A stretch of 64,000 nucleotides of DNA from Chloroflexota bacterium. GTDB taxonomy: Bacteria; Chloroflexota; Limnocylindria; Limnocylindrales; CSP1-4. The notes below the pieces were generated by a model. The model searched no databases. It saw nothing but the letters and a program-made list of their open reading frames with translations, and was not told where the DNA came from. This document shows, in pieces, positions 1 through 64,000 of the stretch. The stretch spans positions 76,011 through 140,010 of the forward strand of contig JBBIIL010000003.1 of assembly GCA_037446495.1 (NCBI GenBank), written 5' to 3'. Within the stretch, counting starts at the first letter, position 1. Each line of letters opens with the position of its first letter. Both the position numbers and the translations under genes were made by a program.

Positions 1-216
1 CGCGGCGGCCTGCTCGGTGTTGACCGTGACGCGAACGAGCTGCGAGCCCGCATGCGCCAGGCGCGCGACCTGGATGGCGGTGGCGTCGGGGTCCGCGGTG
101 TCGGTGTTGGTCATCGACTGGACGACGACCGGGTGGGCGGAGCCGACGATCACGCCGCCGACGTCAACGGACACCGTCGGGCGCCGAAGGGGACGGAGGG
201 CCTCGGCCGCGCTCAC
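1..216 (-). CDS. ispG: 4-hydroxy-3-methylbut-2-enyl diphosphate synthase IspG/GcpE, N-terminal part (runs off the window)
   Basis: Manual reverse translation gives [66 protein letters not shown]. The VQSMTNTDT block is typical of IspG. The GTG start at 216 overlaps the rseP stop (GTGA). Confidence 0.85.
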
Positions 217-1445
217 GGGGTGCCGCCCCCGCCCAGACCTCGCGCGATGTCGAAGAAGGTGACCCAGATCAGGAACCCGAACAGCGCCAGAAACCCGATG
301 GCGTACGTCGCCTGTTCGGCGCGCTGGCTGATCTTGCGCCCGACGCGCGGGATCGCCTTCAGCACGATCACCAGCATCCGGCCCCCGTCAAGCGGCGGGA
401 ACGGCAGGACGTTCACGAGCGCCAGGTTCGCCGACAGGATGCCCATCATGTAGAGGGTGATGATGGGCCCCTGGTTGCGGAAGGTGTCCCCGAGCGACGT
501 TGCGATGCCCACCGGCCCCGAGACCGGCGGGGGCGTGGTGGGATTGGTCACGATCGAGTGGCCCAACTGGCCCAGCGCGTCGATGATCAGCCCGAACCAG
601 CGCAGCGTCTCGCTCACACCGATCTGCGCGGCGGCGAGGAACGGCCGGCTCGCGGTCTCCGGCAGCACCACGGTCTCCCAGCCCTTGTCGCCCCGCTGGA
701 TGCCGAGCGCGCCCTTGCCCGCGTCCACCTCTGCCTGGGACGACAGCGTGACGGTCACGGTGGACCGAGTCCCATCCGCGTGCTGGAGGCCCACCTGCAC
801 CGTTTGCCCGGCGCTGTTGTGGAGGACGTCGAGGACGCTCGACGACGCATAGATGTCGAACTTCTCGCCGTTGACGCTGATGATCGCGTCGCCGGCCACG
901 ATCCCCGCCCCGGCGGCCGGCGAGCCTGCCACCACGGACCCGGCCCTGACACCCAGGTATGGCGTGAACAGCCAGGCGATGGCCGTGAAGATCGCCCACG
1001 CGAGGACGAGGTTCATCACCACGCCCATCACCAGGATCAGGAGCTTCTTCCAGAGCGGCGCCCGAGTGAACGAGCGAGGGTCGTCGTCGGCGTCGCCGTC
1101 CTCGCCCTCGAGCTTGACGAACCCGCCGATGGGCAGCCAGTTGAGCGTGTACTGCATCCCGGACGGCCGGGGCATCGCCTCGACCTGGGCGATCTGCTCC
1201 GGGTCGTCGCCTGCCTGCGCCAGGTGCTCGGCATGCTGCCGCTCCCACCGCGCCTGGGTCTCCGGGTCCACCGGCGACTCGTGGAGCAGTTTGGCGCGCG
1301 GCGGGAAGCCGAAGCCGAACTCGAGCACGCGGACCCGGGACAGGCGCGCCGTCAGGAAGTGCCCGGTCTCGTGGACCAGCACCGTGACGCCCAGCACCAC
1401 GATGAACAGGACGATCGCCTCAAGGGCGTCGATGATCCCGCTCAC
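213..1445 (-). CDS. rseP: RIP metalloprotease RseP (site-2 protease, M50 family with PDZ domain)
   Basis: HETGHF (HExxH) motif in the first TM helix, an internal PDZ-like segment, and a multi-TM C-terminus. It sits in the classical dxr-rseP-ispG context. Confidence 0.9.
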
Positions 1446-2665
1446 GCCGTCACCCGCCCGCTGGCGAACGCGGCGCGGACCTCGCGGTCGAGGGCAACCA
1501 GGTCCGCCACGTCGGGCGTCTGGCCGGGGCCCTCGCCGAAGCGGCGCACGGCCGCCTCGAGGACGGCCGGGATGCCCGGGAAGTCGAGCGTGCCCTCGAG
1601 GAACCGTCCCACTGCCACCTCGTCGGCCGCGATCAGCGCGGCGGACGCGCGGCTGCCGATCCGTCCCGCTTCGCGGGCGATGCGCAGCGCCGGAAAGCGG
1701 CCCTCATCGGGCGCCCGGAAATCGAGGTGGCCGGTGGCCGCGAGGTCGGGCGGCGGCGTGGGCGACGGGAGTCGCTGGGGGTAGGTCAGGGCGTACTGGA
1801 TGGGAAGTCGCATGTCAGGAGTGCCAAGCTGGGCCTTGAGGGAGCCGTCGACGAACAGGACGGCGGAGTGGACGACGCTCTGCGGGTGGACGACCACGTC
1901 GATCGCGTCGTAGCCCACATCGTAAAGCCAACGCGCCTCGATGACCTCGAGGCCCTTGTTCGCGAGCGTCGCCGAGTCGATGGTGATCTTGGCTCCCATG
2001 GACCAGTTCGGGTGCTTGAGGGCCTGCTCGGGCGTCGCCGCGGCGATCTCCTCGGCCGTCGCGTCCCGGAAGGGGCCGCCCGAGGCCGTGAGCACGAGGC
2101 GCGCGATCCCAGATGGGGATTCGCCAGCCAGGCACTGCCAGATTGCGGAGTGCTCGGAGTCGATGGGCCGGAGCCAGGCTAGCACCGTGCCCAGGGGGTG
2201 GCGCTCGTCGGCGGCCGCGCGCTCGGCGGCACGGGCCCTCGCCTCGGCCATGACCAGGTGCCCGCCCGCGACGAGCGTCTCCTTGTTGGCAGTCGCGACC
2301 ACCTTTCCTGCCCGAAGGGCGGCGAGCACGGGCCGCAGGGACACGACGCCGCCGGTGGCAACGACCACGATGTCCACGTCGTCGCGCACCGCCAAGCGCT
2401 CGAGTGCGTCGTCGCCGCGCCAGCGCTCAGTGGCGGTGGGCAGGTCCAGTGCAACGCCGTCGTCCGCAACGGCCACCGCCGACGGTCGCAGCCGGCGGAC
2501 CTGCGCCTCCAGCTCGGCGGCGTTCCTTCCCGTGGCAATGGCGCGCACCGTGAACCGGTCCCCGTGCGCCTCGAGCACCTCAACCGTCTGACGACCGATG
2601 CTGCCCGTCGAGCCCAGCAGGGCTACCCCGAGCGGCCGCACCTCAGCGGACGAGCGCGAGGACAT
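1442..2665 (-). CDS. dxr: 1-deoxy-D-xylulose 5-phosphate reductoisomerase
   Basis: LGSTGSIGRQT NADPH-binding N-terminus, with full-length similarity to Dxr. Its stop overlaps the rseP GTG start. Confidence 0.93.
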   Translation of the reverse strand: MSSRSSAEVRPLGVALLGSTGSIGRQTVEVLEAHGDRFTVRAIATGRNAAELEAQVRRLRPSAVAVADDGVALDLPTATERWRGDDALERLAVRDDVDIVVVATGGVVSLRPVLAALRAGKVVATANKETLVAGGHLVMAEARARAAERAAADERHPLGTVLAWLRPIDSEHSAIWQCLAGESPSGIARLVLTASGGPFRDATAEEIAAATPEQALKHPNWSMGAKITIDSATLANKGLEVIEARWLYDVGYDAIDVVVHPQSVVHSAVLFVDGSLKAQLGTPDMRLPIQYALTYPQRLPSPTPPPDLAATGHLDFRAPDEGRFPALRIAREAGRIGSRASAALIAADEVAVGRFLEGTLDFPGIPAVLEAAVRRFGEGPGQTPDVADLVALDREVRAAFASGRVTA

Positions 2666-3470
2666 ACAGCGCCACGACAGGCCCCGCGAACAGGAACGAG
2701 TCGATGCGGTCCAGGATCCCGCCGTGGCCGGGGATCAGGGTGCCCGAGTCCTTGGCACCGGCCGCGCGCTTGAGCATGGACTCGGCAAGGTCTCCCGCCT
2801 GCGCGGCGAGGCCCAGGACCGGCCCCAGCCCCAAGCCGCCCAGCGGGTTCTGGCCCAGCGCCCAGAGCAGCAGGCCCGTCACGACCGTGGTGGCCATGAG
2901 CCCGCCGATCACGCCCTCGATGGACTTGCTCGGCGAGATGTGCGTCAAGAACTTGTGGCGCCCGATCTGCCGGCCCACCATGTACGCACCGGTGTCGAAG
3001 CTCCACACGCCCAGGACGAGCAACAGGACCCAGCCCTGGGGCGCCGAGAGGACGTGCAGCGGGGCGCCCGCGGGGACGGCCGGCGCGGCGTTGGCCACCT
3101 GCAGGATGAAGCCGATGAGCCCCACGTAGATCGCGCCGAAGATCGTCGCGATCCAGACGATGAGCCCGTCACGCGGGTCCTCGCGCCCGAAGGCCCCCAC
3201 GCCCGCGAGCACGAACCCCACGGCCACGAGCAGAAGGCCCTTCTCCGCGCCAGGGGCCAGCGCCGCCTCGAGGACGAGTGCGACAGCCAGGGCGGTCCCG
3301 AACAGCGAGAGGGACGGGTAGCCCGCCTGCTTGAGGAGCCGGAAGACCTCGACGCCGCCGAGCGCCGCCACCAGCAGGAGCACGGCGGCGATCGCGGGCA
3401 CGCCGATGATCAGCGCGATCACCAGCGGCGGGACGATGACGAGCGCGGAGAGCGCCCGGGTCCTGAGCAC
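2643..3470 (-). CDS. cdsA: phosphatidate cytidylyltransferase
   Basis: Polytopic membrane protein with a CdsA C-terminal signature (SxxKRxxGxKDSGxLIPGHGGxLDRxDS). It lies in the uppS-cdsA-dxr context. Confidence 0.9.
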   Translation of the reverse strand: MLRTRALSALVIVPPLVIALIIGVPAIAAVLLLVAALGGVEVFRLLKQAGYPSLSLFGTALAVALVLEAALAPGAEKGLLLVAVGFVLAGVGAFGREDPRDGLIVWIATIFGAIYVGLIGFILQVANAAPAVPAGAPLHVLSAPQGWVLLLVLGVWSFDTGAYMVGRQIGRHKFLTHISPSKSIEGVIGGLMATTVVTGLLLWALGQNPLGGLGLGPVLGLAAQAGDLAESMLKRAAGAKDSGTLIPGHGGILDRIDSFLFAGPVVALYVLALVR

Positions 3471-3476
3471 GACCGC

Positions 3477-4280
3477 CTAGCGCCCGAACCGGCGCGTCCG
3501 GCGCGCGAACTCGAGGACCGCCGCGTCCAACTCGTCAGGGCCGAAGTCCGGCCACAGGCAGTCGGTGAACACGAGCTCCGAGTACGCGCACTGCCAGATG
3601 AGGAAGTTGCTCACACGCTGCTCCCCGCCGGTCCGAACGAGCAGGTCGGGGTCCGGCAGGCCGGCGGTGTAGAGCGCGTCGCTGACCGTCCGCTCGTCGA
3701 TGGCGTCGGGGGACGCGCCCGAGGCCACGATGCGCCGGACTGCGTCGACGAGTTCCGTCCGCCCAGCGTAGTTCCACGCGATGTTGAGGTTGAGGCGTGT
3801 GCCCTCCGCTGTCCGCCCGAGCGCCTCCCCGATCGACGCCCGGGTCCCCTCCGGGAGCTCGTCGAGGCGGCCCAGCATCTGGACGCGCACGCCCTGCGCC
3901 CGGAGCTCGTCGGTCTCGTTGGCGATGGCACGGCCGAGGAGGTCGAACAGCCCGCTGACCTCCTCGTCGGAGCGGGCCCAGTTCTCGCGGCTGAACGCGT
4001 AGAGCGTCAGCATCGGGATGCCGCGGCGAACGGCGTGCTGCACCAGGCGCCGGACGGCCTCCATGCCCGCCGCGTGGCCCTCGAAGTCAGTCACACCGTG
4101 GGCGCTGGCCCAACGGCGGTTCCCGTCCATGATGACCGCGACGTGGTTCGGGAGCTCGTCGGGCGGCACCAGCGCGTCCCGAGGCGCGTCGAAGGACTGG
4201 ACCGGTACCGCTGCCTCGTGGGCGAGGGGCGGCGCGTCGGTCGGGCGAGCGATCGAGCGATCGAGCGGCGCCTGGGCCAC
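3477..4280 (-). CDS. uppS: isoprenyl transferase / undecaprenyl diphosphate synthase
   Basis: HVAVIMDGNRRWA motif and RTGGEQRVSNFLIWQ motif. The GTG start shares one nt with the frr stop (TAGTG). Confidence 0.93.
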   Translation of the reverse strand: MAQAPLDRSIARPTDAPPLAHEAAVPVQSFDAPRDALVPPDELPNHVAVIMDGNRRWASAHGVTDFEGHAAGMEAVRRLVQHAVRRGIPMLTLYAFSRENWARSDEEVSGLFDLLGRAIANETDELRAQGVRVQMLGRLDELPEGTRASIGEALGRTAEGTRLNLNIAWNYAGRTELVDAVRRIVASGASPDAIDERTVSDALYTAGLPDPDLLVRTGGEQRVSNFLIWQCAYSELVFTDCLWPDFGPDELDAAVLEFARRTRRFGR

Positions 4281-4837
4281 TAGACCTCGAGGACCTCCTG
4301 CTCCTTGATGACGCCGAGGCGATCGACATCGCCGATCACCCGGTCCGTGAGCTTCTGGAGTTGCTCCTGCTGGCGGCGCGCCTCGTCCGTGCCCAGCGTG
4401 CCGTCGCGCTCCTCCTTCTTGAGGGCGTCCGCGGCCTCACGGCGGAGGTTGCGGATCTCGACACGGGCCTCTTCCATGCGCTTGTGGACGTTCTTGACGA
4501 TGTCCTTGCGACGCTCCTCGGTCAGCACGGGAATGTTGAGGCGCACGACCGTGCCGTCCACGTTCGGCATGAGGCCGATGTCGGACTTCATGATCGCCTT
4601 CTCGATGGCGCCCAGGACGCCGCGGTCCCACGGCTGGATAACGATCTGATGCGGTTCCGGCACGCTGATCGAGGCAAGCTGGTTGAGCGGCGTCGGGGTG
4701 CCGTAATACTCCACGTGGATCCGCTCGACGAGCGCTGTGGATGCGCGGCCGGTGCGGAGGCCGGCGAAATCGCGCTCCATGGCCTCGACCGCTCGTACCA
4801 TCTTGTGCTCCGCCGCGGCAAGGTCTTCGCTGGTCAT
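4280..4837 (-). CDS. frr: ribosome recycling factor
   Basis: 185 aa with the typical Frr sequence ([21 protein letters not shown]). Confidence 0.95.
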
Positions 4838-5628
4838 CCGGGAATTCCTCCGGTCTCGCCGGCGATGAGGGTCCCCACGGGCTCGCCCCGGGCCACCCTC
4901 GTGATGTTCTCCGGCCTGTTGAGGTCGAATACGACGATCGGCAGGTCATTCTCCTGGCACAGGGAGACTGCCGCCGCGTCGAGCACTTTGAGCTGGTCGC
5001 GCAGGACGTCGAGGTATCCCAAGCGCTCGTAGCGGATGGCCGTCGGGACCTTCAGCGGGTCCGCGTCGTACACGCCGTCCACCTTGGTCGCCTTGAGCAG
5101 GACCTCGGCGTCGATCTCCACGGCGCGCAGGGCGGCCGCGGTGTCGGTGGTGAAGTACGGATTGCCGGTGCCGGCCACGAAGACCACCACCCGGCCCTTC
5201 TCGAGGTGGCGGACTGCACGGCGGCGGATGTACGGCTCCGCGATCTCGTTCATCGCGATCGCCGACATCACGCGCACCGGGATGCCGGCGCGCTCGATGG
5301 CGTCCTGGAGCGCAAGACCGTTCATGACGGTCGCCAGCATGCCGATGTAGTCCCCGGTCGCACGGTCCATGCCGCGGGCCGCGGCGGCCATGCCACGAAA
5401 GATGTTGCCGCCGCCCACGACGATGCCCACCTCAACGCCCATGGCGAGGACGTCGGCCACCTGCTGCGCGATGAAAGCGCAGAACGCCGGGTCCACACCG
5501 TACTGGCGCTCGCCGAGGAGGGCCTCCCCGGACAGCTTGAGCAGGATCCGGCGGTAGCGGAGCGGGCCGGCGCCAGGGGTCGTGGCCGACCCCTCTCCCC
5601 CGTCGGCCACTCCACCGGGCTCGGTCAC
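4834..5628 (-). CDS. pyrH: UMP kinase
   Basis: [13 protein letters not shown] and GGGNIFRG motifs. The track ORF extends to 5772, but an in-frame GTG at 5628 forms a GTGA overlap with the tsf stop, so I prefer 5628. Confidence 0.9.
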
Positions 5629-6221
5629 ATCTCCTCCCCGAGGGCGAAGCGGACGAAGCGGCGGACACGGATGTTCTCGCCGATGGTGGAGACTTTCTCG
5701 GTCACGAGGTCGCGCACGGTACGGTCCTCGTCGCGGAAGGGCTGCTCGAGGAGACAGACCTCCTTGTACCACTTGGCGAGCTGGCCATCCACGATCTTCT
5801 CGCGAATCGCCTCGGGCTTGCCCTGGACCGCCACGTCGGCGAGCAGCGCGGCCTTCTTCGCGTCGATCTCGGCAGCGGGGATGCGGTCGATGTCAACGTA
5901 CAACGGCGCCAGGCCGGCGACCTGCATCGCGACGTCGCGGACGAGCTTCTGGAACTCGTCTGTGCGGGCGACGAAGTCAGTCTCGCAGTTGACCTCGATG
6001 AGCACGCCGACGCGGCCGCCGGTGTGGATGTAGCTGGAGACGAGACCCTCGCGGGCATCGCGGCCGGCCTTCTTGGCGGCCGCCGCGAGACCGCGCTCGC
6101 GCAGCAGCGCGACGGCCTTCTCCATGTCGCCGCCAGTCTCCTCGAGGGCGCGCTTGCAGTCCATCATGCCCGCGCCGGTTCGCTCGCGAAGCTCCTTGAC
6201 AGCCTCGGCCGTGATCGCCAT
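5625..6221 (-). CDS. tsf: translation elongation factor Ts (short form)
   Basis: [29 protein letters not shown]-like N-terminus. The ATG at 6221 has AGGAG about 9 nt upstream. The track start at 6275 looks like an over-extension. Confidence 0.92.
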
Positions 6222-6340
6222 GTGGGTCGTGCTCCTGTTGTGGTGGTCAGCGGGTGTCGCCGGCCGCGGGTTCAAGGTCGGCGTGTCGGCCAGGGCGGCG
6301 GGCGGGGCCGGGCGGGCAGAACGGCCGCCCGGCGGCGCCT

Positions 6341-7201
6341 CTACCCAGCGGCCTGGGCCGACGAGGCGCCGGGCAGCAGATCATCGTCCTCGGGATCGAA
6401 GGACAGGGTGCCGCCGGCGGCAAGCTGGGCGACGAGATCAGCCGCAGCGCGCTCGTCGAACTCGGGCTCCTCAACCGGCGAGGTCTCGGCCTGCTCGGGC
6501 TCGGCCGTGTGCGCGGCACGCAGGCGGGCGCCCTCGATCGCGGCGTCCGCGACCAGCTGGCAGAGCAGGCGAATGGAGCGGATGGCGTCGTCGTTCGCCG
6601 GAATGATGAAGTCGAGTTCGTCGGGATCCACGTTGGTGTCGCCCGTGCCCACCACCGGAATCTCGAGCTTGTTGGCCTCGGTGACGGCGATGCGCTCGCG
6701 GTGCGGGTCCACGATGAAGACCGCGCCGGGGGCGCGCTTCATCTTGCGAATGCCACCGAGCGTCGCCTGGAGCTTCCCGAGCTCCTCGAGGTGCTTGGCG
6801 GCCTCCTTCTTCGTCATGCGGTCGAAGTCGCCGGCCATTTGGCGGGCCTCGAGCTGGTCCATCAGCCCGATTCGCTTCTTGATGGTGACGAAGTTGGTGA
6901 GCATGCCGCCGAGCCAGCGCTTGGTGACATACGGCTGGCCGGCGCGGATTGCCTCCTGCATGACCGGCTCCTGCGCCTGCTTCTTCGTGCCGACGAAGAG
7001 GACGCTCTCGCCACGCGCGACGGTCTCGGTGACGTACGCGAGCGCGAGGTCGAGGCGCTTGACCGTCTGCGCCAGGTCGATGATGTGGATGCCGTTGCGC
7101 TCCGCGAAGATGTAGGGCTTCATCTTCGGGTTCCAGCGCCGGGTCTGGTGTCCGAAGTGGACACCGGCCTCAAGGAGCTGGCGCATCGAGACAGCGGGCA
7201 C
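6341..7201 (-). CDS. rpsB: 30S ribosomal protein S2 with acidic/low-complexity C-terminal tail
   Basis: [20 protein letters not shown]-terminus and the rpsB-tsf-pyrH-frr order. Confidence 0.95.
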
Positions 7202-7371
7202 GCGTGACCTCCTGCGGTTCCTATCCTCCGCGGACCGCCTGCGGGGACCGTGCCAGGGGCTTCGCCTGGCGACGGCACCGTCCCGTCAGGGATCAGATCC
7301 GCGTGTGAGCTCCGACCAGCGTTCGCCGGCCGGGCACGAACAATCACCGCGGCAACCCACGGCGAGGCGGG

Positions 7372-7380
7372 AGTGTACCA
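7372..7380 (-). promoter_or_regulatory. candidate extended -10 element (TGgTACACT) upstream of rpsB
   Basis: The minus strand reads tgtggTACACTcccgcc about 170 nt upstream of the rpsB ATG. I see no convincing -35. Confidence 0.3.
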
Positions 7381-7390
7381 CACGGGTCGT

Positions 7391-7641
7391 GCACGCCCGA
7401 GCGGGCATGTCTCGCCCGAGCGGGCATGTCAGGCCCGGTGTCAGGCCCGGCCGTCCCTTCGACGCTGCGTCGAAGGTTTCGGCGGCCGACCGTCGGCTGT
7501 TCCCCTGCCAGTCGAGGAACCGGCGTTCCGGACGGGACTCGGTCCCCGCAAACGGTCGCACCTGCGCCTGACGGTCGAAGATGCGCCGTTCAGGCCGTGA
7601 AATCTTCGATGCAGCGGCGAGTCGGCCCGCGACGGCTCAGG
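7391..7641 (-). repeat. dispersed intergenic element, expanded copy (yraN stop to rpsB upstream)
   Basis: 7391-7465 and 7604-7641 align with 16241-16313. This copy also carries a 19-bp tandem duplication (7394-7412/7413-7431) and a 12-bp tandem duplication (7429-7440/7441-7452). A 138-bp insert (7466-7603) is bracketed by cttcgaYgc. Confidence 0.8.
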
Positions 7642-8134
7642 TTTCGATGCCGCGGTGGTGGCGAAGGGCAGGACGACCGTCCGGCCGGCGATCGATCGCC
7701 ACCAGGTCGATCCGCACGGGCAGGGCCGGCAGCCGTCGCCCATCCGGCAGCGTCTCGCGGATGGCCAGCTCGCCAGCTGCACGCCGGAGCGCAGCCCGCT
7801 TCCGGTAGTCAATCGTCTCCTCTGCGAGGCCGAAATCGCGGCGGCTGCGAAGGCGCACCTCCACGATCACCAAGCACGGCGGGTCCGACGGGTCGATGGC
7901 GAGCAGGTCAATCTCCGCACGGCTCAGGCGAAGATTCCGAGCGACGATCTGCCACCCGAGCGCCTCGAGCCTGACGCCGGCCAGCCGCTCGGCGTCGTCG
8001 CCGATGCGTTGGGCCTCCGTTGATCTCGCTCGCTCCACAGCGAGATCCTGCCCCGGGTCGATCAACCGCGACTTATCGGTGCATTGCCGGGTCGGCACCA
8101 CGACCGCGAGAGACGAAGTGTCCACCTCTCGCAC
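7637..8134 (-). CDS. YraN-family (UPF0102) endonuclease-like protein; start uncertain
   Basis: GDDAERLAGVRLEALGWQIVARNLRLSRAEIDLLAID...VIVEVRLR matches the YraN core. Family members are about 120 aa, so the true start is probably internal. Confidence 0.7.
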   Translation of the reverse strand: MREVDTSSLAVVVPTRQCTDKSRLIDPGQDLAVERARSTEAQRIGDDAERLAGVRLEALGWQIVARNLRLSRAEIDLLAIDPSDPPCLVIVEVRLRSRRDFGLAEETIDYRKRAALRRAAGELAIRETLPDGRRLPALPVRIDLVAIDRRPDGRPALRHHRGIET

Positions 8135-8354
8135 CGAGGGTTCGTCACGCGGGGCGCCTGCCAGCTCGGGCTCTGCGGGCGCCGGACCGGGATGACGGCA
8201 TCACGCCCGGCGACCGGCGGCGGCAATCCTCCGGCGGCCTGGAGTCACCGGCGGGGTGCCCTGCGCGGGTGACGTGCGTCTGCACGAAGAGGCACCGACT
8301 GCTGCGCGATCGTCCACCCATGCCAACCCGGCGCCCGCCCCGTGAGGCGTCACG

Positions 8355-11300
8355 ATGGATGCATGCGGCAACGTCTCCTGCGGCTTCGCCATGGCTGAGC
8401 GCGCCGAGCTCGAAGTTGACGCTCGTCGGGCGGCGCCCGCCAGCCGATCGGCCAACGGCGCCACGGTCGAGGCCGCCCCCGAGTCCGCTCGCGGCGAGAT
8501 TGCCGGTGCGCGTGCGCGGGGCCGGACGGGCCTGAATCCCCGCCAGGTTCTCGCGATGCAGCGTCTCGTGGGCAACCGCGCTGTGATGGATGCACTGGGG
8601 GCCGACACCTCGACATCGAACGGCAGCGGCGAGGACCTCGTCGAGGCCATGGGCGTCGGCGCGAGGGTCGGCGAGGCGGCCGGCGGCGCGATGGCTGGCA
8701 TGGCCGCCGCCGACGAGACCCTGGGCCGCGGTCAGCGCGGTGCGAGCATGGCCGGCATGGGCCAGGCTGGGCTGGCCGGCGGGATCCCCGGGTCAAGCGC
8801 GGTTGGGACGGCCGGGCTCGAGGGGCCGGCAACCGGCGGCGCGATGGCGGGCGGTGCAGAAGCCGCGGGCGGTGCCGCTGCCGCTGGATCCGCAGTCGTC
8901 GGGACGGCCGGGCTCGCCGGGCAGGGAGCCGGCGGCGCGATGGGCGGCGCTGCAGATACCGCGGGATCCACAGTGGTCGCGATCGCCGGCATGGGCGAGG
9001 CGGCCGGCGGCGGACTGGCCGGGCTCGCCGGACAGGCAGCGGGCGGCGGGATGGCTGGCGGTGCAGAAGCCGCGGGCGGCGCGGCCCAGCAGGCCGAGGC
9101 CTCGGGGCCCGCCACTGGCGCGAACCCTGGCCTCGCAACCGGCGGTGCCGCGGGAGCGGAGCATGCCGATGCAGAAGTCGCGGGCACGTCGGGCCAGGGC
9201 GCGGGGGGGATCGGCCGCGAGACCGGCGCCGCGACAGCAGGGGCCTCGCCCGGTGGCGCCGGCGTCGGCCACGGCGGCGAGACGGCGAGCCACGGGCCCG
9301 CAGGGAGCGAGGCGTCCGCTGGCGAGGCCCCCGATGCAGCTGACGAATCCGCCCAAGCGGGGGAGGCCGCGACGACCGGCAGCGGCGGTGCCGGCGGCGG
9401 CCTTGATCTCGACGCGCCCCCGCCGGCCGGCGAGCCCATCCCCGACGCGACGGTTCCTGCAGCACCGTCCGCCACCGAGGTCAACCGGCTCGGCGAGGCA
9501 CCGCCCGAGGCAGCAATCGAAGCCGGCGAAGTCCAAGCGAGCGAGGAAGGCGAGGTCGAGGAGGAGGACCCGACGGCCGAGGTGTCGGGGCAGGCCGAGT
9601 CGGTGGCGTCGGCAGGTCAGGATGCCGGCGACGGCGGTGTGATCGACGCTGTCGTCAACCGCGCCAAAGCCGCCTTCCGCAGTGTCGCGAACACGGTGAC
9701 CGGTGCCGCCCGCGGGGTCGCCAGCACGGTCTCGGGCGTCGTCCGCAACGCGGTCCGCGGCGCACGCAACCTCGCTCGCAGCATCGTCGACGGCATCGTC
9801 TCGTCGGCGCGGTCCATCAAGGACGGCGTCGTCACCGGCATCCGCGGCGTCTTCGGGTCGGTGATGTCGGCGGCCCGCGGCGTTGTGAACCGCCTGATGG
9901 GCGCCGTCTCAGGCGCCATGAGCAGCGTTCGTGGCGCGGTCATGGCCGCCATCGGGCGGGCACTCCGGGGCGAGCCCCTGATCCCCAATTTCCTCGCGCC
10001 GGTCACCGCGTTCCTTCACCGGCTGTTCGGCGACATCCCCGGCCAGGTCACGCGGATGGTCACGCAGCTCACGCAGACGGCGAACCGGTACGTGGACATG
10101 CTGATCGGCGGCGTCGTGGCCCTCAGCCAGCGGGTGGCTGCAGGCGTCGCCGGTCTCGCGAGCGTGCTGCAAGCGGGCGTGACGGCAGCCGCCAACGCCA
10201 TCTCCAGCCTGGCCGGCCGCGCGGCATCGCTGGTTGCCGAGCTGCCCGGGCTGCTGCGCAGTGCGGTGAGCTGGCTGGTGGATCGGCTTGTCGCTGGCGT
10301 GCGCGCCGCGGTCCGTGCGATCGAGGGCATCGTCAACCGTGCGATCACGAGCATGTCCGCGCGGATCCAGGCCTGGGTCGCCCGCCAGGCCGAGCGGATC
10401 GTCGCCGTCATCGGCCGGGTTCGAGACGCAGTCGTGGCCGCCGCGCAGTGGGTCGCCAACCTGATCCGAGCCGCGCTCGCCCGGCTGGCTGCCTTCCGCG
10501 ACTGGCTGATCCGCGGCGCCACAGCCGTCCTCGGCCGCGTCCTCCGGCGGGTGCTCCAGCCGCTCCAGCAGGCCCTCATGCGGTACGTCATCGGGCTGAT
10601 CGGACCCGAGGTCCACACGGCCATCGCCACGGCGCAGGCGCTGTTCCCCAACGGCATGCCGACCCCGCCGCAGCTCCCGCAGGCGCAGGCCGACGCGGCA
10701 TCGCAGGCCAGCAGCAGCGCGACCGACGAGATCCTCAACGGCCTCATCAACCCCGAGGGCGACCACTTCTCGGTCGGCTTCACCGTCGGCGGCGACATCG
10801 CCTTGGGCGGCGGGATCTCGGGCGGGATCACGCCGCTGCAGCTCGACGTGGTCATGGACTACCGACGCAACGACATCGGGTTCTTCGTGTCGCCCGGGGC
10901 CAGCGTCCAGGGGAACATCGGCGAGGCGGGCGCCGTCGCGTCGGAGTCGGTCAACTTCGCGTGGGGCACCGTGGGCTCGTTCGGCAACAAGGACAAGGAC
11001 GTGCTCCAGGCGTACGGCGGCATGTTCTCCAACGCGAACTACGGCTATGCGATCGGCGGCGCCTACGAGGCCGGCGTTGGCCTCAGCTCCGGCGGGACGA
11101 TCTATCGGGGCGGCTCGTACGACTTCGGGCCTTCGGTGGACATGCCGATCGCATTCGGCTCCACGCACAGCGTCCCCGGCGACCACACGCCGACCATCCG
11201 AGAAGGCCGGCCGGACGCGTTTGACACGATCCGTCTGGGCGAGGTCCTGTTCCCGCGGGGCAGCGCGGACGTCAACGCCAGCTCGAACGGGGCCACGGCG

Positions 11301-12050
11301 ATCACCGACGCCGCCGCGACCGTGAACGGCTACCCGGCGGCGCACGACGGCGCGAACGTGATCCGCGTCTCCATCAGCGGCGAGGCGAGTCGGGTCTGGA
11401 GCCACCCGCGGCCCGGCGAGAGCCGCGAGGACGACAACGCCACCCTGGCGCAGCACCGGGCGGAGAACGTCCGCGACCGCCTGCAGCCACTGGTGCCGAG
11501 TCAGTCCATCAGCGCCCAGGGCTTCGGCGACTCGTCGGCGGCGCGGGCGGGCAAGGCGGAGAGCGACGCCAGCCCCGAGGACCAGCGCGCCACGATGTTC
11601 GCGGACGCCTACAAGGCCGGTGACGCTGGTGGCTTCGGGCCCGACCAGGTTGGCCCCGACCGCCAAGTCCCCGACACCTTCAACATCCGCCCGGGCCTCC
11701 CGACCGGCTTCGTGGACTTCTCGCAACGCCAGGCCTGGGGCTGGGACACGACCCTCAGCGTCGCGGCCCTCGAGGGCGCCCAAGCGAAGACGAGCGTGTT
11801 CGCCGGCGCGGGCGTGAGCTACTCGGTGCCCCTCGGCAAGACGCACTTCGCGCCTGAGACGATGACCAAGATCCGGGTCGCCTTCGGCCTGGCGAAGATC
11901 GTCGGCGACATCATGACCCTCAGCCCGCTCGGTCTGGCCCGCGACCTCCTGGGCGTGGCGCCCGGCGTCGAGGCCCTCGTCCACGAGCACTTCGGCCAGG
12001 CCGTGGGCGACTGGACAATCCCGACGCCCTCCGGCATCGCCGTGGCGTAG
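8355..12050 (+). CDS. 1231-aa multidomain protein of unknown function with an N-terminal LQRxxGNRAV-type motif, Gly/Ala tandem repeats, 11-mer amphipathic repeats, a long helical region, a Gly-rich beta-like region, an OmpA-C-like domain and an unknown C-terminal domain
   Basis: Uninterrupted ORF with GC-rich third codon positions and GAGG 7 nt upstream of the ATG. VLAMQRLVGNRAVMDAL lies near the N-terminus. The segment NATLAQHRAENVRDRL...ISAQGFGDSSA resembles the NxxLSxxRAxxV core of OmpA/MotB C-terminal domains. I see no N-terminal signal peptide. Confidence 0.75.
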   Translation: MDACGNVSCGFAMAERAELEVDARRAAPASRSANGATVEAAPESARGEIAGARARGRTGLNPRQVLAMQRLVGNRAVMDALGADTSTSNGSGEDLVEAMGVGARVGEAAGGAMAGMAAADETLGRGQRGASMAGMGQAGLAGGIPGSSAVGTAGLEGPATGGAMAGGAEAAGGAAAAGSAVVGTAGLAGQGAGGAMGGAADTAGSTVVAIAGMGEAAGGGLAGLAGQAAGGGMAGGAEAAGGAAQQAEASGPATGANPGLATGGAAGAEHADAEVAGTSGQGAGGIGRETGAATAGASPGGAGVGHGGETASHGPAGSEASAGEAPDAADESAQAGEAATTGSGGAGGGLDLDAPPPAGEPIPDATVPAAPSATEVNRLGEAPPEAAIEAGEVQASEEGEVEEEDPTAEVSGQAESVASAGQDAGDGGVIDAVVNRAKAAFRSVANTVTGAARGVASTVSGVVRNAVRGARNLARSIVDGIVSSARSIKDGVVTGIRGVFGSVMSAARGVVNRLMGAVSGAMSSVRGAVMAAIGRALRGEPLIPNFLAPVTAFLHRLFGDIPGQVTRMVTQLTQTANRYVDMLIGGVVALSQRVAAGVAGLASVLQAGVTAAANAISSLAGRAASLVAELPGLLRSAVSWLVDRLVAGVRAAVRAIEGIVNRAITSMSARIQAWVARQAERIVAVIGRVRDAVVAAAQWVANLIRAALARLAAFRDWLIRGATAVLGRVLRRVLQPLQQALMRYVIGLIGPEVHTAIATAQALFPNGMPTPPQLPQAQADAASQASSSATDEILNGLINPEGDHFSVGFTVGGDIALGGGISGGITPLQLDVVMDYRRNDIGFFVSPGASVQGNIGEAGAVASESVNFAWGTVGSFGNKDKDVLQAYGGMFSNANYGYAIGGAYEAGVGLSSGGTIYRGGSYDFGPSVDMPIAFGSTHSVPGDHTPTIREGRPDAFDTIRLGEVLFPRGSADVNASSNGATAITDAAATVNGYPAAHDGANVIRVSISGEASRVWSHPRPGESREDDNATLAQHRAENVRDRLQPLVPSQSISAQGFGDSSAARAGKAESDASPEDQRATMFADAYKAGDAGGFGPDQVGPDRQVPDTFNIRPGLPTGFVDFSQRQAWGWDTTLSVAALEGAQAKTSVFAGAGVSYSVPLGKTHFAPETMTKIRVAFGLAKIVGDIMTLSPLGLARDLLGVAPGVEALVHEHFGQAVGDWTIPTPSGIAVA

Positions 12051-12076
12051 GCAAAGGGCCGAACGGAGGTTCCCGC

Positions 12077-12634
12077 ATGCCGCTCCCCGCACCCGATTCC
12101 CCGCCCGTCGGCACGCCGCCGGTGCTCTGGACCTCGCCAGCCGACGAGGCGCCCCTCGTGACGGGCGACGGCGAGGGTGGCGTTGGTGCCGGAGCGTTCA
12201 CCCCGGCGCCGTTCCGGGACGTGGTGATCGACGCGGTCGTGGAGCTTCAGTCGGGCGGCGACGATGCAGCCTGTGGGGTGTTCTTCCGCCAGGTGGACGA
12301 ACGCGACTACCTCGGGTTCAGCGTCACCGCCTCCGGCCGCGCGGTGATCTTCGCGGTGGCCGGCGGGCAGTTGCGGGTCCTCGCCGACGGGCCGATCCCC
12401 GCCGACGCCCCGTACGAGCGGGGGATCCCGGCGGCGAACCGCCTCACGGTCGTGACGGCGGGGCCGTCGATCACCTGCGTCCTCAACAGCTACGTGCTCA
12501 CGGGGGTGATCGCGGAGCCCCGGTACAAGGCCGGGCTTGCCGGGGCGCTCGTGGTGCCCGGCCAGCCGGGTGTGGCCGCGGCGGCGAGGGTCCGCTGGGC
12601 GCAGGTCCGCGCGCTGCTGCCCGACCAGGCGTAG
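12077..12634 (+). CDS. 185-aa hypothetical protein, possibly a concanavalin-A-like/DUF1080-like jelly roll
   Basis: GGAGG 9 nt upstream of the ATG, starting 27 nt after the stop of the 1231-aa gene. The alternating beta-strand-like pattern (VIDAVVELQ, GVFFRQVDERDYLGFSV, RLTVVTAGPSITCVLN) is only a fold guess. Confidence 0.5.
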   Translation: MPLPAPDSPPVGTPPVLWTSPADEAPLVTGDGEGGVGAGAFTPAPFRDVVIDAVVELQSGGDDAACGVFFRQVDERDYLGFSVTASGRAVIFAVAGGQLRVLADGPIPADAPYERGIPAANRLTVVTAGPSITCVLNSYVLTGVIAEPRYKAGLAGALVVPGQPGVAAAARVRWAQVRALLPDQA

Positions 12635-12637
12635 CCC

Positions 12638-13432
12638 TCAGGCGCCCGCGTCGGCGTCGAGGTCGAGCGCGAGCGCGGCCGCCACCAAGTCCGCGTTGAA
12701 GTCGGGCGCGACGCCAGCCTCGTGCGTTGCTTCATCATCGGCCAGCACATCGTCCTCGGCCCTCGCCCTGCCGCTCGCGTCCGCGTCGAACAGCTCCAGC
12801 TGGTCGCCCGCGAGCAGCACCTGGAGGGCCTGCCAGCTCTTGCGGTGATGCGGCGTGAGGCCGTGGGCGCGAATCGCCTCGCGGTGCTCGAGCGTGGCAT
12901 ACCCCGCGTTGCGCTCCCAGCCGTACTGCGGGTAGCGGAGCGCGAGGCTGCGCATCATCCGGTCGCGGACGGTCTTGGCGACAACCGAGGCGCACGCGAT
13001 CGAGTAGACCAGCGCATCGCCGTCCACGATGGCCGTGTAGGCGCCAACATGCCGCTCGAAGTCGGCGATGCGGAGGCCGTCCACGAGCACGTGGTCGTGG
13101 CCGCCCAAGCGGGCGATGGCGCGGCGCATCGCGAGATGGGTCGCGTGGTAGATGTTGAGCCGGTCGATGTCCGCGACCGATGCTGCGCCGAGGCCAACGG
13201 CCACAGCCCGCCGCCGGATGATCGGGGCGAGCCGCTCGCGCTGACCGGCGGACAGGGTCTTCGAGTCCCGAACGCCTTCGATGCGCTTGCAGTTGGGCGG
13301 CATGACCACTGCCGCGGCCACCACCGCGCCGCAGGTCGGGGCCACGCCCACCTCGTCCACGCCGGCGATCCGCAGCTGGCCCGCCTGCCACAGGAGGCGC
13401 TCGAAGCGGAGGGTGGGGACGATCGGCGTCAT
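12638..13432 (-). CDS. rnhB: ribonuclease HII with acidic C-terminal extension
   Basis: IAGVDEVG and DSKTLS motifs. The ATG at 13432 (MTPIVPTLRFERLLW) is preferred, because the longer track ORF would overlap the divergent PhzF gene. Confidence 0.85.
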   Translation of the reverse strand: MTPIVPTLRFERLLWQAGQLRIAGVDEVGVAPTCGAVVAAAVVMPPNCKRIEGVRDSKTLSAGQRERLAPIIRRRAVAVGLGAASVADIDRLNIYHATHLAMRRAIARLGGHDHVLVDGLRIADFERHVGAYTAIVDGDALVYSIACASVVAKTVRDRMMRSLALRYPQYGWERNAGYATLEHREAIRAHGLTPHHRKSWQALQVLLAGDQLELFDADASGRARAEDDVLADDEATHEAGVAPDFNADLVAAALALDLDADAGA

Positions 13433-13478
13433 CACCGAAAGCGTAGCGCCGCCGGGCGATCGGCGGCACACTCGCGCC

Positions 13479-14309
13479 ATGCAGCGACCCTTTGCGCAGG
13501 TCGACGTCTTCACCACCGGACCCGGCATGGGCAACCCGCTGGCCGTTGTGCTCGACGCCGCGGGCCTGGCGGCCGCCGACATGCAGCGCTTCGCGCGCTG
13601 GACGAACCTGTCGGAGACGACGTTCGTCGTCCCCACCGACGACCCTGACGCCGACTACGCCGTGCGGATCTTCACGCCCGACTCGGAGCTGCCGTTCGCC
13701 GGCCACCCGACCCTCGGGACATGCCACGCCTGGCTTGAGTCGGGCGGGCGGCCCCGGGACCCGGAGCGGATGGTCCAGGCGTGCGCGGCCGGGCTGGTGG
13801 AGGTGCGGCGGCACGGCGACGGCCTCGCGTTCGCCGCTCCCCCGCTCCGCCGCTCGGGCCCCGTTGACGAGGCGGACCTCGGCGTTGTGGCCGCGTCCCT
13901 GGGGATCTCCCGGGACGACATCCAGGACGCCGTCTGGGCCGACAACGGGCCGGGATGGATGGCGCTGCTGCTCAGCGATGCCGAGGCGGTGCTGGCGATC
14001 GCGCCGGGCGCGGTTCCGCTCGACGTCGGTCTGGTGGGCTTCTACCCGGCGGGCTCGCCGGCGGCAATCGAGGTGCGCGCCCTCTACCCGCAGAACGGCT
14101 TCACGGTGGAGGACCCCGTGACGGGCAGTCTCAACGCGTCAGTGGCCGGGTGGCTGCTCGAGACGGGCCGGATCACCGCCCCGTACGTGGCCAGCCAGGG
14201 GACCGCGATCGGCCGCGCCGGCCGCGTCGAGGTGTTCGCGACCGAGGATGGACGCGTCTTCGTGGGGGGCCGGACTCTCACCCTGGTCACCGGGACAGTG
14301 GACATCTAG
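13479..14309 (+). CDS. PhzF-family isomerase-like protein
   Basis: MQRPFAQVDVFTTGPGMGNPLAVVLD N-terminus and overall length are typical of the PhzF/YddE family. Confidence 0.85.
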   Translation: MQRPFAQVDVFTTGPGMGNPLAVVLDAAGLAAADMQRFARWTNLSETTFVVPTDDPDADYAVRIFTPDSELPFAGHPTLGTCHAWLESGGRPRDPERMVQACAAGLVEVRRHGDGLAFAAPPLRRSGPVDEADLGVVAASLGISRDDIQDAVWADNGPGWMALLLSDAEAVLAIAPGAVPLDVGLVGFYPAGSPAAIEVRALYPQNGFTVEDPVTGSLNASVAGWLLETGRITAPYVASQGTAIGRAGRVEVFATEDGRVFVGGRTLTLVTGTVDI

Positions 14310-14378
14310 GTCTCGGCGGACCGGCGCCCGCGGATCGGACGGCAGCCGTCGGGCACGGGCGGGAACCGGTTGCTTCGG

Positions 14379-15758
14379 TCAGCGGCGCACCGCAGCACAG
14401 GGAACGTCGATGTGCCAGGTCTTGGGATCCTCGCTCGGGGAAACCAGGACACGCACTGAGGCGGCGCCGCGCGCGCAGGCGGCAGCTCCCGCGTCAACCG
14501 CTGCGAGCGTGTTCGGCCCGGTCGAGGCGCGGGCCTGGAGGCGGAAGCCCTGCCCAAACGCCAGTCCGCCGACGAGGACCACCGCCAGGAGCAGCCCGAC
14601 GGGGATGACCCGCGCGGTCAGCCCCCAGGTCGCGCCGAGCCGCGGCAGCAGGCGGCCGAGCTCGCGCGCCAGCAGGCCGACGGTGATCGCGAGCGCGATG
14701 AGCGACAGCGCGGATGGCTCGTACTGATAGCGGTAGTAGAACCCGTGGTTGACGACGATCGCCACGACGAACACCGCGAGCCCGGTCGCCGCGGTCAGGA
14801 CGGGGACCGCCAGGAGCCGCAGCCGGGCAGCGCGGCTCCGGCCACCCGCAGGCTCGAGGGCGAGCGCGAGAGCGAGCGCCGCGATGGCAGCCCCGAGGAT
14901 CGGCAGCACCAGATTGTTCCACGCGACCTGCCCCGGCCCGAACCACGCGCTGTCAACGACGTACATGCGGAACGAGTCGAGCAGCATCCCGATCGTCACG
15001 GTGTCATGACCGGGGGACACTCGCTGGCTGAGCAGCATCGCGAGCACCTGCGGCGCAGTGGCGACGACGGTGACCGCAGCCATGACCCGGGCCCGTGGAA
15101 CCCGAAGAGCCACCGAGACCAGCGCGAGCGCCACGAGCACGGGCGCCATCGCCGAAGTCAGCGCTGTCGCAGCCACGAGGACCATGTCGGCAATCGACGA
15201 TCGGCGCCCGCTCCACGTCGTCAACAGCACGGCCGAGGCAGCGGCCAGCAGGATCCAGTGCAGGTTCGTGAGGTTCCCCGAGATCTCCCGGCCCGCCTGG
15301 TACACGAGCACGAGAGCGGCAGCACCCATCAGCCCAGCAATCGCCGAACCCGTCAGGCCCTCGACAGCGAGGGCCAGCACAAGTGCCGCGAGCGCGGCGA
15401 CGCCGGCCGCTGCAGCGGTGAGCCGAAGGCCCATGGTTGCCGGGTTGCCGATCGGGACCACCTCGGCAGCGAGGCGTGGGACGGTGTGGAGGTACCCCTG
15501 GTAGGGCGTGACCAGGCACGCAATCGGCCCCTGGTCGTAGGCGCACTGGCCGAAGATCAAACCGTCCTCGGCCCACACCGTGCGCCACTTCGGGATCGCC
15601 TGCTGGCGCAGGAACGTTGCGCCGACGACAAGGATCACCACGGCGGCCGCGAGGACGACCATGCGCGCCAGCCGGAGGCGCTGGGCGACAACGTCACTTC
15701 GGCCCGAGGATCCCGCCGGGTCGGCGGCGGGCGTGTCTGGGGACTCGGCCATGGGCAT
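14379..15758 (-). CDS. polytopic membrane protein, possibly a GT-C-type glycosyltransferase
   Basis: More than 10 predicted hydrophobic helices, and an acidic WAEDGLIFG motif in the first extracytoplasmic loop. I do not recognise a specific family. Confidence 0.4.
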   Translation of the reverse strand: MPMAESPDTPAADPAGSSGRSDVVAQRLRLARMVVLAAAVVILVVGATFLRQQAIPKWRTVWAEDGLIFGQCAYDQGPIACLVTPYQGYLHTVPRLAAEVVPIGNPATMGLRLTAAAAGVAALAALVLALAVEGLTGSAIAGLMGAAALVLVYQAGREISGNLTNLHWILLAAASAVLLTTWSGRRSSIADMVLVAATALTSAMAPVLVALALVSVALRVPRARVMAAVTVVATAPQVLAMLLSQRVSPGHDTVTIGMLLDSFRMYVVDSAWFGPGQVAWNNLVLPILGAAIAALALALALEPAGGRSRAARLRLLAVPVLTAATGLAVFVVAIVVNHGFYYRYQYEPSALSLIALAITVGLLARELGRLLPRLGATWGLTARVIPVGLLLAVVLVGGLAFGQGFRLQARASTGPNTLAAVDAGAAACARGAASVRVLVSPSEDPKTWHIDVPCAAVRR

Positions 15759-15797
15759 CCCTGCGCTGGGGCGCGGTGGGACAGGCCCGGCAGCGGC

Positions 15798-16142
15798 CTA
15801 GCGACGCTCGCGCAGGGTCGTGGCGGCCTTGCCGACTCGGTTGCGCAGGAAGTACAGCTTCGCGCGCCGGACCTGACCGTGGCGCACGACCTCGACCTTC
15901 TCGATGCGCGGGCTGTTGAGCTTGAATGTGCGCTCCACGCCGACGCCCGAGGCGATCCGGCGGACCGTGATCGCCGAGGCGATCCCCGCGTTGCGCGTCC
16001 GCATCACGAGTCCCTCGAAGACCTGGATGCGCTCGCGTGTCCCCTCGATGACCCTCGCGGACACCTTGACGGTGTCGCCGGGAACGATGACGGGCAGGTC
16101 GGTCCGCAGCTGTTCGGCCACGATCTCGTTGAGCACGTTCAC
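15798..16142 (-). CDS. rplS: 50S ribosomal protein L19
   Basis: [17 protein letters not shown]...GDTVKV...RIQVFEG is typical L19. The GTG at 16142 has AAGGA upstream. The longer track ORF would cover the predicted promoter. Confidence 0.93.
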
Positions 16143-16234
16143 TGGTGAGCAGTCCTTGTTCGGTCGTCGGCAGCGGCGGCTGCGGTTCTGGAGGTGCGAG
16201 GGGCGGCGCGCCGCGGAGGCATGGCCGACGGCGG

Positions 16235-16263
16235 AGGATAGCACGCCCGAGCGGGCATGTCAG
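16235..16263 (-). promoter_or_regulatory. candidate sigma70-type promoter of rplS (-35 CTGACA, 17-nt spacer, TGc-TATCCT)
   Basis: The minus strand reads cCTGACAtgcccgctcgggcgTGcTATCCTccgcc, about 95 nt upstream of the rplS GTG. The 13-mer cgtgctatcctcc recurs upstream of rpsF. Confidence 0.5.
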
Positions 16264-16313
16264 GCCCGGCCGTCGCTTCGACGCAGCGGCGGGTCGGCCC
16301 GCGACGGCTCAGG
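16241..16313 (-). repeat. dispersed intergenic element, compact copy (trmD stop to rplS promoter)
   Basis: About 72 bp matching the two ends of the 7391-7641 element. It starts exactly at the trmD stop codon and contains an 8-bp stem (gccgtcgc/gcgacggc) read on the minus strand. Confidence 0.8.
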
Positions 16314-17049
16314 CCTCCCCGTGCGCTGCCCCGGAGCGGGCCTCGGCGAGCAGCTTCGCCTCCTCCCCGCTCAGCGCCCGGCCGGCGAGCAGATCGGGCC
16401 GTCGCTCCAGGGTGCGTCGCAGCGACTCGCGGACACGCCACTGGCGGACCTGCTCGTGGTGGCCGGAAACGAGCACGGGCGGCACGGAGACGCCGCCGTA
16501 GACGGCCGGACGCGTGTACTGCGGGTACTCCAGCAGCCCAGCCGCGAACGACTCCTCCGCGGTGGAAGCCTCGTCGATGGCGCCGGGGAGCAGCCGGATG
16601 ACGGCATCCATGATGACCAGCGCCGCGAGCTCCCCACCCGTGAGCACGTAGTCGCCGATCGAGAGTTCGCGGTCGCACATGGCGCGGATGCGCTCGTCCA
16701 CGCCCTCGTAGCGCGGGCAGAGGAAGACCAGGTGCGAAGCCTCCGCAAGGTCGTGCGCCACGGCCTGGCGAAACACCTCGCCAACAGGGTCGAGCAGGAT
16801 GACGACCGAGTCGGACCGGCGGACGTCCGCGAGCGCGGACGCGACCACGTCCACGCGCAGGACCATGCCCGCTCCCCCGCCGTACGTGTAGTCATCGACG
16901 GTGTGGTGGCGGCCGAGGCCCCAGCGGCGCAGGTCGTGGACACGGATGGTCGCGAGGCCCTGCTCCTGGATGCGCGCCGGGATGCTCTCCGCCAGCGGCC
17001 CCTCGACCATCGGCGGGAAGAGGGTCAGGACGTCGATCTCGAGCGGCAT
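16309..17049 (-). CDS. trmD: tRNA (guanine37-N1)-methyltransferase
   Basis: Full-length TrmD similarity ([24 protein letters not shown]-like [10 protein letters not shown]). Confidence 0.95.
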
Positions 17050-17825
17050 CAGGCGTCGGCGTCGGGCTCGGGCGAAGCCGATGAGGGCGGAGCCTGCGGC
17101 ACCAGCGGGGGCAGCGCCTGGGGCACAGACGACGACGAAGCCTCCGGCGAGGGTGACGCAGAGGCGTCCCCTTGCCTCGGCGTCTGCGCCGTCCCCGGCT
17201 TCCTCTTCGGCTGCTTCTTGGGCCGGCGGTCGCGGGGTCGGACGTAGTCCTCGTCGTCAACCGGGCGCGCGTCGAGGGCGAGGCTGTCAAGGTCCACGAC
17301 GATCACGCCGCTGTCGGGCGCGAGCTGGGTCACGATCCCCTGGACGCCGGGCACGTCGAACTCGCCGCGCGGCCCGCGCACGACGAACACCTCGGCGCCG
17401 CCAGCGCGGTAGATCTCGACAATCGTGCCCAGATCCTCGCCCGCCTCGCTCTTCACCGCCAGGCCCTCCAGCTCGTGGAAGAACCAGCGGCCCGGCTCGC
17501 GAGGCTCGTGCGGATGCTCGATCTCGAGGTAGCGGTCGCGCAGGCGTTCCTCGGCGAGCGTGCGGTTGCCGATCTCGCTGAAGCGCAGCCACCAGCCGCG
17601 ACCGTCGGCGACGGGCGCAGCCTCGGCGATCGTGAGTCGCTCGCCCGTCCCCTCGGGGAACAAGGTGGCCCCCACCGTGAACCTGTCCTCGGGGCGGTCC
17701 GTGAGGAGCTCGACGCGCACATGGCCACGCAGCCCGCGGAATCCGCGCACCAGCGCGACGGTCAGGCGTGTCGGCCCTGCGTCACGCGGCGACAGGTGCC
17801 CGCGTGACGTGGTCTGGGGAGCCAA
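17049..17825 (-). CDS. rimM: 16S rRNA processing protein RimM with about a 70-aa basic/Pro/Ser-rich C-terminal tail
   Basis: RimM N-terminal barrel and PRC barrel sequence ([28 protein letters not shown]). It lies in the rpsP-khpA-rimM-trmD context. Confidence 0.9.
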
Positions 17826-17832
17826 GGCCCCC

Positions 17833-18066
17833 TCAGACGATCTCGAGGCTGACCGGCTCGCCCGTGCGGGCGGACGTCACCTTGAGCAGCGTGCGGAGCG
17901 CCTTGGCGACGCTGCCGTTGCGCCCGATCACCTTGCCCATGTCGGACTCGGCGACGTGCAGTTCGATGATGGTGCCGTCCTCGGCGTTGACGACCTCGAC
18001 GTGCACCGCGTCCACGTCATCGACGAGCGACTTCGCGACGTATTCGACCAGGTCTGCGGCGGCCAT
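17833..18066 (-). CDS. khpA: KH-domain RNA-binding protein (YlqC/KhpA-like)
   Basis: 77 aa with a GKVIGRNG KH motif, in the canonical position between rpsP and rimM. Confidence 0.85.
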   Translation of the reverse strand: MAAADLVEYVAKSLVDDVDAVHVEVVNAEDGTIIELHVAESDMGKVIGRNGSVAKALRTLLKVTSARTGEPVSLEIV

Positions 18067-18073
18067 CGTCGTC

Positions 18074-18328
18074 CTACTTCTGGCTCGGCGTGACGCCGGC
18101 CTGCTTGAACAGGCGCTTGACGGTATCCGACGGCTGGGCGCCCTTGGACAGCCAGTCCTTGGCCTTGGCCTCGTCGATCACGAGCTCGATCGGCTCGGTC
18201 CGCGGGTTGTAGTGGCCGATCGTGTCGATCGCGCGGCCGTCTCGGGCGCTGCGCGCATCGGCGACGACGAGGCGGTAGGTGGGCTGCTTGGTCGCCCCGA
18301 CGCGGGTGAGGCGGATGCGGACTGCCAT
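18074..18328 (-). CDS. rpsP: 30S ribosomal protein S16
   Basis: [24 protein letters not shown] is typical S16. Confidence 0.95.
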
Positions 18329-18398
18329 GTGGGTGCGGTGCTCCTCTGTGGTGCTGGCCTTGGGCGGGCCTGCCGGCGGCTGGGCCCCCGGGAACCCT

Positions 18399-20462
18399 CT
18401 AGTGCTTGACGGACAGGATCATGGTGCCCCGGTTCAGGCCGTTGTCATAGGTGCCGGAACTGATCAGGGCATCGAATGGAAGCAGGTACGCGCGGACGTC
18501 GCTGTCGTACTTGGCGCGCGAGGCTGCCGGCAGCAGGCCCTCGACGATCTCGCGCGTGGCCGTCACGTCGAGGTACATGAGCCCGGTGGTCTGGGCGCCC
18601 ACCTTGTTCTGGAGGGCGGTGAACCGCGCGTCCTTGGCCAGCGAGTCGCCGCCCTGCGAGGCGTCGATCACGGCCTTCGCGAAGGACGTGTCGAGCGTCA
18701 GGATGACCACCTTGTCGGTGACCGCGTAGACGAGCTTGAGGTCCGAGGGGATGGACATGCCGCCGAGGCTGCTGCCCGTGACGGACTTGAGCAGCGGGGC
18801 AAGCGCTGAGAGGTCGACGGTCGTGAGCGTGGCGCCCTTGTAGTCCGCGTCGGTGATGGACGTCCCGGAAGTCGCCCCGGCGAGGTCGGCAAGACTGCGG
18901 ATCTGCGTGAACAGGTGCCTGGCGGCGGCGCCGTCCTGTGGCCGGATCAGGATGCCGCCCGAGACGGTGGCCCCGTCACGCGTGACGGCGAGGCCGGCGT
19001 CGCCGATCCACCCGATCGCTGCGTCGAAGCCGCCCACCAGCCCGAGCACGTTGTCGACCTGCTTGACGTACGGCTGGAGCTTCGGCTCGGCGGCGGCCTG
19101 CGTCCTGATGGACCCGAGCGTCTGGCCCACGTCATGGAGATCCAGCAGCGCGACGGTCGTGGACGGGGCCACGGCGGCGAGGTCCGAAGTGCGGTTGGTC
19201 GTCGGGCTGCTGGCGAGCGCGGGCGAGACGCTGTCGAGGACGAAGTTGCCATCAGCCGCCCGCACGTCGCCCGCGAGCCACTCCGGGAGCATGGTCACCA
19301 GGACGTTGAGCGCGGCCGTCGCGGTCCCGTCGGTGTCCTTGGCCTTGAGCGACTCGAGCCGTGCGAGGTACCCGGCGCGCAGGTCCTCGTAGACGAAGCC
19401 GACATGGTCGCCCTTGAGCGCGGCGACCGCCTTGCCGAAGTTGGGCGTGGCGCTCAGGCCGCCGCCGCCCTTGGTGGCGATGGCGAGCCGAATGGAGTCG
19501 AGGTCGCCGGCAACGAGGACCTTGTCGCCCAGGATCGCCCAGCCCGCGTGCGTGATGGTGCCGATGCTGGCAGCACTGGACTGGACGACGTGGACCGCCA
19601 CCCCGTCACAGGTGAGGTCCGTGGCCTTGACGTTCGCCTGGCTCAGGACCGAGCCGACCCAGGCCGCCGCCTTGGCGCTGTCCGAGATGCTGGCGAGCAA
19701 CATGCCCCGGATGCCGGCAGTGGCGGCCGGGTAGGCGCCGAGGACGTCGGACGCGCTGGGGGCAGGCGTTGCCGTGTCGCCGCCGGTGCACACCGGAAGC
19801 GACGCGGTCGGGTCGGCCGCGGGGCTCGGCGCCGGAGCCAGGCCCTCGGCCACGGCCAGCTGGCCGGTGAACCACGGCGCGATCTCGGTCTGGTAGTCGT
19901 GCTTGTTGTTGGACGCAGCCTTGACGATCCGGTCGTAGAGCTCGCCAAGCTTGGCGTCGAGCGAGGCTTGGTCGGCGAAGCCGGGGAACGCGGAGAGCGT
20001 CTTGGCGAGCTCGGCGCGCTGGCCGCCCGGCAGGTCGAGGCGAACCTCTGCGTACGTCGTGGTGTCCGCTGGCACGTAGCCCAGCACCGCGGACGTGCCG
20101 CTCGTGCCGGAGGTCAGCAGGAGGGTCGCGCCCAGGCCGCCGGCCACCACGAGGGCGACGACCAGCAGCGCCACCACCCAGCGAAGCGGACCGCCGCCCC
20201 TGGACCTGGACGCCAGGGGAACCAGGGGTCCGTCGAATCCGGTCGGCGGGATGGCGGCGGCAGGCTGGACGGGCGCGCCGAACTGGCCGCTGGCCGGCGG
20301 CGCCCAGACAGGCGGCGGCGCGACCGGCGGCTGCGCGGGCTGGACTTGCTGCCCCCACGTGGGGGCAGCCGCGGGCGGCGCCACGTCCGGTGCCGGAGAG
20401 GCGGGCAGCCCCACCATGGGCTGCGGCCCCTCGAACGGCTGCGTCGGATCCTGATCCGTCAT
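18399..20462 (-). CDS. membrane-anchored extracytoplasmic protein of unknown function (possibly DUF3352-like) with Pro-rich cytoplasmic N-terminus
   Basis: Long ORF between ffh and rpsP with a single TM ([24 protein letters not shown]). The ATG at 20462 follows GGAGGG. An alternative ATG at 20480 overlaps the ffh stop (TGATG). The family assignment is from memory only. Confidence 0.6.
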
Positions 20463-20479
20463 CTTGCCCTCCTGCCGCA

Positions 20480-21814
<1,335 letters not shown>

Positions 21815-22161
21815 GCGAGGACGGCGACCCTTGCTGGAGCTGGTGACAGACCGAACGACGGGCGCCGTTGCGGGCGGTGCGCGGGTTCTGGCGACACCTG
21901 ACGGCCCGAGTGTACGGCATGCGATCGGCAGGGGCCATCGCGTGGGCGCCTGCGCCGATCATGCCGCGCGCCTCTGGGCAGCGGCCGCGGCGGGATCGCT
22001 GGCGACGTTTCGGATGGACCGAACAGCCCCCACCTGCCGGGGGCCGACCCGCCCCGTCGCCAGCACTCCGGGCGGACGACGGTCGCGGCAGCGGCCATGC
22101 CGGATTCCGCGATGCGCGAACCCAGGCGTGGACCCCGCGGCTAGGAGCTCGTCTTGAGCGA

Positions 22162-22341
22162 TCAGGTTGGTTGGTCCGACGACCTCGCCTCGACGATCGT
22201 GGTGATGAGCTCCCAGAGCAGCAGCCCGATGCCGATCAGCGCCAGGCCGAGGCCGGCCGCCATCCAATCGCCGCGACTCGCTCCAGAGACGAACGCAATC
22301 AGTCCCCCGAGCAGCGCGATGCCCAGGCCGATTCCAGCCAT
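22162..22341 (-). CDS. small (59 aa) two-TM membrane protein, hypothetical
   Basis: The ATG at 22341 follows GAGGGAGG and lies 14 nt after the ftsY stop. Two hydrophobic helices (MAGIGLGIALLGGLIAFV, AAGLGLALIGIGLLLWELI). Confidence 0.45.
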   Translation of the reverse strand: MAGIGLGIALLGGLIAFVSGASRGDWMAAGLGLALIGIGLLLWELITTIVEARSSDQPT

Positions 22342-22354
22342 GGACCCTCCCTCG

Positions 22355-23641
22355 TCAGTCGAACAGCGCGGCCACAAACCCGGACGGGTCGAACGGTAGC
22401 AGGTCGTCAGCCTGCTCCCCCACCCCGACGAACCGCACCGGCACGCCGAGGTCCTGCTCGATCGCGAACACGATGCCGCCCTTCGCCGTCGAGTCGAGCT
22501 TCGTGAGCACGACGCCAGTGAGGGTGACCGCCTCGTGGAACGCCTTGGCTTGGGCCAGGCCGTTCTGACCCGTCGTGGCGTCGAGCACGAAGAACGTCTC
22601 GACCGCCGCCCCCGGCAGGCGCTTGTCGATCACGCGGCGGATCTTGGTGAGCTCGTCCATCAGGTTGGCCTTGGTGTGCAGCCGGCCGGCGGTGTCCGCG
22701 ATCAGCACATCCGCGTGCCGGGCGATCGCCGCGTCGAGCGCGTCGTAGACGACCGCGGCCGGGTCGGCGTTCTGGGCATGCGCCACGATCTCGGCGTCCG
22801 CGCGTTGCCCCCAGATGCGCAGCTGGTCGATAGCGGCGGCGCGGAACGTGTCCGCCGCGGCCAGGACGACGCGGTGGCCGAGCGCGCGCTCGCGGGCAGC
22901 CAGCTTGCCGATGGTGGTGGTCTTGCCCGTGCCGTTGACGCCCACCACGAGCACGATGGCCGGGGCGCCCGGGGCCGAGGGCACGGGCTCCCAGGGACCC
23001 GCGTCGCGCCCCTCGAGGATCGCCTCGAGCTCCGCGCGCACGGCCCGCTCGACGGTCATGTCGCGGCGCCTGCGGGCGCGCTCCACGATCGCCATCGAGA
23101 GGTGGGCGCCCACGTCACCCGTGATCAGCACCTCCTCGACCTCATCCCAGTCAGCGTCGGTGCCGATCCCGCCAAAGGCGCTGCGGAGGCGGGCGCCGAA
23201 GCCGGAACGAGTCCGCTCCAGTCCGGCCTCGAGCTGCTCGTGCTCGCGCTCCCTGCGGGCGGCGTCGGCCTTCTCGGCAGACCAGTCGGCGCCCCAGGCC
23301 CACTGCGCCACTTCGGGGCCGGGGGCCGTCCCAGGCTCCGTGGCCGCCGTGTCGGCTTCGAGCGTGACCTCCTCACCCGTCGGGATGGCGGTCGCGGGCG
23401 CGATGATGCCGTCACTGCCCGGGACAGCGTGCGGCGCCTCGGCCAGACCCGCCTCCGGCTGGCACGGCTCGAACGCCGGCGTGTCGATCGAGGCGGCTGC
23501 CCGCCACTCGTCGCCGATCAGGTCGTCTGACCGGGACTCGGGCTCGGCAAGGGTGGGCGCAGACTCTGGCACGGGCTCGACCGCCGACCCATCGGCCGGC
23601 TCGGGCGGCAGCGGCTGGCCGCCGCGGCGGAAGAAGCGCAT
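22355..23641 (-). CDS. ftsY: signal recognition particle receptor FtsY
   Basis: Acidic N-domain, then a [11 protein letters not shown]-loop and the DTAGRLH motif. The ATG at 23641 (MRFFRRGG) lies just after the smc stop at 23655. Confidence 0.93.
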
Positions 23642-23654
23642 GGGGGTCTCCGGG

Positions 23655-26600
23655 TCAGCCGGCAGGAGGACCGGCGAGCGCCGCGCGGACGTCGGCCCGC
23701 CGGCGATGGGCGATCGCCTGCGCCTCCTCGAGCCGCAGGCTGATGACACGGCTCACGGAGTCGTCGCCGACGGTCACGCCGTACAGCGCGTCCGCCGACT
23801 CGATCGTGCCTCGGTTGTGGGTGATGACGATGAACTGGGTGTGCTCGGTGAGCGCGCGCAGCGCCTCGGTGAACCGGCCGACGTTGGCCTCGTCGAGCGC
23901 GGCGTCCACCTCGTCGAGCACGCAGAACGGCGCTGGCCGGACCTCCAGCATCGCGAACAGCAGCGCCACGGCTGTCAGCGCGCGCTCTCCCCCGGAGAGC
24001 ATCGCGAGGGCCTGCGGCTTCTTGCCTGGCGGCCGGGCGGTGATCTCGATGCCGGTGGCGCCGAGGTCCGCGGGGTCGGTAAGGGTCAGCTTGGCGAAGC
24101 CGCCGCTGAAGAGCTGCTGGAAGCGGCGGTCGAACGCCCGTTCGAGCAGGGCGAAGGTCGTCCGGAACTGTGTGGCGATGAGCGTGTCCAGCTCGGCGAT
24201 CAGCTGCCGGGTCTTGGTGATGGCCACGCGCAGGTCGCGGTCCTGGACCTCGAGCGACTCCAGGCGTGAGCGGACGGAGCGGTACTCGTCCACCGCGAAC
24301 GGGTTCGCGGCGCCCAGCTCGTGGTACCGCCGCCGCAGCGTGGTCAGGCGTCCCGGCGTCGGCGCTTCGGTCTGTGGCGGCGCGTCGGCCCACCGTGGGG
24401 CCAGCGTGTCGAGCAGGGCCTCGAACATTTCGGTCTCGCCCTGCACGGTGGCAGTGTCGGCAGCATCGGCGGCGGCCTGCCCGCGGGTCGACTCGTCCCC
24501 ATCCGCCCCGACCATCCCATAGGCATCCCGCGCAAACGCGTCCAGCCCAGCGCTGCCCGCCAAGTGCCGGAGCCCCACTTCGCCCAGCCCGGCCAGCTCG
24601 ACCAGCAGCTGCTCGCGGAGCGCGTCCAGCCCGAGGCGCGCCTCCATCACGGCCACGTCCCCTGCGCGGGCTCGCTCGTCAGCGGTGCGGAGTCGTTCGC
24701 GGGCGGCCGTCGCGGCCCGCTCGGCCGCGGCGAGATGGGCGCGGTCAACGCGGTCGTCGGCCAGCAGCGCCTCGAGCTCCTCGCGAGCACGCGCCTCGCG
24801 CGCGGACGATTCCGCCAGCTCGCCGGCCAGCCCCTCGCGCTCGTCCAGGGCGGCGCGCTCGCGCTCGTCGAGCACCGCGAGGTCGCGAGCCGCGTGCACC
24901 ATGCGCGCCTCGGCCAGCGCTGCGGCTGCCTCCGCACGAGCGCGGCGAGCCTCGGCCTCGCGGCGTCTCCGCTCCAGGTCCGCTACCTCGTTGGCGAGCC
25001 GATCCCGCCGGGCGCGCAACTCTGAGACGCGCGCCTCCCACGCCGACACTGCCTCCACATCTGAATTGGACCCGTCAGCCGAGCCGATCGCAAGAGTCGA
25101 GTCGAAGGCCGCCAGCGCTGCCGCGGCGCGGTCCGCCTCAGCCACCAGGCGTTCCGCCTGCGCCGCGTGCCACGCGGCTTCTCGCGCCTCTGCCTCCGCC
25201 GCCCGACCGGCAGCCCGCTCCAGGTCCTCGGCACGACGCCGCCGCCCAGCGGCGCTCGACTCAGTGGCGCGGGCCTGCTCGAGCGCGACACGGGCCTGCG
25301 CGGCGTTGGCCTCTGCCGCCGACCTCGCGGTGTCAGCCGCCGCAGCCTCCGAGGTGAGCGACTCGAGGTCGCGCTCCAGCCGCTCGAGCTCGGCCCGCCG
25401 CTCCAGTGGCGAGTCGCCTCGGCCGAGCCGCACACTGATCCCGTCCGCCACAGCGGACCCGTCGCGCGTTGCCGCGATCCAGCCCGCCGGCAGGACCGAC
25501 TGCACGACGAGAGCGGACTCGAGGTCGGGCACCCAGACGACGCGCGCCAGCAGGGGCCGGACCACGCCCGCCGGGTCGCGACGGATCGCCTCCCCCAGCC
25601 GCCCGCCGCCGCACGCCGCAAGTGCGTCGTCGAGCCGGCGCAGCTCCGTCACGACGGCGGCCCCGCTCCCCGGCTGGGCGCGTCCAGCCTCGGCCAGCCG
25701 CTCCCGCACCACGACGTGTCCGCGCTCGGCCTTGAGAGACGCTGCGGCTCCCTGCTCCACGACGTAGGCCCGGACGAGATCGCCCAGCGCCGCCTCCACG
25801 GCGCCCCGGAGGGACGGCTCAACGCCCAGGTCCTCGTCCACGCGGCGACCCCCCAGCTTGCGCGCCGCGCGGGCGATCCCCCGCTCCTCGTCCTCGGCCA
25901 CGCGACGCGCCAGCCCCTCGTATCGGCCGCGGGCCCCCGCGAGAACCGATCCCGCGCCCGCGGCACGCTCGGCGGCGGAGCGGCGCGTCCCCTCGGCAGC
26001 ATCACTGCGGGCTCGGGCGGCCTCGCGAGCGGCGACTGCAGCCGTCTCGTCGGCCGTGGCAACGGCAAGGGCCTCGTGCGCCTGTGCGAACTGTGCCTCG
26101 AGCCCCTCCCTGCGCGCCGCGGCGCTCGACGCCTTCGCGCGCTCGTCGGTGGCTCGGCGCGCCGAATCGGCCCTGCGCCGACGGGCCGTCTCGGCCTCGG
26201 CCGCGCGCGCGGACTCGGCACGCTGCATCGCCGCCAGCTCGGCACCGCGCGCGCGGGAGGCGGCCCGCAGCGACGCCAGCTCCATCAGGGCGTCACCGAG
26301 CGCGCGATCCGCCTCGCCCAGCGTCGACTCGAGCTCCGAATCCGGCTCCGGGGCTTCCTCGGCGAGGATCCGGCGACTCGCGGCCATGTCCGCCTCGGCA
26401 GCGCTCCGCTCCGCGGCGATTCGCTGGTGGTCCCGGGCGGCGGCCGCCACCTCGCTCGAGGCCCGCGCCTCGCGCAACCCCAGCTGGGTCAACGTCGCGC
26501 GAGCGGCCTCGTGAGCTGCTCGCCGCACGCGCTCCTGCTCCGCGCGAGCCGCCATGCTCGCCGCGATCTCGCCGACCGCGGACTCGGCCGCCTCGAGGGA

Positions 26601-27389
26601 CTCGAGCGCGGCGTCCGATTCCGTGCGGTGGACGTCCCGACCGGCTACCGCGACGGACTCCCGTCCGGCCGCGTCGTGCCACCGGGCGTGGGCAGCCACG
26701 ATCAATCCGGCGGCCAGCTCCTCGCCTGCGGTGAGCCGTGTCGCCTGCTGCTCGGCCAGCTGACCCAGGCGACGAGCCTGCGGGCGCAGCTCGGCGAGGA
26801 TGTCCTCGACCCGCGACAAGTTGGCCTCGGCCTCCACGAGCTGCTCGTCTGCCTTGCGGCGGCGACGTTCATGGCGGCGGACGCCGGCGACCTCCTCGAA
26901 CAGGGGCCGACGCTCCTCGGGACGGAGCGCGAGTGCCTGGTCCACCATGCCCTGCCCGATGAACAGGAAGGCGTTCTCGGCGAGGTTCGCGGAGTCGAGG
27001 AGGTCCTGGAGGTCCTTCAGGCGGACGCGCTGCTTGTTGAGCAGGTACTCGTTCTCGCCCGAGCGGTAGAGGCGGCGGCCGAGCTCGATGATCGAGTACT
27101 CGACCGGCAGCAGCGCGTCGCTGTTGTCGAGCACGAGCGTGACGTCGGCCATGCCCTGCGCCGAGCGCTTCTCAGAGCCGGCCCAGATGACGTCCTCGCT
27201 CTTGCGGATGCGCAGCGAGCGGCCCTGCTCCCCGAGCGACCAGCGCAGCGCGTCCGCGAGGTTGGACTTGCCGGACCCGTTGGGACCGACAATCGCGGAC
27301 ACGCCCGGGCCGAACTCGACGAGGGTGCGCTCGGCGAAGGACTTGAAGCCGCGGATCCGGAGCCCCAGCAGCCGTGCCGGAGCGCTCAC
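23655..27389 (-). CDS. smc: chromosome segregation protein SMC
   Basis: GPNGSGKSN Walker A, about 1000 aa of coiled coil with a hinge, and LSGGERALTAVALLFA signature plus Walker B at the C-terminus. The GTG start overlaps the rnc stop. Confidence 0.95.
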   Translation of the reverse strand: MSAPARLLGLRIRGFKSFAERTLVEFGPGVSAIVGPNGSGKSNLADALRWSLGEQGRSLRIRKSEDVIWAGSEKRSAQGMADVTLVLDNSDALLPVEYSIIELGRRLYRSGENEYLLNKQRVRLKDLQDLLDSANLAENAFLFIGQGMVDQALALRPEERRPLFEEVAGVRRHERRRRKADEQLVEAEANLSRVEDILAELRPQARRLGQLAEQQATRLTAGEELAAGLIVAAHARWHDAAGRESVAVAGRDVHRTESDAALESLEAAESAVGEIAASMAARAEQERVRRAAHEAARATLTQLGLREARASSEVAAAARDHQRIAAERSAAEADMAASRRILAEEAPEPDSELESTLGEADRALGDALMELASLRAASRARGAELAAMQRAESARAAEAETARRRRADSARRATDERAKASSAAARREGLEAQFAQAHEALAVATADETAAVAAREAARARSDAAEGTRRSAAERAAGAGSVLAGARGRYEGLARRVAEDEERGIARAARKLGGRRVDEDLGVEPSLRGAVEAALGDLVRAYVVEQGAAASLKAERGHVVVRERLAEAGRAQPGSGAAVVTELRRLDDALAACGGGRLGEAIRRDPAGVVRPLLARVVWVPDLESALVVQSVLPAGWIAATRDGSAVADGISVRLGRGDSPLERRAELERLERDLESLTSEAAAADTARSAAEANAAQARVALEQARATESSAAGRRRRAEDLERAAGRAAEAEAREAAWHAAQAERLVAEADRAAAALAAFDSTLAIGSADGSNSDVEAVSAWEARVSELRARRDRLANEVADLERRRREAEARRARAEAAAALAEARMVHAARDLAVLDERERAALDEREGLAGELAESSAREARAREELEALLADDRVDRAHLAAAERAATAARERLRTADERARAGDVAVMEARLGLDALREQLLVELAGLGEVGLRHLAGSAGLDAFARDAYGMVGADGDESTRGQAAADAADTATVQGETEMFEALLDTLAPRWADAPPQTEAPTPGRLTTLRRRYHELGAANPFAVDEYRSVRSRLESLEVQDRDLRVAITKTRQLIAELDTLIATQFRTTFALLERAFDRRFQQLFSGGFAKLTLTDPADLGATGIEITARPPGKKPQALAMLSGGERALTAVALLFAMLEVRPAPFCVLDEVDAALDEANVGRFTEALRALTEHTQFIVITHNRGTIESADALYGVTVGDDSVSRVISLRLEEAQAIAHRRRADVRAALAGPPAG

Positions 27390-28174
27390 GAGTGGTCGTC
27401 GGTGTCAGCGTCGGGAGCCGGCTCGCCATCGTCGCCGTCGAAACCGGACTCGCGGGCGTGACGAGTGGCCCTGACGGCCAGGCGCTCGCGGCGGATGAGC
27501 TCGAGCGCTAGGCCCGCCGCCTGCGTCTCGGCAATGCGGCGCGAGGCGCCCTCGCCCGTCCCCAGGACGCGTCCAGCCACCTCGACATCGATGCGGAAGT
27601 GCTTCTCGTGGTCCGGGCCCACTGCCTCCACAAGCCGGTACAGCGGCCGGTCGCCGGTTGTCCGCTGCGTGTGCTCCTGCAGGCGACTCTTGGGGCTCTT
27701 GAGCGAGGTCAGCGCCACCTCGGCTGTGAGCTCCTCCGCCGCCCGCTCCTGGATCCAGTCACGCGCCGCCTCCCAGCCGAGGTCGAGGTAGATGGCGCCC
27801 ACCAGTGACTCGAACGCGGAGGCCAGCAGGGACGGGCGGTCTCGGCCGCCGCGCTGTGCCTCGCCCTCGCCGAGCAGCAGGTACCCGCCGAGCGCGAGCT
27901 TGGCGGCGAGCCGGGCGAGACCGGGCGTGCTCACGATGGCCGCGCGGCGCGCGGAGAGGATCCCCTCGTCGTCGGAGGGATGACGGCGGTAGAGCGCCTC
28001 GGAGACGGCGAGGCTGACCACGGCGTCGCCCAGGAACTCCAGCCGCTCGTTGTGCCCCAGCAGGGACTCCGGATGCTCGTGGAGCCAGCTGCTGTGGATC
28101 AGGGCCTGCTCGAACAGGTCCCGATCGCGGACGGGCAGGCCCAGCCGCTCGATCAGCGCCTCGGCCGGGTGCAT
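27386..28174 (-). CDS. rnc: ribonuclease III
   Basis: NERLEFLGDAV catalytic signature and a C-terminal dsRBD. The ATG at 28174 is preferred because it lies after the acpP stop at 28194. Confidence 0.92.
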   Translation of the reverse strand: MHPAEALIERLGLPVRDRDLFEQALIHSSWLHEHPESLLGHNERLEFLGDAVVSLAVSEALYRRHPSDDEGILSARRAAIVSTPGLARLAAKLALGGYLLLGEGEAQRGGRDRPSLLASAFESLVGAIYLDLGWEAARDWIQERAAEELTAEVALTSLKSPKSRLQEHTQRTTGDRPLYRLVEAVGPDHEKHFRIDVEVAGRVLGTGEGASRRIAETQAAGLALELIRRERLAVRATRHARESGFDGDDGEPAPDADTDDHS

Positions 28175-28193
28175 TGCGCCTCGGCCGGCAGGA

Positions 28194-28430
28194 TCAGGCG
28201 GCGCGCTCGTCGATGTAGTCGACGGCGTCCTGGACGGTCCGGATCTTTTCGGCATCCTCGTCCGAGATCTCCGTCCCGAACTCCTCTTCGAGGCTCATGA
28301 TCAACTCGACGAGATCCAGGGAATCCGCGTTCAGATCATCGACGAACGACGCCTCGGGGGTCACCTCGGACTCGTCGACCCCGAGCTGCTCGATGACGAT
28401 CTTCTTGAGCCGATCGTACGTCGTGGCCAC
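28194..28430 (-). CDS. acpP: acyl carrier protein
   Basis: [36 protein letters not shown] with the DSL phosphopantetheine site. The GTG at 28430 follows AGGAGAG. Confidence 0.93.
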
Positions 28431-28452
28431 TGGCTCTCTCCTGGATGCGGCG

Positions 28453-28920
28453 TCACCGCCTGCTTGCATTGAGTTCGCGGGCCACTCGCCCGAGCACGCC
28501 GTTGACCAGCCGTCGCATCGGATCACCCGAATACGTGCGAGCCAACTCAACCCACTCGGCGATCGCCACCCGGGCCGGCGTCGCCGGGGAGTGTAGCACC
28601 TCGCACAGGCCGCAACGGAGCAATGCGCGGTCCATCCGGGCCAGCGAGACGACCGGGTACTGGGGCGCGACTTCAGCGATTCGAGCGTCGATCGTGTCCC
28701 TGTGCTCGGTCACGCCGGCGACCAGCGCGCGGGCGGTCGACGCGATCTCGGGGTCCAGATCCAGCGCTAGGTGGCGCTCCAGGACCGCCTCGGCCGTGCG
28801 CTGGCCGAACTCGGCCTCGAAGACGGAGGCGAGCGCGAGTCGGCGACCGGCGCGCCGGCTTCGGATCAGGTCCTCGTTCGAGCGATCCCGCCGCTCGCGC
28901 CGGGGCTCAGCCCCCGACAC
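28453..28920 (-). CDS. nusB: transcription antitermination factor NusB (start uncertain, 28920 GTG or 28947)
   Basis: [13 protein letters not shown] ... [13 protein letters not shown] ... [13 protein letters not shown] ... VNGVLGRV is typical NusB. Confidence 0.85.
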
Positions 28921-29215
28921 CGTCCACCAGGACGTTGACGCCGTCAAGCTCCATGCCCAGCAGCCGCTCGACGGCAGCGGCCGTGGCAGCGCGCACCTCC
29001 GAGGTCAGCGGGACCAGGCGCTGGCGCGGCCGGGCGACGATCCAGAGGGTGACGTGGACCCGGCCGTCCCGGACGCGGATCCGGACAGGCGCACCGCCGA
29101 TCCAGCCTCGCCAGCGCTGCCCGCCGCGGCCCACCCGCAGGACGCCCGGGACCTCGAGTGCGGCCAGCCGCACGGTCTCGCGGATGACGTCTGTGCCGAC
29201 CGTCAGATCCGCCAT
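28907..29215 (-). CDS. Asp23/Gls24-family alkaline shock protein (short, 102 aa)
   Basis: MADLTVGTDVIRETVRLAALEVPGV ... VHVTLWIV ... matches the Asp23 family. The ATG lies 3 nt after the plsX stop. Confidence 0.8.
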   Translation of the reverse strand: MADLTVGTDVIRETVRLAALEVPGVLRVGRGGQRWRGWIGGAPVRIRVRDGRVHVTLWIVARPRQRLVPLTSEVRAATAAAVERLLGMELDGVNVLVDGVGG

Positions 29216-29217
29216 CG

Positions 29218-30303
29218 TCAGTTCCCCTCCGCTGCGCCCGGCGCGTCGCTGCTGCCGGGCCGATCGGGCGAGACCTCGGACAGGCCGAGGTACCGAGCGA
29301 TCTCGCCGTTGACGCCCTCGCGGACCGCCTTGGCCGTCGTCTCGAGCGCGTACCAGACCATCCGCCGCTTGGCATTGCCGTGGGTGATGACCATCGTGCC
29401 GTTCACGCCCAGCAGCGTGGTTCCGCCCACCACCTCGTGGTCGAACTTGACACGGATGCGCGCGATGGACGGGCGCATCAGGAGACCGGCGAGCTTGCCC
29501 CGCAGCGAGCCGTAGAACTCGGCCCGCAGCAGGTCGAAGATGTAGTTGGCCAAGCCCTCGAAGAACTTGATCACCACGTTGCCCACGACCGCATCGCACA
29601 CCACCACGTCCGCGACGAATCGGGTCAGGTCGCGGCCCTCGACGTTGCCGATGAAGTTGAGGTTGGTCTGGTCGATCAGCTCGGTGGCCCGCGCGATACG
29701 CGCGTCGCCCTTCCCCTTCTCCTCGCCGATGGACAGCAGCGCCACCCGTGGGTTCGGGACGCCCATCACCCGCTCGGCGAAGATGGATCCCATGCGCGCG
29801 TACTGGGCGAGGTTCTCCGCGGTGGAGTCCGGGTTGGCGCCGATGTCGAGCAGCAGGAACGGCTTGCCGCCCGGCAGTTGGACGGCGAGCGGCGGCCGGT
29901 CGATGCCCGGGAGCGTGCCGAGGATCAGGACGCCGGCCGCCATGCCCGCGCCAGTGTGGCCGGCCGTGACGACGCCGTCCGCCTCCCCGTTCTTGACCAG
30001 CTCGGTGGCGATGCGGATCGACGACTGCTTCTTCCGGGCGAGGGCTCGCGCAGGATGCTCGTCCATGCCCACGACGTCGGGCCCGTGGACGAAGCGCACG
30101 TTGGCGGGGGCGTCGCCGGCGAGCTTTCTCACCAGCGCCTCGTCGCCCACGAGGATCACCTCGTCAACCGGATGCTCGCGGGCCCACTTCACGGCGCCGG
30201 GGACAACCTCGGGTGCGCCGAAGTCACCGCCCATGGCGTCCACCGCGATGCGGACGGCGCCATTGGCGCGTGGAGCGGGGGCGGGACTGGGCGTCGCGCT
30301 CAT
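29218..30303 (-). CDS. plsX: phosphate acyltransferase PlsX
   Basis: RIAVDAMGGDFGAPEVV N-terminus with full-length PlsX similarity. The ATG at 30303 lies after the rpmF stop at 30311. Confidence 0.93.
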   Translation of the reverse strand: MSATPSPAPAPRANGAVRIAVDAMGGDFGAPEVVPGAVKWAREHPVDEVILVGDEALVRKLAGDAPANVRFVHGPDVVGMDEHPARALARKKQSSIRIATELVKNGEADGVVTAGHTGAGMAAGVLILGTLPGIDRPPLAVQLPGGKPFLLLDIGANPDSTAENLAQYARMGSIFAERVMGVPNPRVALLSIGEEKGKGDARIARATELIDQTNLNFIGNVEGRDLTRFVADVVVCDAVVGNVVIKFFEGLANYIFDLLRAEFYGSLRGKLAGLLMRPSIARIRVKFDHEVVGGTTLLGVNGTMVITHGNAKRRMVWYALETTAKAVREGVNGEIARYLGLSEVSPDRPGSSDAPGAAEGN

Positions 30304-30310
30304 GGCGCGC

Positions 30311-30517
30311 TTACGAGTTGTCGCCGCCCTCGGAGCCCGGCGTCTTGAGCACGACCGCCTGACGGCCGTTGTACCAACCACAGGCGGGGCAGACCCGGTG
30401 CGGCAGCTTCTGCTCGTGGCAGTGCGGGCACTCCACAAGCTGCGGCAGGGTGATGGCGTGGTGGCTCCGCCGGTCCATCTGCCGGGCGTGAGCGACCTTT
30501 CGCTTCGGAACACCCAT
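30311..30517 (-). CDS. rpmF: 50S ribosomal protein L32
   Basis: MGVPKRKVAHARQMDRRSH ... CPHCHEQKLPHRVCPACGWY zinc-ribbon form of L32. Confidence 0.93.
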   Translation of the reverse strand: MGVPKRKVAHARQMDRRSHHAITLPQLVECPHCHEQKLPHRVCPACGWYNGRQAVVLKTPGSEGGDNS

Positions 30518-30857
30518 GTCGGTCTACGCTCCTGTTGGGCTCATCGCGCGGGACGGCCCCGCGATGGTGTCAGTGTTGGGTCGCCCGCTGTCCTGGGCGC
30601 GCTGACGCGCCGCCGGGTGGTTGGGCCGAAGAGGGATTTTAGCGGGTCCGGCGCGGTTTCGTCGAGCTCGCTCCGTCGAACGATGGCGGCGCCCGACCGC
30701 CCCTTCCGAGCCCGACCGTAACCCATCAGCCTCACACGGCGCATCCGAGGCCGCACTTCGTTGCCCGTCACGTCGCAGACGGACGCCGAACGAGGATCCA
30801 CGCGGCGAGAATCCGCTGAGCGCGACCGCCGCGCTGCGCACCACGCCACGGGTCCGC

Positions 30858-31466
30858 TCAGTCCGCGGGCTCGGCCTCGAACGCAGCCGCGTCGACGCGA
30901 AACCCGCGCAGGGCCTCCATCCGCGGGTCAATCGGCCCGTCGCCGTGACCATGGCCGGGCTCCAGGCGCGCGCCGCACTCGTCGCACAGGCCGGGGCAGT
31001 CGGGCTCGCACAGTGGGGCGATGGGCTCCTGGAGGCTGATCGCCTCGATGACGAGCGGCCGCAGCTCGAGCTCATGATGGTCGGTCAGACGCGGCGTCTC
31101 GGGGTCCTCGCCCTCCTCGAGCTCCACGGGCGCGCCGCTCGCGAGGTCGACGGACGGCAGGACCTCCTCGTCGAGCGTGACGCGCACATCGGTCGTGACG
31201 GCGCCAAGGCACCTCGCGCACTCGCCCTCGAGCGTGGTCGTGAGGTCTGATTCCACCACCAGGCCGCGGTTCGTTCGCAGCAGGCGGATCCCGCCGGACA
31301 CCGGTCGGCTGACAACCAGGTCCTCGCCCGCATCCACGGTGACGTCGTCCACCCGGTATTCGCGCACGGATCCCGGCGGCTCGGCGAGCAGACCGGCCAC
31401 GTTGAAGGTCAACGGGTCGCCCTGTGTGTCAACCGGTCGCGACGGATGGGGGTCGCCCGCGCTCAT
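30858..31466 (-). CDS. yceD: YceD/DUF177-family protein (large-subunit rRNA accumulation protein)
   Basis: C-terminal CEPDCPGLCDECGARL motif, in the canonical position upstream of rpmF. Confidence 0.85.
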   Translation of the reverse strand: MSAGDPHPSRPVDTQGDPLTFNVAGLLAEPPGSVREYRVDDVTVDAGEDLVVSRPVSGGIRLLRTNRGLVVESDLTTTLEGECARCLGAVTTDVRVTLDEEVLPSVDLASGAPVELEEGEDPETPRLTDHHELELRPLVIEAISLQEPIAPLCEPDCPGLCDECGARLEPGHGHGDGPIDPRMEALRGFRVDAAAFEAEPAD

Positions 31467-32023
31467 CGGCGAGCGAGGTTCCCGAGCCCCTCGTCATCGA
31501 CCATCCCCTCGACATCGTCGTCGCGCGCGGGCGCGTACGCGGGGCCCGACGCGGCCTCGGGTGGAGGAGCGAAGGCGGCGCGGCGCTCGTCCAGCATCGC
31601 GATGCCGCGCTCGATGCCGCGCAGCGTCCGGTTCACCTCGCCCTCGAGCTCGGTGAGCACGCCCGCGGCGTACTCGTCGGCACCCTGGCGAACGCTGTCA
31701 GCGTCGTCCTCTGCATCGGCGATGATGCGCCGGCTCTCCGCATCCGCAGCCTCGGTCAGGCCACGTTCCCCGATCAGGAAGGCGGCCTGCTCCTGCGCGC
31801 GCGCCACGATGCGCTCAGCCTCCTCTTGGGCCTTCTCGATGATCCGCTCGCCCTCGGAGTTGATCCGCTTGGCGGCGCGGACCTCCTCGGGCACGGCGAC
31901 ACGGAGCTCGTCGATGAGGTTGAGCGCCTGCTCGCGGTCGACGATCGCGTTCTTGGTCAGCGGGAGGGACTTCCCGTTCGCGATCAGGGACTCCAAGCGC
32001 TCGACGAGGAAGATGATGTCCAG
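31463..32023 (-). CDS. coiled-coil protein of unknown function (often auto-annotated as ATP synthase b-like); non-ATG start
   Basis: ORF with a long Glu/Ala/Arg-rich helix. The first ATG/GTG/TTG codon is the TTG at 31996. A CTG at 32023 (LDIIFLVERLESL...) follows GGGGAG by 7 nt and lies downstream of a TGcCATAAT element. Confidence 0.55.
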   Translation of the reverse strand: MDIIFLVERLESLIANGKSLPLTKNAIVDREQALNLIDELRVAVPEEVRAAKRINSEGERIIEKAQEEAERIVARAQEQAAFLIGERGLTEAADAESRRIIADAEDDADSVRQGADEYAAGVLTELEGEVNRTLRGIERGIAMLDERRAAFAPPPEAASGPAYAPARDDDVEGMVDDEGLGNLARR

Positions 32024-32072
32024 CGGTCGGCTCCCCAGGCTGGTGCCCCGGGGCGGGGCGTCTCGGGGAATG

Positions 32073-32081
32073 ATTATGGCA
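32073..32081 (-). promoter_or_regulatory. candidate extended -10 element (TGcCATAAT)
   Basis: The minus strand reads gcgTGcCATAATcattcc in the coaD-to-coiled-coil-gene spacer, followed by an in-frame TAA. It is one of very few AT-rich hexamers in this GC-rich window. Confidence 0.45.
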
Positions 32082-32113
32082 CGCGGGCGCGCGACGCTCC
32101 TGCCCCCTACGCG

Positions 32114-32611
32114 TCAGGCGCGCCGGCTCAAGGTGGCAGTCAGGGCCTCGGCGGCCGGGGCCGGCAGCATGCGCGAGACGTCCCCCCCTAACTGCGCGAT
32201 CTCCTTGACCAGGCTCGAGCTGATGTAGCTGTGCTCCAGGGAGGTCATGAAGAACACGGTGTCCACGTCCGGTGCGAGCTCGTGGTTGTTGTGCGCGAGC
32301 TGCATCTCGGTCTCGAAGTCGGCGATGGCGCGCAGGCCACGGACCAGCGACGACGCCCCGACGCGGTGGCAGAAGTCCACGGTCAGGCCGTCGAACGTCT
32401 CGACCGCCACGCGTCCGGCGAGGGCTGCATCGGCCGCGACGACCTGCGCGATGATCGCGACACGCTCCTCGGCCGCCAGCAGTGGCATCTTGCGCGGGTT
32501 GGCCAGGACCGCCACGACGACCTCGTCGAAGACGCGGGCGGCGCGGCGCACGACGTCGAGGTGGCCGTTGGTGATCGGGTCGAACGAGCCCGGGTAGACC
32601 GCGACGTTCAT
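32114..32611 (-). CDS. coaD: phosphopantetheine adenylyltransferase
   Basis: MNVAVYPGSFDPITNGH motif. The ATG at 32611 overlaps the rsmD stop (ATGA). Confidence 0.93.
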   Translation of the reverse strand: MNVAVYPGSFDPITNGHLDVVRRAARVFDEVVVAVLANPRKMPLLAAEERVAIIAQVVAADAALAGRVAVETFDGLTVDFCHRVGASSLVRGLRAIADFETEMQLAHNNHELAPDVDTVFFMTSLEHSYISSSLVKEIAQLGGDVSRMLPAPAAEALTATLSRRA

Positions 32612-33210
32612 GTCCCGCCCGCCTCCTCGCGCTCCGTGGGCACCGCGTCTCGGCGCCGGTAGAAGGTGAGCGCCGTCTCGCCGAAGCGGCGCTCCCGCAC
32701 GGATGCTAGCAGGCCGGTCTGCGCCGGCGGGGCCTCGCGCCAGAAGTGCTTCGCGATGACGACACCGTCGGGCGTCAGGAACCCGCCCACCAGCTCGAGG
32801 GCCTGGACCAGCGCCTCGGTGTCCGCGTAGGGCGGGTCCATCAGCACGATGTCGAACGGGCCGCCCGCCGCGGCGCCCGCGGGGTCCGCGAGCCACGCCA
32901 CTGCGTCGCGCCTGACCACCTCGCCCCGCCCCGCCAGGTTCGCGCGCCGCAGGTTCTCCCCGACCACCCGCGCCGCGCCGCCATCCTTCTCCACGAACAC
33001 GGCCCTGGCTGCACCGCGCGAGAGCGCCTCGATGCCGGCAGCGCCGCTGCCGGCGAACAGGTCGAGGACCACAGCGTCGGGGAGCTCGGGCTCGAGCACC
33101 GCGAACAGCGTCTGCTTCACGCGGTCCGCGAGCGGGCGGGTGCCGGGCCCGGGGGCGGTCAGGCGGATCCCTTTTGCGGTCCCCGCGATCACCCGGCCCG
33201 CATCGGCCAT
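32608..33210 (-). CDS. rsmD: 16S rRNA (guanine966-N2)-methyltransferase RsmD
   Basis: RPLADRVKQTLF, LDLFAGSGAAGIEALSRGA and DPPY motifs. It lies in the recG-rsmD-coaD context. Confidence 0.88.
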   Translation of the reverse strand: MADAGRVIAGTAKGIRLTAPGPGTRPLADRVKQTLFAVLEPELPDAVVLDLFAGSGAAGIEALSRGAARAVFVEKDGGAARVVGENLRRANLAGRGEVVRRDAVAWLADPAGAAAGGPFDIVLMDPPYADTEALVQALELVGGFLTPDGVVIAKHFWREAPPAQTGLLASVRERRFGETALTFYRRRDAVPTEREEAGGT

Positions 33211-33228
33211 GCCGCTCCCCTCCCGGCC

Positions 33229-35532
33229 CTACGCCGCGCTGGCGCTGGCCGCGTCGCCACGGAACACGCGCACCAGCCAGCCTGACTCGAGCTCCCGCGA
33301 CAAGTCCGCCAGGTCGGGCGGGAGCCGGCCGTCGGTGTCGAGGAGCGACTCGGCGTGGAGGCGCGCCAGCGCCGCCAGCTCGCGGTGGGCGGGGTCCGCG
33401 AGAGTGGCCACCCGGAGCCTTGGCAGACCGCTCTGCGCGAGACCCAGCACGTCGCCCTCGCGCCGCAGCTCGAAGTCCTTCTCGGCGAGCGCGAAGCCGT
33501 CCGAGGTGGACGCCACCGCCTTGAGCCGCTCGTGCTCCGCGGTGCCCTCAGCCGCCTCGCTGACGAGCACGCAGAACGATTCCACCGTGCCGCGGCCGAC
33601 GCGCCCGCGAAGCTGGTGGAGCTGCGCGAGGCCGAAGCGCTCGGCCCCCTCGACAACCATCATCGTGGCCGCCGGGACGTCCACGCCCACCTCGACCACC
33701 GTCGTCCCCACGAGCACGTCAAGCTCTCCGTCGCGGAAGCGTGCCATCTCCCGGTCGCGGTCAGCGGGCTTCAGGCGCCCGTGCACGAGGCCCACGCGGA
33801 GCGGCGCCAGCTCGAGGGTCAGGCGCTCGAACTCGGCCTCCGCGGCTGCGGCCCACACCGTCTCGACGTCCTCGTCGGGAAGCTCGTCGTCGCCGGCCCA
33901 GCCCCCGTCCTCCGCCTCGGCGCCGCCCGCCTCGGTCACCGCGGGCCCGATCCTCGGCACGACCACGAACGTGCGGCCACCCGCGACCGCCTCCTCGCGC
34001 ACCTTGCGCCACGTCCCGTCGAGCTCGGCCGGGCGCCGGATCCCGGTTCGCACGGGCACACGGCCGGCGGGCGCGGCGCGCAGGGTGGAGACGTCGAGGT
34101 CCGCGTAGAGCACCTGGCCCAGCGTTCTGGGAATGGGCGTGGCGGTCATCAGCAGGACGTGCGGCTGGTGGCCGGTCCCGGCCTTCGCCTCGAGCGCGCC
34201 ACGCTGCTCCACGCCGAACCGGTGCTGCTCATCCACGACGGCAAGGGCGAGATCGGCGAAGGCCACCTTCTCCTGGAGCAGCGCGTGCGTCCCAACCACG
34301 ACCGCCGCCTGACCGCTCATGATGGCCTCGAGCGCCCTCGCCTTCGCCTTGGCGTCGAGCGACCCCGTGAGCAGCGTCACGGGGATGCCCAGGTCCTCGA
34401 GCAGTGAGGCCACCGTCGTCAGGTGCTGGCGGGCGAGCAGGTCAGTCGGGGCGAGCATCGCCGCCTGGCGGCCCGAGAGCGCGGCTGCCGCGAGGGCCCA
34501 CGCTGCCACGGCGGTCTTGCCGGCGCCCACGTCGCCCTGGACGAGGCGCAGCATCGGCGTCGGCCGGGCCAGGTCCGCGCGGATCTCGGCGATCGTCTGC
34601 GCCTGGTCCGGCGTGAGGGCCGCGGCCCCGCCCAGCCTGCGTCCGAGTGACGCCTCGAGCGCCCGCCTGATGGCCTCGTCCCGCGCCTGGTCCACGGGGA
34701 TCGGCAGCGCGAGGTCTCGGCCGCGGGACCGGCGGCGCATCACCATGCCCAGCTGGAGGGCGAGCAGCTCGTCGTACGCGAGGCGACGGAGCGCGGCATC
34801 CCGGGCCTCGAAGTCCGGCGGGTAGTGGACGGCCTCGAGCACCTGTGCGATCGCGGGCGCGCCGGCCTCCCGGCGCAGCCTTGCCGGCAGGTACTCCGGG
34901 TAGGCCCGCCCGTCACGGTCGAGCGCCTGGCGCATCGCTGCGCGGAGCCGCGCCGTCGTGACGCCCGAGGTCAGGCGGTAGACCGGCACGATGCGCCCGG
35001 CGTGGAGCAGGGAGACGGCCGCCGCGGGCTGGAAGTCCGGGCCGTCGAGGACCAGCGTGAAGCCGCGCCGCTTGAGCTTGCCCGAGACGATGATCTCGTC
35101 GCCCTCGCGCAGGCGACGCTCGACGAACTGGCGTCCGAACCAGGCGGCCTCGGCGGTGCCCGTGTCGTCCTCGAGGTACGCGGTGGTGACCTGGACCTTC
35201 CGCCGCCACGTCTGCTGCACGCGGATCGCCGTCACGCGGACGCGCGCGGAGACCACCGTGCCGTCGGGGACGTAGGGCAGGCTGCCCAGCTGCATCAGCT
35301 GGCGCAGGTCGTCATACCGGCGAGGGAGGTGGAACAGCAGGTCGCGGACGGTTTCGATTCCCAGCCGCCGCCCGGCTCGGCGGAGCGTGCCGGCGGCGCT
35401 GAGGCCGGCCAGGGCGAGGGGCATCGAGAGCCGCTCGAATGGGTCCTCGGGCAGCTGCACGGACCTCCTGGCGGTCGTGGGGCGCAGCGGCCGGCTGCCG
35501 CGAGCGGGACCCGGCCGACGTCGCTCGCTCAC
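33229..35532 (-). CDS. recG: ATP-dependent DNA helicase RecG
   Basis: Wedge domain N-terminus, GDVGAGKT Walker A, DEQHRFGV, and helicase C-terminal motifs. The GTG start overlaps the upstream stop (GTGA). Confidence 0.93.
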   Translation of the reverse strand: MSERRRPGPARGSRPLRPTTARRSVQLPEDPFERLSMPLALAGLSAAGTLRRAGRRLGIETVRDLLFHLPRRYDDLRQLMQLGSLPYVPDGTVVSARVRVTAIRVQQTWRRKVQVTTAYLEDDTGTAEAAWFGRQFVERRLREGDEIIVSGKLKRRGFTLVLDGPDFQPAAAVSLLHAGRIVPVYRLTSGVTTARLRAAMRQALDRDGRAYPEYLPARLRREAGAPAIAQVLEAVHYPPDFEARDAALRRLAYDELLALQLGMVMRRRSRGRDLALPIPVDQARDEAIRRALEASLGRRLGGAAALTPDQAQTIAEIRADLARPTPMLRLVQGDVGAGKTAVAAWALAAAALSGRQAAMLAPTDLLARQHLTTVASLLEDLGIPVTLLTGSLDAKAKARALEAIMSGQAAVVVGTHALLQEKVAFADLALAVVDEQHRFGVEQRGALEAKAGTGHQPHVLLMTATPIPRTLGQVLYADLDVSTLRAAPAGRVPVRTGIRRPAELDGTWRKVREEAVAGGRTFVVVPRIGPAVTEAGGAEAEDGGWAGDDELPDEDVETVWAAAAEAEFERLTLELAPLRVGLVHGRLKPADRDREMARFRDGELDVLVGTTVVEVGVDVPAATMMVVEGAERFGLAQLHQLRGRVGRGTVESFCVLVSEAAEGTAEHERLKAVASTSDGFALAEKDFELRREGDVLGLAQSGLPRLRVATLADPAHRELAALARLHAESLLDTDGRLPPDLADLSRELESGWLVRVFRGDAASASAA

Positions 35533-37301
35533 TCGGCCGAGATCAGGTACCGGTAGTGGGGCTGGCCGCCGTGGAGAACCTCCACCTCGGCCCCGGGCGC
35601 CACCTCGTGGATCCGGGACGCCAGCTCCTCAGCGTCCTCGAGGGTCGCCTCCGCGCCGTAGTAGACCTCGACGATCTCGAACCCGCCCTTCAGGCGCCCG
35701 AAGGCGGCGATCACCGCACGGTGGGCGTCGTTGTCGAGGGCGAGCAGCCCGTCGTCGGGATCGAGGACCATCGTCTGGCCCTTCTTCACCTTCCTCCCGG
35801 ACACGGTGGCATCCCGCACGGCCTCGGTGACCTGCACCGAGAGGATGGCCCGGGCCGCCGAGGTCATCGCCTCCGCGTTCTCCTCGGCGCCCTTCGCCGG
35901 GTCCATGCGGAGCAGGGCTGCCACGCCCTCGGCGCAGTTGCGCGTCGGGACGATGTGGACCGGCCGGTCCGTCATCGCGGCAACCTGCTTGGCAGCCAGG
36001 GTCACGTTGGGGTTGTTGGGCAGGATCAGGAGCTCGTCGGCCTGCGTGGACTGCACTGCGTCGAGCAGTTCGCCAGTTGAGGGGTTCGCGGTCTGGCCGC
36101 CGTGCACCACGCGAAACGCCACGTACTCCCGGAAGCCGTCAGCGGTGGTCTCGAGGCGGCTCGCCAGACCGTCCGACGGGGCCACGGCCACGACGCCCAG
36201 CGGCATGCGCGTGAGCCGCAGCGACGCGGTGGCCGTCGCAACCGGCGTCGCCATGGCGCGGGCCAGGGTGTCGGCGAAGTCGAGCGTGGGCGACAGGGTG
36301 CCCGTCGTGCCGTCGACGAAGGCGGCGGCCCTCGCCTCGCGAACCTCGCTCGCCTGGCCGTCCAGATTCTCGATGGTGATGCGCGTGAGCGTGCCGATGG
36401 CGAGGCCGTACGCGATCACCGCGTCCGGGTGCTCGTTGTGGACGTGGATCTTGGCCATCTGCTCGTCGCCGGCGACCATGACCGAATCGCCCACGGACTT
36501 GAGGAACGCGCCGATGCCCGCGAGGTCCAGCCGCTCGCCCGGACGAGCATAAACGAGGTAGACGGTCTCGTAGCCGTAGCCCGTCTCCTCCCCGACGCGC
36601 AGCTGATACGGCGCACGGACGCCCGCCGCCGGGATCGCCACAGGATGCGGCGCGAGGTCCTCACGGGTGACGGGCGTGCCCCGGGCGGCGGACAGGGCAC
36701 CCTCGAGCAGTCGGAACAGGCCCTGGCCTCCGGAGTCCACGACCTTGGCCTCGCGAAGGACCTCGAGCAGCTGCGGCGTCCTGGCGACCGCCCGTTCGGC
36801 CGCCTCCACGGTGGTGGCGAGGACGGCCACTGCGTCGTTGTTCTGCTCGGCGGCGGCGATGGCGGCAGCGGAGGCCTCCCGGATGACCGTGAGGATCGTG
36901 CCCTCGACGGGGCGCTGCACCGCGGCATAGGCCTTCTTCGCGCCGGCGTCGAGCGCGTGGGCGAGGTCCAGGCCGTTGAACCGGCGCTTGCCCTCGAGCG
37001 CATGCGCGATGCCGCCGAGGATCTGGCTGGTGATGACGCCCGAGTTGCCACGGGCGCCCATGAGCGCTCCCTGCGCGACGGCGTGGGCCACGCGCGCCGC
37101 CTCTGCGTCCGGCCCGACGTTGAGGCCGTCGGCAGCATCGAGCGCGGCGCGGACGGTGGCCAGCATGTTGGAGCCGGTGTCCCCGTCGGGCACGGGGAAC
37201 ACGTTGAGCGCGTTCACCTCGTCCACGTGGGCCGCGAGGTTGGCCACGGCGCTGCGGAACGCCTTGAGGAACCTCGCCCCATCGACCGTCCGCTGCGGCA
37301 T
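35529..37301 (-). CDS. DAK2 domain-containing protein (YloV family)
   Basis: N-terminal Dak2 domain with the DGDTGSNM motif plus a DegV-like C-terminal half. It lies in the asp23-yloV-recG context. Confidence 0.88.
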   Translation of the reverse strand: MPQRTVDGARFLKAFRSAVANLAAHVDEVNALNVFPVPDGDTGSNMLATVRAALDAADGLNVGPDAEAARVAHAVAQGALMGARGNSGVITSQILGGIAHALEGKRRFNGLDLAHALDAGAKKAYAAVQRPVEGTILTVIREASAAAIAAAEQNNDAVAVLATTVEAAERAVARTPQLLEVLREAKVVDSGGQGLFRLLEGALSAARGTPVTREDLAPHPVAIPAAGVRAPYQLRVGEETGYGYETVYLVYARPGERLDLAGIGAFLKSVGDSVMVAGDEQMAKIHVHNEHPDAVIAYGLAIGTLTRITIENLDGQASEVREARAAAFVDGTTGTLSPTLDFADTLARAMATPVATATASLRLTRMPLGVVAVAPSDGLASRLETTADGFREYVAFRVVHGGQTANPSTGELLDAVQSTQADELLILPNNPNVTLAAKQVAAMTDRPVHIVPTRNCAEGVAALLRMDPAKGAEENAEAMTSAARAILSVQVTEAVRDATVSGRKVKKGQTMVLDPDDGLLALDNDAHRAVIAAFGRLKGGFEIVEVYYGAEATLEDAEELASRIHEVAPGAEVEVLHGGQPHYRYLISAE

Positions 37302-37723
37302 CAGGCGACGTCCGTGCCGCTCGCGGCGAGGTCCGCCGGGCTGGGCTCGGTGGTGACGGGCGCCTCCCGGAGGGGCGCGATGCCATGCTCGTGGCGGAGA
37401 CGGCCGATTCTGATGGTCACCCGCTCAGGCTCCTGGCCGACGGCATGGCGGAGCGTGTAGCGGACCGCTGATTCGACCTGGCGCGCAACCTCGGCGACGG
37501 GCAGGCCATAGGCCACGAGGAGATCGAGGTCCACTGCCAGCGCGGGGTTGATCGAGACGCGACAGCCGGGGTTGCCGAAGCCAGCCCGATCCACGAGACG
37601 CCCCAGCCGCCCGCCCCCTGCGAAGCCGGAAACGCCGTAGACCGACAGGACAGCGGTCCGGACCAGCTCGCGGACGGCGCGCTTGGTCACAAGCGATCGG
37701 CCGGGGATAGGTTCGGCGGTCAC
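37301..37723 (-). CDS. Asp23/Gls24-family protein
   Basis: LVTKRAVRELVRTAVLSVYGVSG ... matches the Asp23 family. The GTG at 37723 follows GAGGAGGA. The longer track ORF would overlap divergent rpmB. Confidence 0.8.
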   Translation of the reverse strand: MTAEPIPGRSLVTKRAVRELVRTAVLSVYGVSGFAGGGRLGRLVDRAGFGNPGCRVSINPALAVDLDLLVAYGLPVAEVARQVESAVRYTLRHAVGQEPERVTIRIGRLRHEHGIAPLREAPVTTEPSPADLAASGTDVA

Positions 37724-37889
37724 GCGGGCGACGTCCTCCTCGCGGGTCGCAGGCCGATGCTCGTCGGCCGGGTGGATCCTCACCGGGGCAGGGCCCCCGA
37801 AGGCCTGTGCTACGATACCACCCCGTTTGCGCCGCACGTCACCGGTGACCTGTCGGCCTGCCGACACCCTCCGAGGAACTACACAGACC

Positions 37890-38087
37890 ATGGCTCGAGC
37901 CTGCGCCATCTGCGGCAAGGCGTCGATCGGCGGGTTCAACCCCCAGTCGTCGGGGATGAACCGCGTTCGCGCCCACCGCCGCTACCAGCCGAACCTCCAG
38001 CTCACGACGCTTGCGAAGAACGGCAGCACCGAGAAGGTGCTCGCCTGCACGCGCTGCCGCCGCACGCTGACGAAGAGCGCCCGCTAG
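37890..38087 (+). CDS. rpmB: 50S ribosomal protein L28
   Basis: MARACAICGKASIGGFN...SHRRYQPNLQ is typical L28. A GAGGAA sequence lies upstream. Confidence 0.93.
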   Translation: MARACAICGKASIGGFNPQSSGMNRVRAHRRYQPNLQLTTLAKNGSTEKVLACTRCRRTLTKSAR

Positions 38088-38108
38088 CCCGCCATCCGGG
38101 CCCGTCGG

Positions 38109-38140
38109 AGCCGGTCGCCGATCCGCGGCCGGCTTCTTGG
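38109..38140 (+). terminator. candidate intrinsic terminator after rpmB
   Basis: 10-bp stem (agccggtcgc / gcggccggct, with one G-U pair) and a 6-nt loop, followed by tcttgg. The T-tract is weak. Confidence 0.45.
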
Positions 38141-38235
38141 CGTTCAGGGCATCACGGGGATCGCGCTCGCATCGGCCGCCGCGCCAAGGGGCGGCCTCCC
38201 CCAGGCGTCCACGATCGTGCGCAGCACCGAGCAGT

Positions 38236-38682
38236 TCACCGGTCGGCGGTGTCCAGCCAGATCGTGAACGGCCCATCGTTGACGAGCTCGACGGCCATCT
38301 CAGCGCCGAACTCGCCCGACGCCGTGCGGACGCCGCGGGCCTCCATCCCGGCGGCCATGCTCCGCCACACGCGGGACGCGACGTCCGGCGGCGCGGCGTC
38401 GGTGAACCCGGGCCGCCGGCCGCGCCGCGTGTCCGCATACAGCGTGAACTGGCTGACCACCAGGGCCTCCCCGCCGACGTCGCGGATCGAGCGGTTCGTC
38501 CGCCCCTCGTCGTCCTTGAAGATGCGCAGCTCGCAGACCCGGCGCGCCAGCGCGTCGGCCGTCGTGTCGTCGTCGCCGTGGCCGACGCCCACGAGGATCA
38601 GCAGGCCGTGCCCGATCGAGCCGACCGTCCGCTCGCCCACGCGGACCTCGGCCCGGGTCACGCGCTGGAGCAGCGCCCGCAC
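38236..38682 (-). CDS. dtd: D-aminoacyl-tRNA deacylase
   Basis: VRALLQRV ... GLLILVG ... SQFTLYAD motifs. The GTG at 38682 lies after the rpe stop at 38693. Confidence 0.92.
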   Translation of the reverse strand: MRALLQRVTRAEVRVGERTVGSIGHGLLILVGVGHGDDDTTADALARRVCELRIFKDDEGRTNRSIRDVGGEALVVSQFTLYADTRRGRRPGFTDAAPPDVASRVWRSMAAGMEARGVRTASGEFGAEMAVELVNDGPFTIWLDTADR

Positions 38683-38692
38683 GTCGCCTCCC

Positions 38693-39391
38693 CTACCCGA
38701 GGGTGGCGGCGCGCGCGGCACTCGCGATGGACCGGATGCGCTCCACCTCGACGGCCATGTCCTCCGCGCGATAGAGGGCGGAGCCGGCGACGACGACGTC
38801 CGTGCCGCCCCGGCCGATCACCTCCGCCGTCGCCGATCGCCCGCCGCCGTCCACCTGCACCTCGTTGGCCCCGTCCGCTGCCAGCCACGCCCGGGACGCG
38901 AGGAGTTTCGTGTCCGCCACATCTGTCATGAACGACTGGCCGCCGAAGCCCGGCTCCACCGTCATGACCAGGATGATGTCGAGCAGGTCGCGGTAGGCGT
39001 CGAGGGCGGTCAGCGGCGTCCCCGGCCTCACAGACAGGCCGGCCGACCTGCCAGCCTCTCGGATGCGCTGGAGCGCCGGGCGGATCTGTGGCGCGTCCAC
39101 CTCCACGTGGAAGGTGATGGAGTCACAGCCTGCGTCGAGGAAGTGCTCGGTCCAGCGGCCCGGCTCGTCGATCATCAGGTGGGCGTCGAACGGCAGGGCG
39201 GTGACGCCGCGCAGCGCCTCGATGGCCTTCCAGCCGAACGAGAGGTTCGGCACGAAGTGCCCGTCCATCACGTCAAGGTGGATCCGGTCCACGCCCGCGG
39301 CCTCCGCACGCCGAACCTCGTCGCCCAGCGCCGCGAGGTCTGAGTCGAGGATGCTGGCCGACACGAGGGCCAGGGGGCGTCTGATGGTCAC
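38693..39391 (-). CDS. rpe: ribulose-phosphate 3-epimerase
   Basis: SILDSDLA ... HLDVMDGHFVPNLSFG ... MTVEPGFGGQ motifs. The GTG at 39391 overlaps the rlmN stop (GTGA). Confidence 0.93.
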   Translation of the reverse strand: MTIRRPLALVSASILDSDLAALGDEVRRAEAAGVDRIHLDVMDGHFVPNLSFGWKAIEALRGVTALPFDAHLMIDEPGRWTEHFLDAGCDSITFHVEVDAPQIRPALQRIREAGRSAGLSVRPGTPLTALDAYRDLLDIILVMTVEPGFGGQSFMTDVADTKLLASRAWLAADGANEVQVDGGGRSATAEVIGRGGTDVVVAGSALYRAEDMAVEVERIRSIASAARAATLG

Positions 39392-40659
39392 CCCGTGCCC
39401 TCCCGTGCGCTCAGGGACGGCGCCGGCTCGTCGCTTCGCTCGCCGCGGAGGGCCGCCGCCGACTGGGCGACGATTCGCTCCCGGCGCCGCTGGACGACCG
39501 CCGGCGTGGGCTGGCCCGCATGCTCGGCCGCGAGCTGGCCGCAGGCGGCCCCGATCTCGGTCCCCCGGTTGAACCGGATCGTGACGGCGATCCCGGCCGC
39601 CCGGACCCGCTCTGCGAACCGCTCCACCACCGGGATGGGGCTGCCCGTCCAGGGCGTGTGGGCAACCTGGTTCATCGGGATCAGGTTGACGTGCGCCAGG
39701 TTGCCGCGCAGCAGGTCGGCGAGCGCGTCGGCGTCGGCCTCCGTGTCGTTGATGCCCTCGATCATCGTGAGCTCGTACGTCACGCGCCGGCCGGTCGCCT
39801 CGGCGTGCTCGCGCGCCGCGGCCACCACCTCCTCCACGGGCCACCGCCGGTTGAGCGGCACGAGCACATCGCGCAGCGGGTTGCGCGCGGCGTGGATCGA
39901 GATGGCGAGCGTGAACTGCGGGCCGAGCGCGGTCAGGCGACGGATTCCCGGCACCACGCCCGACGTGCTGACGGTGATGTGGCGCGCGCCGAGCCCGAAG
40001 CGGGCGGGGTCGTTGAGGGCGTCGATGGCCTCGAGCACGCGGTCCAAGTTCATGAGCGGCTCGCCCATCCCCATGAAGACCACGTTCGTGAGGTGCCTGC
40101 CGTCCACCGCCAGGCGGCGCTGGGCCTGGCGCACCTGGTCGAGGATCTCGGCCGACTCGAGGTCCCGCTCCATACCCAGCTCACCCGTGGCGCAGAACGG
40201 GCAGCCCACCGCGCAGCCGGCCTGCGAGCTGATGCACAGCGTGTGCCGCTCGCGCGCACCGTCGCGGGCCGGATAGTGCATGAGCACAGACTCCACCAGC
40301 AGGCCGTCGGACAGGCGGTGCACGGCCTTCTCGGTCAAGCCCGCGTCCGTGACCAGAACCTCGGTCTCGGCCAGGGTGTCGAACCGGAACGCATCGGCGA
40401 ACTGCTCGCGCACCGGACCCGGCAGTGTCAGCACGTCCGCGAAGGCCCCCTCGCGCCCGCGCCACACCGAGTCGAGCACCTGCCTCGCGCGATAGGCGGG
40501 CAGCCCGTGCTCCTTCGCCCACGCGGCCAGCTCCCCCGGCGCGAGGCCGGACACACCGGGACGCGGGTCGCGTGGACGCGTGGCCGACGGTGCGGGCCGG
40601 AGGCCGAAGAGCGGCATGATGTCGGGCGGCTGTGTGGTCATCGTGCCCGATTCTGGCAT
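39388..40659 (-). CDS. rlmN: 23S rRNA (adenine2503-C2)-methyltransferase, radical SAM
   Basis: CISSQAGCAVGCPFCATG (CxxxCxxC) with overall RlmN similarity. Confidence 0.92.
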   Translation of the reverse strand: MPESGTMTTQPPDIMPLFGLRPAPSATRPRDPRPGVSGLAPGELAAWAKEHGLPAYRARQVLDSVWRGREGAFADVLTLPGPVREQFADAFRFDTLAETEVLVTDAGLTEKAVHRLSDGLLVESVLMHYPARDGARERHTLCISSQAGCAVGCPFCATGELGMERDLESAEILDQVRQAQRRLAVDGRHLTNVVFMGMGEPLMNLDRVLEAIDALNDPARFGLGARHITVSTSGVVPGIRRLTALGPQFTLAISIHAARNPLRDVLVPLNRRWPVEEVVAAAREHAEATGRRVTYELTMIEGINDTEADADALADLLRGNLAHVNLIPMNQVAHTPWTGSPIPVVERFAERVRAAGIAVTIRFNRGTEIGAACGQLAAEHAGQPTPAVVQRRRERIVAQSAAALRGERSDEPAPSLSAREGTG

Positions 40660-40685
40660 GGAAGCGCGGGTCTGGCGCGGCGTCG

Positions 40686-41630
40686 TCAGGCCCGGCGCTC
40701 CTGATGGCCGCGCAGCCAGTCCGCGCCGCGCATCGACCGCCTGCCCAGCGGTGTCACCTGCTCCAGGACGAGCCTGCCCTCGGCGGTCGCGAGCGCGGGC
40801 TCGTCGCCCTGCCTGACGAGGGTTCCGGGCGCATCATCTGGAGCACCGGGCTCTGCGCGCGCCGCCGCCACCACCAGGCGCTCGCCGTCGAGGTCCACGA
40901 ACGTCCCCGGCCACGGCCGGTAGGCGCGGACCAGACGCTCGAGCTCGGCCGCGGAGCTTGTCGGGTCCAGCGCGCCGTCCGACCGGCGGAGCGCCCGGGT
41001 CAGCACGACACCCTCGTTCGCCTGCGGGACGGGCGCCAGACGACCGTCAAGCCAGGCGTCGAGCGATCGGTCGAGCAGGTCGGCCGCCAGCTCGGCCAAG
41101 TGCGCCTCCAGCTCCGATGCCGTCTCGCGGCCCGTCAGCGGGACGCGGAGCCGGGCGAGGAGCGGCCCGGTGTCCAACCCCGCATCCATGCGCATCAACG
41201 AGACACCGGCGTCGGCATCGCCCGCGGCGATCGTCGCGGACACGGGCGACGCCCCGCGGAACCGGGGCAGGGCCGAGGGGTGCAGGTTGAGCGCGCCGTG
41301 CGGCAGGTCGAGCAGCGCGGCCGGGACGATCTGGCCGTAGTCGGCCAAGACGGCGAGGGCCGGGGCGAGGGCGAGGACGGCAGCGATCGCCTCGGGCGCG
41401 CGCAGGCGCTCCGGCGCGAGCACGGGCGCGAGGCCCAACACGCCCGCCAGCGCCGCGACGGGCGTCGGCGTCAGGACGGCGTGGCGGCCGACGGGCCGCT
41501 CGGGCGCGGTGACGATGCCGACGAGCTCAATCCGTGGATGCGCCGCAAGTCGGCGGAGGGCGGGCGCAGCAAACGCGCCCGACCCGAGGTAGACCGTCCG
41601 GACGCGCTCGCCCGCCGGCCCGGCGTTCAT
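40686..41630 (-). CDS. fmt: methionyl-tRNA formyltransferase
   Basis: LNLHPSALPRFRGASPV motif and the def-fmt pair. Confidence 0.92.
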   Translation of the reverse strand: MNAGPAGERVRTVYLGSGAFAAPALRRLAAHPRIELVGIVTAPERPVGRHAVLTPTPVAALAGVLGLAPVLAPERLRAPEAIAAVLALAPALAVLADYGQIVPAALLDLPHGALNLHPSALPRFRGASPVSATIAAGDADAGVSLMRMDAGLDTGPLLARLRVPLTGRETASELEAHLAELAADLLDRSLDAWLDGRLAPVPQANEGVVLTRALRRSDGALDPTSSAAELERLVRAYRPWPGTFVDLDGERLVVAAARAEPGAPDDAPGTLVRQGDEPALATAEGRLVLEQVTPLGRRSMRGADWLRGHQERRA

Positions 41631-42181
41631 GCGAGCGCCTTGCTGGCCCTTCGGTGGCGAGCTCGCTGAGTTGCCCCCTCGTCAGCGCCGGCGTCCTCGT
41701 CCTCGTCACCGCCCTGGCCCACGGCGATCAACTCGTCCATGGACCCGAGGTAGTCGATGAACAGCCGGCCGTCGAGGTGGTCGAGCTCGTGCTGGAGCGC
41801 CCGCCCCAGGAGCCCCGAGCCCGAGACCTTGTACTTCCTGCCGCGCCGGTCCTGGGCCACCACCCAGACCTTCTCCTTGCGTGTCACGTAGGCGAAGTAG
41901 CCGGGGACCGAGAGGCAGCCCTCGAGGTCGCGGTCCGTGCCATCCGAGCGCACGATCATCGGGTTCACCAGCTCGTAGAGGCGGCTCTCGACCTCGACGA
42001 CGGCACAGCGGACCGGCTCGCCAACCTGCGGCGCGGCCAGCCCGACGCCCGGCGCTGCCCGCATGGTCGCGGCGAGGTCGTCGAGCAGCCCGTGGAGGTA
42101 CTTGCCGAAGCTGTCCACGGGCTGGCCCTTGAGCCGGAGCCTCGGGTCGCCGAGCAGGACGATGGGTCGAACACCACTCAT
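41627..42181 (-). CDS. def: peptide deformylase
   Basis: GVGLAAPQVG, EGCLSVPG and HELDHLDG motifs. Confidence 0.95.
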   Translation of the reverse strand: MSGVRPIVLLGDPRLRLKGQPVDSFGKYLHGLLDDLAATMRAAPGVGLAAPQVGEPVRCAVVEVESRLYELVNPMIVRSDGTDRDLEGCLSVPGYFAYVTRKEKVWVVAQDRRGRKYKVSGSGLLGRALQHELDHLDGRLFIDYLGSMDELIAVGQGGDEDEDAGADEGATQRARHRRASKALA

Positions 42182-42242
42182 GGCCCGAGTATACGGAACG
42201 GGGCGCCACCGACCCTCGGCGGCGCCTCGTGGCCGTGCCCCG

Positions 42243-42662
42243 CTATGCCTCGACGGACCCCTCGGTGAGCTCCTTGGGCGCCGCTTCGGCGGCCTCCTCG
42301 CCGGCCTTGGCGGCCTCGTTCTCGTGACGCCAATCGGCGGCGACCGACTGCGCCTTCTCTGCGAAGCGCTGGCCGTACTCGGTGGTGACCGATGCGGCCT
42401 TCTGCGCGGCGGGGCCGGCCTTCACGGCCGCGATGGCGGCGAGCTCGGCAGCCTTGGCCCCAACCTCGCGGGCAACCGGTGCGGCCTGCGTCGCGACCTG
42501 CTGGATCATCGTCTCGAGCTGGCTGAGCCACTCGCGGGCGCGGGAGCTTGCGGCCGCGTCGGCGGCAGCCCCGTCGGCGGCAGCCCGGTCGGCGGGGGCG
42601 TCGGCGGGGGCGTCGGCGGCCTCGGGCGCGGGCTCGATGGCCTCGATCGGCTGGTCGGTCAT
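42243..42662 (-). CDS. 139-aa Ala/Glu-rich helical protein, hypothetical
   Basis: The ATG at 42662 follows a strong AAGGAGG. The N-terminus is encoded by short GC-rich tandem repeats (ADAPADAPADRAAADGAAADAAA). I recognise no family. Confidence 0.5.
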   Translation of the reverse strand: MTDQPIEAIEPAPEAADAPADAPADRAAADGAAADAAASSRAREWLSQLETMIQQVATQAAPVAREVGAKAAELAAIAAVKAGPAAQKAASVTTEYGQRFAEKAQSVAADWRHENEAAKAGEEAAEAAPKELTEGSVEA

Positions 42663-42738
42663 GGCGGACCTCCTTCGTTGGTGTCGGTCCCCATTGTCGC
42701 CACCTGCGCCAATTCGGCCAGAGCCGAGGGTCGCGACC

Positions 42739-45279
42739 CTAGAGGAGCGTCTCGGGATCCACGTCCACACTCCACGGCGCGGCTGGCAGCGGGTCCAGCA
42801 GGGCCACCGGGTCCGGCCCGCGCAGCACCACGCTATACCGCCACCTCTCGGCGCGCCGGGCAACGAATGCGGGCGCCGGCCCGACGACCTGAACGGTCGG
42901 CGCCACGAGGCGAGCACGTGCCCGCAGCTCGTCGGCATAGGCGATCGCCGCCTTCTCCGCCGCCTCGCGCACAGGCAGACCCACGGTCAGCTTGACCAGC
43001 CGGCCGAACGGCGGCGAGCCGAAGCGCTCGCGCAGCGCCAGCTCCTGGGCGTAGAACGAGGCGGCGTCACGGTCGGCCACGGCGGTGATGGCCCGGTGGT
43101 CGGGGCGGTACGTCTGGATGAACGCCATCCCCGGCCGACCGCCGCGCCCGGCCCGGCCCACGGCCTGGGCCAGCAGCTGGTACGTCCGCTCGGCCGCCCG
43201 CTCGTCGGGCAGGTTGAGCGCCACGTCCGCCGACACCACCCCCACGAGGGTCACCTCGGGCACGTCGATCCCCTTGGCCACGAGGCTCGTCCCCACGAGC
43301 ACGTCGAGGTGCCCGGCAGCGAACGCGTCGAGCACGCGCTCGGTGGCGCCCTTGCGCTCGGCAATGTCGCGGTCGAGGCGGCCCGTGCGGAGATGCGGGA
43401 ACCGTGCCCGGACATCGTGCTCCACGCGCTCGGTGCCGCCGCCGAGGTAGCGGATCCGCGGCGACGAGCACGCCGGGCAGCGCGTGGCGGGCGGCCAGGC
43501 GCGGCCGCAGTGATGGCACCGAAGCGTGGTCCCGGCCCGGTGGTACACGAGCGGGCGCTCGCAGTCGGGGCACTCCTGGACGAACCCGCAGTCGCGGCAG
43601 ACGACGACCGAGGCGGTCCCGCGGCGGTTGAGCACGAGGATGGCACGGTCGCCGGCGCGGGTGTCCAGCGCGGCCAGCGCGGCGGCCAGGGGTCCAGAGA
43701 GGATCCCCCGATTGCCGGAGGCCAGCTCCTCGCGCATGTCCACGATAGTGACACTCGGCTCGGTGCCAGCCGCCCGGGTCGGCAGGACGAGACGCCGGTA
43801 CTCGCCCGCCCTCGCGCGGCCCACGCTCTCGACCGACGGCGTCGCCGACCCGAGGACGACCGCGGACCCGGCGCGCGCGGCAAGGTCCAGGGCCGCGTCG
43901 CGCGCCTGGAAGCGCGGCGTCCGGTCGCTCTTGTACGCGGGGTCATGCTCCTCGTCCACGACGATGAGCCCGACGTCCGCGAGGGGCGCCAGGACGGCGG
44001 TCCTCGTGCCCACCACGACGTCCGCGCCGCCGGCCCTGATCCTGCGCCACTCGTCCGCGCGCTCGCCCTCCCCGAGCGCGGAGTGCAGGACCGCGATCCG
44101 GGCCGCGAGGTCAGCGCGGAGCCGGTCCACCACCGGCATGGCGAGCGCGATCTCCGGGACCAGCAGCAGCGCGGGGCGACCCGCAGCGAGGCAGGCGGCG
44201 ATCGCCTCGACGTAGATCGCGGTCTTGCCGCTTCCGGTGACCCCGTCGAGCAGCAGGGGCCGAGGGTCGCGCGCTTCCACTGCCGCAAGGACCGCGTCGA
44301 GCGCCGACGCCTGGTCCGGCGTGAGGTCCGCGTCCGCCGGCCGGGCGCCGCGCGAGGGCACCGGGCGATCGGCCAACGGCCGGCGCGGACGCTCGCGCAC
44401 CTCCACCCGAACCAGTCCGCGCCGCACGAGGCCCACGAGCGCGGAGGATCCGTGGCGGCCGACGACGGGCGCGGCGACGACCCCGTCCGCAGAGTCCTCA
44501 GCCGCCTCGGCCGCCGCTGCCAGCTCGTGAAGCGCGCCGGTCTGCCGTGGCCCCAACGGGCGCCCCGGGGGCTTCGACCCTGCCCGGATCCGCGCCGCCG
44601 CGTCGGCGCCCGCGGTCGTCAGCCAGAGTCGCCGCTCATACCGGAGACCCGCCGTCGTCCCGAGCAGCGTCCAGGCGAGGTCCACGAGCCCGGCATCGGC
44701 CAGCACCCGGAGTTGGCGCAGGAGCGCCCCGCGGCCCTCCGGCGACGCCAGGTCGCGTGCGGGCCGTGACCGACCGGCCAGGTCGTCGAGGAGGGCCAGG
44801 TCGGCCGGTGGCATGCCCCCCTCAACAGCCGCCATGGCCGTCTCCCCGGCTGGCGTGACCTCGACCATCAGCTCGAGCCGCTCCAGGAGGCCCGGAGGAA
44901 GCATCGCCCGGACGACTGCGGCAACCGGCGCGAGGTACCGCGCGGCAATCCCCTGCGCGAAGCCGAGTGCGAGCGGCGGCAGCAGCGGCCCGTCGGTGCG
45001 GACGCGCGCGACGATGGGCCGCGCCTCGGGTCCGGCCGGCCCGACCTCAGCCAGCGTCGACGCCCCGCGGCGGGAAGTCGCTTCCCCGAGCACGATCCCG
45101 ATCGCCTGACGACGCCCGAAGGGCACCAGCACGGCCTCGCCGGGCTCCAGGTCTGCCAGCGACGATGGCACGGCATACGTCCAGGTGCGCGGCCCCGGCC
45201 CGCCCGGCGCGTCCACTGCCACCTCGACCAGACGCGCTGCGCCCAGGTCGGGCTCGGGCTCGAACGGCAGCACCGGCAC
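42739..45279 (-). CDS. priA: primosomal protein N' (PriA helicase)
   Basis: GVTGSGKT Walker A, a DEEH box, and a Cys4-type zinc-finger insertion (CRDCGFVQECPDCERPL...CHHCG). The GTG starts at 45279/45273 lie just after the gmk stop. Confidence 0.9.
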   Translation of the reverse strand: MPVLPFEPEPDLGAARLVEVAVDAPGGPGPRTWTYAVPSSLADLEPGEAVLVPFGRRQAIGIVLGEATSRRGASTLAEVGPAGPEARPIVARVRTDGPLLPPLALGFAQGIAARYLAPVAAVVRAMLPPGLLERLELMVEVTPAGETAMAAVEGGMPPADLALLDDLAGRSRPARDLASPEGRGALLRQLRVLADAGLVDLAWTLLGTTAGLRYERRLWLTTAGADAAARIRAGSKPPGRPLGPRQTGALHELAAAAEAAEDSADGVVAAPVVGRHGSSALVGLVRRGLVRVEVRERPRRPLADRPVPSRGARPADADLTPDQASALDAVLAAVEARDPRPLLLDGVTGSGKTAIYVEAIAACLAAGRPALLLVPEIALAMPVVDRLRADLAARIAVLHSALGEGERADEWRRIRAGGADVVVGTRTAVLAPLADVGLIVVDEEHDPAYKSDRTPRFQARDAALDLAARAGSAVVLGSATPSVESVGRARAGEYRRLVLPTRAAGTEPSVTIVDMREELASGNRGILSGPLAAALAALDTRAGDRAILVLNRRGTASVVVCRDCGFVQECPDCERPLVYHRAGTTLRCHHCGRAWPPATRCPACSSPRIRYLGGGTERVEHDVRARFPHLRTGRLDRDIAERKGATERVLDAFAAGHLDVLVGTSLVAKGIDVPEVTLVGVVSADVALNLPDERAAERTYQLLAQAVGRAGRGGRPGMAFIQTYRPDHRAITAVADRDAASFYAQELALRERFGSPPFGRLVKLTVGLPVREAAEKAAIAYADELRARARLVAPTVQVVGPAPAFVARRAERWRYSVVLRGPDPVALLDPLPAAPWSVDVDPETLL

Positions 45280-45286
45280 GCGCCTG

Positions 45287-45916
45287 CTAGGTGATCCTGA
45301 CGCGGCGGTCGGCGTTGCGGCGCTTCTCCTGGGCGATGATCGCCTCGATCTCCGCGGCGGTCCGCGCCTGCTGGTTGGTCTCGTTGACCACGACGCGGTC
45401 ATAGTCGCCGCTCCTCGCCAGCTCGACCGCGGCATTGCGCTGGCGGATCTCGAGCTCGTCGGCGGTTTCCGTGGCGCGCGAGCGGAGGCGCTGGAACAGC
45501 TCCTCCATCGACGGCGGCACCAGGAACACCAGGAGCGCGTCGGGGGCCCGCTGCTTGACCGCGGATGCGCCCTGCACGTCGATCTTGAGGATCACGTCGT
45601 GACCCTCGGCCAGCGAGTCGGCAACCTCGTTGCGGGGCGTGCCGTACCAGTTGCCGTGGACCTCGGCGAACTCGAGCAGCTCGCCGGCGTCACGCAGCCT
45701 CGCGAACTCCGCTGTTGTGAGGAATTGGTAATTGACGCCCGGGACCTCGCCCGGCCGCGGGTGGCGCGTCGTGCAGGTGACCACGTAGTGGTAGTCCGGG
45801 TCCCTCGGCCGCTCGCGGAGGGCGTCGAGGATCGTGTCCTTGCCCACCCCCGACGGCCCGCTGATGATCACCAGCTGGGCCCCGGGCGCCCCGAGCAGCG
45901 GCGTGGGGTCGGTCAT
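45287..45916 (-). CDS. gmk: guanylate kinase
   Basis: ISGPSGVGKDT P-loop with typical Gmk sequence. Confidence 0.93.
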   Translation of the reverse strand: MTDPTPLLGAPGAQLVIISGPSGVGKDTILDALRERPRDPDYHYVVTCTTRHPRPGEVPGVNYQFLTTAEFARLRDAGELLEFAEVHGNWYGTPRNEVADSLAEGHDVILKIDVQGASAVKQRAPDALLVFLVPPSMEELFQRLRSRATETADELEIRQRNAAVELARSGDYDRVVVNETNQQARTAAEIEAIIAQEKRRNADRRVRIT

Positions 45917-46995
45917 GCCGGACCTCCTGCGGGCCGGCGCCCGGCCGAGGCCTCCGCCGCCCGCAACCCCTCGAGCACGGAGGCGAGCGCGTCGGGGATC
46001 GGCGCCTCAACCCGGATCAGCTTCGACGAGGTGGGCGACACGAGCTCGAGCCGCCACGCGTGGAGGAACAGCCGCTCCAGGCCGTCGGGGCCCTTGCGCG
46101 CCGTCCCGGTCCCGTAGACTGCGTCGCCCGCCACCGGGTGGCCCAGCGCGGCGCAGTGGACGCGGATCTGGTGCGTCCGGCCGGTCACGAGGTCCAGCTC
46201 CAACAGCGTCCAGTCGCGGAACCGCTCGCGCACGCGGTAGCCGGTGGTGGACGGGCGTCCGTCCGAGACCACGGCCATGCGCTTGCGATCCTTCGGGTCG
46301 CGTCCGATCGGCGCCTCGATACGGCCCACCGCCGCCGCGACCGAGCCCAAGACCAGCGCGAGGTAGGTCTTGCGCACCCGGCGCGCCTTGAGCTGCGCCA
46401 TCAGCCCGGCCTGCGCGGCGTCGTTGCGGGCCACGATGAGCAGCCCCGAGGTGTCCCGGTCCAGGCGGTGGACGATGCCCGGGCGGACGACGCCGGCGAT
46501 GCCACCGTAGTGGTCACCGCGGGCGAGCAGCGCGTTGACGAGCGTGCCGCGCCAGTGCCCGGGCGCTGGGTGGACCACGAGGCCCGACGGCTTGTTGACG
46601 ATCAGGACGTCGTCGTCCTCATAGACCACGTCCACCGGGATCGTCGGGTCCGGCTCGAGGTGGTACGGGATCTCCGCCGGCGGCACCTCGAGCGTGACCA
46701 CGCCCGGGCCGCGCATCTCGGAGTTGGCGCGCAGGCGCCGGCCGGAGCCGTCCGCCAGGTGGCCGTCGCTGATCAGCTTCTGGACGTACGAGCGCGAGAG
46801 GCCGGTGCGGTCTGCCACGAACCGGTCGATGCGGCCGATGACCGCGCCGTCGGGAACCACCAGTCGCCGCGGGCCGGGCTCCACCGACGGGGGCGCCGGC
46901 TCGATGCCGAGCGAGCCCTCGAGGTCCTCGTCGCCGTCAACCACATCGTCCGTGGCGTCCTCGTGCGGGTCGGCGCGGTGACCGGGGTCAGTCAT
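45913..46995 (-). CDS. rluD: RluA-family 23S rRNA pseudouridine synthase (RluD-like) with S4 domain
   Basis: RIDRFV...SRSYVQKLI S4 domain and the HRLDRDTSGLL catalytic motif. Confidence 0.88.
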   Translation of the reverse strand: MTDPGHRADPHEDATDDVVDGDEDLEGSLGIEPAPPSVEPGPRRLVVPDGAVIGRIDRFVADRTGLSRSYVQKLISDGHLADGSGRRLRANSEMRGPGVVTLEVPPAEIPYHLEPDPTIPVDVVYEDDDVLIVNKPSGLVVHPAPGHWRGTLVNALLARGDHYGGIAGVVRPGIVHRLDRDTSGLLIVARNDAAQAGLMAQLKARRVRKTYLALVLGSVAAAVGRIEAPIGRDPKDRKRMAVVSDGRPSTTGYRVRERFRDWTLLELDLVTGRTHQIRVHCAALGHPVAGDAVYGTGTARKGPDGLERLFLHAWRLELVSPTSSKLIRVEAPIPDALASVLEGLRAAEASAGRRPAGGPA

Positions 46996-47562
46996 CCGTC
47001 CCCCACTCCGCCGTGAAGGGGAAGAGCGCCACGATGAAGATCATGATCAGCGAGGTGGTGATGGCCGCGTCCGCGATGTTGTACGTCCAGAAGCGCCACG
47101 CGCCGACGCCCATGTCGATCCAGTCCACAACCTCGCCGAAGCGCAGGCGGTCGATGAGGTTGCCGATGGCGCCGCCGAGCAGCAGCGCGGTGGCGACCGA
47201 CATCACGATCCCCCGGCCAGCCCTCCGGTGGTACACGACGATCAGGACGATGACCACCAGCGACACGATGGCGAAGGCGGTGGCGGACTGCGGCACCATC
47301 CCGAACAGGATGCCGCTGTTGGCGCCATGGACGAAGTTGAGCCACGTCCCGAGGACCGAGATCCCCGAGCCCCTCTCGATGTTGGCGACGATCCACGACT
47401 TGGTGAGCTGGTCCGCGACGACGACCGCGATCGCGATGGCCGCGAACAGGAGCCACCGACGGGCCGACGGGCCGCTCCACGCCTTCGCAGCGGGAGCGTC
47501 CTCGTCGACGATCTCCTCGTCCTCGCGTGCGTCGAGGCCCTCGGCCCGCCGCTCGGCCACCA

Positions 47563-47563
<1 letters not shown>
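46988..47563 (-). CDS. lspA: lipoprotein signal peptidase II
   Basis: Four TM helices with the NSGILFG-type motif and NLIDR. The ATG at 47563 shares one nt with the ileS stop (TGATG). Confidence 0.88.
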
Positions 47564-50877
<3,314 letters not shown>

Positions 50878-51078
50878 TGGGCCTCGAGCGTCGCGGGCGC
50901 GGCTCCCTCTGGCGGGCCGCGGCGGGCCTCTAAGTCTACGGAACGTCGCCGACCCGTGCGGGGGAGAGACGCCGCGCCGGCGGCGGCGGGCGCAACGCCG
51001 TTGCCGAGCCCCTCGTGAAGGCTTCTGAACGGAGACTTCGCCAGCCCAGTTCCGCTCGGCATCGTATGATCCGGCGCG

Positions 51079-52941
51079 ATGTCGACGCCATCGCGTTCTC
51101 TGCGTGCCCCGCGTGCGCGGTCCGCCTTCGGGGCGGCCTTCCTGTCCCTGGTCTTCCCCGGGCTCGGGCACGCATATGCGGGCGCCTGGGCCCGGGCCTT
51201 GGGCTTCGCGGCCCTGCCCCTGCTGGCGGTCGCCGCCGGCGCTGGCATCGTGCTCGAGAGCGACAGGTTCAAGCTCCTCGCTGCGTTCGCCAGCCCAACC
51301 GTGCTCGACGGCGTTCTCGTCGTCAACATCGTCGCGTTCCTGTATCGCGCCGCGGCCGCCGTCGACGCCTGGAATGTGGCCAGGTTCCTCAACATGGCGG
51401 ACGCTTCCGGCGACGGGCGCCTCGGCCGGGCCCGCATGGCCATCAACCCGCTGTCCATTGCCGGTCTCGCCGCGATCGTGCTCGTCATGGCCGGCTCGCA
51501 CCTCGTGGTCTGGCGTTACGACGCGCTGGCCCTCTCAGTGGTCAACTGCCTCAACCCCGACACGGCAGATGCGAGTTGCGACTCCGCCAACGGGAACGGG
51601 ACCGCCAACGCACCGGGCGGGCAACCGTCTGCCTCCACCGCGGGCAGCGATTCATCGGCGAACGCCACGCCGTCGTCCATCCCCACCCCGATCGGCTCGG
51701 ACACGGGCGCCACCCCGGCCCCGTCGCTCCCGCCCTGGGACGGCACGAGCCGCCTCAACATCCTGCTCGTGGGCACCGACCAGCGGACGGAGTCGCAGGC
51801 CGCGTTCAACACCGACACGGTGATCGTGGTCTCGATCGACCCCAAGACCAAGCAGGTCGCAATGCTCCAGCTGCCGAGAGACACCGCGAACGTCCCGGTG
51901 CCGCCCAACGCGCAGGGCGTCTGGGGCTCCGTGTACCAAGGCAAGATCACCTCCTGGTTCGCGGCCAATGAGAATCTCACGAACCTGTGGCCGGGGAAGA
52001 CGGCCCAGGCGCGCGGCTTCGCTGCCCTGCAGTCGATCCTGGGCAACCTGTACGGCCTGAGCATCCCGTACTACGTGAAGGTCGACTTCAAGGGCTTCAC
52101 GGACGCCGTGGACACGCTGGGCGGCGTGCAGGTCAACGTCCAGATCCCCGTGGCCGAGGACGAGTTCCCGTTCACCGACCAGATCAAGACCCGCGTGTAC
52201 ATCCCCGCCGGCCCGCAGGAGATGAACGGCCAGCAGGCGCTCATCTATGCCCGCTCGCGCCACGGCTCGAACGACTTCGACCGCGGCCACCGCCAGCAGC
52301 GCGTGATCCTCTCGCTCAAGAACGAGCTCAACCCGCAGACGGTGTTCGCGAACCTGTCCAGCTTCGTCGAGTCGCTCAAGTCCGCCGTCAAGACCAACAT
52401 CCCCGTGGGCGACACCACGACGATGGGCAGGCTCCTCAGCCTGGCCTCCCAGATCGACACCAAGAACATCCGCTCGTACGTGTTCTCGCCGCCCTACTTC
52501 GCCACTGACATGTGGGGGCCATCAGGTGGCACGAACAGCAACATCGTGATCAAGACGGCACGCGTCCAGTCGGCCGTGCAGCAGGCATTCAGCCTGAGCC
52601 CGGCGCTGCTGGCCCTGCGCGACACCCTCAGCGCCGAGGCGGCGCAGGTGTGGGTCAAGGACGGCACGAACGGCATGGGCCTGGCCGGCAATCACGCCGC
52701 CTACCTCGACTACTTCGGGATGGACGCCTCGGCACTGACGAAGCTCGCCTCGGCGACGCCCGCCCATACCACCGTCACCGTGTTCAATGGCGCCGCATCG
52801 CGCCTGTCGGCCACGATCAAGTACCTGCAGAGCCTGTACGGCGTTACCGTGCAGTCCGCCACGGATCCGGCGGTCAAGGCGGACGTCGTCATCTTGATCG
52901 GTCGAGACGCGCAGCAGCTCACGGTGCCATCCGCCGGTTGA
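51079..52941 (+). CDS. LytR-CpsA-Psr (LCP) family cell-envelope phosphotransferase with N-terminal TM region and LytR_C-like C-terminal domain
   Basis: RLNILLVGTDQR ... DTVIVVSIDP ... LPRDT ... MNGQQALIYARSRH ... DFDRGHRQQ are typical LCP core motifs. Confidence 0.88.
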   Translation: MSTPSRSLRAPRARSAFGAAFLSLVFPGLGHAYAGAWARALGFAALPLLAVAAGAGIVLESDRFKLLAAFASPTVLDGVLVVNIVAFLYRAAAAVDAWNVARFLNMADASGDGRLGRARMAINPLSIAGLAAIVLVMAGSHLVVWRYDALALSVVNCLNPDTADASCDSANGNGTANAPGGQPSASTAGSDSSANATPSSIPTPIGSDTGATPAPSLPPWDGTSRLNILLVGTDQRTESQAAFNTDTVIVVSIDPKTKQVAMLQLPRDTANVPVPPNAQGVWGSVYQGKITSWFAANENLTNLWPGKTAQARGFAALQSILGNLYGLSIPYYVKVDFKGFTDAVDTLGGVQVNVQIPVAEDEFPFTDQIKTRVYIPAGPQEMNGQQALIYARSRHGSNDFDRGHRQQRVILSLKNELNPQTVFANLSSFVESLKSAVKTNIPVGDTTTMGRLLSLASQIDTKNIRSYVFSPPYFATDMWGPSGGTNSNIVIKTARVQSAVQQAFSLSPALLALRDTLSAEAAQVWVKDGTNGMGLAGNHAAYLDYFGMDASALTKLASATPAHTTVTVFNGAASRLSATIKYLQSLYGVTVQSATDPAVKADVVILIGRDAQQLTVPSAG

Positions 52942-53001
52942 CCCGGCCGCCCTCGACGTGGCCCGACGCGGCAGCGTCCAAGGCGCGGCTCGCCTCCCGG
53001 C

Positions 53002-53958
53002 TCAGCGGATCGGCGTGAGCCAGCTCGCGTACTGCGGCAGGTTCCCGCGCACCGCGGCGAAGTACGTCTCGCTGACCTTGCGCGAGACCGGGCCGATGGC
53101 CCCGGTGCCCACGGCACGGTGGTCCACCTCGGTCACGGCGCTCACCTGGACGCCGGTCCCGCAGAGGAAGACCTCGTCGCAGACGTAGAGCTCGGAGCGG
53201 TCGATCGAGCGGACCTCGGTGGGGATGCCCAGATCGGCGGCGAGCGTCAGGATGGCCTTGCGGGTCACGCCCTCGAGGATGTCGTCCGAGACGGGCGGGG
53301 TGATCAGCGTCCCGCCCCGGACCACGAACAGGTTCGCAGCGGAGGCCTCCGACGCGTGGCCGCCCGGTGTGAGGACCAACGCCTCGTCATAGCCGTTGAG
53401 CTCAGCTTCCGACTTCTGGAAGGCCATGTTGACGTACCCGCCCACGATCTTGCCTCGGGCCGGCAGCGCCTCGTCGGCATTGCGGCGCCAGGTGGACGTC
53501 GCGACGCGGATGCCCTTCTCGATGTCCACGTAGTTGCCGAATGGCGTTGCCAGCACGTAGAGCTCGTGGTCGAGGTGGTGCAGCTTGACGCCGATCGCAC
53601 GGGTGCTCTTGTAGAAGGACGGCCGGATGTAGGCGTCCTCGCGGAATGCGTTTCGCCTGGCGGTCTCCACGACGATGGCTGACAGCTCGTCCACGGACGG
53701 CAGATTCTCCATCAGCAGCATCTTGGCGCTGTTGCGGATGCGCTCCATGTGCTCGCGGATGAACAGCCCGTAGAGCTGGCCCTGGTCGGCGTTCCAGTAG
53801 GCGCGGATACCCTCGAAGGTGGCTGTGCCGTACATGAACGCGTGGGTCATGATGCTGACCTTGGCGTCCCGCAGGGCCACGTAGTCGCCCTCGAAGTAGG
53901 CAATCAGCTCGTCGAGCGGGCGGGGCTGGGGGGCTGCGGACGGTTGCTGGGTGAGCAT
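53002..53958 (-). CDS. ilvE: branched-chain amino acid aminotransferase (fold-type IV)
   Basis: The ATG at 53958 follows GGAG. Motifs include FMYGTATFEGIRAY, ARGKIVGGYVN and GVTRKAIL. Confidence 0.88.
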   Translation of the reverse strand: MLTQQPSAAPQPRPLDELIAYFEGDYVALRDAKVSIMTHAFMYGTATFEGIRAYWNADQGQLYGLFIREHMERIRNSAKMLLMENLPSVDELSAIVVETARRNAFREDAYIRPSFYKSTRAIGVKLHHLDHELYVLATPFGNYVDIEKGIRVATSTWRRNADEALPARGKIVGGYVNMAFQKSEAELNGYDEALVLTPGGHASEASAANLFVVRGGTLITPPVSDDILEGVTRKAILTLAADLGIPTEVRSIDRSELYVCDEVFLCGTGVQVSAVTEVDHRAVGTGAIGPVSRKVSETYFAAVRGNLPQYASWLTPIR

Positions 53959-54016
53959 CGGCGGGCTCCAGGTGGAGTTGCGGCGCGTGACCGCGCGGGC
54001 TCGATTCGGTCCCAGA

Positions 54017-54025
54017 ACTCTAGCA
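54017..54025 (-). promoter_or_regulatory. candidate extended -10 element (TGcTAGAGT) upstream of ilvE
   Basis: The minus strand reads gcgTGcTAGAGTtctggg about 60 nt upstream of the ilvE ATG. It has the same cgTGcTA form as the rplS and rpsF upstream regions. Confidence 0.4.
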
Positions 54026-54304
54026 CGCACGTTCCATCGGCTCGGTGCCGCCCCCTGCCCGGGCCCCCGGCAATGGCCGGGTTCACGTCGTGCAAGCCAC
54101 CCCATGGCTGCATGGAGCGCTGCCTGCACGGCTCAGCCCCCCGGTGGCGCAATCGTGCGCGCTGACGGCCCGGGCACCCATGTCGCAGCACGAATCGGCC
54201 GCCCGGCGGCTGGTCCGCGCGGCCGAGGCACCATGCAACCACCCGGTGGCTAAACCCGAGCGAGGACGGCTGTAGGACGCGGCCCCCGCGGCCCCGACAG
54301 CGGT

Positions 54305-55366
54305 TCAGCCCAGGTGCACGACGCCGGTTAGCTGCGCCACCACGAGTGCGAGGTACGCGACGTACAGCAGCCCCCCCACGAGCAGCGCCCGGCCGTCCAG
54401 CGAGCCGCGACGGGCCATCGGCCCGAAGACCGCGGCCACGGCAGCAAGGGCCATGAACGCCGACGCGAACGCCAGGACGGTGTCGCCTGAGACGTGCCAG
54501 GCAGACCCGGCGAGCACCAGCGCGACAATCGTAGGGATCGCGGACTGAAACACCATGGCGCCCGTGATGTTCCCCATCGCGAGCGTGTCCTTGTTCTGGC
54601 GGACCCAGATGAGGCTGTTGAACTTCTCGGGCAGCTCGGTCGCGATGGGCGCGATGACCAGCGCCAGCAGCAGCTCGGACACGCCCAGGGAGGTTGCCAG
54701 GGCGCTGACGGCGCCCACGAACAGGTATGCACCGCCGACGATGCACCCGAGCGCGGCCACCACCTGCAGCGTGACGACGCGCAGCCGCGGGACAGCCGGG
54801 TCGGCGGCATGCCCGGGGCGATCGAGGCGGTGGAAGCGAAGGGGCGACAGGTCCTCCTCGCCCGCCTCGTGCTCGGCGTCGAAGTGGCCCTTCACGTAGA
54901 CGGCGTAGATGGCCGCGAGCATGGCTGCGACGACCCACTTGAGCATCGAGAGCCCTTCGGGCAGGAAGGCCGCGGCGATCGCGAGCGAGTAGGCCCCGAC
55001 GAAGTACTTGATGTCGTGGACGAGCACGCCCGTGTCCACGGCCATCACCGTGCCCGACGGCCGGCGGTTGCGGTACGCGATCACGCCCACGCCGGTGACG
55101 AACATGGCGAGCGTGGACAGCATGAACGGAGCGCCCAGCACGGCGCCGATGCCCACCTCGTCCGTGGCGTGGCCGCCGCCCCCGAATCCGATCGCGATGA
55201 TGGGGATCATCGTCTCGGGCAGCGCGGTGCCCACAGCGGCGAGGACCGACCCCACGGCGCCCTCGGCCAGCTCGAGCTTGCGCCCGAACCACTCGATGCC
55301 GTTGGTGAAGAGCTCGGCTCCCGCGAGGATGACGAAGAAGGCGAGGACGAGCAGGACCGCGTCCAC
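54305..55366 (-). CDS. Ca2+/cation antiporter (CaCA, YrbG-like sodium/calcium exchanger membrane protein)
   Basis: Two alpha-repeat motifs (GTALPE and ATELPE) in a roughly 10-TM protein. The in-frame GTG at 55366 lies 3 nt after the DUF1634 stop. The upstream part of the track ORF is Arg/Pro-rich noise. Confidence 0.85.
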   Translation of the reverse strand: MDAVLLVLAFFVILAGAELFTNGIEWFGRKLELAEGAVGSVLAAVGTALPETMIPIIAIGFGGGGHATDEVGIGAVLGAPFMLSTLAMFVTGVGVIAYRNRRPSGTVMAVDTGVLVHDIKYFVGAYSLAIAAAFLPEGLSMLKWVVAAMLAAIYAVYVKGHFDAEHEAGEEDLSPLRFHRLDRPGHAADPAVPRLRVVTLQVVAALGCIVGGAYLFVGAVSALATSLGVSELLLALVIAPIATELPEKFNSLIWVRQNKDTLAMGNITGAMVFQSAIPTIVALVLAGSAWHVSGDTVLAFASAFMALAAVAAVFGPMARRGSLDGRALLVGGLLYVAYLALVVAQLTGVVHLG

Positions 55367-55368
55367 GA

Positions 55369-55767
55369 TCAGCCCTGGAGGCCGAGGGCGGCGATGACCG
55401 AGGAGACGATCACCAGCAGCACCAGCACCGACACCAGCGCGAGCCGGCGGTCGTGCGCCGCGAGGAACCCGGCGCCGGACACTGTGACTCGGCCGACCGG
55501 CAGCGCCACGAGCAGCGTCATGCCAGCCCAGATGAAGCCCTCCGGCTGGAGGCGCGCGATTTGCCCCGGGATGGCGACCAGCGAATACGGCGGGAAGGAT
55601 CGGCCACCGAGCGGGTCGATCCCCTTCACCGCCATCCCGACGACGCCGACGAGGATGAACAGCAGGGCGAGCCGAGTGCCCCAAGCCAGCAGGCGCCCTG
55701 CGATCGTCTCCAGACGTGCGGCCGTGGCCGCCGTCGAGGTCACCGCGGGGTGCCGCTGCGCGCTCAC
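55369..55767 (-). CDS. DUF1634-like small membrane protein
   Basis: 132 aa with 3-4 TM helices. The GTG start overlaps the TauE stop (GTGA). From memory, the DUF81/TauE plus DUF1634 pairing is a recurrent gene pair. Confidence 0.6.
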   Translation of the reverse strand: MSAQRHPAVTSTAATAARLETIAGRLLAWGTRLALLFILVGVVGMAVKGIDPLGGRSFPPYSLVAIPGQIARLQPEGFIWAGMTLLVALPVGRVTVSGAGFLAAHDRRLALVSVLVLLVIVSSVIAALGLQG

Positions 55768-56591
55768 GAGGCGAGCGCCTTCTGGACCATCTCGACGGCC
55801 GTGTAGAGCAGCACGATGACGAACAGCACCTGCAGCAGGCGCGTGTTGACCCGGTGGGCGACACGGCTGCCCAGCGTGGCGCCGACGAAGACGCCGATCG
55901 CCGTCGGGCCGGCGACGAACGGGTCGATCTGGCCGCGCAGCAGATAGATGACCGCAGACGAGGTGGCCGTGATGCCGATCATCATGTTGCTCGTGGCGGT
56001 GGCCACCCTCAGCGGCACGCCCATCAGGACGTTCATCGTGGGCACCTTCACGATGCCGCCGCCGACGCCCAGGAGTGCCGACACGAGCCCGGCGAAGACC
56101 GAGCCGGCCATGCCGAGGGGCAGGCGGTGGACGCGGTAGCCAGGCCCGGCGAGGGTGTCGGTGAAGCTCGGCTCCGCCTCGGAGTCAGGCCCCGGCTCGG
56201 CGACGGCTGGCGACGCGGATGCCGGGCTGCCCATGGCGCGGTGGAGCATCGTGCCGGACATCCACAGCAGGAGCGCCGCGAATAGGCCTGCGAGCACCTG
56301 CTCGGAGAGCAGGAAGGCGATGAGCCCGCCGACGAGGGCCCCCGACGCGGAGAAGAGCTCGAGCACCATGCCCAGCCGGAGGTTCGCGACGTGCTTCCTC
56401 AGGTACACGCTCGCACCGGCGCTCGACGTCACGATGACCGAGACGAGCGACACCGAGACGGACTCCCGCAGCGGCAACCCGAAGCCGAGCGTGAGCAGCG
56501 GCACGATGAGCACGCCGCCGCCGAGGCCGAGCAGCGAGCCGAAGAGCCCCGCGAGAACGCCGCCGCCCGCGAGGACGAGGCCGGTGATCAC
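55764..56591 (-). CDS. TauE/SafE (DUF81) family anion exporter
   Basis: MITGLVLAGGGVLAGLFGSLLGLGGGVLIVPLL, with a second internal repeat (LLGVGGGIVKVP), is typical of TauE/SafE. Confidence 0.85.
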   Translation of the reverse strand: MITGLVLAGGGVLAGLFGSLLGLGGGVLIVPLLTLGFGLPLRESVSVSLVSVIVTSSAGASVYLRKHVANLRLGMVLELFSASGALVGGLIAFLLSEQVLAGLFAALLLWMSGTMLHRAMGSPASASPAVAEPGPDSEAEPSFTDTLAGPGYRVHRLPLGMAGSVFAGLVSALLGVGGGIVKVPTMNVLMGVPLRVATATSNMMIGITATSSAVIYLLRGQIDPFVAGPTAIGVFVGATLGSRVAHRVNTRLLQVLFVIVLLYTAVEMVQKALAS

Positions 56592-56648
56592 CGGAGGCTC
56601 GCCGGGCCGACAGCGCCCCCGGCGACCGGGACCAGCACCGTCAGCGGG

Positions 56649-56915
56649 CTATGGGCGCAGGTGCTGCGGCGCGTACGGCAGGAGCGCGACGTGGCGGGCC
56701 CGCTTGAGGGCCACGGACAGCTCGCGCTGGTGGGCGGCACAGGTGCCGGTCTTCCGGCGCGGCTCGATCTTCGCGCGCTCCGAGAGGTATCGGCGGAGGC
56801 GGTTGACCTCCTTGTAGTCGATCGAGACGGTCTTGTCGGCGCAGAAGGAGCAGACCTTCCGGCGTCGGCGGTCGCGATAGTAGTCGTCACGCTTCTTCGT
56901 TCGAGAGGGGGGCAT
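56649..56915 (-). CDS. rpsR: 30S ribosomal protein S18
   Basis: [12 protein letters not shown] ... [19 protein letters not shown] is typical S18. Confidence 0.95.
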
Positions 56916-56975
56916 GTCATGTCTCCAGGTGTGCGGCTCGGCCGCCGGGGCGGCCCGCAGGCCGCGGCAGGATCG

Positions 56976-57452
56976 TCAGAAGGGCAGGTCGTCCAGGTCG
57001 TCGTCGGACGGCCGGGACGGCGGAGCCTGGCGGGTGGGGCGGACGGTTGCCTCGCCGGCGGAAGGGCCGGCGGAAGCGCCGGCGCCGAAGGAGCCGGAAC
57101 CGCCGTCATCGTCTCGGACGCGGGCGTCGAGGCTGACGACCTCGTCTGCGGTGATGTCGAGCGAGATCCGCTTCTGGCCGTCCTTGCCTTCGAACTCCCG
57201 GGTGCGGAACCGCCCCTCGACGAAGACCTTGTTGCCTTTGCGGAACTGCTCGGCGGCGCGCTCGGCTCGATCGCCCCACACGGTCACGCGGTACCAGTCC
57301 GTCTGGTCATCGCGCCACTCGTTGGTCTGCGGGTCGCGGCTCCGGTGGCTGACGGCGACAGAGAACTCGGTCACCGGGCGGCCATTTGGCGTGTAGCGCA
57401 TTTCTGGGTCGCGTCCCAGGTTGCCGATGATGAAGACCTTTGCGAACGCCAT
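56976..57452 (-). CDS. ssb: single-stranded DNA-binding protein
   Basis: OB fold (KVFIIGNLGRDPEMRYTPNG), a Gly-rich linker and a DDDLDDLPF tip. Confidence 0.95.
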   Translation of the reverse strand: MAFAKVFIIGNLGRDPEMRYTPNGRPVTEFSVAVSHRSRDPQTNEWRDDQTDWYRVTVWGDRAERAAEQFRKGNKVFVEGRFRTREFEGKDGQKRISLDITADEVVSLDARVRDDDGGSGSFGAGASAGPSAGEATVRPTRQAPPSRPSDDDLDDLPF

Positions 57453-57467
57453 CGTCGGCTCCCCTCG

Positions 57468-57899
57468 TCAGTCGATCGCCGCGGGCGCGGCCTCGGACTC
57501 GGATTCGTCGATCCGCTCGCCCTCGTCAACCTCTTCCTCGTCCTCGACGGGCGGGATGTCGGCGTCCACGTCCTCGGCCTCGCCTGTGGCGGCATCGCGG
57601 CGCGCCTTCACGGGCTTGACGACGCGGGTCACGAGATAGCGGAGGACCTCCTCGGTGATCTGGAGGCTGCGCTCCATCTCAGCGATGGCCTCGGCCGGGC
57701 TCTCGAACACCACGATGTGGTACGAGCCCTCGCGATAGCGATCGATGGGGTACGCGAGCCGACGACGGCCCCAGGGCGCGACCTTGACGATCTGGCCACC
57801 CGAGGCGACGACGTAGCGCGTGGTGCGGTCAATGACCGCGGACGCCCGCTCATCCGGCGCATCCGGCCGGAGGACGAGCATGAGTTCATAGCGGCGCAC
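57468..57899 (-). CDS. rpsF: 30S ribosomal protein S6 with acidic C-terminal tail
   Basis: VRRYELMLVLRPD... The GTG at 57899 follows GGAAGGAG. The rest of the 424-aa track ORF has no S6 character. Confidence 0.93.
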   Translation of the reverse strand: MRRYELMLVLRPDAPDERASAVIDRTTRYVVASGGQIVKVAPWGRRRLAYPIDRYREGSYHIVVFESPAEAIAEMERSLQITEEVLRYLVTRVVKPVKARRDAATGEAEDVDADIPPVEDEEEVDEGERIDESESEAAPAAID

Positions 57900-57972
57900 G
57901 GCCTGCAAGACTCCTTCCGATGGGATGAGCCCTGTTGGCGGCATGCCGACACAGGGCAGAAAGGACGGCGGG

Positions 57973-57981
57973 AGGATAGCA
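57973..57981 (-). promoter_or_regulatory. candidate extended -10 element (TGcTATCCT) upstream of rpsF-ssb-rpsR
   Basis: The minus strand reads ccgTGcTATCCTcccgcc about 75 nt upstream of the rpsF GTG. The 13-mer cgtgctatcctcc is identical to the one upstream of rplS. Confidence 0.5.
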
Positions 57982-58092
57982 CGGGGGGTCAGGATGGCCC
58001 ATCCCGGACACGCGCCGTGCGAGGCCAAAGGCCCAGCTCCTCGCCTTGTGTATCCTGTCACCTCACTCGCGACAGCCCATCGTGGGGGACCC

Positions 58093-59304
58093 GTGCAACT
58101 CTCCATCTTGCTTCTGGCCGCAGACCGCAACGCAGCCACCCAACTGGCGCAGGCGCTCGCCGCGCCCGGCCACGGGGTGACCGTCGTCGCCACGGTTGAG
58201 GACCTGCTGACCTCCGCGCCCCGGTACAGCCTGGTGGTGCTGGACCGGGTTCCCGCAGGCGCGACCGTCGCCGAGGTCATCGCCGGGCTGCACGCGGACA
58301 CGTCAGGCGCCGTGGCGCCCATCCTCGCCATCTCCCAGACCTCGGACCTCGAGGAGCGGATCGCCCTGCTCGAGGCCGACGCGGACGATGTGCTCACCCG
58401 CCCCTTCGACACGGCCGAGCTCGCTGCGCGCATCGAGGCGCTCGCCCTGCACGCCGAGCGGTCCATGAGCCGGCCCGCAGGTCGCTCCATCGGCGAGGGG
58501 GACGGGCGGCGCGTGATCGCCGTGTTCAGCCCCAAGGGCGGCGTGGGCACAACGTCGGTCGCCACCAACCTCGCGCTGATCGCCGCTGAGCGCCACCCCA
58601 ACCAGACGCTGATCATGGACCTCGACCTGTCGTTCGGCCAGGTCGCCTCGCACCTCAACCTGACCCCGAAGCAGTCGGTGCTCGAGCTCGCGCGCGACGT
58701 CGCCGCCCAGCACGAACCCGAGCTCTTCCGGACGTACGCCATCCATCACCCGGGCAACCTCCAGGTGCTGGCGGCTCCACCCGGACCGGGCTTCTCGTCG
58801 CTGATCACCGCCCAGCACATCGAGCAGATCGTCGCCGCGGCTGCCGAGGCCTACGAGGTGGTGGTCATCGATGCGGGCACGGCGCTCGACGAGCGTGCCA
58901 TGACGGTGTTCGGCCGGAGCGACACGACGATCATCCCGGTCCTGCCGGAGATCCCTGCGCTGAACTCCGTCCACCTGATGTTCGACCAGCTCACCGACAT
59001 CGGAGCGTTGGGCGGCTCCATTCTGTTCGTGCTCAATAACGCCTTCGCCCGCGACCTGCTCAAGCGCACGGACATCGAGACGGCACTGGGTGCGAAGATC
59101 GCTGCCGAGCTCCCGTATGACCCGCTCGTGTACCTCAAGGCCGTGAACGAGGGCGTGCCCGTCGTCCGCGGCTCGGCGCGCTCCCTGCCGGCGGAGAGGC
59201 TGCGGGCGCTGGCCGACATCGTTCTCGGACCGGTGAACGATCCGGCGCGAGTGGCGGCGGCGCCGGCGTCCAAGGAGAAGCGGGGTCTCTTCGGCCGCCA
59301 CTAG
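58093..59304 (+). CDS. response-regulator receiver domain fused to a ParA/MinD-type (CpaE/TadZ-like) ATPase domain
   Basis: REC-like N-terminus (ILLLAADR, LVVLD, ILAISQT, DDVLTRPF), then VIAVFSPKGGVGTTSVATNLA and an AAA_31-like fold. The in-frame GTG at 58093 (VQLSILLL) is preferred over the track start at 57925, which lies in the rpsF promoter region. Confidence 0.75.
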   Translation: MQLSILLLAADRNAATQLAQALAAPGHGVTVVATVEDLLTSAPRYSLVVLDRVPAGATVAEVIAGLHADTSGAVAPILAISQTSDLEERIALLEADADDVLTRPFDTAELAARIEALALHAERSMSRPAGRSIGEGDGRRVIAVFSPKGGVGTTSVATNLALIAAERHPNQTLIMDLDLSFGQVASHLNLTPKQSVLELARDVAAQHEPELFRTYAIHHPGNLQVLAAPPGPGFSSLITAQHIEQIVAAAAEAYEVVVIDAGTALDERAMTVFGRSDTTIIPVLPEIPALNSVHLMFDQLTDIGALGGSILFVLNNAFARDLLKRTDIETALGAKIAAELPYDPLVYLKAVNEGVPVVRGSARSLPAERLRALADIVLGPVNDPARVAAAPASKEKRGLFGRH

Positions 59305-59320
59305 CTCATGGAGCCAGCGA

Positions 59321-59914
59321 ATGGAGGACGACGGTCAGGCCGACGGGGAGCGGGCATTCTGCCCCCTCTGCGGCACGCCGCTGGCCCCGTGGGCGAGGTT
59401 CTGCCCCAAGTGTGGCAACGCCGTCGCCCCGCCGCCCGCCGACATGGCTCCCACGAGGTCGCCAGGGGTGTCCAGGAAGGTCAACCCGTACCGTGAGGCG
59501 CTGATCACGATTGGCATCCTCGCCGTCGCCATCCTCGCCGTCGGCGCCGTGGTCCAGGCCCGCGGGCTCCCGTTCAACCTCGGCAGCCAGCCTGTGCCCG
59601 GTGCCGGTGAGATCTGGTTCGGCGACAGCTTCAACGCCTCCACCTTCGAGCTGCACGAGCGCTGGTCGACGGTGCAGGTCGGGCGGCCGCTCGCGGGGGT
59701 GGCGCACACGACCCGGACCGTCGAGGCGAGCGGGGCGAAATTGCACATCGACCTCGACGGCGCCACCGTCGCAGACCAGCTGCTGGCGAGGATCTCGGGT
59801 CCGGGCGACTTGATCGGCTTCACGTTCACACCGCCGGCCGCGGGGACCTACACCTTCTCCATCGTCGGGCTCGACGGCACGGTCCTCGCCAAGGGGTCGA
59901 TCCCCGCGCAGTAG
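59321..59914 (+). CDS. zinc-ribbon / single-TM / extracytoplasmic beta-rich domain protein, hypothetical
   Basis: CPLCGTPLAPWARFCPKCG zinc ribbon, a TM helix (ALITIGILAVAILAVGAVV) and a roughly 120-aa C-terminal domain. GGAG lies 8 nt upstream, and the gene starts 17 nt after the upstream stop. Confidence 0.6.
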   Translation: MEDDGQADGERAFCPLCGTPLAPWARFCPKCGNAVAPPPADMAPTRSPGVSRKVNPYREALITIGILAVAILAVGAVVQARGLPFNLGSQPVPGAGEIWFGDSFNASTFELHERWSTVQVGRPLAGVAHTTRTVEASGAKLHIDLDGATVADQLLARISGPGDLIGFTFTPPAAGTYTFSIVGLDGTVLAKGSIPAQ

Positions 59915-59931
59915 CGGTGGTCACGCCATTG

Positions 59932-60018
59932 TGGTCCCGAGGGCGAGGTTCGAACTCGCACGGGGTTGCCCCCGGCGGTGTTTAAGACCGCCGCGTCTGC
60001 CGGTTCCGCCACCTCGGG
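59932..60018 (-). tRNA. tRNA-Leu (anticodon TAA), class II with long variable arm, CCA encoded
   Basis: The minus strand reads cccgaggtggcggaaccggcagacgcggcggtCTTAAACaccgcc...gcgagttcgaacctcgccctcgggacca. Acceptor, T arm and anticodon loop were folded by eye. Confidence 0.85.
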
Positions 60019-60072
60019 CAAGACCGATCGTAGTCCCTCCGGGCCGTCCACCGCTGAGCCGTCCGCCCGGTT

Positions 60073-60708
60073 CTAGAACCGGTACCCGTCGCGCCGCAGG
60101 GCTTCGATCCGGCGCTTGCGCAGGTCCAGCGACTGGTAGCCGAAGGCGAGGGTTCCGAGCAGGAACGCGATCGCCACCGCCGGCACGTCGCCACGCAGCG
60201 CGCCCGCCGGCCCGACACTGTGCAGGTCGGCCAGGTGCACGCGTCCTGCGAGGAGCAGCACCCCGGTCGTCGCCCAGGTGGCACCCGCGTAGCCCGTGAT
60301 GGCCGCCACGAACACCGAGGGCGCGTCGGCGACGATCATGACGACGCTGATGACGACGCCCGCCACGATGCCCCCCAGCAGCGTCAGCGGGCCACCGTCG
60401 ATCCCGATGGCCGCCAGGAGCCCGCTTCCGACGGTCGCTCCCAGCCCGATCCCCAGCACGAGCACGGCGCCGTCGAACCACAGGCCGGCGAGCGCCGCCA
60501 GCACCAGGCCCAGCGTGGCGCCGGCCAGCCAGCCACCGAGCGTCGCGAACAGCCCGTCGCCCGCGATCGACGCCACGAGGTCCGCGCCCAGGACGAGTCC
60601 GGTGAGGAACCCCCAGAGCGGCAGGAGGACGTAGAACATCCGGGTCCCGAAGCCGGCGACCACCGCCCCGACGATGATCGCCGCGGCGGCCACCAGCAGC
60701 GTCTCCAC
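60073..60708 (-). CDS. multipass (about 6 TM) Gly/Ala/Leu-rich membrane protein, hypothetical (possibly DUF4203-like)
   Basis: 211-aa ORF of hydrophobic helices with a basic C-terminal tail (LRKRRIEALRRDGYRF). The family guess is from memory. Confidence 0.5.
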   Translation of the reverse strand: METLLVAAAAIIVGAVVAGFGTRMFYVLLPLWGFLTGLVLGADLVASIAGDGLFATLGGWLAGATLGLVLAALAGLWFDGAVLVLGIGLGATVGSGLLAAIGIDGGPLTLLGGIVAGVVISVVMIVADAPSVFVAAITGYAGATWATTGVLLLAGRVHLADLHSVGPAGALRGDVPAVAIAFLLGTLAFGYQSLDLRKRRIEALRRDGYRF

Positions 60709-60802
60709 GCGCTACCTCCTCGATCGCGCCGACACGGCGCGCCCGCCCACGGTAGCGCGCATCCGGGCCGCCACCAACGCCGAACCGGCCCCCGGAAACG
60801 CC

Positions 60803-60828
60803 GAACCGGCCCCCGAGAGGGCCGGTTC
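60803..60828 (-). terminator. candidate terminator hairpin after the tRNA cluster
   Basis: Perfect 10-bp stem gaaccggccc/gggccggttc with a 6-nt loop, 13 nt downstream of tRNA-Cys. The left arm belongs to an 18-bp direct repeat (60777-60794 and 60798-60815). The T-tract is weak. Confidence 0.45.
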
Positions 60829-60840
60829 TGGTTCAGTCAG

Positions 60841-60917
60841 TGGAGGCGACGGTCGGATTCGAACCGACGAATAAGGGTTTTGCAGACCCCCGCGTTGGGC
60901 CACTTCGCCACGTCGCC
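60841..60917 (-). tRNA. tRNA-Cys (anticodon GCA), CCA encoded
   Basis: The minus strand reads ggcgacgtggcgaagtggcccaacgcgggggtCTGCAAAacccttattcgtcggttcgaatccgaccgtcgcctcca. The cloverleaf was folded by eye. Confidence 0.85.
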
Positions 60918-61020
60918 GCGTCGAGCGTGATCGTGAGGATACCGGGAACGTGCCGTTCCTGCGACGTCGCCGGGGCCCCGGTCGGGCCTGGGCAGGGCGC
61001 CGCGGGCGTCCCCGGAGAGT

Positions 61021-61094
61021 TGGCTGCCCCTCGAGGATTCGAACCTCGGCTCACGGATCCAAAGTCCGCTGTCCTACCGCTAGACGAAGGGGCA
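61021..61094 (-). tRNA. tRNA-Gln (anticodon TTG), CCA encoded
   Basis: The minus strand reads tgccccttcgtctagcggtaggacagcggaCTTTGGAtccgtgagccgaggttcgaatcctcgaggggcagcca. The U1-A72 pair is typical of tRNA-Gln. Confidence 0.85.
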
Positions 61095-61129
61095 GGGCGC
61101 CACGGGCTAGGGTACGCGATGAGGGGGAG

Positions 61130-61205
61130 TGGAGCGGAAGACGGGACTCGAACCCGCGACCCTCACCTTGGCAAGGTGATGCTCTACCAACTGAGCCACT
61201 TCCGC
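61130..61205 (-). tRNA. tRNA-Gly (anticodon GCC), CCA encoded
   Basis: The minus strand reads gcggaagtggctcagttggtagagcatcaccTTGCCAAggtgagggtcgcgggttcgagtcccgtcttccgctcca. Confidence 0.9.
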
Positions 61206-61225
61206 TCGATATGCCGACCGAGTGT

Positions 61226-61301
61226 TGGTGCCGAGAGCCAGATTCGAACTGGCGACACCGCGATTTTCAGTCGCGTGCTCTACCAACTGAGCTACCTCGG
61301 C
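61226..61301 (-). tRNA. tRNA-Phe (anticodon GAA), CCA encoded
   Basis: The minus strand reads gccgaggtagctcagttggtagagcacgcgaCTGAAAAtcgcggtgtcgccagttcgaatctggctctcggcacca. Confidence 0.9.
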
Positions 61302-61387
61302 CCGGACCCGGGATCCCGCAGGAGCCCCGTCGGCGGGGCGGAGAATACCACGGCCCCGGAACGGGCGTCCACCGTGCCGGGGCGGCC

Positions 61388-62515
61388 TCAGCGCCACCCC
61401 TGCCAAGTGAACCCCGGGGGCGTCGCGGGAGGTTCGGGCGGCCGGGGCGGGTCCGGCGGAGCCGGGGGCGACGGTGGATCGTCCGACCCAGCGGTGCTCG
61501 CCTCGAGGCCCCGCAGCCCGGCATCCACCACGGGCGCGTCGTTGACCACGACGAGACTCGGCGAGTCGACCGGCGCCTCGCCGGTGAGCTGGCGCAGGCG
61601 GTTGATCCGGTCCAGCACCGGCGGGTGCGTCGAGAACATGTCGCTCGACTCCGCGGTCGCCGCCTTGACGGGGTTCTCGAAGTAGAGGTGCTGGGTGGCG
61701 CGGTTCGCCACCTCGAGCGGTTCGGTGTCCAGGGCGATCTTGGCGAGCGCCCGCTCCAAGCCGTACGGGTTGCGCGTGAGCTCCACCGACGACGCATCCG
61801 CGAGGTACTCGCGCTGGCGGCTCACGGCCAGCTGGACGAGCTTGGCCGCGATCGGCGCCACGATCGCGAGGACCAGGGCGATGATCATCATGATGGCCGC
61901 GAAGCCGCCCGACTCGCCGGAGTTGCTGCTGCGCCGCCGCCGACCGCTCACGCTGCCCCAGAAGGTCATCCGCAGGAACATGTCCGAGATCAGCGCCACC
62001 GCGCCCACGAGGACGCCCACCATCAGCGAGAAGCGGATGTCGAAGTTGCGGACGTGCGATAGCTCGTGGCCCATGACGCCCTGAAGCTCCTCCCGGTCGA
62101 GCTTCTGGAGCAGCCCCACAGTGATCGCCACCGACGCGTGTTGCGGGTCTCGCCCGGTCGCGAAGGCGTTGGGCGCCGTGTCGTCGATGATGTAGACGCG
62201 GGGCATGGGGACGCCGGCCGCGGTTGCCATCTCCTGGACGACATTGAAGAACTGCGGGGCCGAGTTGGCGTCCACCTCCTTGGCCCCAGACGATGCCAGC
62301 ACGATCGCGTCCCCGGCGTAGAACGCGATCAGCGCGGAAGCGAAGCCCACGATCAGCGCGATGGCCGCCGCCACGGCGCCGTAGCCGACGGAGCCGCCTG
62401 CCGCCCCGCCGATGGCGAACCCGAGCGCACCGAGCAGCAGGACCACGACCAGCGAGAGCAGCACCGAATTGCGGCGGTTGGCCGCGATCTGGTTGTAGAA
62501 GGTCGCCGTCGCCAT
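61388..62515 (-). CDS. htpX: M48-family zinc metalloprotease HtpX-like with Pro-rich C-terminal extension
   Basis: GVMGHELSHVRNFD (HExxH) motif, TM helices, and a second Glu (REYLADASS). It lies immediately downstream of lemA. Confidence 0.88.
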   Translation of the reverse strand: MATATFYNQIAANRRNSVLLSLVVVLLLGALGFAIGGAAGGSVGYGAVAAAIALIVGFASALIAFYAGDAIVLASSGAKEVDANSAPQFFNVVQEMATAAGVPMPRVYIIDDTAPNAFATGRDPQHASVAITVGLLQKLDREELQGVMGHELSHVRNFDIRFSLMVGVLVGAVALISDMFLRMTFWGSVSGRRRRSSNSGESGGFAAIMMIIALVLAIVAPIAAKLVQLAVSRQREYLADASSVELTRNPYGLERALAKIALDTEPLEVANRATQHLYFENPVKAATAESSDMFSTHPPVLDRINRLRQLTGEAPVDSPSLVVVNDAPVVDAGLRGLEASTAGSDDPPSPPAPPDPPRPPEPPATPPGFTWQGWR

Positions 62516-62579
62516 GGGGTGAGCGGAGCCGGGCTCCGGGGCCGGACGGGCGCTGTGGCCGCCGGCGCCGGGTTGCGGG

Positions 62580-63143
62580 CTACTTGAGGCTCAGGTCCAC
62601 GGTCGGGACGGCCTGCGCCTCGGGCTCGGCCGCGAAGAACTCGCGCTTGGCGAAGCCAAACATCCCAGCGAGGAGGACCGCCGGGAACGTCTGGATGCCG
62701 TTGTTGTAGTCGAGCACGGTGGCGTTGTAATGCTGCCGTGCGAAGCTGATCTGGTTCTCCGTGGTGCTGAGCTGCTCCTGAAGGCTCAGGACGTTCTGGT
62801 TCGCCTTGAGGTCCGGGTAGTTCTCCGCCACCGCGAACAGCGAGCGCAGGGCGCCGGTCAGCTGGTTCTCCGCGGCGGACTGGGCGGCCGGGCCCTGGGC
62901 ACCAGCCGCGATCGCGCTGGCGCGGGCTTCGGTGACCTTCGTCAGGACGTCCTGCTCGAAGCTCATGTAGCCCTTCACGGCCGCGACGAGGTTGGGGATC
63001 AGGTCGTGGCGGCGCTTCAGCTGGACGTCGATCTGGCTGAACGCCTCATCGACGCGGTTGCGCCTCCCGATGAGGCCGTTGTAGATGCCGATGACCACCA
63101 CGACGATGACGACGATGATGGCCAGCACGATGAGGAGCGGCAT
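62580..63143 (-). CDS. lemA: LemA-family protein
   Basis: MPLLIVLAIIVVIVVVVIGIYNGLIGRRNRVDEAFSQIDVQLKRRHDLIPNLV is the canonical LemA N-terminus. The ATG at 63143 follows GGAGGGAG. Confidence 0.9.
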   Translation of the reverse strand: MPLLIVLAIIVVIVVVVIGIYNGLIGRRNRVDEAFSQIDVQLKRRHDLIPNLVAAVKGYMSFEQDVLTKVTEARASAIAAGAQGPAAQSAAENQLTGALRSLFAVAENYPDLKANQNVLSLQEQLSTTENQISFARQHYNATVLDYNNGIQTFPAVLLAGMFGFAKREFFAAEPEAQAVPTVDLSLK

Positions 63144-63362
63144 GGAGTCGGTCTCCCTCCGGCTGGGAGCCCCTCGCGGACCCCGTGGGAGCCAGCATAG
63201 CGCGGCACGCGCCGCGTGTCGGCGGTCAGCGGCGCACGCGCGCGTGTCGGCGGTCAGCGCCGCAAGAGATGCCTGCCCATGCTCGGCCGCGGGTCCGGGA
63301 CATCCCTTCCGAATCACACCGAGGCGCGTCGGCACGAGGGTCACCGCGCGTCGGCCGCCCTG

Positions 63363-63419
63363 CTGACTCCCAGGCCGCACATTCCGTGTGCACGGCTCCG
63401 AGTGCGGCCTGGGAGTCAG
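63363..63419. repeat. 18-bp perfect inverted repeat (19 bp with the flanking G-C pair) around a 21-nt spacer
   Basis: ctgactcccaggccgcac (63363-63380) pairs with gtgcggcctgggagtcag (63402-63419). The spacer itself contains ccgtgtgcacgg. Confidence 0.85.
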
Positions 63420-63676
63420 CGAGGTGACCGGCCACGGATCAGATCCACGGCCCCATGAGGACGAGCGCTGCCTGCCGGGCCGCACAGCGACCAAGATGGG
63501 CCGGAAGTGCGGCCGCACAGGCATCAGGTCACCGGGATGGCCCTCGGCCGTGCGACGGGACGGGGGGTCGTGTCGCCCGTCAGCGTCGCCCGTGATCCCT
63601 GCCCGTGCTCGACGTCGCCGATGTCGCGACTCACGTGTCGCCCATGTCGCGACGCATGACAGTGGTGGGCGGTGAG

Positions 63677-63750
63677 TGGGCGGTGAGGGACTCGAACCCC
63701 CGACATCCTCGGTGTAAACGAGGCGCTCTGACCAGCTGAGCTAACCGCCC
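63677..63750 (-). tRNA. tRNA-Val (anticodon TAC), CCA not encoded
   Basis: The minus strand reads gggcggttagctcagctggtcagagcgcctcgTTTACACcgaggatgtcgggggttcgagtccctcaccgccca. Confidence 0.88.
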
Positions 63751-63799
63751 GGAACGTGAAACGGGCGGCCCGTCGGCCGCCCGCGAGGGGTCAGGAGAG

Positions 63800-63884
63800 T
63801 GGTGCCCAGGCCGGGACTTGAACCCGGATGAGTTGCCTCATACGCCCCTCAAACGTACGCGTATACCAATTCCGCCACCTGGGC
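63800..63884 (-). tRNA. tRNA-Leu (anticodon GAG), class II, CCA encoded
   Basis: The minus strand reads gcccaggtggcggaattggtatacgcgtacgtTTGAGGGgcgtatgaggcaactcatccgggttcaagtcccggcctgggcacca. Confidence 0.85.
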
Positions 63885-63923
63885 AGGTGTCCCGCTCGCC
63901 GTGTGCCGTCACACCGCAGTGGG

Positions 63924-64000
63924 TGGTACCGAGGGAGGGAGTCGAACCCACACGACCTTGCGGCCACTGGTACCTGAAACCAGCGCGTCTACCATTCCGC
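63924..64000 (-). tRNA. tRNA-Leu (anticodon CAG), 5' end cut by the window edge
   Basis: The minus strand reads ...gcggaatggtagacgcgctggtTTCAGGTaccagtggccgcaaggtcgtgtgggttcgactccctccctcggtacca. The acceptor 5' strand lies beyond position 64000. Confidence 0.8.

Follow-up and report, generated by a model that had tools for sequence, protein, structure and literature searches.

In an uncultured soil Chloroflexota bacterium, the genes yraN and rnhB enclose a two-gene cassette that encodes a very large protein and a small partner (Table 1). The window, i.e. the whole stretch of DNA that was analysed, spans 64 kb. An opposite-strand two-gene insert had been described here in a first-pass annotation, and both ORFs and both flanking genes were recovered as named. 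While the pair does lie on the plus strand, against the minus-strand gene flow described, a PhzF-like gene at 13281-14309 is also on the plus strand, and the pair is therefore not the sole plus-strand gene in the vicinity. The intergenic gap, previously given as 27 nt, measures 26 nt, and the partner gene does have its own GGAGG ribosome-binding site. At the other end, rnhB and the partner gene are convergent, with their stop codons 3 nt apart. Both genes are real, as they are conserved residue by residue in more than 30 homologues, and an identical 1231-aa product is present in an NCBI-derived collection. Judging from several homologues, the large protein may alternatively start at M13 (ATG at 8391, 'MAERAELE'). 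The third-position GC content (GC3) of the large gene (0.89) and of the partner gene (0.92) is host-gene-like.

Table 1. Features of the yraN-rnhB interval, in window coordinates
Feature	Position	Strand	Details
Left flank, yraN (UPF0102)	7637..8134	-	Pfam PF02021, E = 1e-17
Large gene	8355..12050	+	1231 aa; GC3 0.885; 32 homologues
Leader motif P..VLAMQRLVGNRAVMDAL	8538..8597	+	Residues 62-81; Q, G, N and A invariant across the family
Gly/Ala-rich low-complexity region	8595..9389	+	Residues 81-345; imperfect repeats of ~32-37 aa
Acidic Pro/Glu-rich spacer	9390..9629	+	Residues 346-425; net charge -18
Arg-rich amphipathic helical region, hendecad periodicity	9630..10724	+	Residues 426-790; tape-measure-like
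Beta-rich Gly/aromatic domain, first part	10725..11216	+	Residues 791-954; opens with an invariant PEGDH motif
OmpA-like (OmpA_C / Pal / MotB-type) alpha/beta domain	11217..11615	+	Residues ~955-1087; contains NATLAQHRAENV
Linker, two long beta strands (WGWD...SYS motifs), C-terminal helical hairpin	11616..12047	+	Residues 1088-1231
GGAGG ribosome-binding site of partner gene	12065..12069	+	7 nt upstream of the ATG at 12077
Partner gene	12077..12634	+	185 aa; 48 homologues
Right flank, rnhB (RNase HII)	12638..13636	-	Pfam PF01351, E = 2e-35

Comparison of this interval across metagenomic relatives identifies the pair as an insertion, because yraN directly adjoins rnhB in 41 of 46. At least four related genomes stably carry the pair at the same locus, and the partner adjoins the large gene in 17 of the 17 loci examined. 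No housekeeping function is assigned to any homologue of either gene, and most close relatives are without the pair at this position. The family, which amounts to ~32 clusters among 5.8 billion proteins, occurs mainly in Chloroflexota and spans several phylum-level lineages. The two genes are best explained as a self-contained, horizontally mobile cassette.

From its N-terminus, the large protein consists of a leader, a disordered Gly/Ala-rich stretch with an acidic spacer, ~360 residues of basic hendecad helices and a beta-rich domain embedding an OmpA-like domain. The leader (VLAMQRLVGNRAVMDAL, residues 65-81) had been likened to the LQRxIGNxAV type associated with DUF4157 proteins and polymorphic toxins, a resemblance that proved significant. 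A 36-column profile of the widespread motif VLAMQRLVGNRAV matched 1385 protein clusters (E<=1e-3), the median distance of the motif from the N-terminus being 41 residues. Based on these matches, the VLxLQRxxGNxAV form of the leader is common to more than 1000 clusters, made up of eCIS_core (DUF4157) proteins and polymorphic toxins. Among the 91 longer matches, 12 have PF13699 (eCIS_core/DUF4157), against a published background of ~0.06% (PMC11297309), and the leader is thus strongly enriched in such proteins; in the PF13699 proteins checked here, it sits just N-terminal to that domain. The leader is likewise strongly enriched in polymorphic-toxin proteins, the other domains in this set being Ntox11, deaminase, ADP-ribosyltransferase, nuclease, lipase, Hcp, OmpA (three matches) and PG_binding_1 (two matches), and in one protein a canonical OmpA domain accompanies the leader. 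A precedent for an orphan is a DUF4157 protein encoded on a Streptomyces plasmid, which also bears this leader and whose gene is followed by a small one, contractile injection system (CIS) genes being absent within 15 kb. The large protein itself has no DUF4157/PF13699 domain by Pfam and no HExxH motif, and no DUF4157 gene was found adjoining the pair.

The tandem Gly/Ala repeats and acidic spacer that the earlier annotation placed after the leader are both present. Residues 81-345 contain 29% Gly and 28% Ala and have a net charge of -20, their coding DNA contains imperfect 96-111-nt repeats of two families (D1 and D2), and the region aligns poorly among homologues. Of the helical region, 8-10 consecutive 11-residue amphipathic repeats had been reported; there are ten at residues 430-540 (lag-11 autocorrelation z = 8.8), and the periodicity extends to ~790 (z = 7.1). 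The region has a net charge of +24 and, according to sequence analysis, no hydrophobic segment of transmembrane grade. It matches DUF7217, Baculo_PEP_C and the amphipathic region of VPS13C weakly and resembles the lipid-binding helices of apolipoprotein, Baculo_PEP_C and VPS13C. What the first reading missed is that, on profile evidence, the helical region is tape-measure-related, its kinship being with the repeat region of these phage proteins: the best tape-measure PHROG match of the large protein is at 1.2e-9, and such matches occur in 10 of 10 family members tested (best, 2e-17). This relationship links the large protein with the Tme/Sle1 class of effectors, which was described recently; residing in repetitive helices, the similarity could be convergent. 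The same matches, along with one JGI homologue labelled 'phage-related protein', would also fit a decayed prophage or tailocin that left behind a tape-measure gene and a tail accessory gene. That origin is highly improbable, however, as the pair is accompanied by no further phage genes in any context examined, the family is absent from the 2.9 million viral contigs searched, selection has kept the pair intact in several phylum-level lineages, and neither the leader nor the OmpA-like/beta module is a tape-measure feature.

Beyond residue ~791, the sequence is Gly-rich and predicted to be beta-structured, as noted before, with six long antiparallel strands in the AlphaFold2 (AF2) model of residues 791-954, for which Foldseek gave no confident solved-structure match. 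The OmpA-like wall-binding segment that had been proposed next stands at the level of fold. Foldseek aligned it with Pal, the AbOmpA C-terminal domain, RmpM and MotB (E = 2.5e-4, target TM-score <=0.68), and a family profile matched YfiB, OprF and OmpA among PDB sequences (E = 4e-4). The Pfam OmpA match (E = 6e-4; 19-20.5 bits) falls under the gathering score of 27.2, and the binding site is non-canonical. In PF00691 domains (OmpA, Pal, OprF, YfiB, MotB), the Asp of the GHTD motif touches the diaminopimelate of the wall peptide; here, that position is an invariant Ser1012, and the domain has an 8-residue insertion, whereas the fold and the NxxLSxxRAxxV helix motif, including its conserved Arg, are shared. 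Unlike its counterparts in those proteins, the domain is, in the model, embedded within a larger beta-rich domain, of unassigned fold, of a signal-peptide-less protein. Although the C-terminal end had been said to have no recognizable feature, AF2 gives two long strands and a helical hairpin in the last ~145 residues (E349-360, E366-385, H388-408 and H412-441 of the C-terminal part), which probably complete the beta-rich domain.

The partner, originally described as a small jelly-roll-like protein, is indeed a jelly-roll, of the kind seen in ConA-like lectins. AF2 models it with high confidence (pLDDT 92.3) as a ConA/CBM66-like beta-sandwich, and Foldseek matches it to CBM66 and galectins (E = 3e-8, probability 1.0), with a query TM-score of 0.60-0.67 against Bacillus subtilis CBM66. 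It differs from proteins of this fold in its low sequence identity to them (14-17% only), its lack of a Pfam match and its conserved Pro-rich N-terminal tail (MPLPPPDxPPxGxPPVLW), and it is a stand-alone, cytoplasmically made protein.

A small gene directly downstream and always co-inherited is in the classic position for immunity, and the pair might be an interbacterial toxin and immunity protein of the polymorphic type, the C-terminal beta domain damaging or perforating a target envelope, the OmpA-like domain anchoring in the target wall and the partner giving immunity. The toxin domains that accompany the leader elsewhere and the mobility of the cassette would agree with this, as would long amphipathic Gly/aromatic strands and a weak BFVD alignment to whole 'outer membrane protein' models, both of which fit membrane beta structure. 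We nevertheless consider such a pair unlikely: conserved alignment columns indicate that the C-terminal module is kept family-wide rather than being polymorphic, Pfam and Foldseek found no known toxin or pore-former fold, a lectin-like beta-sandwich carrying a conserved Pro-rich tail is not what one would usually expect of an immunity protein, and in a deep branch of the family a third gene lies between the two.

As the first-pass annotation had stated, Sec/Tat signals are not apparent; a crude hydropathy test revealed no hydrophobic segment at the N-terminus of either protein (maximum KD(12) ~1.2). Since a wall-binding-type fold is here combined with the lack of a signal segment, a non-Sec route would be needed. 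No contractile-injection, type VI or type VII secretion families are encoded within +-10 kb in seven distinct annotated contexts or, in agreement with the earlier statement, among the large ORFs of the window, while for 88% of known eCIS toxins the operon is no more than ten genes away (PMC11297309). These absences, the replaced Asp, the long disordered Gly/Ala and acidic regions and the lack of a signal peptide or transmembrane-grade segment would all suit a protein that is never exported, e.g. a scaffold or condensate former whose OmpA-like fold binds a non-wall ligand and whose leader is an interaction peptide unrelated to export. This is rather improbable, for OmpA-like domains are almost always extracytoplasmic modules of the wall or periplasm, and the leader is found overwhelmingly together with domains of secreted toxins, with wall-binding domains and with Hcp.

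A better, if still doubtful, candidate is an endogenous envelope protein of the producer, such as a membrane-to-wall tether or a component of a surface layer or sheath. Export would be directed by the leader, along a route that uses neither Sec nor a contractile system; the amphipathic helices would rest against the membrane, with the OmpA-like module gripping the wall and the partner attached to a wall glycopolymer. The lack of nearby CIS genes, the shared locus in related genomes, the lipid-binding character of similar helices and the lack of any toxin-domain match are consistent with such a protein, and the window encodes a wall-glycopolymer ligase of the LCP family. The family-wide conservation of the C-terminal module and the fully host-like composition also fit a stably inherited cellular function, which counts against an effector. 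Yet a patchy and rare family that most close relatives lack at this locus would be odd for a core envelope component, the known company of the leader is toxins and eCIS_core proteins, and we know of no export route of the kind required.

The closest described counterparts are cargo proteins of contractile injection systems. In Tme (BN159_7576) of Streptomyces davawensis, DUF4157 is combined with a tape-measure-like region and a functional domain at the C-terminus (PMC11126660). Like the large protein, Tme is very large and signal-peptide-less and has an eCIS-effector-class module at its N-terminus, together with long disordered and coiled regions, remote tape-measure homology and a distinct C-terminal functional domain; it differs in having a full DUF4157 domain rather than the leader alone, predicted transmembrane helices, an EndA-like nuclease in place of the beta/OmpA-like module, and a position inside a CIS cluster beside baseplate genes. 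In Streptomyces lividans, Sle1 and Sle2 are tape-measure-like cargo that moves to membranes and has variable C-terminal domains, and the gene downstream of one Sle1 relative encodes an immunity protein (PMC13277306). They too form a two-gene unit, with a helix-rich, tape-measure-related large member that has a separate C-terminal domain and a tightly linked small gene. However, Sle2 is a DUF4157 protein, Sle1/2 are always beside a sheath gene, and Sle1-type effectors are from Actinobacteria, with C-termini that vary between species. Other eCIS-associated toxins, e.g. AlgoCIS Cgo1/Cgo2 and EAT14, share the general plan seen here, the N-terminal region being disordered and the effector C-terminal (PMC8894135, PMC11297309), and cell-wall-binding LysM modules occur among eCIS toxins (PMC11297309, Table 1). 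Cargo loading in AlgoCIS needs the N-terminal region, not DUF4157, and loading sequences are not conserved between systems (bioRxiv 10.64898/2026.05.27.728243).

Overall, the first-pass observation is confirmed and its interpretation supported; the secretion link, then called speculative, is one that we still infer. Our leading, though tentative, reading is that the pair comprises either an orphan tape-measure-related effector of the injection-system type or an envelope-acting protein, together with an accessory partner. As an 'orphan' cargo of the Tme/Sle1 type, the large protein would be loaded into phage-tail-like contractile particles, its leader directing it to an apparatus encoded elsewhere in the genome. 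Once ejected, the protein would span or cover the membrane with its extended helical rod and attach by its C-terminal module to a cell wall, either the producer's own or that of a neighbour. The lectin-fold partner might be an obligate accessory, be it a chaperone/adaptor, a glycan-binding co-factor or an immunity-like protein. Weighing against an effector are the lack of nearby injection genes, of DUF4157 and of the peptidoglycan-binding Asp. If the reading is true, the pair would represent a new kind of phage-tail-related effector, one without an injection machine encoded nearby.

Both open reading frames that the first-pass annotation had placed between yraN and rnhB are present (see the table below), separated by 26 nt rather than the 27 nt originally given, and the GGAGG reported for the smaller, downstream gene (the partner) lies 7 nt 5' of its ATG. 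For the large gene two starts are possible, the called ATG at 8355 (MDACGNVSCGFA...) and the ATG at 8391 (M13); the conserved N-terminus, MAERAELE, begins at the latter, and homologues vary between both starts, with several beginning at the equivalent of M13. The database record of the large protein is the 1231-aa form. Both genes of the cassette display the host-type codon-position GC pattern, with GC3 values of 0.885 for the large gene and 0.919 for the partner as compared with 0.90-0.91 for the host rpsB and rnhB, and the overall composition of the cassette is unremarkable, the sole exception being the stretch that codes for Gly and Ala. Scans with E. coli-type promoter and terminator models, which are uninformative for this phylum, returned nothing. 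The remaining large ORFs scanned in the window are housekeeping genes, including those for SMC, PriA, IleRS, RecG, a FakA-like protein and a LytR-CpsA-Psr (LCP) family protein. A PhzF-like gene (13281-14309, plus strand) overlaps a long, opposite-strand upstream extension of the rnhB ORF, which places the probable true start of rnhB near 13432 instead of 13636. At the end of the window (59935-64000) there is a minus-strand cluster of eight tRNA genes, the last of which is cut at the window end.

Locations of the cassette genes, their flanking genes and the additional ORF of the three-gene variant (L001 and L004, loci of related DNA)
Feature	Location	Strand	Basis
Large gene, 1231 aa	8355-12050	+	ORF
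Partner gene, 185 aa	12077-12634	+	ORF
yraN/UPF0102, flank	7637-8134	-	Pfam search
rnhB/RNase HII, flank	12638-13636	-	Pfam search
Third ORF, between large gene and partner	L001:13960-14403		
Third ORF, between large gene and partner	L004:5137-5592		

The N-terminus of the large protein had been likened to the leaders of proteins associated with extracellular contractile injection systems (eCIS), and profile searching bears this out. Every full-length family member carries the motif P..VLxLQ[RKHQA]xxGNxA[VMT] approximately 10-90 residues (median, ~55) from the called start; the called starts of two proteins, P0058 and P0069, in which the motif is at residues 9 and 30, look truncated. In an exhaustive search of 1.84 billion representative proteins with a 36-column profile of the leader (E <= 1e-3), 1385 proteins, each representing a cluster, gave a match. 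Within the best 146 matches from outside the family, the median start of the first motif is residue 41, and 15 have two tandem copies of the leader. The commonest Pfam family among the 91 matches of at least 140 aa is PF13699 (the 'eCIS core domain', DUF4157), which occurs in 12 of them and is thus enriched ~200-fold over its background of 0.06% among the non-toxin genes of eCIS-positive genomes (PMC11297309). Other domains in these 91 proteins include Ntox11, the XOO_2897 deaminase, Gln_amidase, Endonuclease_NS, Tox-ART-HYD1, the Tse2 ADP-ribosyltransferase and a lipase, and T6SS_HCP, OmpA (three proteins) and PG_binding_1 (two proteins) are also found. The leader lies ~20-120 residues N-terminal to PF13699 in the matching proteins P0138, P0087 and P0108, and in another, P0190, it is joined to a canonical OmpA domain without PF13699. 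In WP_329468045.1, encoded on a plasmid of Streptomyces sp. NBC_01431, a DUF4157 core containing HELTH comes after the leader (...QLLALQASAGNAAVVQMLRQ...); the next gene downstream is small and hypothetical, and genes for injection systems are absent within 15 kb. The large protein itself has no Pfam match to PF13699 even at E <= 1, and the HExxH motif is absent throughout its length. According to a 2026 preprint, cargo loading by AlgoCIS requires the N-terminal region and not DUF4157, and loading sequences are stated not to be conserved between systems (bioRxiv 10.64898/2026.05.27.728243). No model in Pfam or NCBIfam covers the leader motif itself, a literature search with several spellings found no paper naming it, and it may deserve a family definition of its own.

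Beyond the leader, residues 81-345 are 57% Gly+Ala, arranged as imperfect 32-37-residue repeats that are poorly alignable between homologues, and these are followed by an acidic stretch (residues 346-425; net charge, -18) and then by an Ala/Val/Arg-rich region (residues 426-790; net charge, +24), no segment of which reaches transmembrane-level hydrophobicity. The 11-residue periodicity of this last region is strong (z = 8.8 for residues 430-545 and z = 7.1 for 545-790), and the helical region of the window protein matches six tape-measure PHROG families, the best at 1.2e-9. When ten family members were tested, phrog_1272 was matched by all ten and phrog_58 by nine (best, 2e-17), and nearly all of the named PHROG matches across the ten are tape-measure or baseplate-hub families. 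Weaker matches, to DUF7217 and Baculo_PEP_C for the window protein, to Apolipoprotein and PRM1 among the precomputed matches of homologues, and to the C-terminal amphipathic region of VPS13C, likewise indicate amphipathic repeat helices of this type. The helical region probably shares ancestry with tape-measure proteins; as the resemblance is in a repeat, this is not proven. Unlike the gene of a phage tape-measure protein proper, the large gene is not part of a phage or prophage tail-morphogenesis module: it is surrounded by housekeeping or unrelated genes in each context, and no relatives of the family were found in the viral contigs searched; a prophage remnant was also considered, and rejected, as an explanation of the cassette. 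An analogy with T7SS or PE_PGRS proteins, in which Gly/Ala repeats follow an N-terminal domain, was dropped when no supporting motif or gene was found.

The C-terminal module (residues 780-1231) was modelled with AF2 on a 21-sequence alignment, giving a mean pLDDT of 81.8. In the model, six long antiparallel strands, the first of which is at an invariant PEGDH motif, are succeeded by an alpha/beta domain (model residues ~176-308, corresponding to protein residues ~955-1087; pLDDT, ~85-96), two further long strands (WGWD...SYS) and a two-helix hairpin. The only confident Foldseek matches in the PDB are OmpA-like, namely Pal, AbOmpA, RmpM, MotB, TssL and a chain of the Dot/Icm outer-membrane complex, with the top matches having E values from 2.5e-4, a probability of 1.0 and target TM-scores of 0.62-0.68, and the predicted domain is superposable on Pal, OmpA_C or MotB_C. 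Searching PDB sequences with the family profile recovered YfiB, OprF, OmpA, PA0833 and Pal (E from 4e-4). Hence, the OmpA-like segment proposed in the first-pass annotation holds at the level of the predicted fold but not at that of the Pfam family OmpA (PF00691), against which the window protein scores 19.0-20.5 bits, short of the gathering score of 27.2 bits. PF00691 is matched by six of the 21 family members, all with E >= 2.4e-4, so no member is likely to reach that score. In the alignment with OprF, the family has GEAS opposite the canonical GHTD, and an insertion of 8 residues comes next; the position of the canonical Asp is occupied by an invariant Ser1012, and the Arg of LSxxRA ('RRA'), R1035, is also invariant. 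The Asp of GHTD contacts diaminopimelate in the structures of AbOmpA and Pal, and the walls of Chloroflexota often contain ornithine in place of diaminopimelate; an ornithine-type wall could explain the altered putative site. For the beta-rich part of the module, Foldseek found no confident structural neighbour in the PDB or BFVD. Birnavirus VP2 and GH116 were discarded as matches to it (probability <= 0.06), as was a beta-barrel call from whole-length alignments with 'outer membrane protein' entries of BFVD, which are too weak (E = 2.4e-3; rmsd, 20-35 A). Across the 21 aligned members conservation extends through the C-terminal 450 residues, and 21 columns are invariant; in this the family departs from polymorphic toxins, in which a conserved N-terminal trafficking region is joined to toxin domains that vary from one homologue to another. 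Pfam detected no toxin family among the C-terminal domains of the 21 members.

The partner, which had been described as jelly-roll-like, is predicted by AF2 to be all-beta (pLDDT, 92.3), and Foldseek matches the model to B. subtilis CBM66 (query TM-score up to 0.67) and galectins, with E = 3e-8. The modelled structure is a beta-sandwich of the ConA-like lectin/glucanase fold, superposable on CBM66 or galectins, in agreement with the earlier description. Its N-terminal segment, MPLPPPDxPPxGxPPVLW, is conserved; no hydrophobic signal segment was found in the partner, and it has no match in Pfam. The downstream position of the gene, always adjacent and separated by so short a gap, is compatible with a putative immunity gene. 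The LCP-family protein of the window, of the wall-glycopolymer ligase type, is encoded at 51070-52941 on the plus strand; it fits a wall with attached glycopolymers, and the lectin-fold partner could in principle bind such polymers.

As had been noted at first pass for the window, genes for eCIS, T6SS or T7SS are missing from the neighbourhood: no such families occur in the annotated contexts or the scanned ORFs of the window, and within +-10 kb in seven distinct annotated contexts there is no contractile-injection operon, sheath/baseplate synteny or DUF4157 neighbour. Nothing emerged from a literature search that combined Limnocylindria with contractile injection, and a metagenome survey of contractile injection systems (CIS) does not mention Chloroflexota. 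The nearest described systems are the tape-measure-related effectors of actinobacterial CIS. Tme joins DUF4157 to a tape-measure-like region and, at the C-terminus, a nuclease, and is encoded inside the CIS cluster (PMC11126660). In the Sle1/Sle2 pair, a tape-measure-like cargo, to which a DUF4157 protein binds, is translocated to membranes; relatives of Sle1 have variable C-terminal domains and, in one case, an immunity gene downstream (PMC13277306). The large protein resembles the Tme/Sle1 type in its effector-class leader, tape-measure-like rod, separate C-terminal module and tightly linked small gene. However, the Tme/Sle1 type has DUF4157, which the large protein lacks both in cis and in any adjacent gene; its beta/OmpA-like payload is conserved, whereas Sle1-type C-terminal domains are variable; its partner has a predicted lectin fold; and, unlike the cluster-encoded Tme, it lies far from injection-system genes in every context seen. 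With eCIS_core effectors it has the N-terminal leader region in common, but PF13699 and HExxH are missing. By analogy, we infer that the large protein works like Tme/Sle1-type effectors, yet, because of the differences from Tme and Sle1, it is placed outside those families. The earlier observation stands and the interpretation given with it is supported overall, with the mechanism of the cassette, including any unconventional export route or action outside the producer cell, at the level of what we infer. The tape-measure relationship, the quantification of the leader as a widespread uncurated motif and the proof of insertion are new here. In the main rival to the effector reading, the large protein would belong to the producer's own envelope and reach it by an undescribed export route that depends on the leader; the conserved C-terminus speaks for this rival, whereas the company that the leader keeps argues for an effector.

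The large-protein family comprises ~32 clusters among 5.8 billion proteins, none with an informative name, and the partner family comprises 48. With the full-length large protein as query, the candidate list was crowded by Gly/Ala words and only nine proteins were retrieved, and a query lacking the Gly/Ala region retrieved 32; neither the large protein nor the partner has a match in NCBIfam or PADLOC. In a collection of species-representative genomes, the relatives are in metagenome-assembled genomes (MAGs) labelled Chloroflexi, Chloroflexia or Candidatus Limnocylindrales, apart from one Actinomycetes MAG and one Solirubrobacteraceae MAG. All 17 loci examined have the two genes next to each other in one and the same order, and a deep branch (L001 and L004) has a three-gene variant of the cassette, with a third ORF of ~150 aa whose two copies share 33% identity and match no Pfam family. 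Assembly ERZ25039495 holds two different copies of the cassette, L016 (contig 1582) and L017 (contig 21127), with large proteins of 1187 and 1246 aa and partners P0047 and P0042; these may be paralogues of one genome or may come from two MAGs. In several MAGs (L009, L012 and L013), the large gene has a broken reading frame inside the Gly/Ala-coding region. Such breaks, which probably stem from frameshift or assembly errors within the GC-rich repeat, explain why so many database gene calls are truncated at the N-terminus.

Comparison of the yraN-rnhB interval in relatives, which the first-pass annotation had suggested, establishes that the cassette is an insertion. The site is common to close relatives only (L002, L007, L008, L014 and L018), and in other carriers the pair lies among unrelated genes, e.g. 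LigD/sigma-70, PIN/antitoxin, methyltransferase or histidine kinase genes. When 80 metagenomic loci were fetched via RNase HII, 46 extended at least 700 nt beyond rnhB; yraN directly follows rnhB in 41 of these, including relatives whose RNase HII is 81-86% identical, and the cassette is present in only one, which is on the same contig as L002. No direct or inverted repeats were found at the cassette boundaries and its composition is fully ameliorated, so the insertion is not recent. Among cassette-free loci, the rnhB-yraN gap is ~750-900 nt in L023, L039, L041, L046, L050, L051 and L062, as against the usual ~90-150 nt; no similarity to the large gene or the partner was detected in the wide intervals, where the same insertion site may be occupied by another small gene or a remnant. 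The stable, host-like locus of the cassette favours the rival of an endogenous envelope protein, whereas the patchy distribution and the mobility of the cassette favour the effector reading.

A more far-reaching proposal, which we regard as improbable, is that the leader is the recognition signal of a widespread export/loading pathway and the cassette a new envelope-penetrating machine without a dedicated adjacent apparatus. If this were true, the leader would be the long-sought conserved cargo-loading signal of DUF4157-class CIS, or would mark a CIS-independent route, and the cassette would be a tape-measure-derived rod equipped with a wall anchor of its own, along with a lectin co-factor, hosted by monoderm-type Chloroflexota and Actinomycetota.

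Recent work on how contractile injection systems recognise cargo describes no loading sequence as conserved, and the leader, which is present in >1,300 clusters, either just upstream of eCIS_core or replacing it, and before many toxin or wall-binding domains, is a concrete candidate for a loading signal. Tape-measure-related effectors have been described only in 2024-2026, only in Actinobacteria and inside CIS clusters; with the large-protein family, the effector class would come to include Chloroflexota, an orphan gene location and a payload of a new sort, a beta/OmpA-like wall module with a lectin partner. A wall-binding-type fold in a protein without a signal peptide points to a non-classical envelope route in a major uncultured soil lineage.
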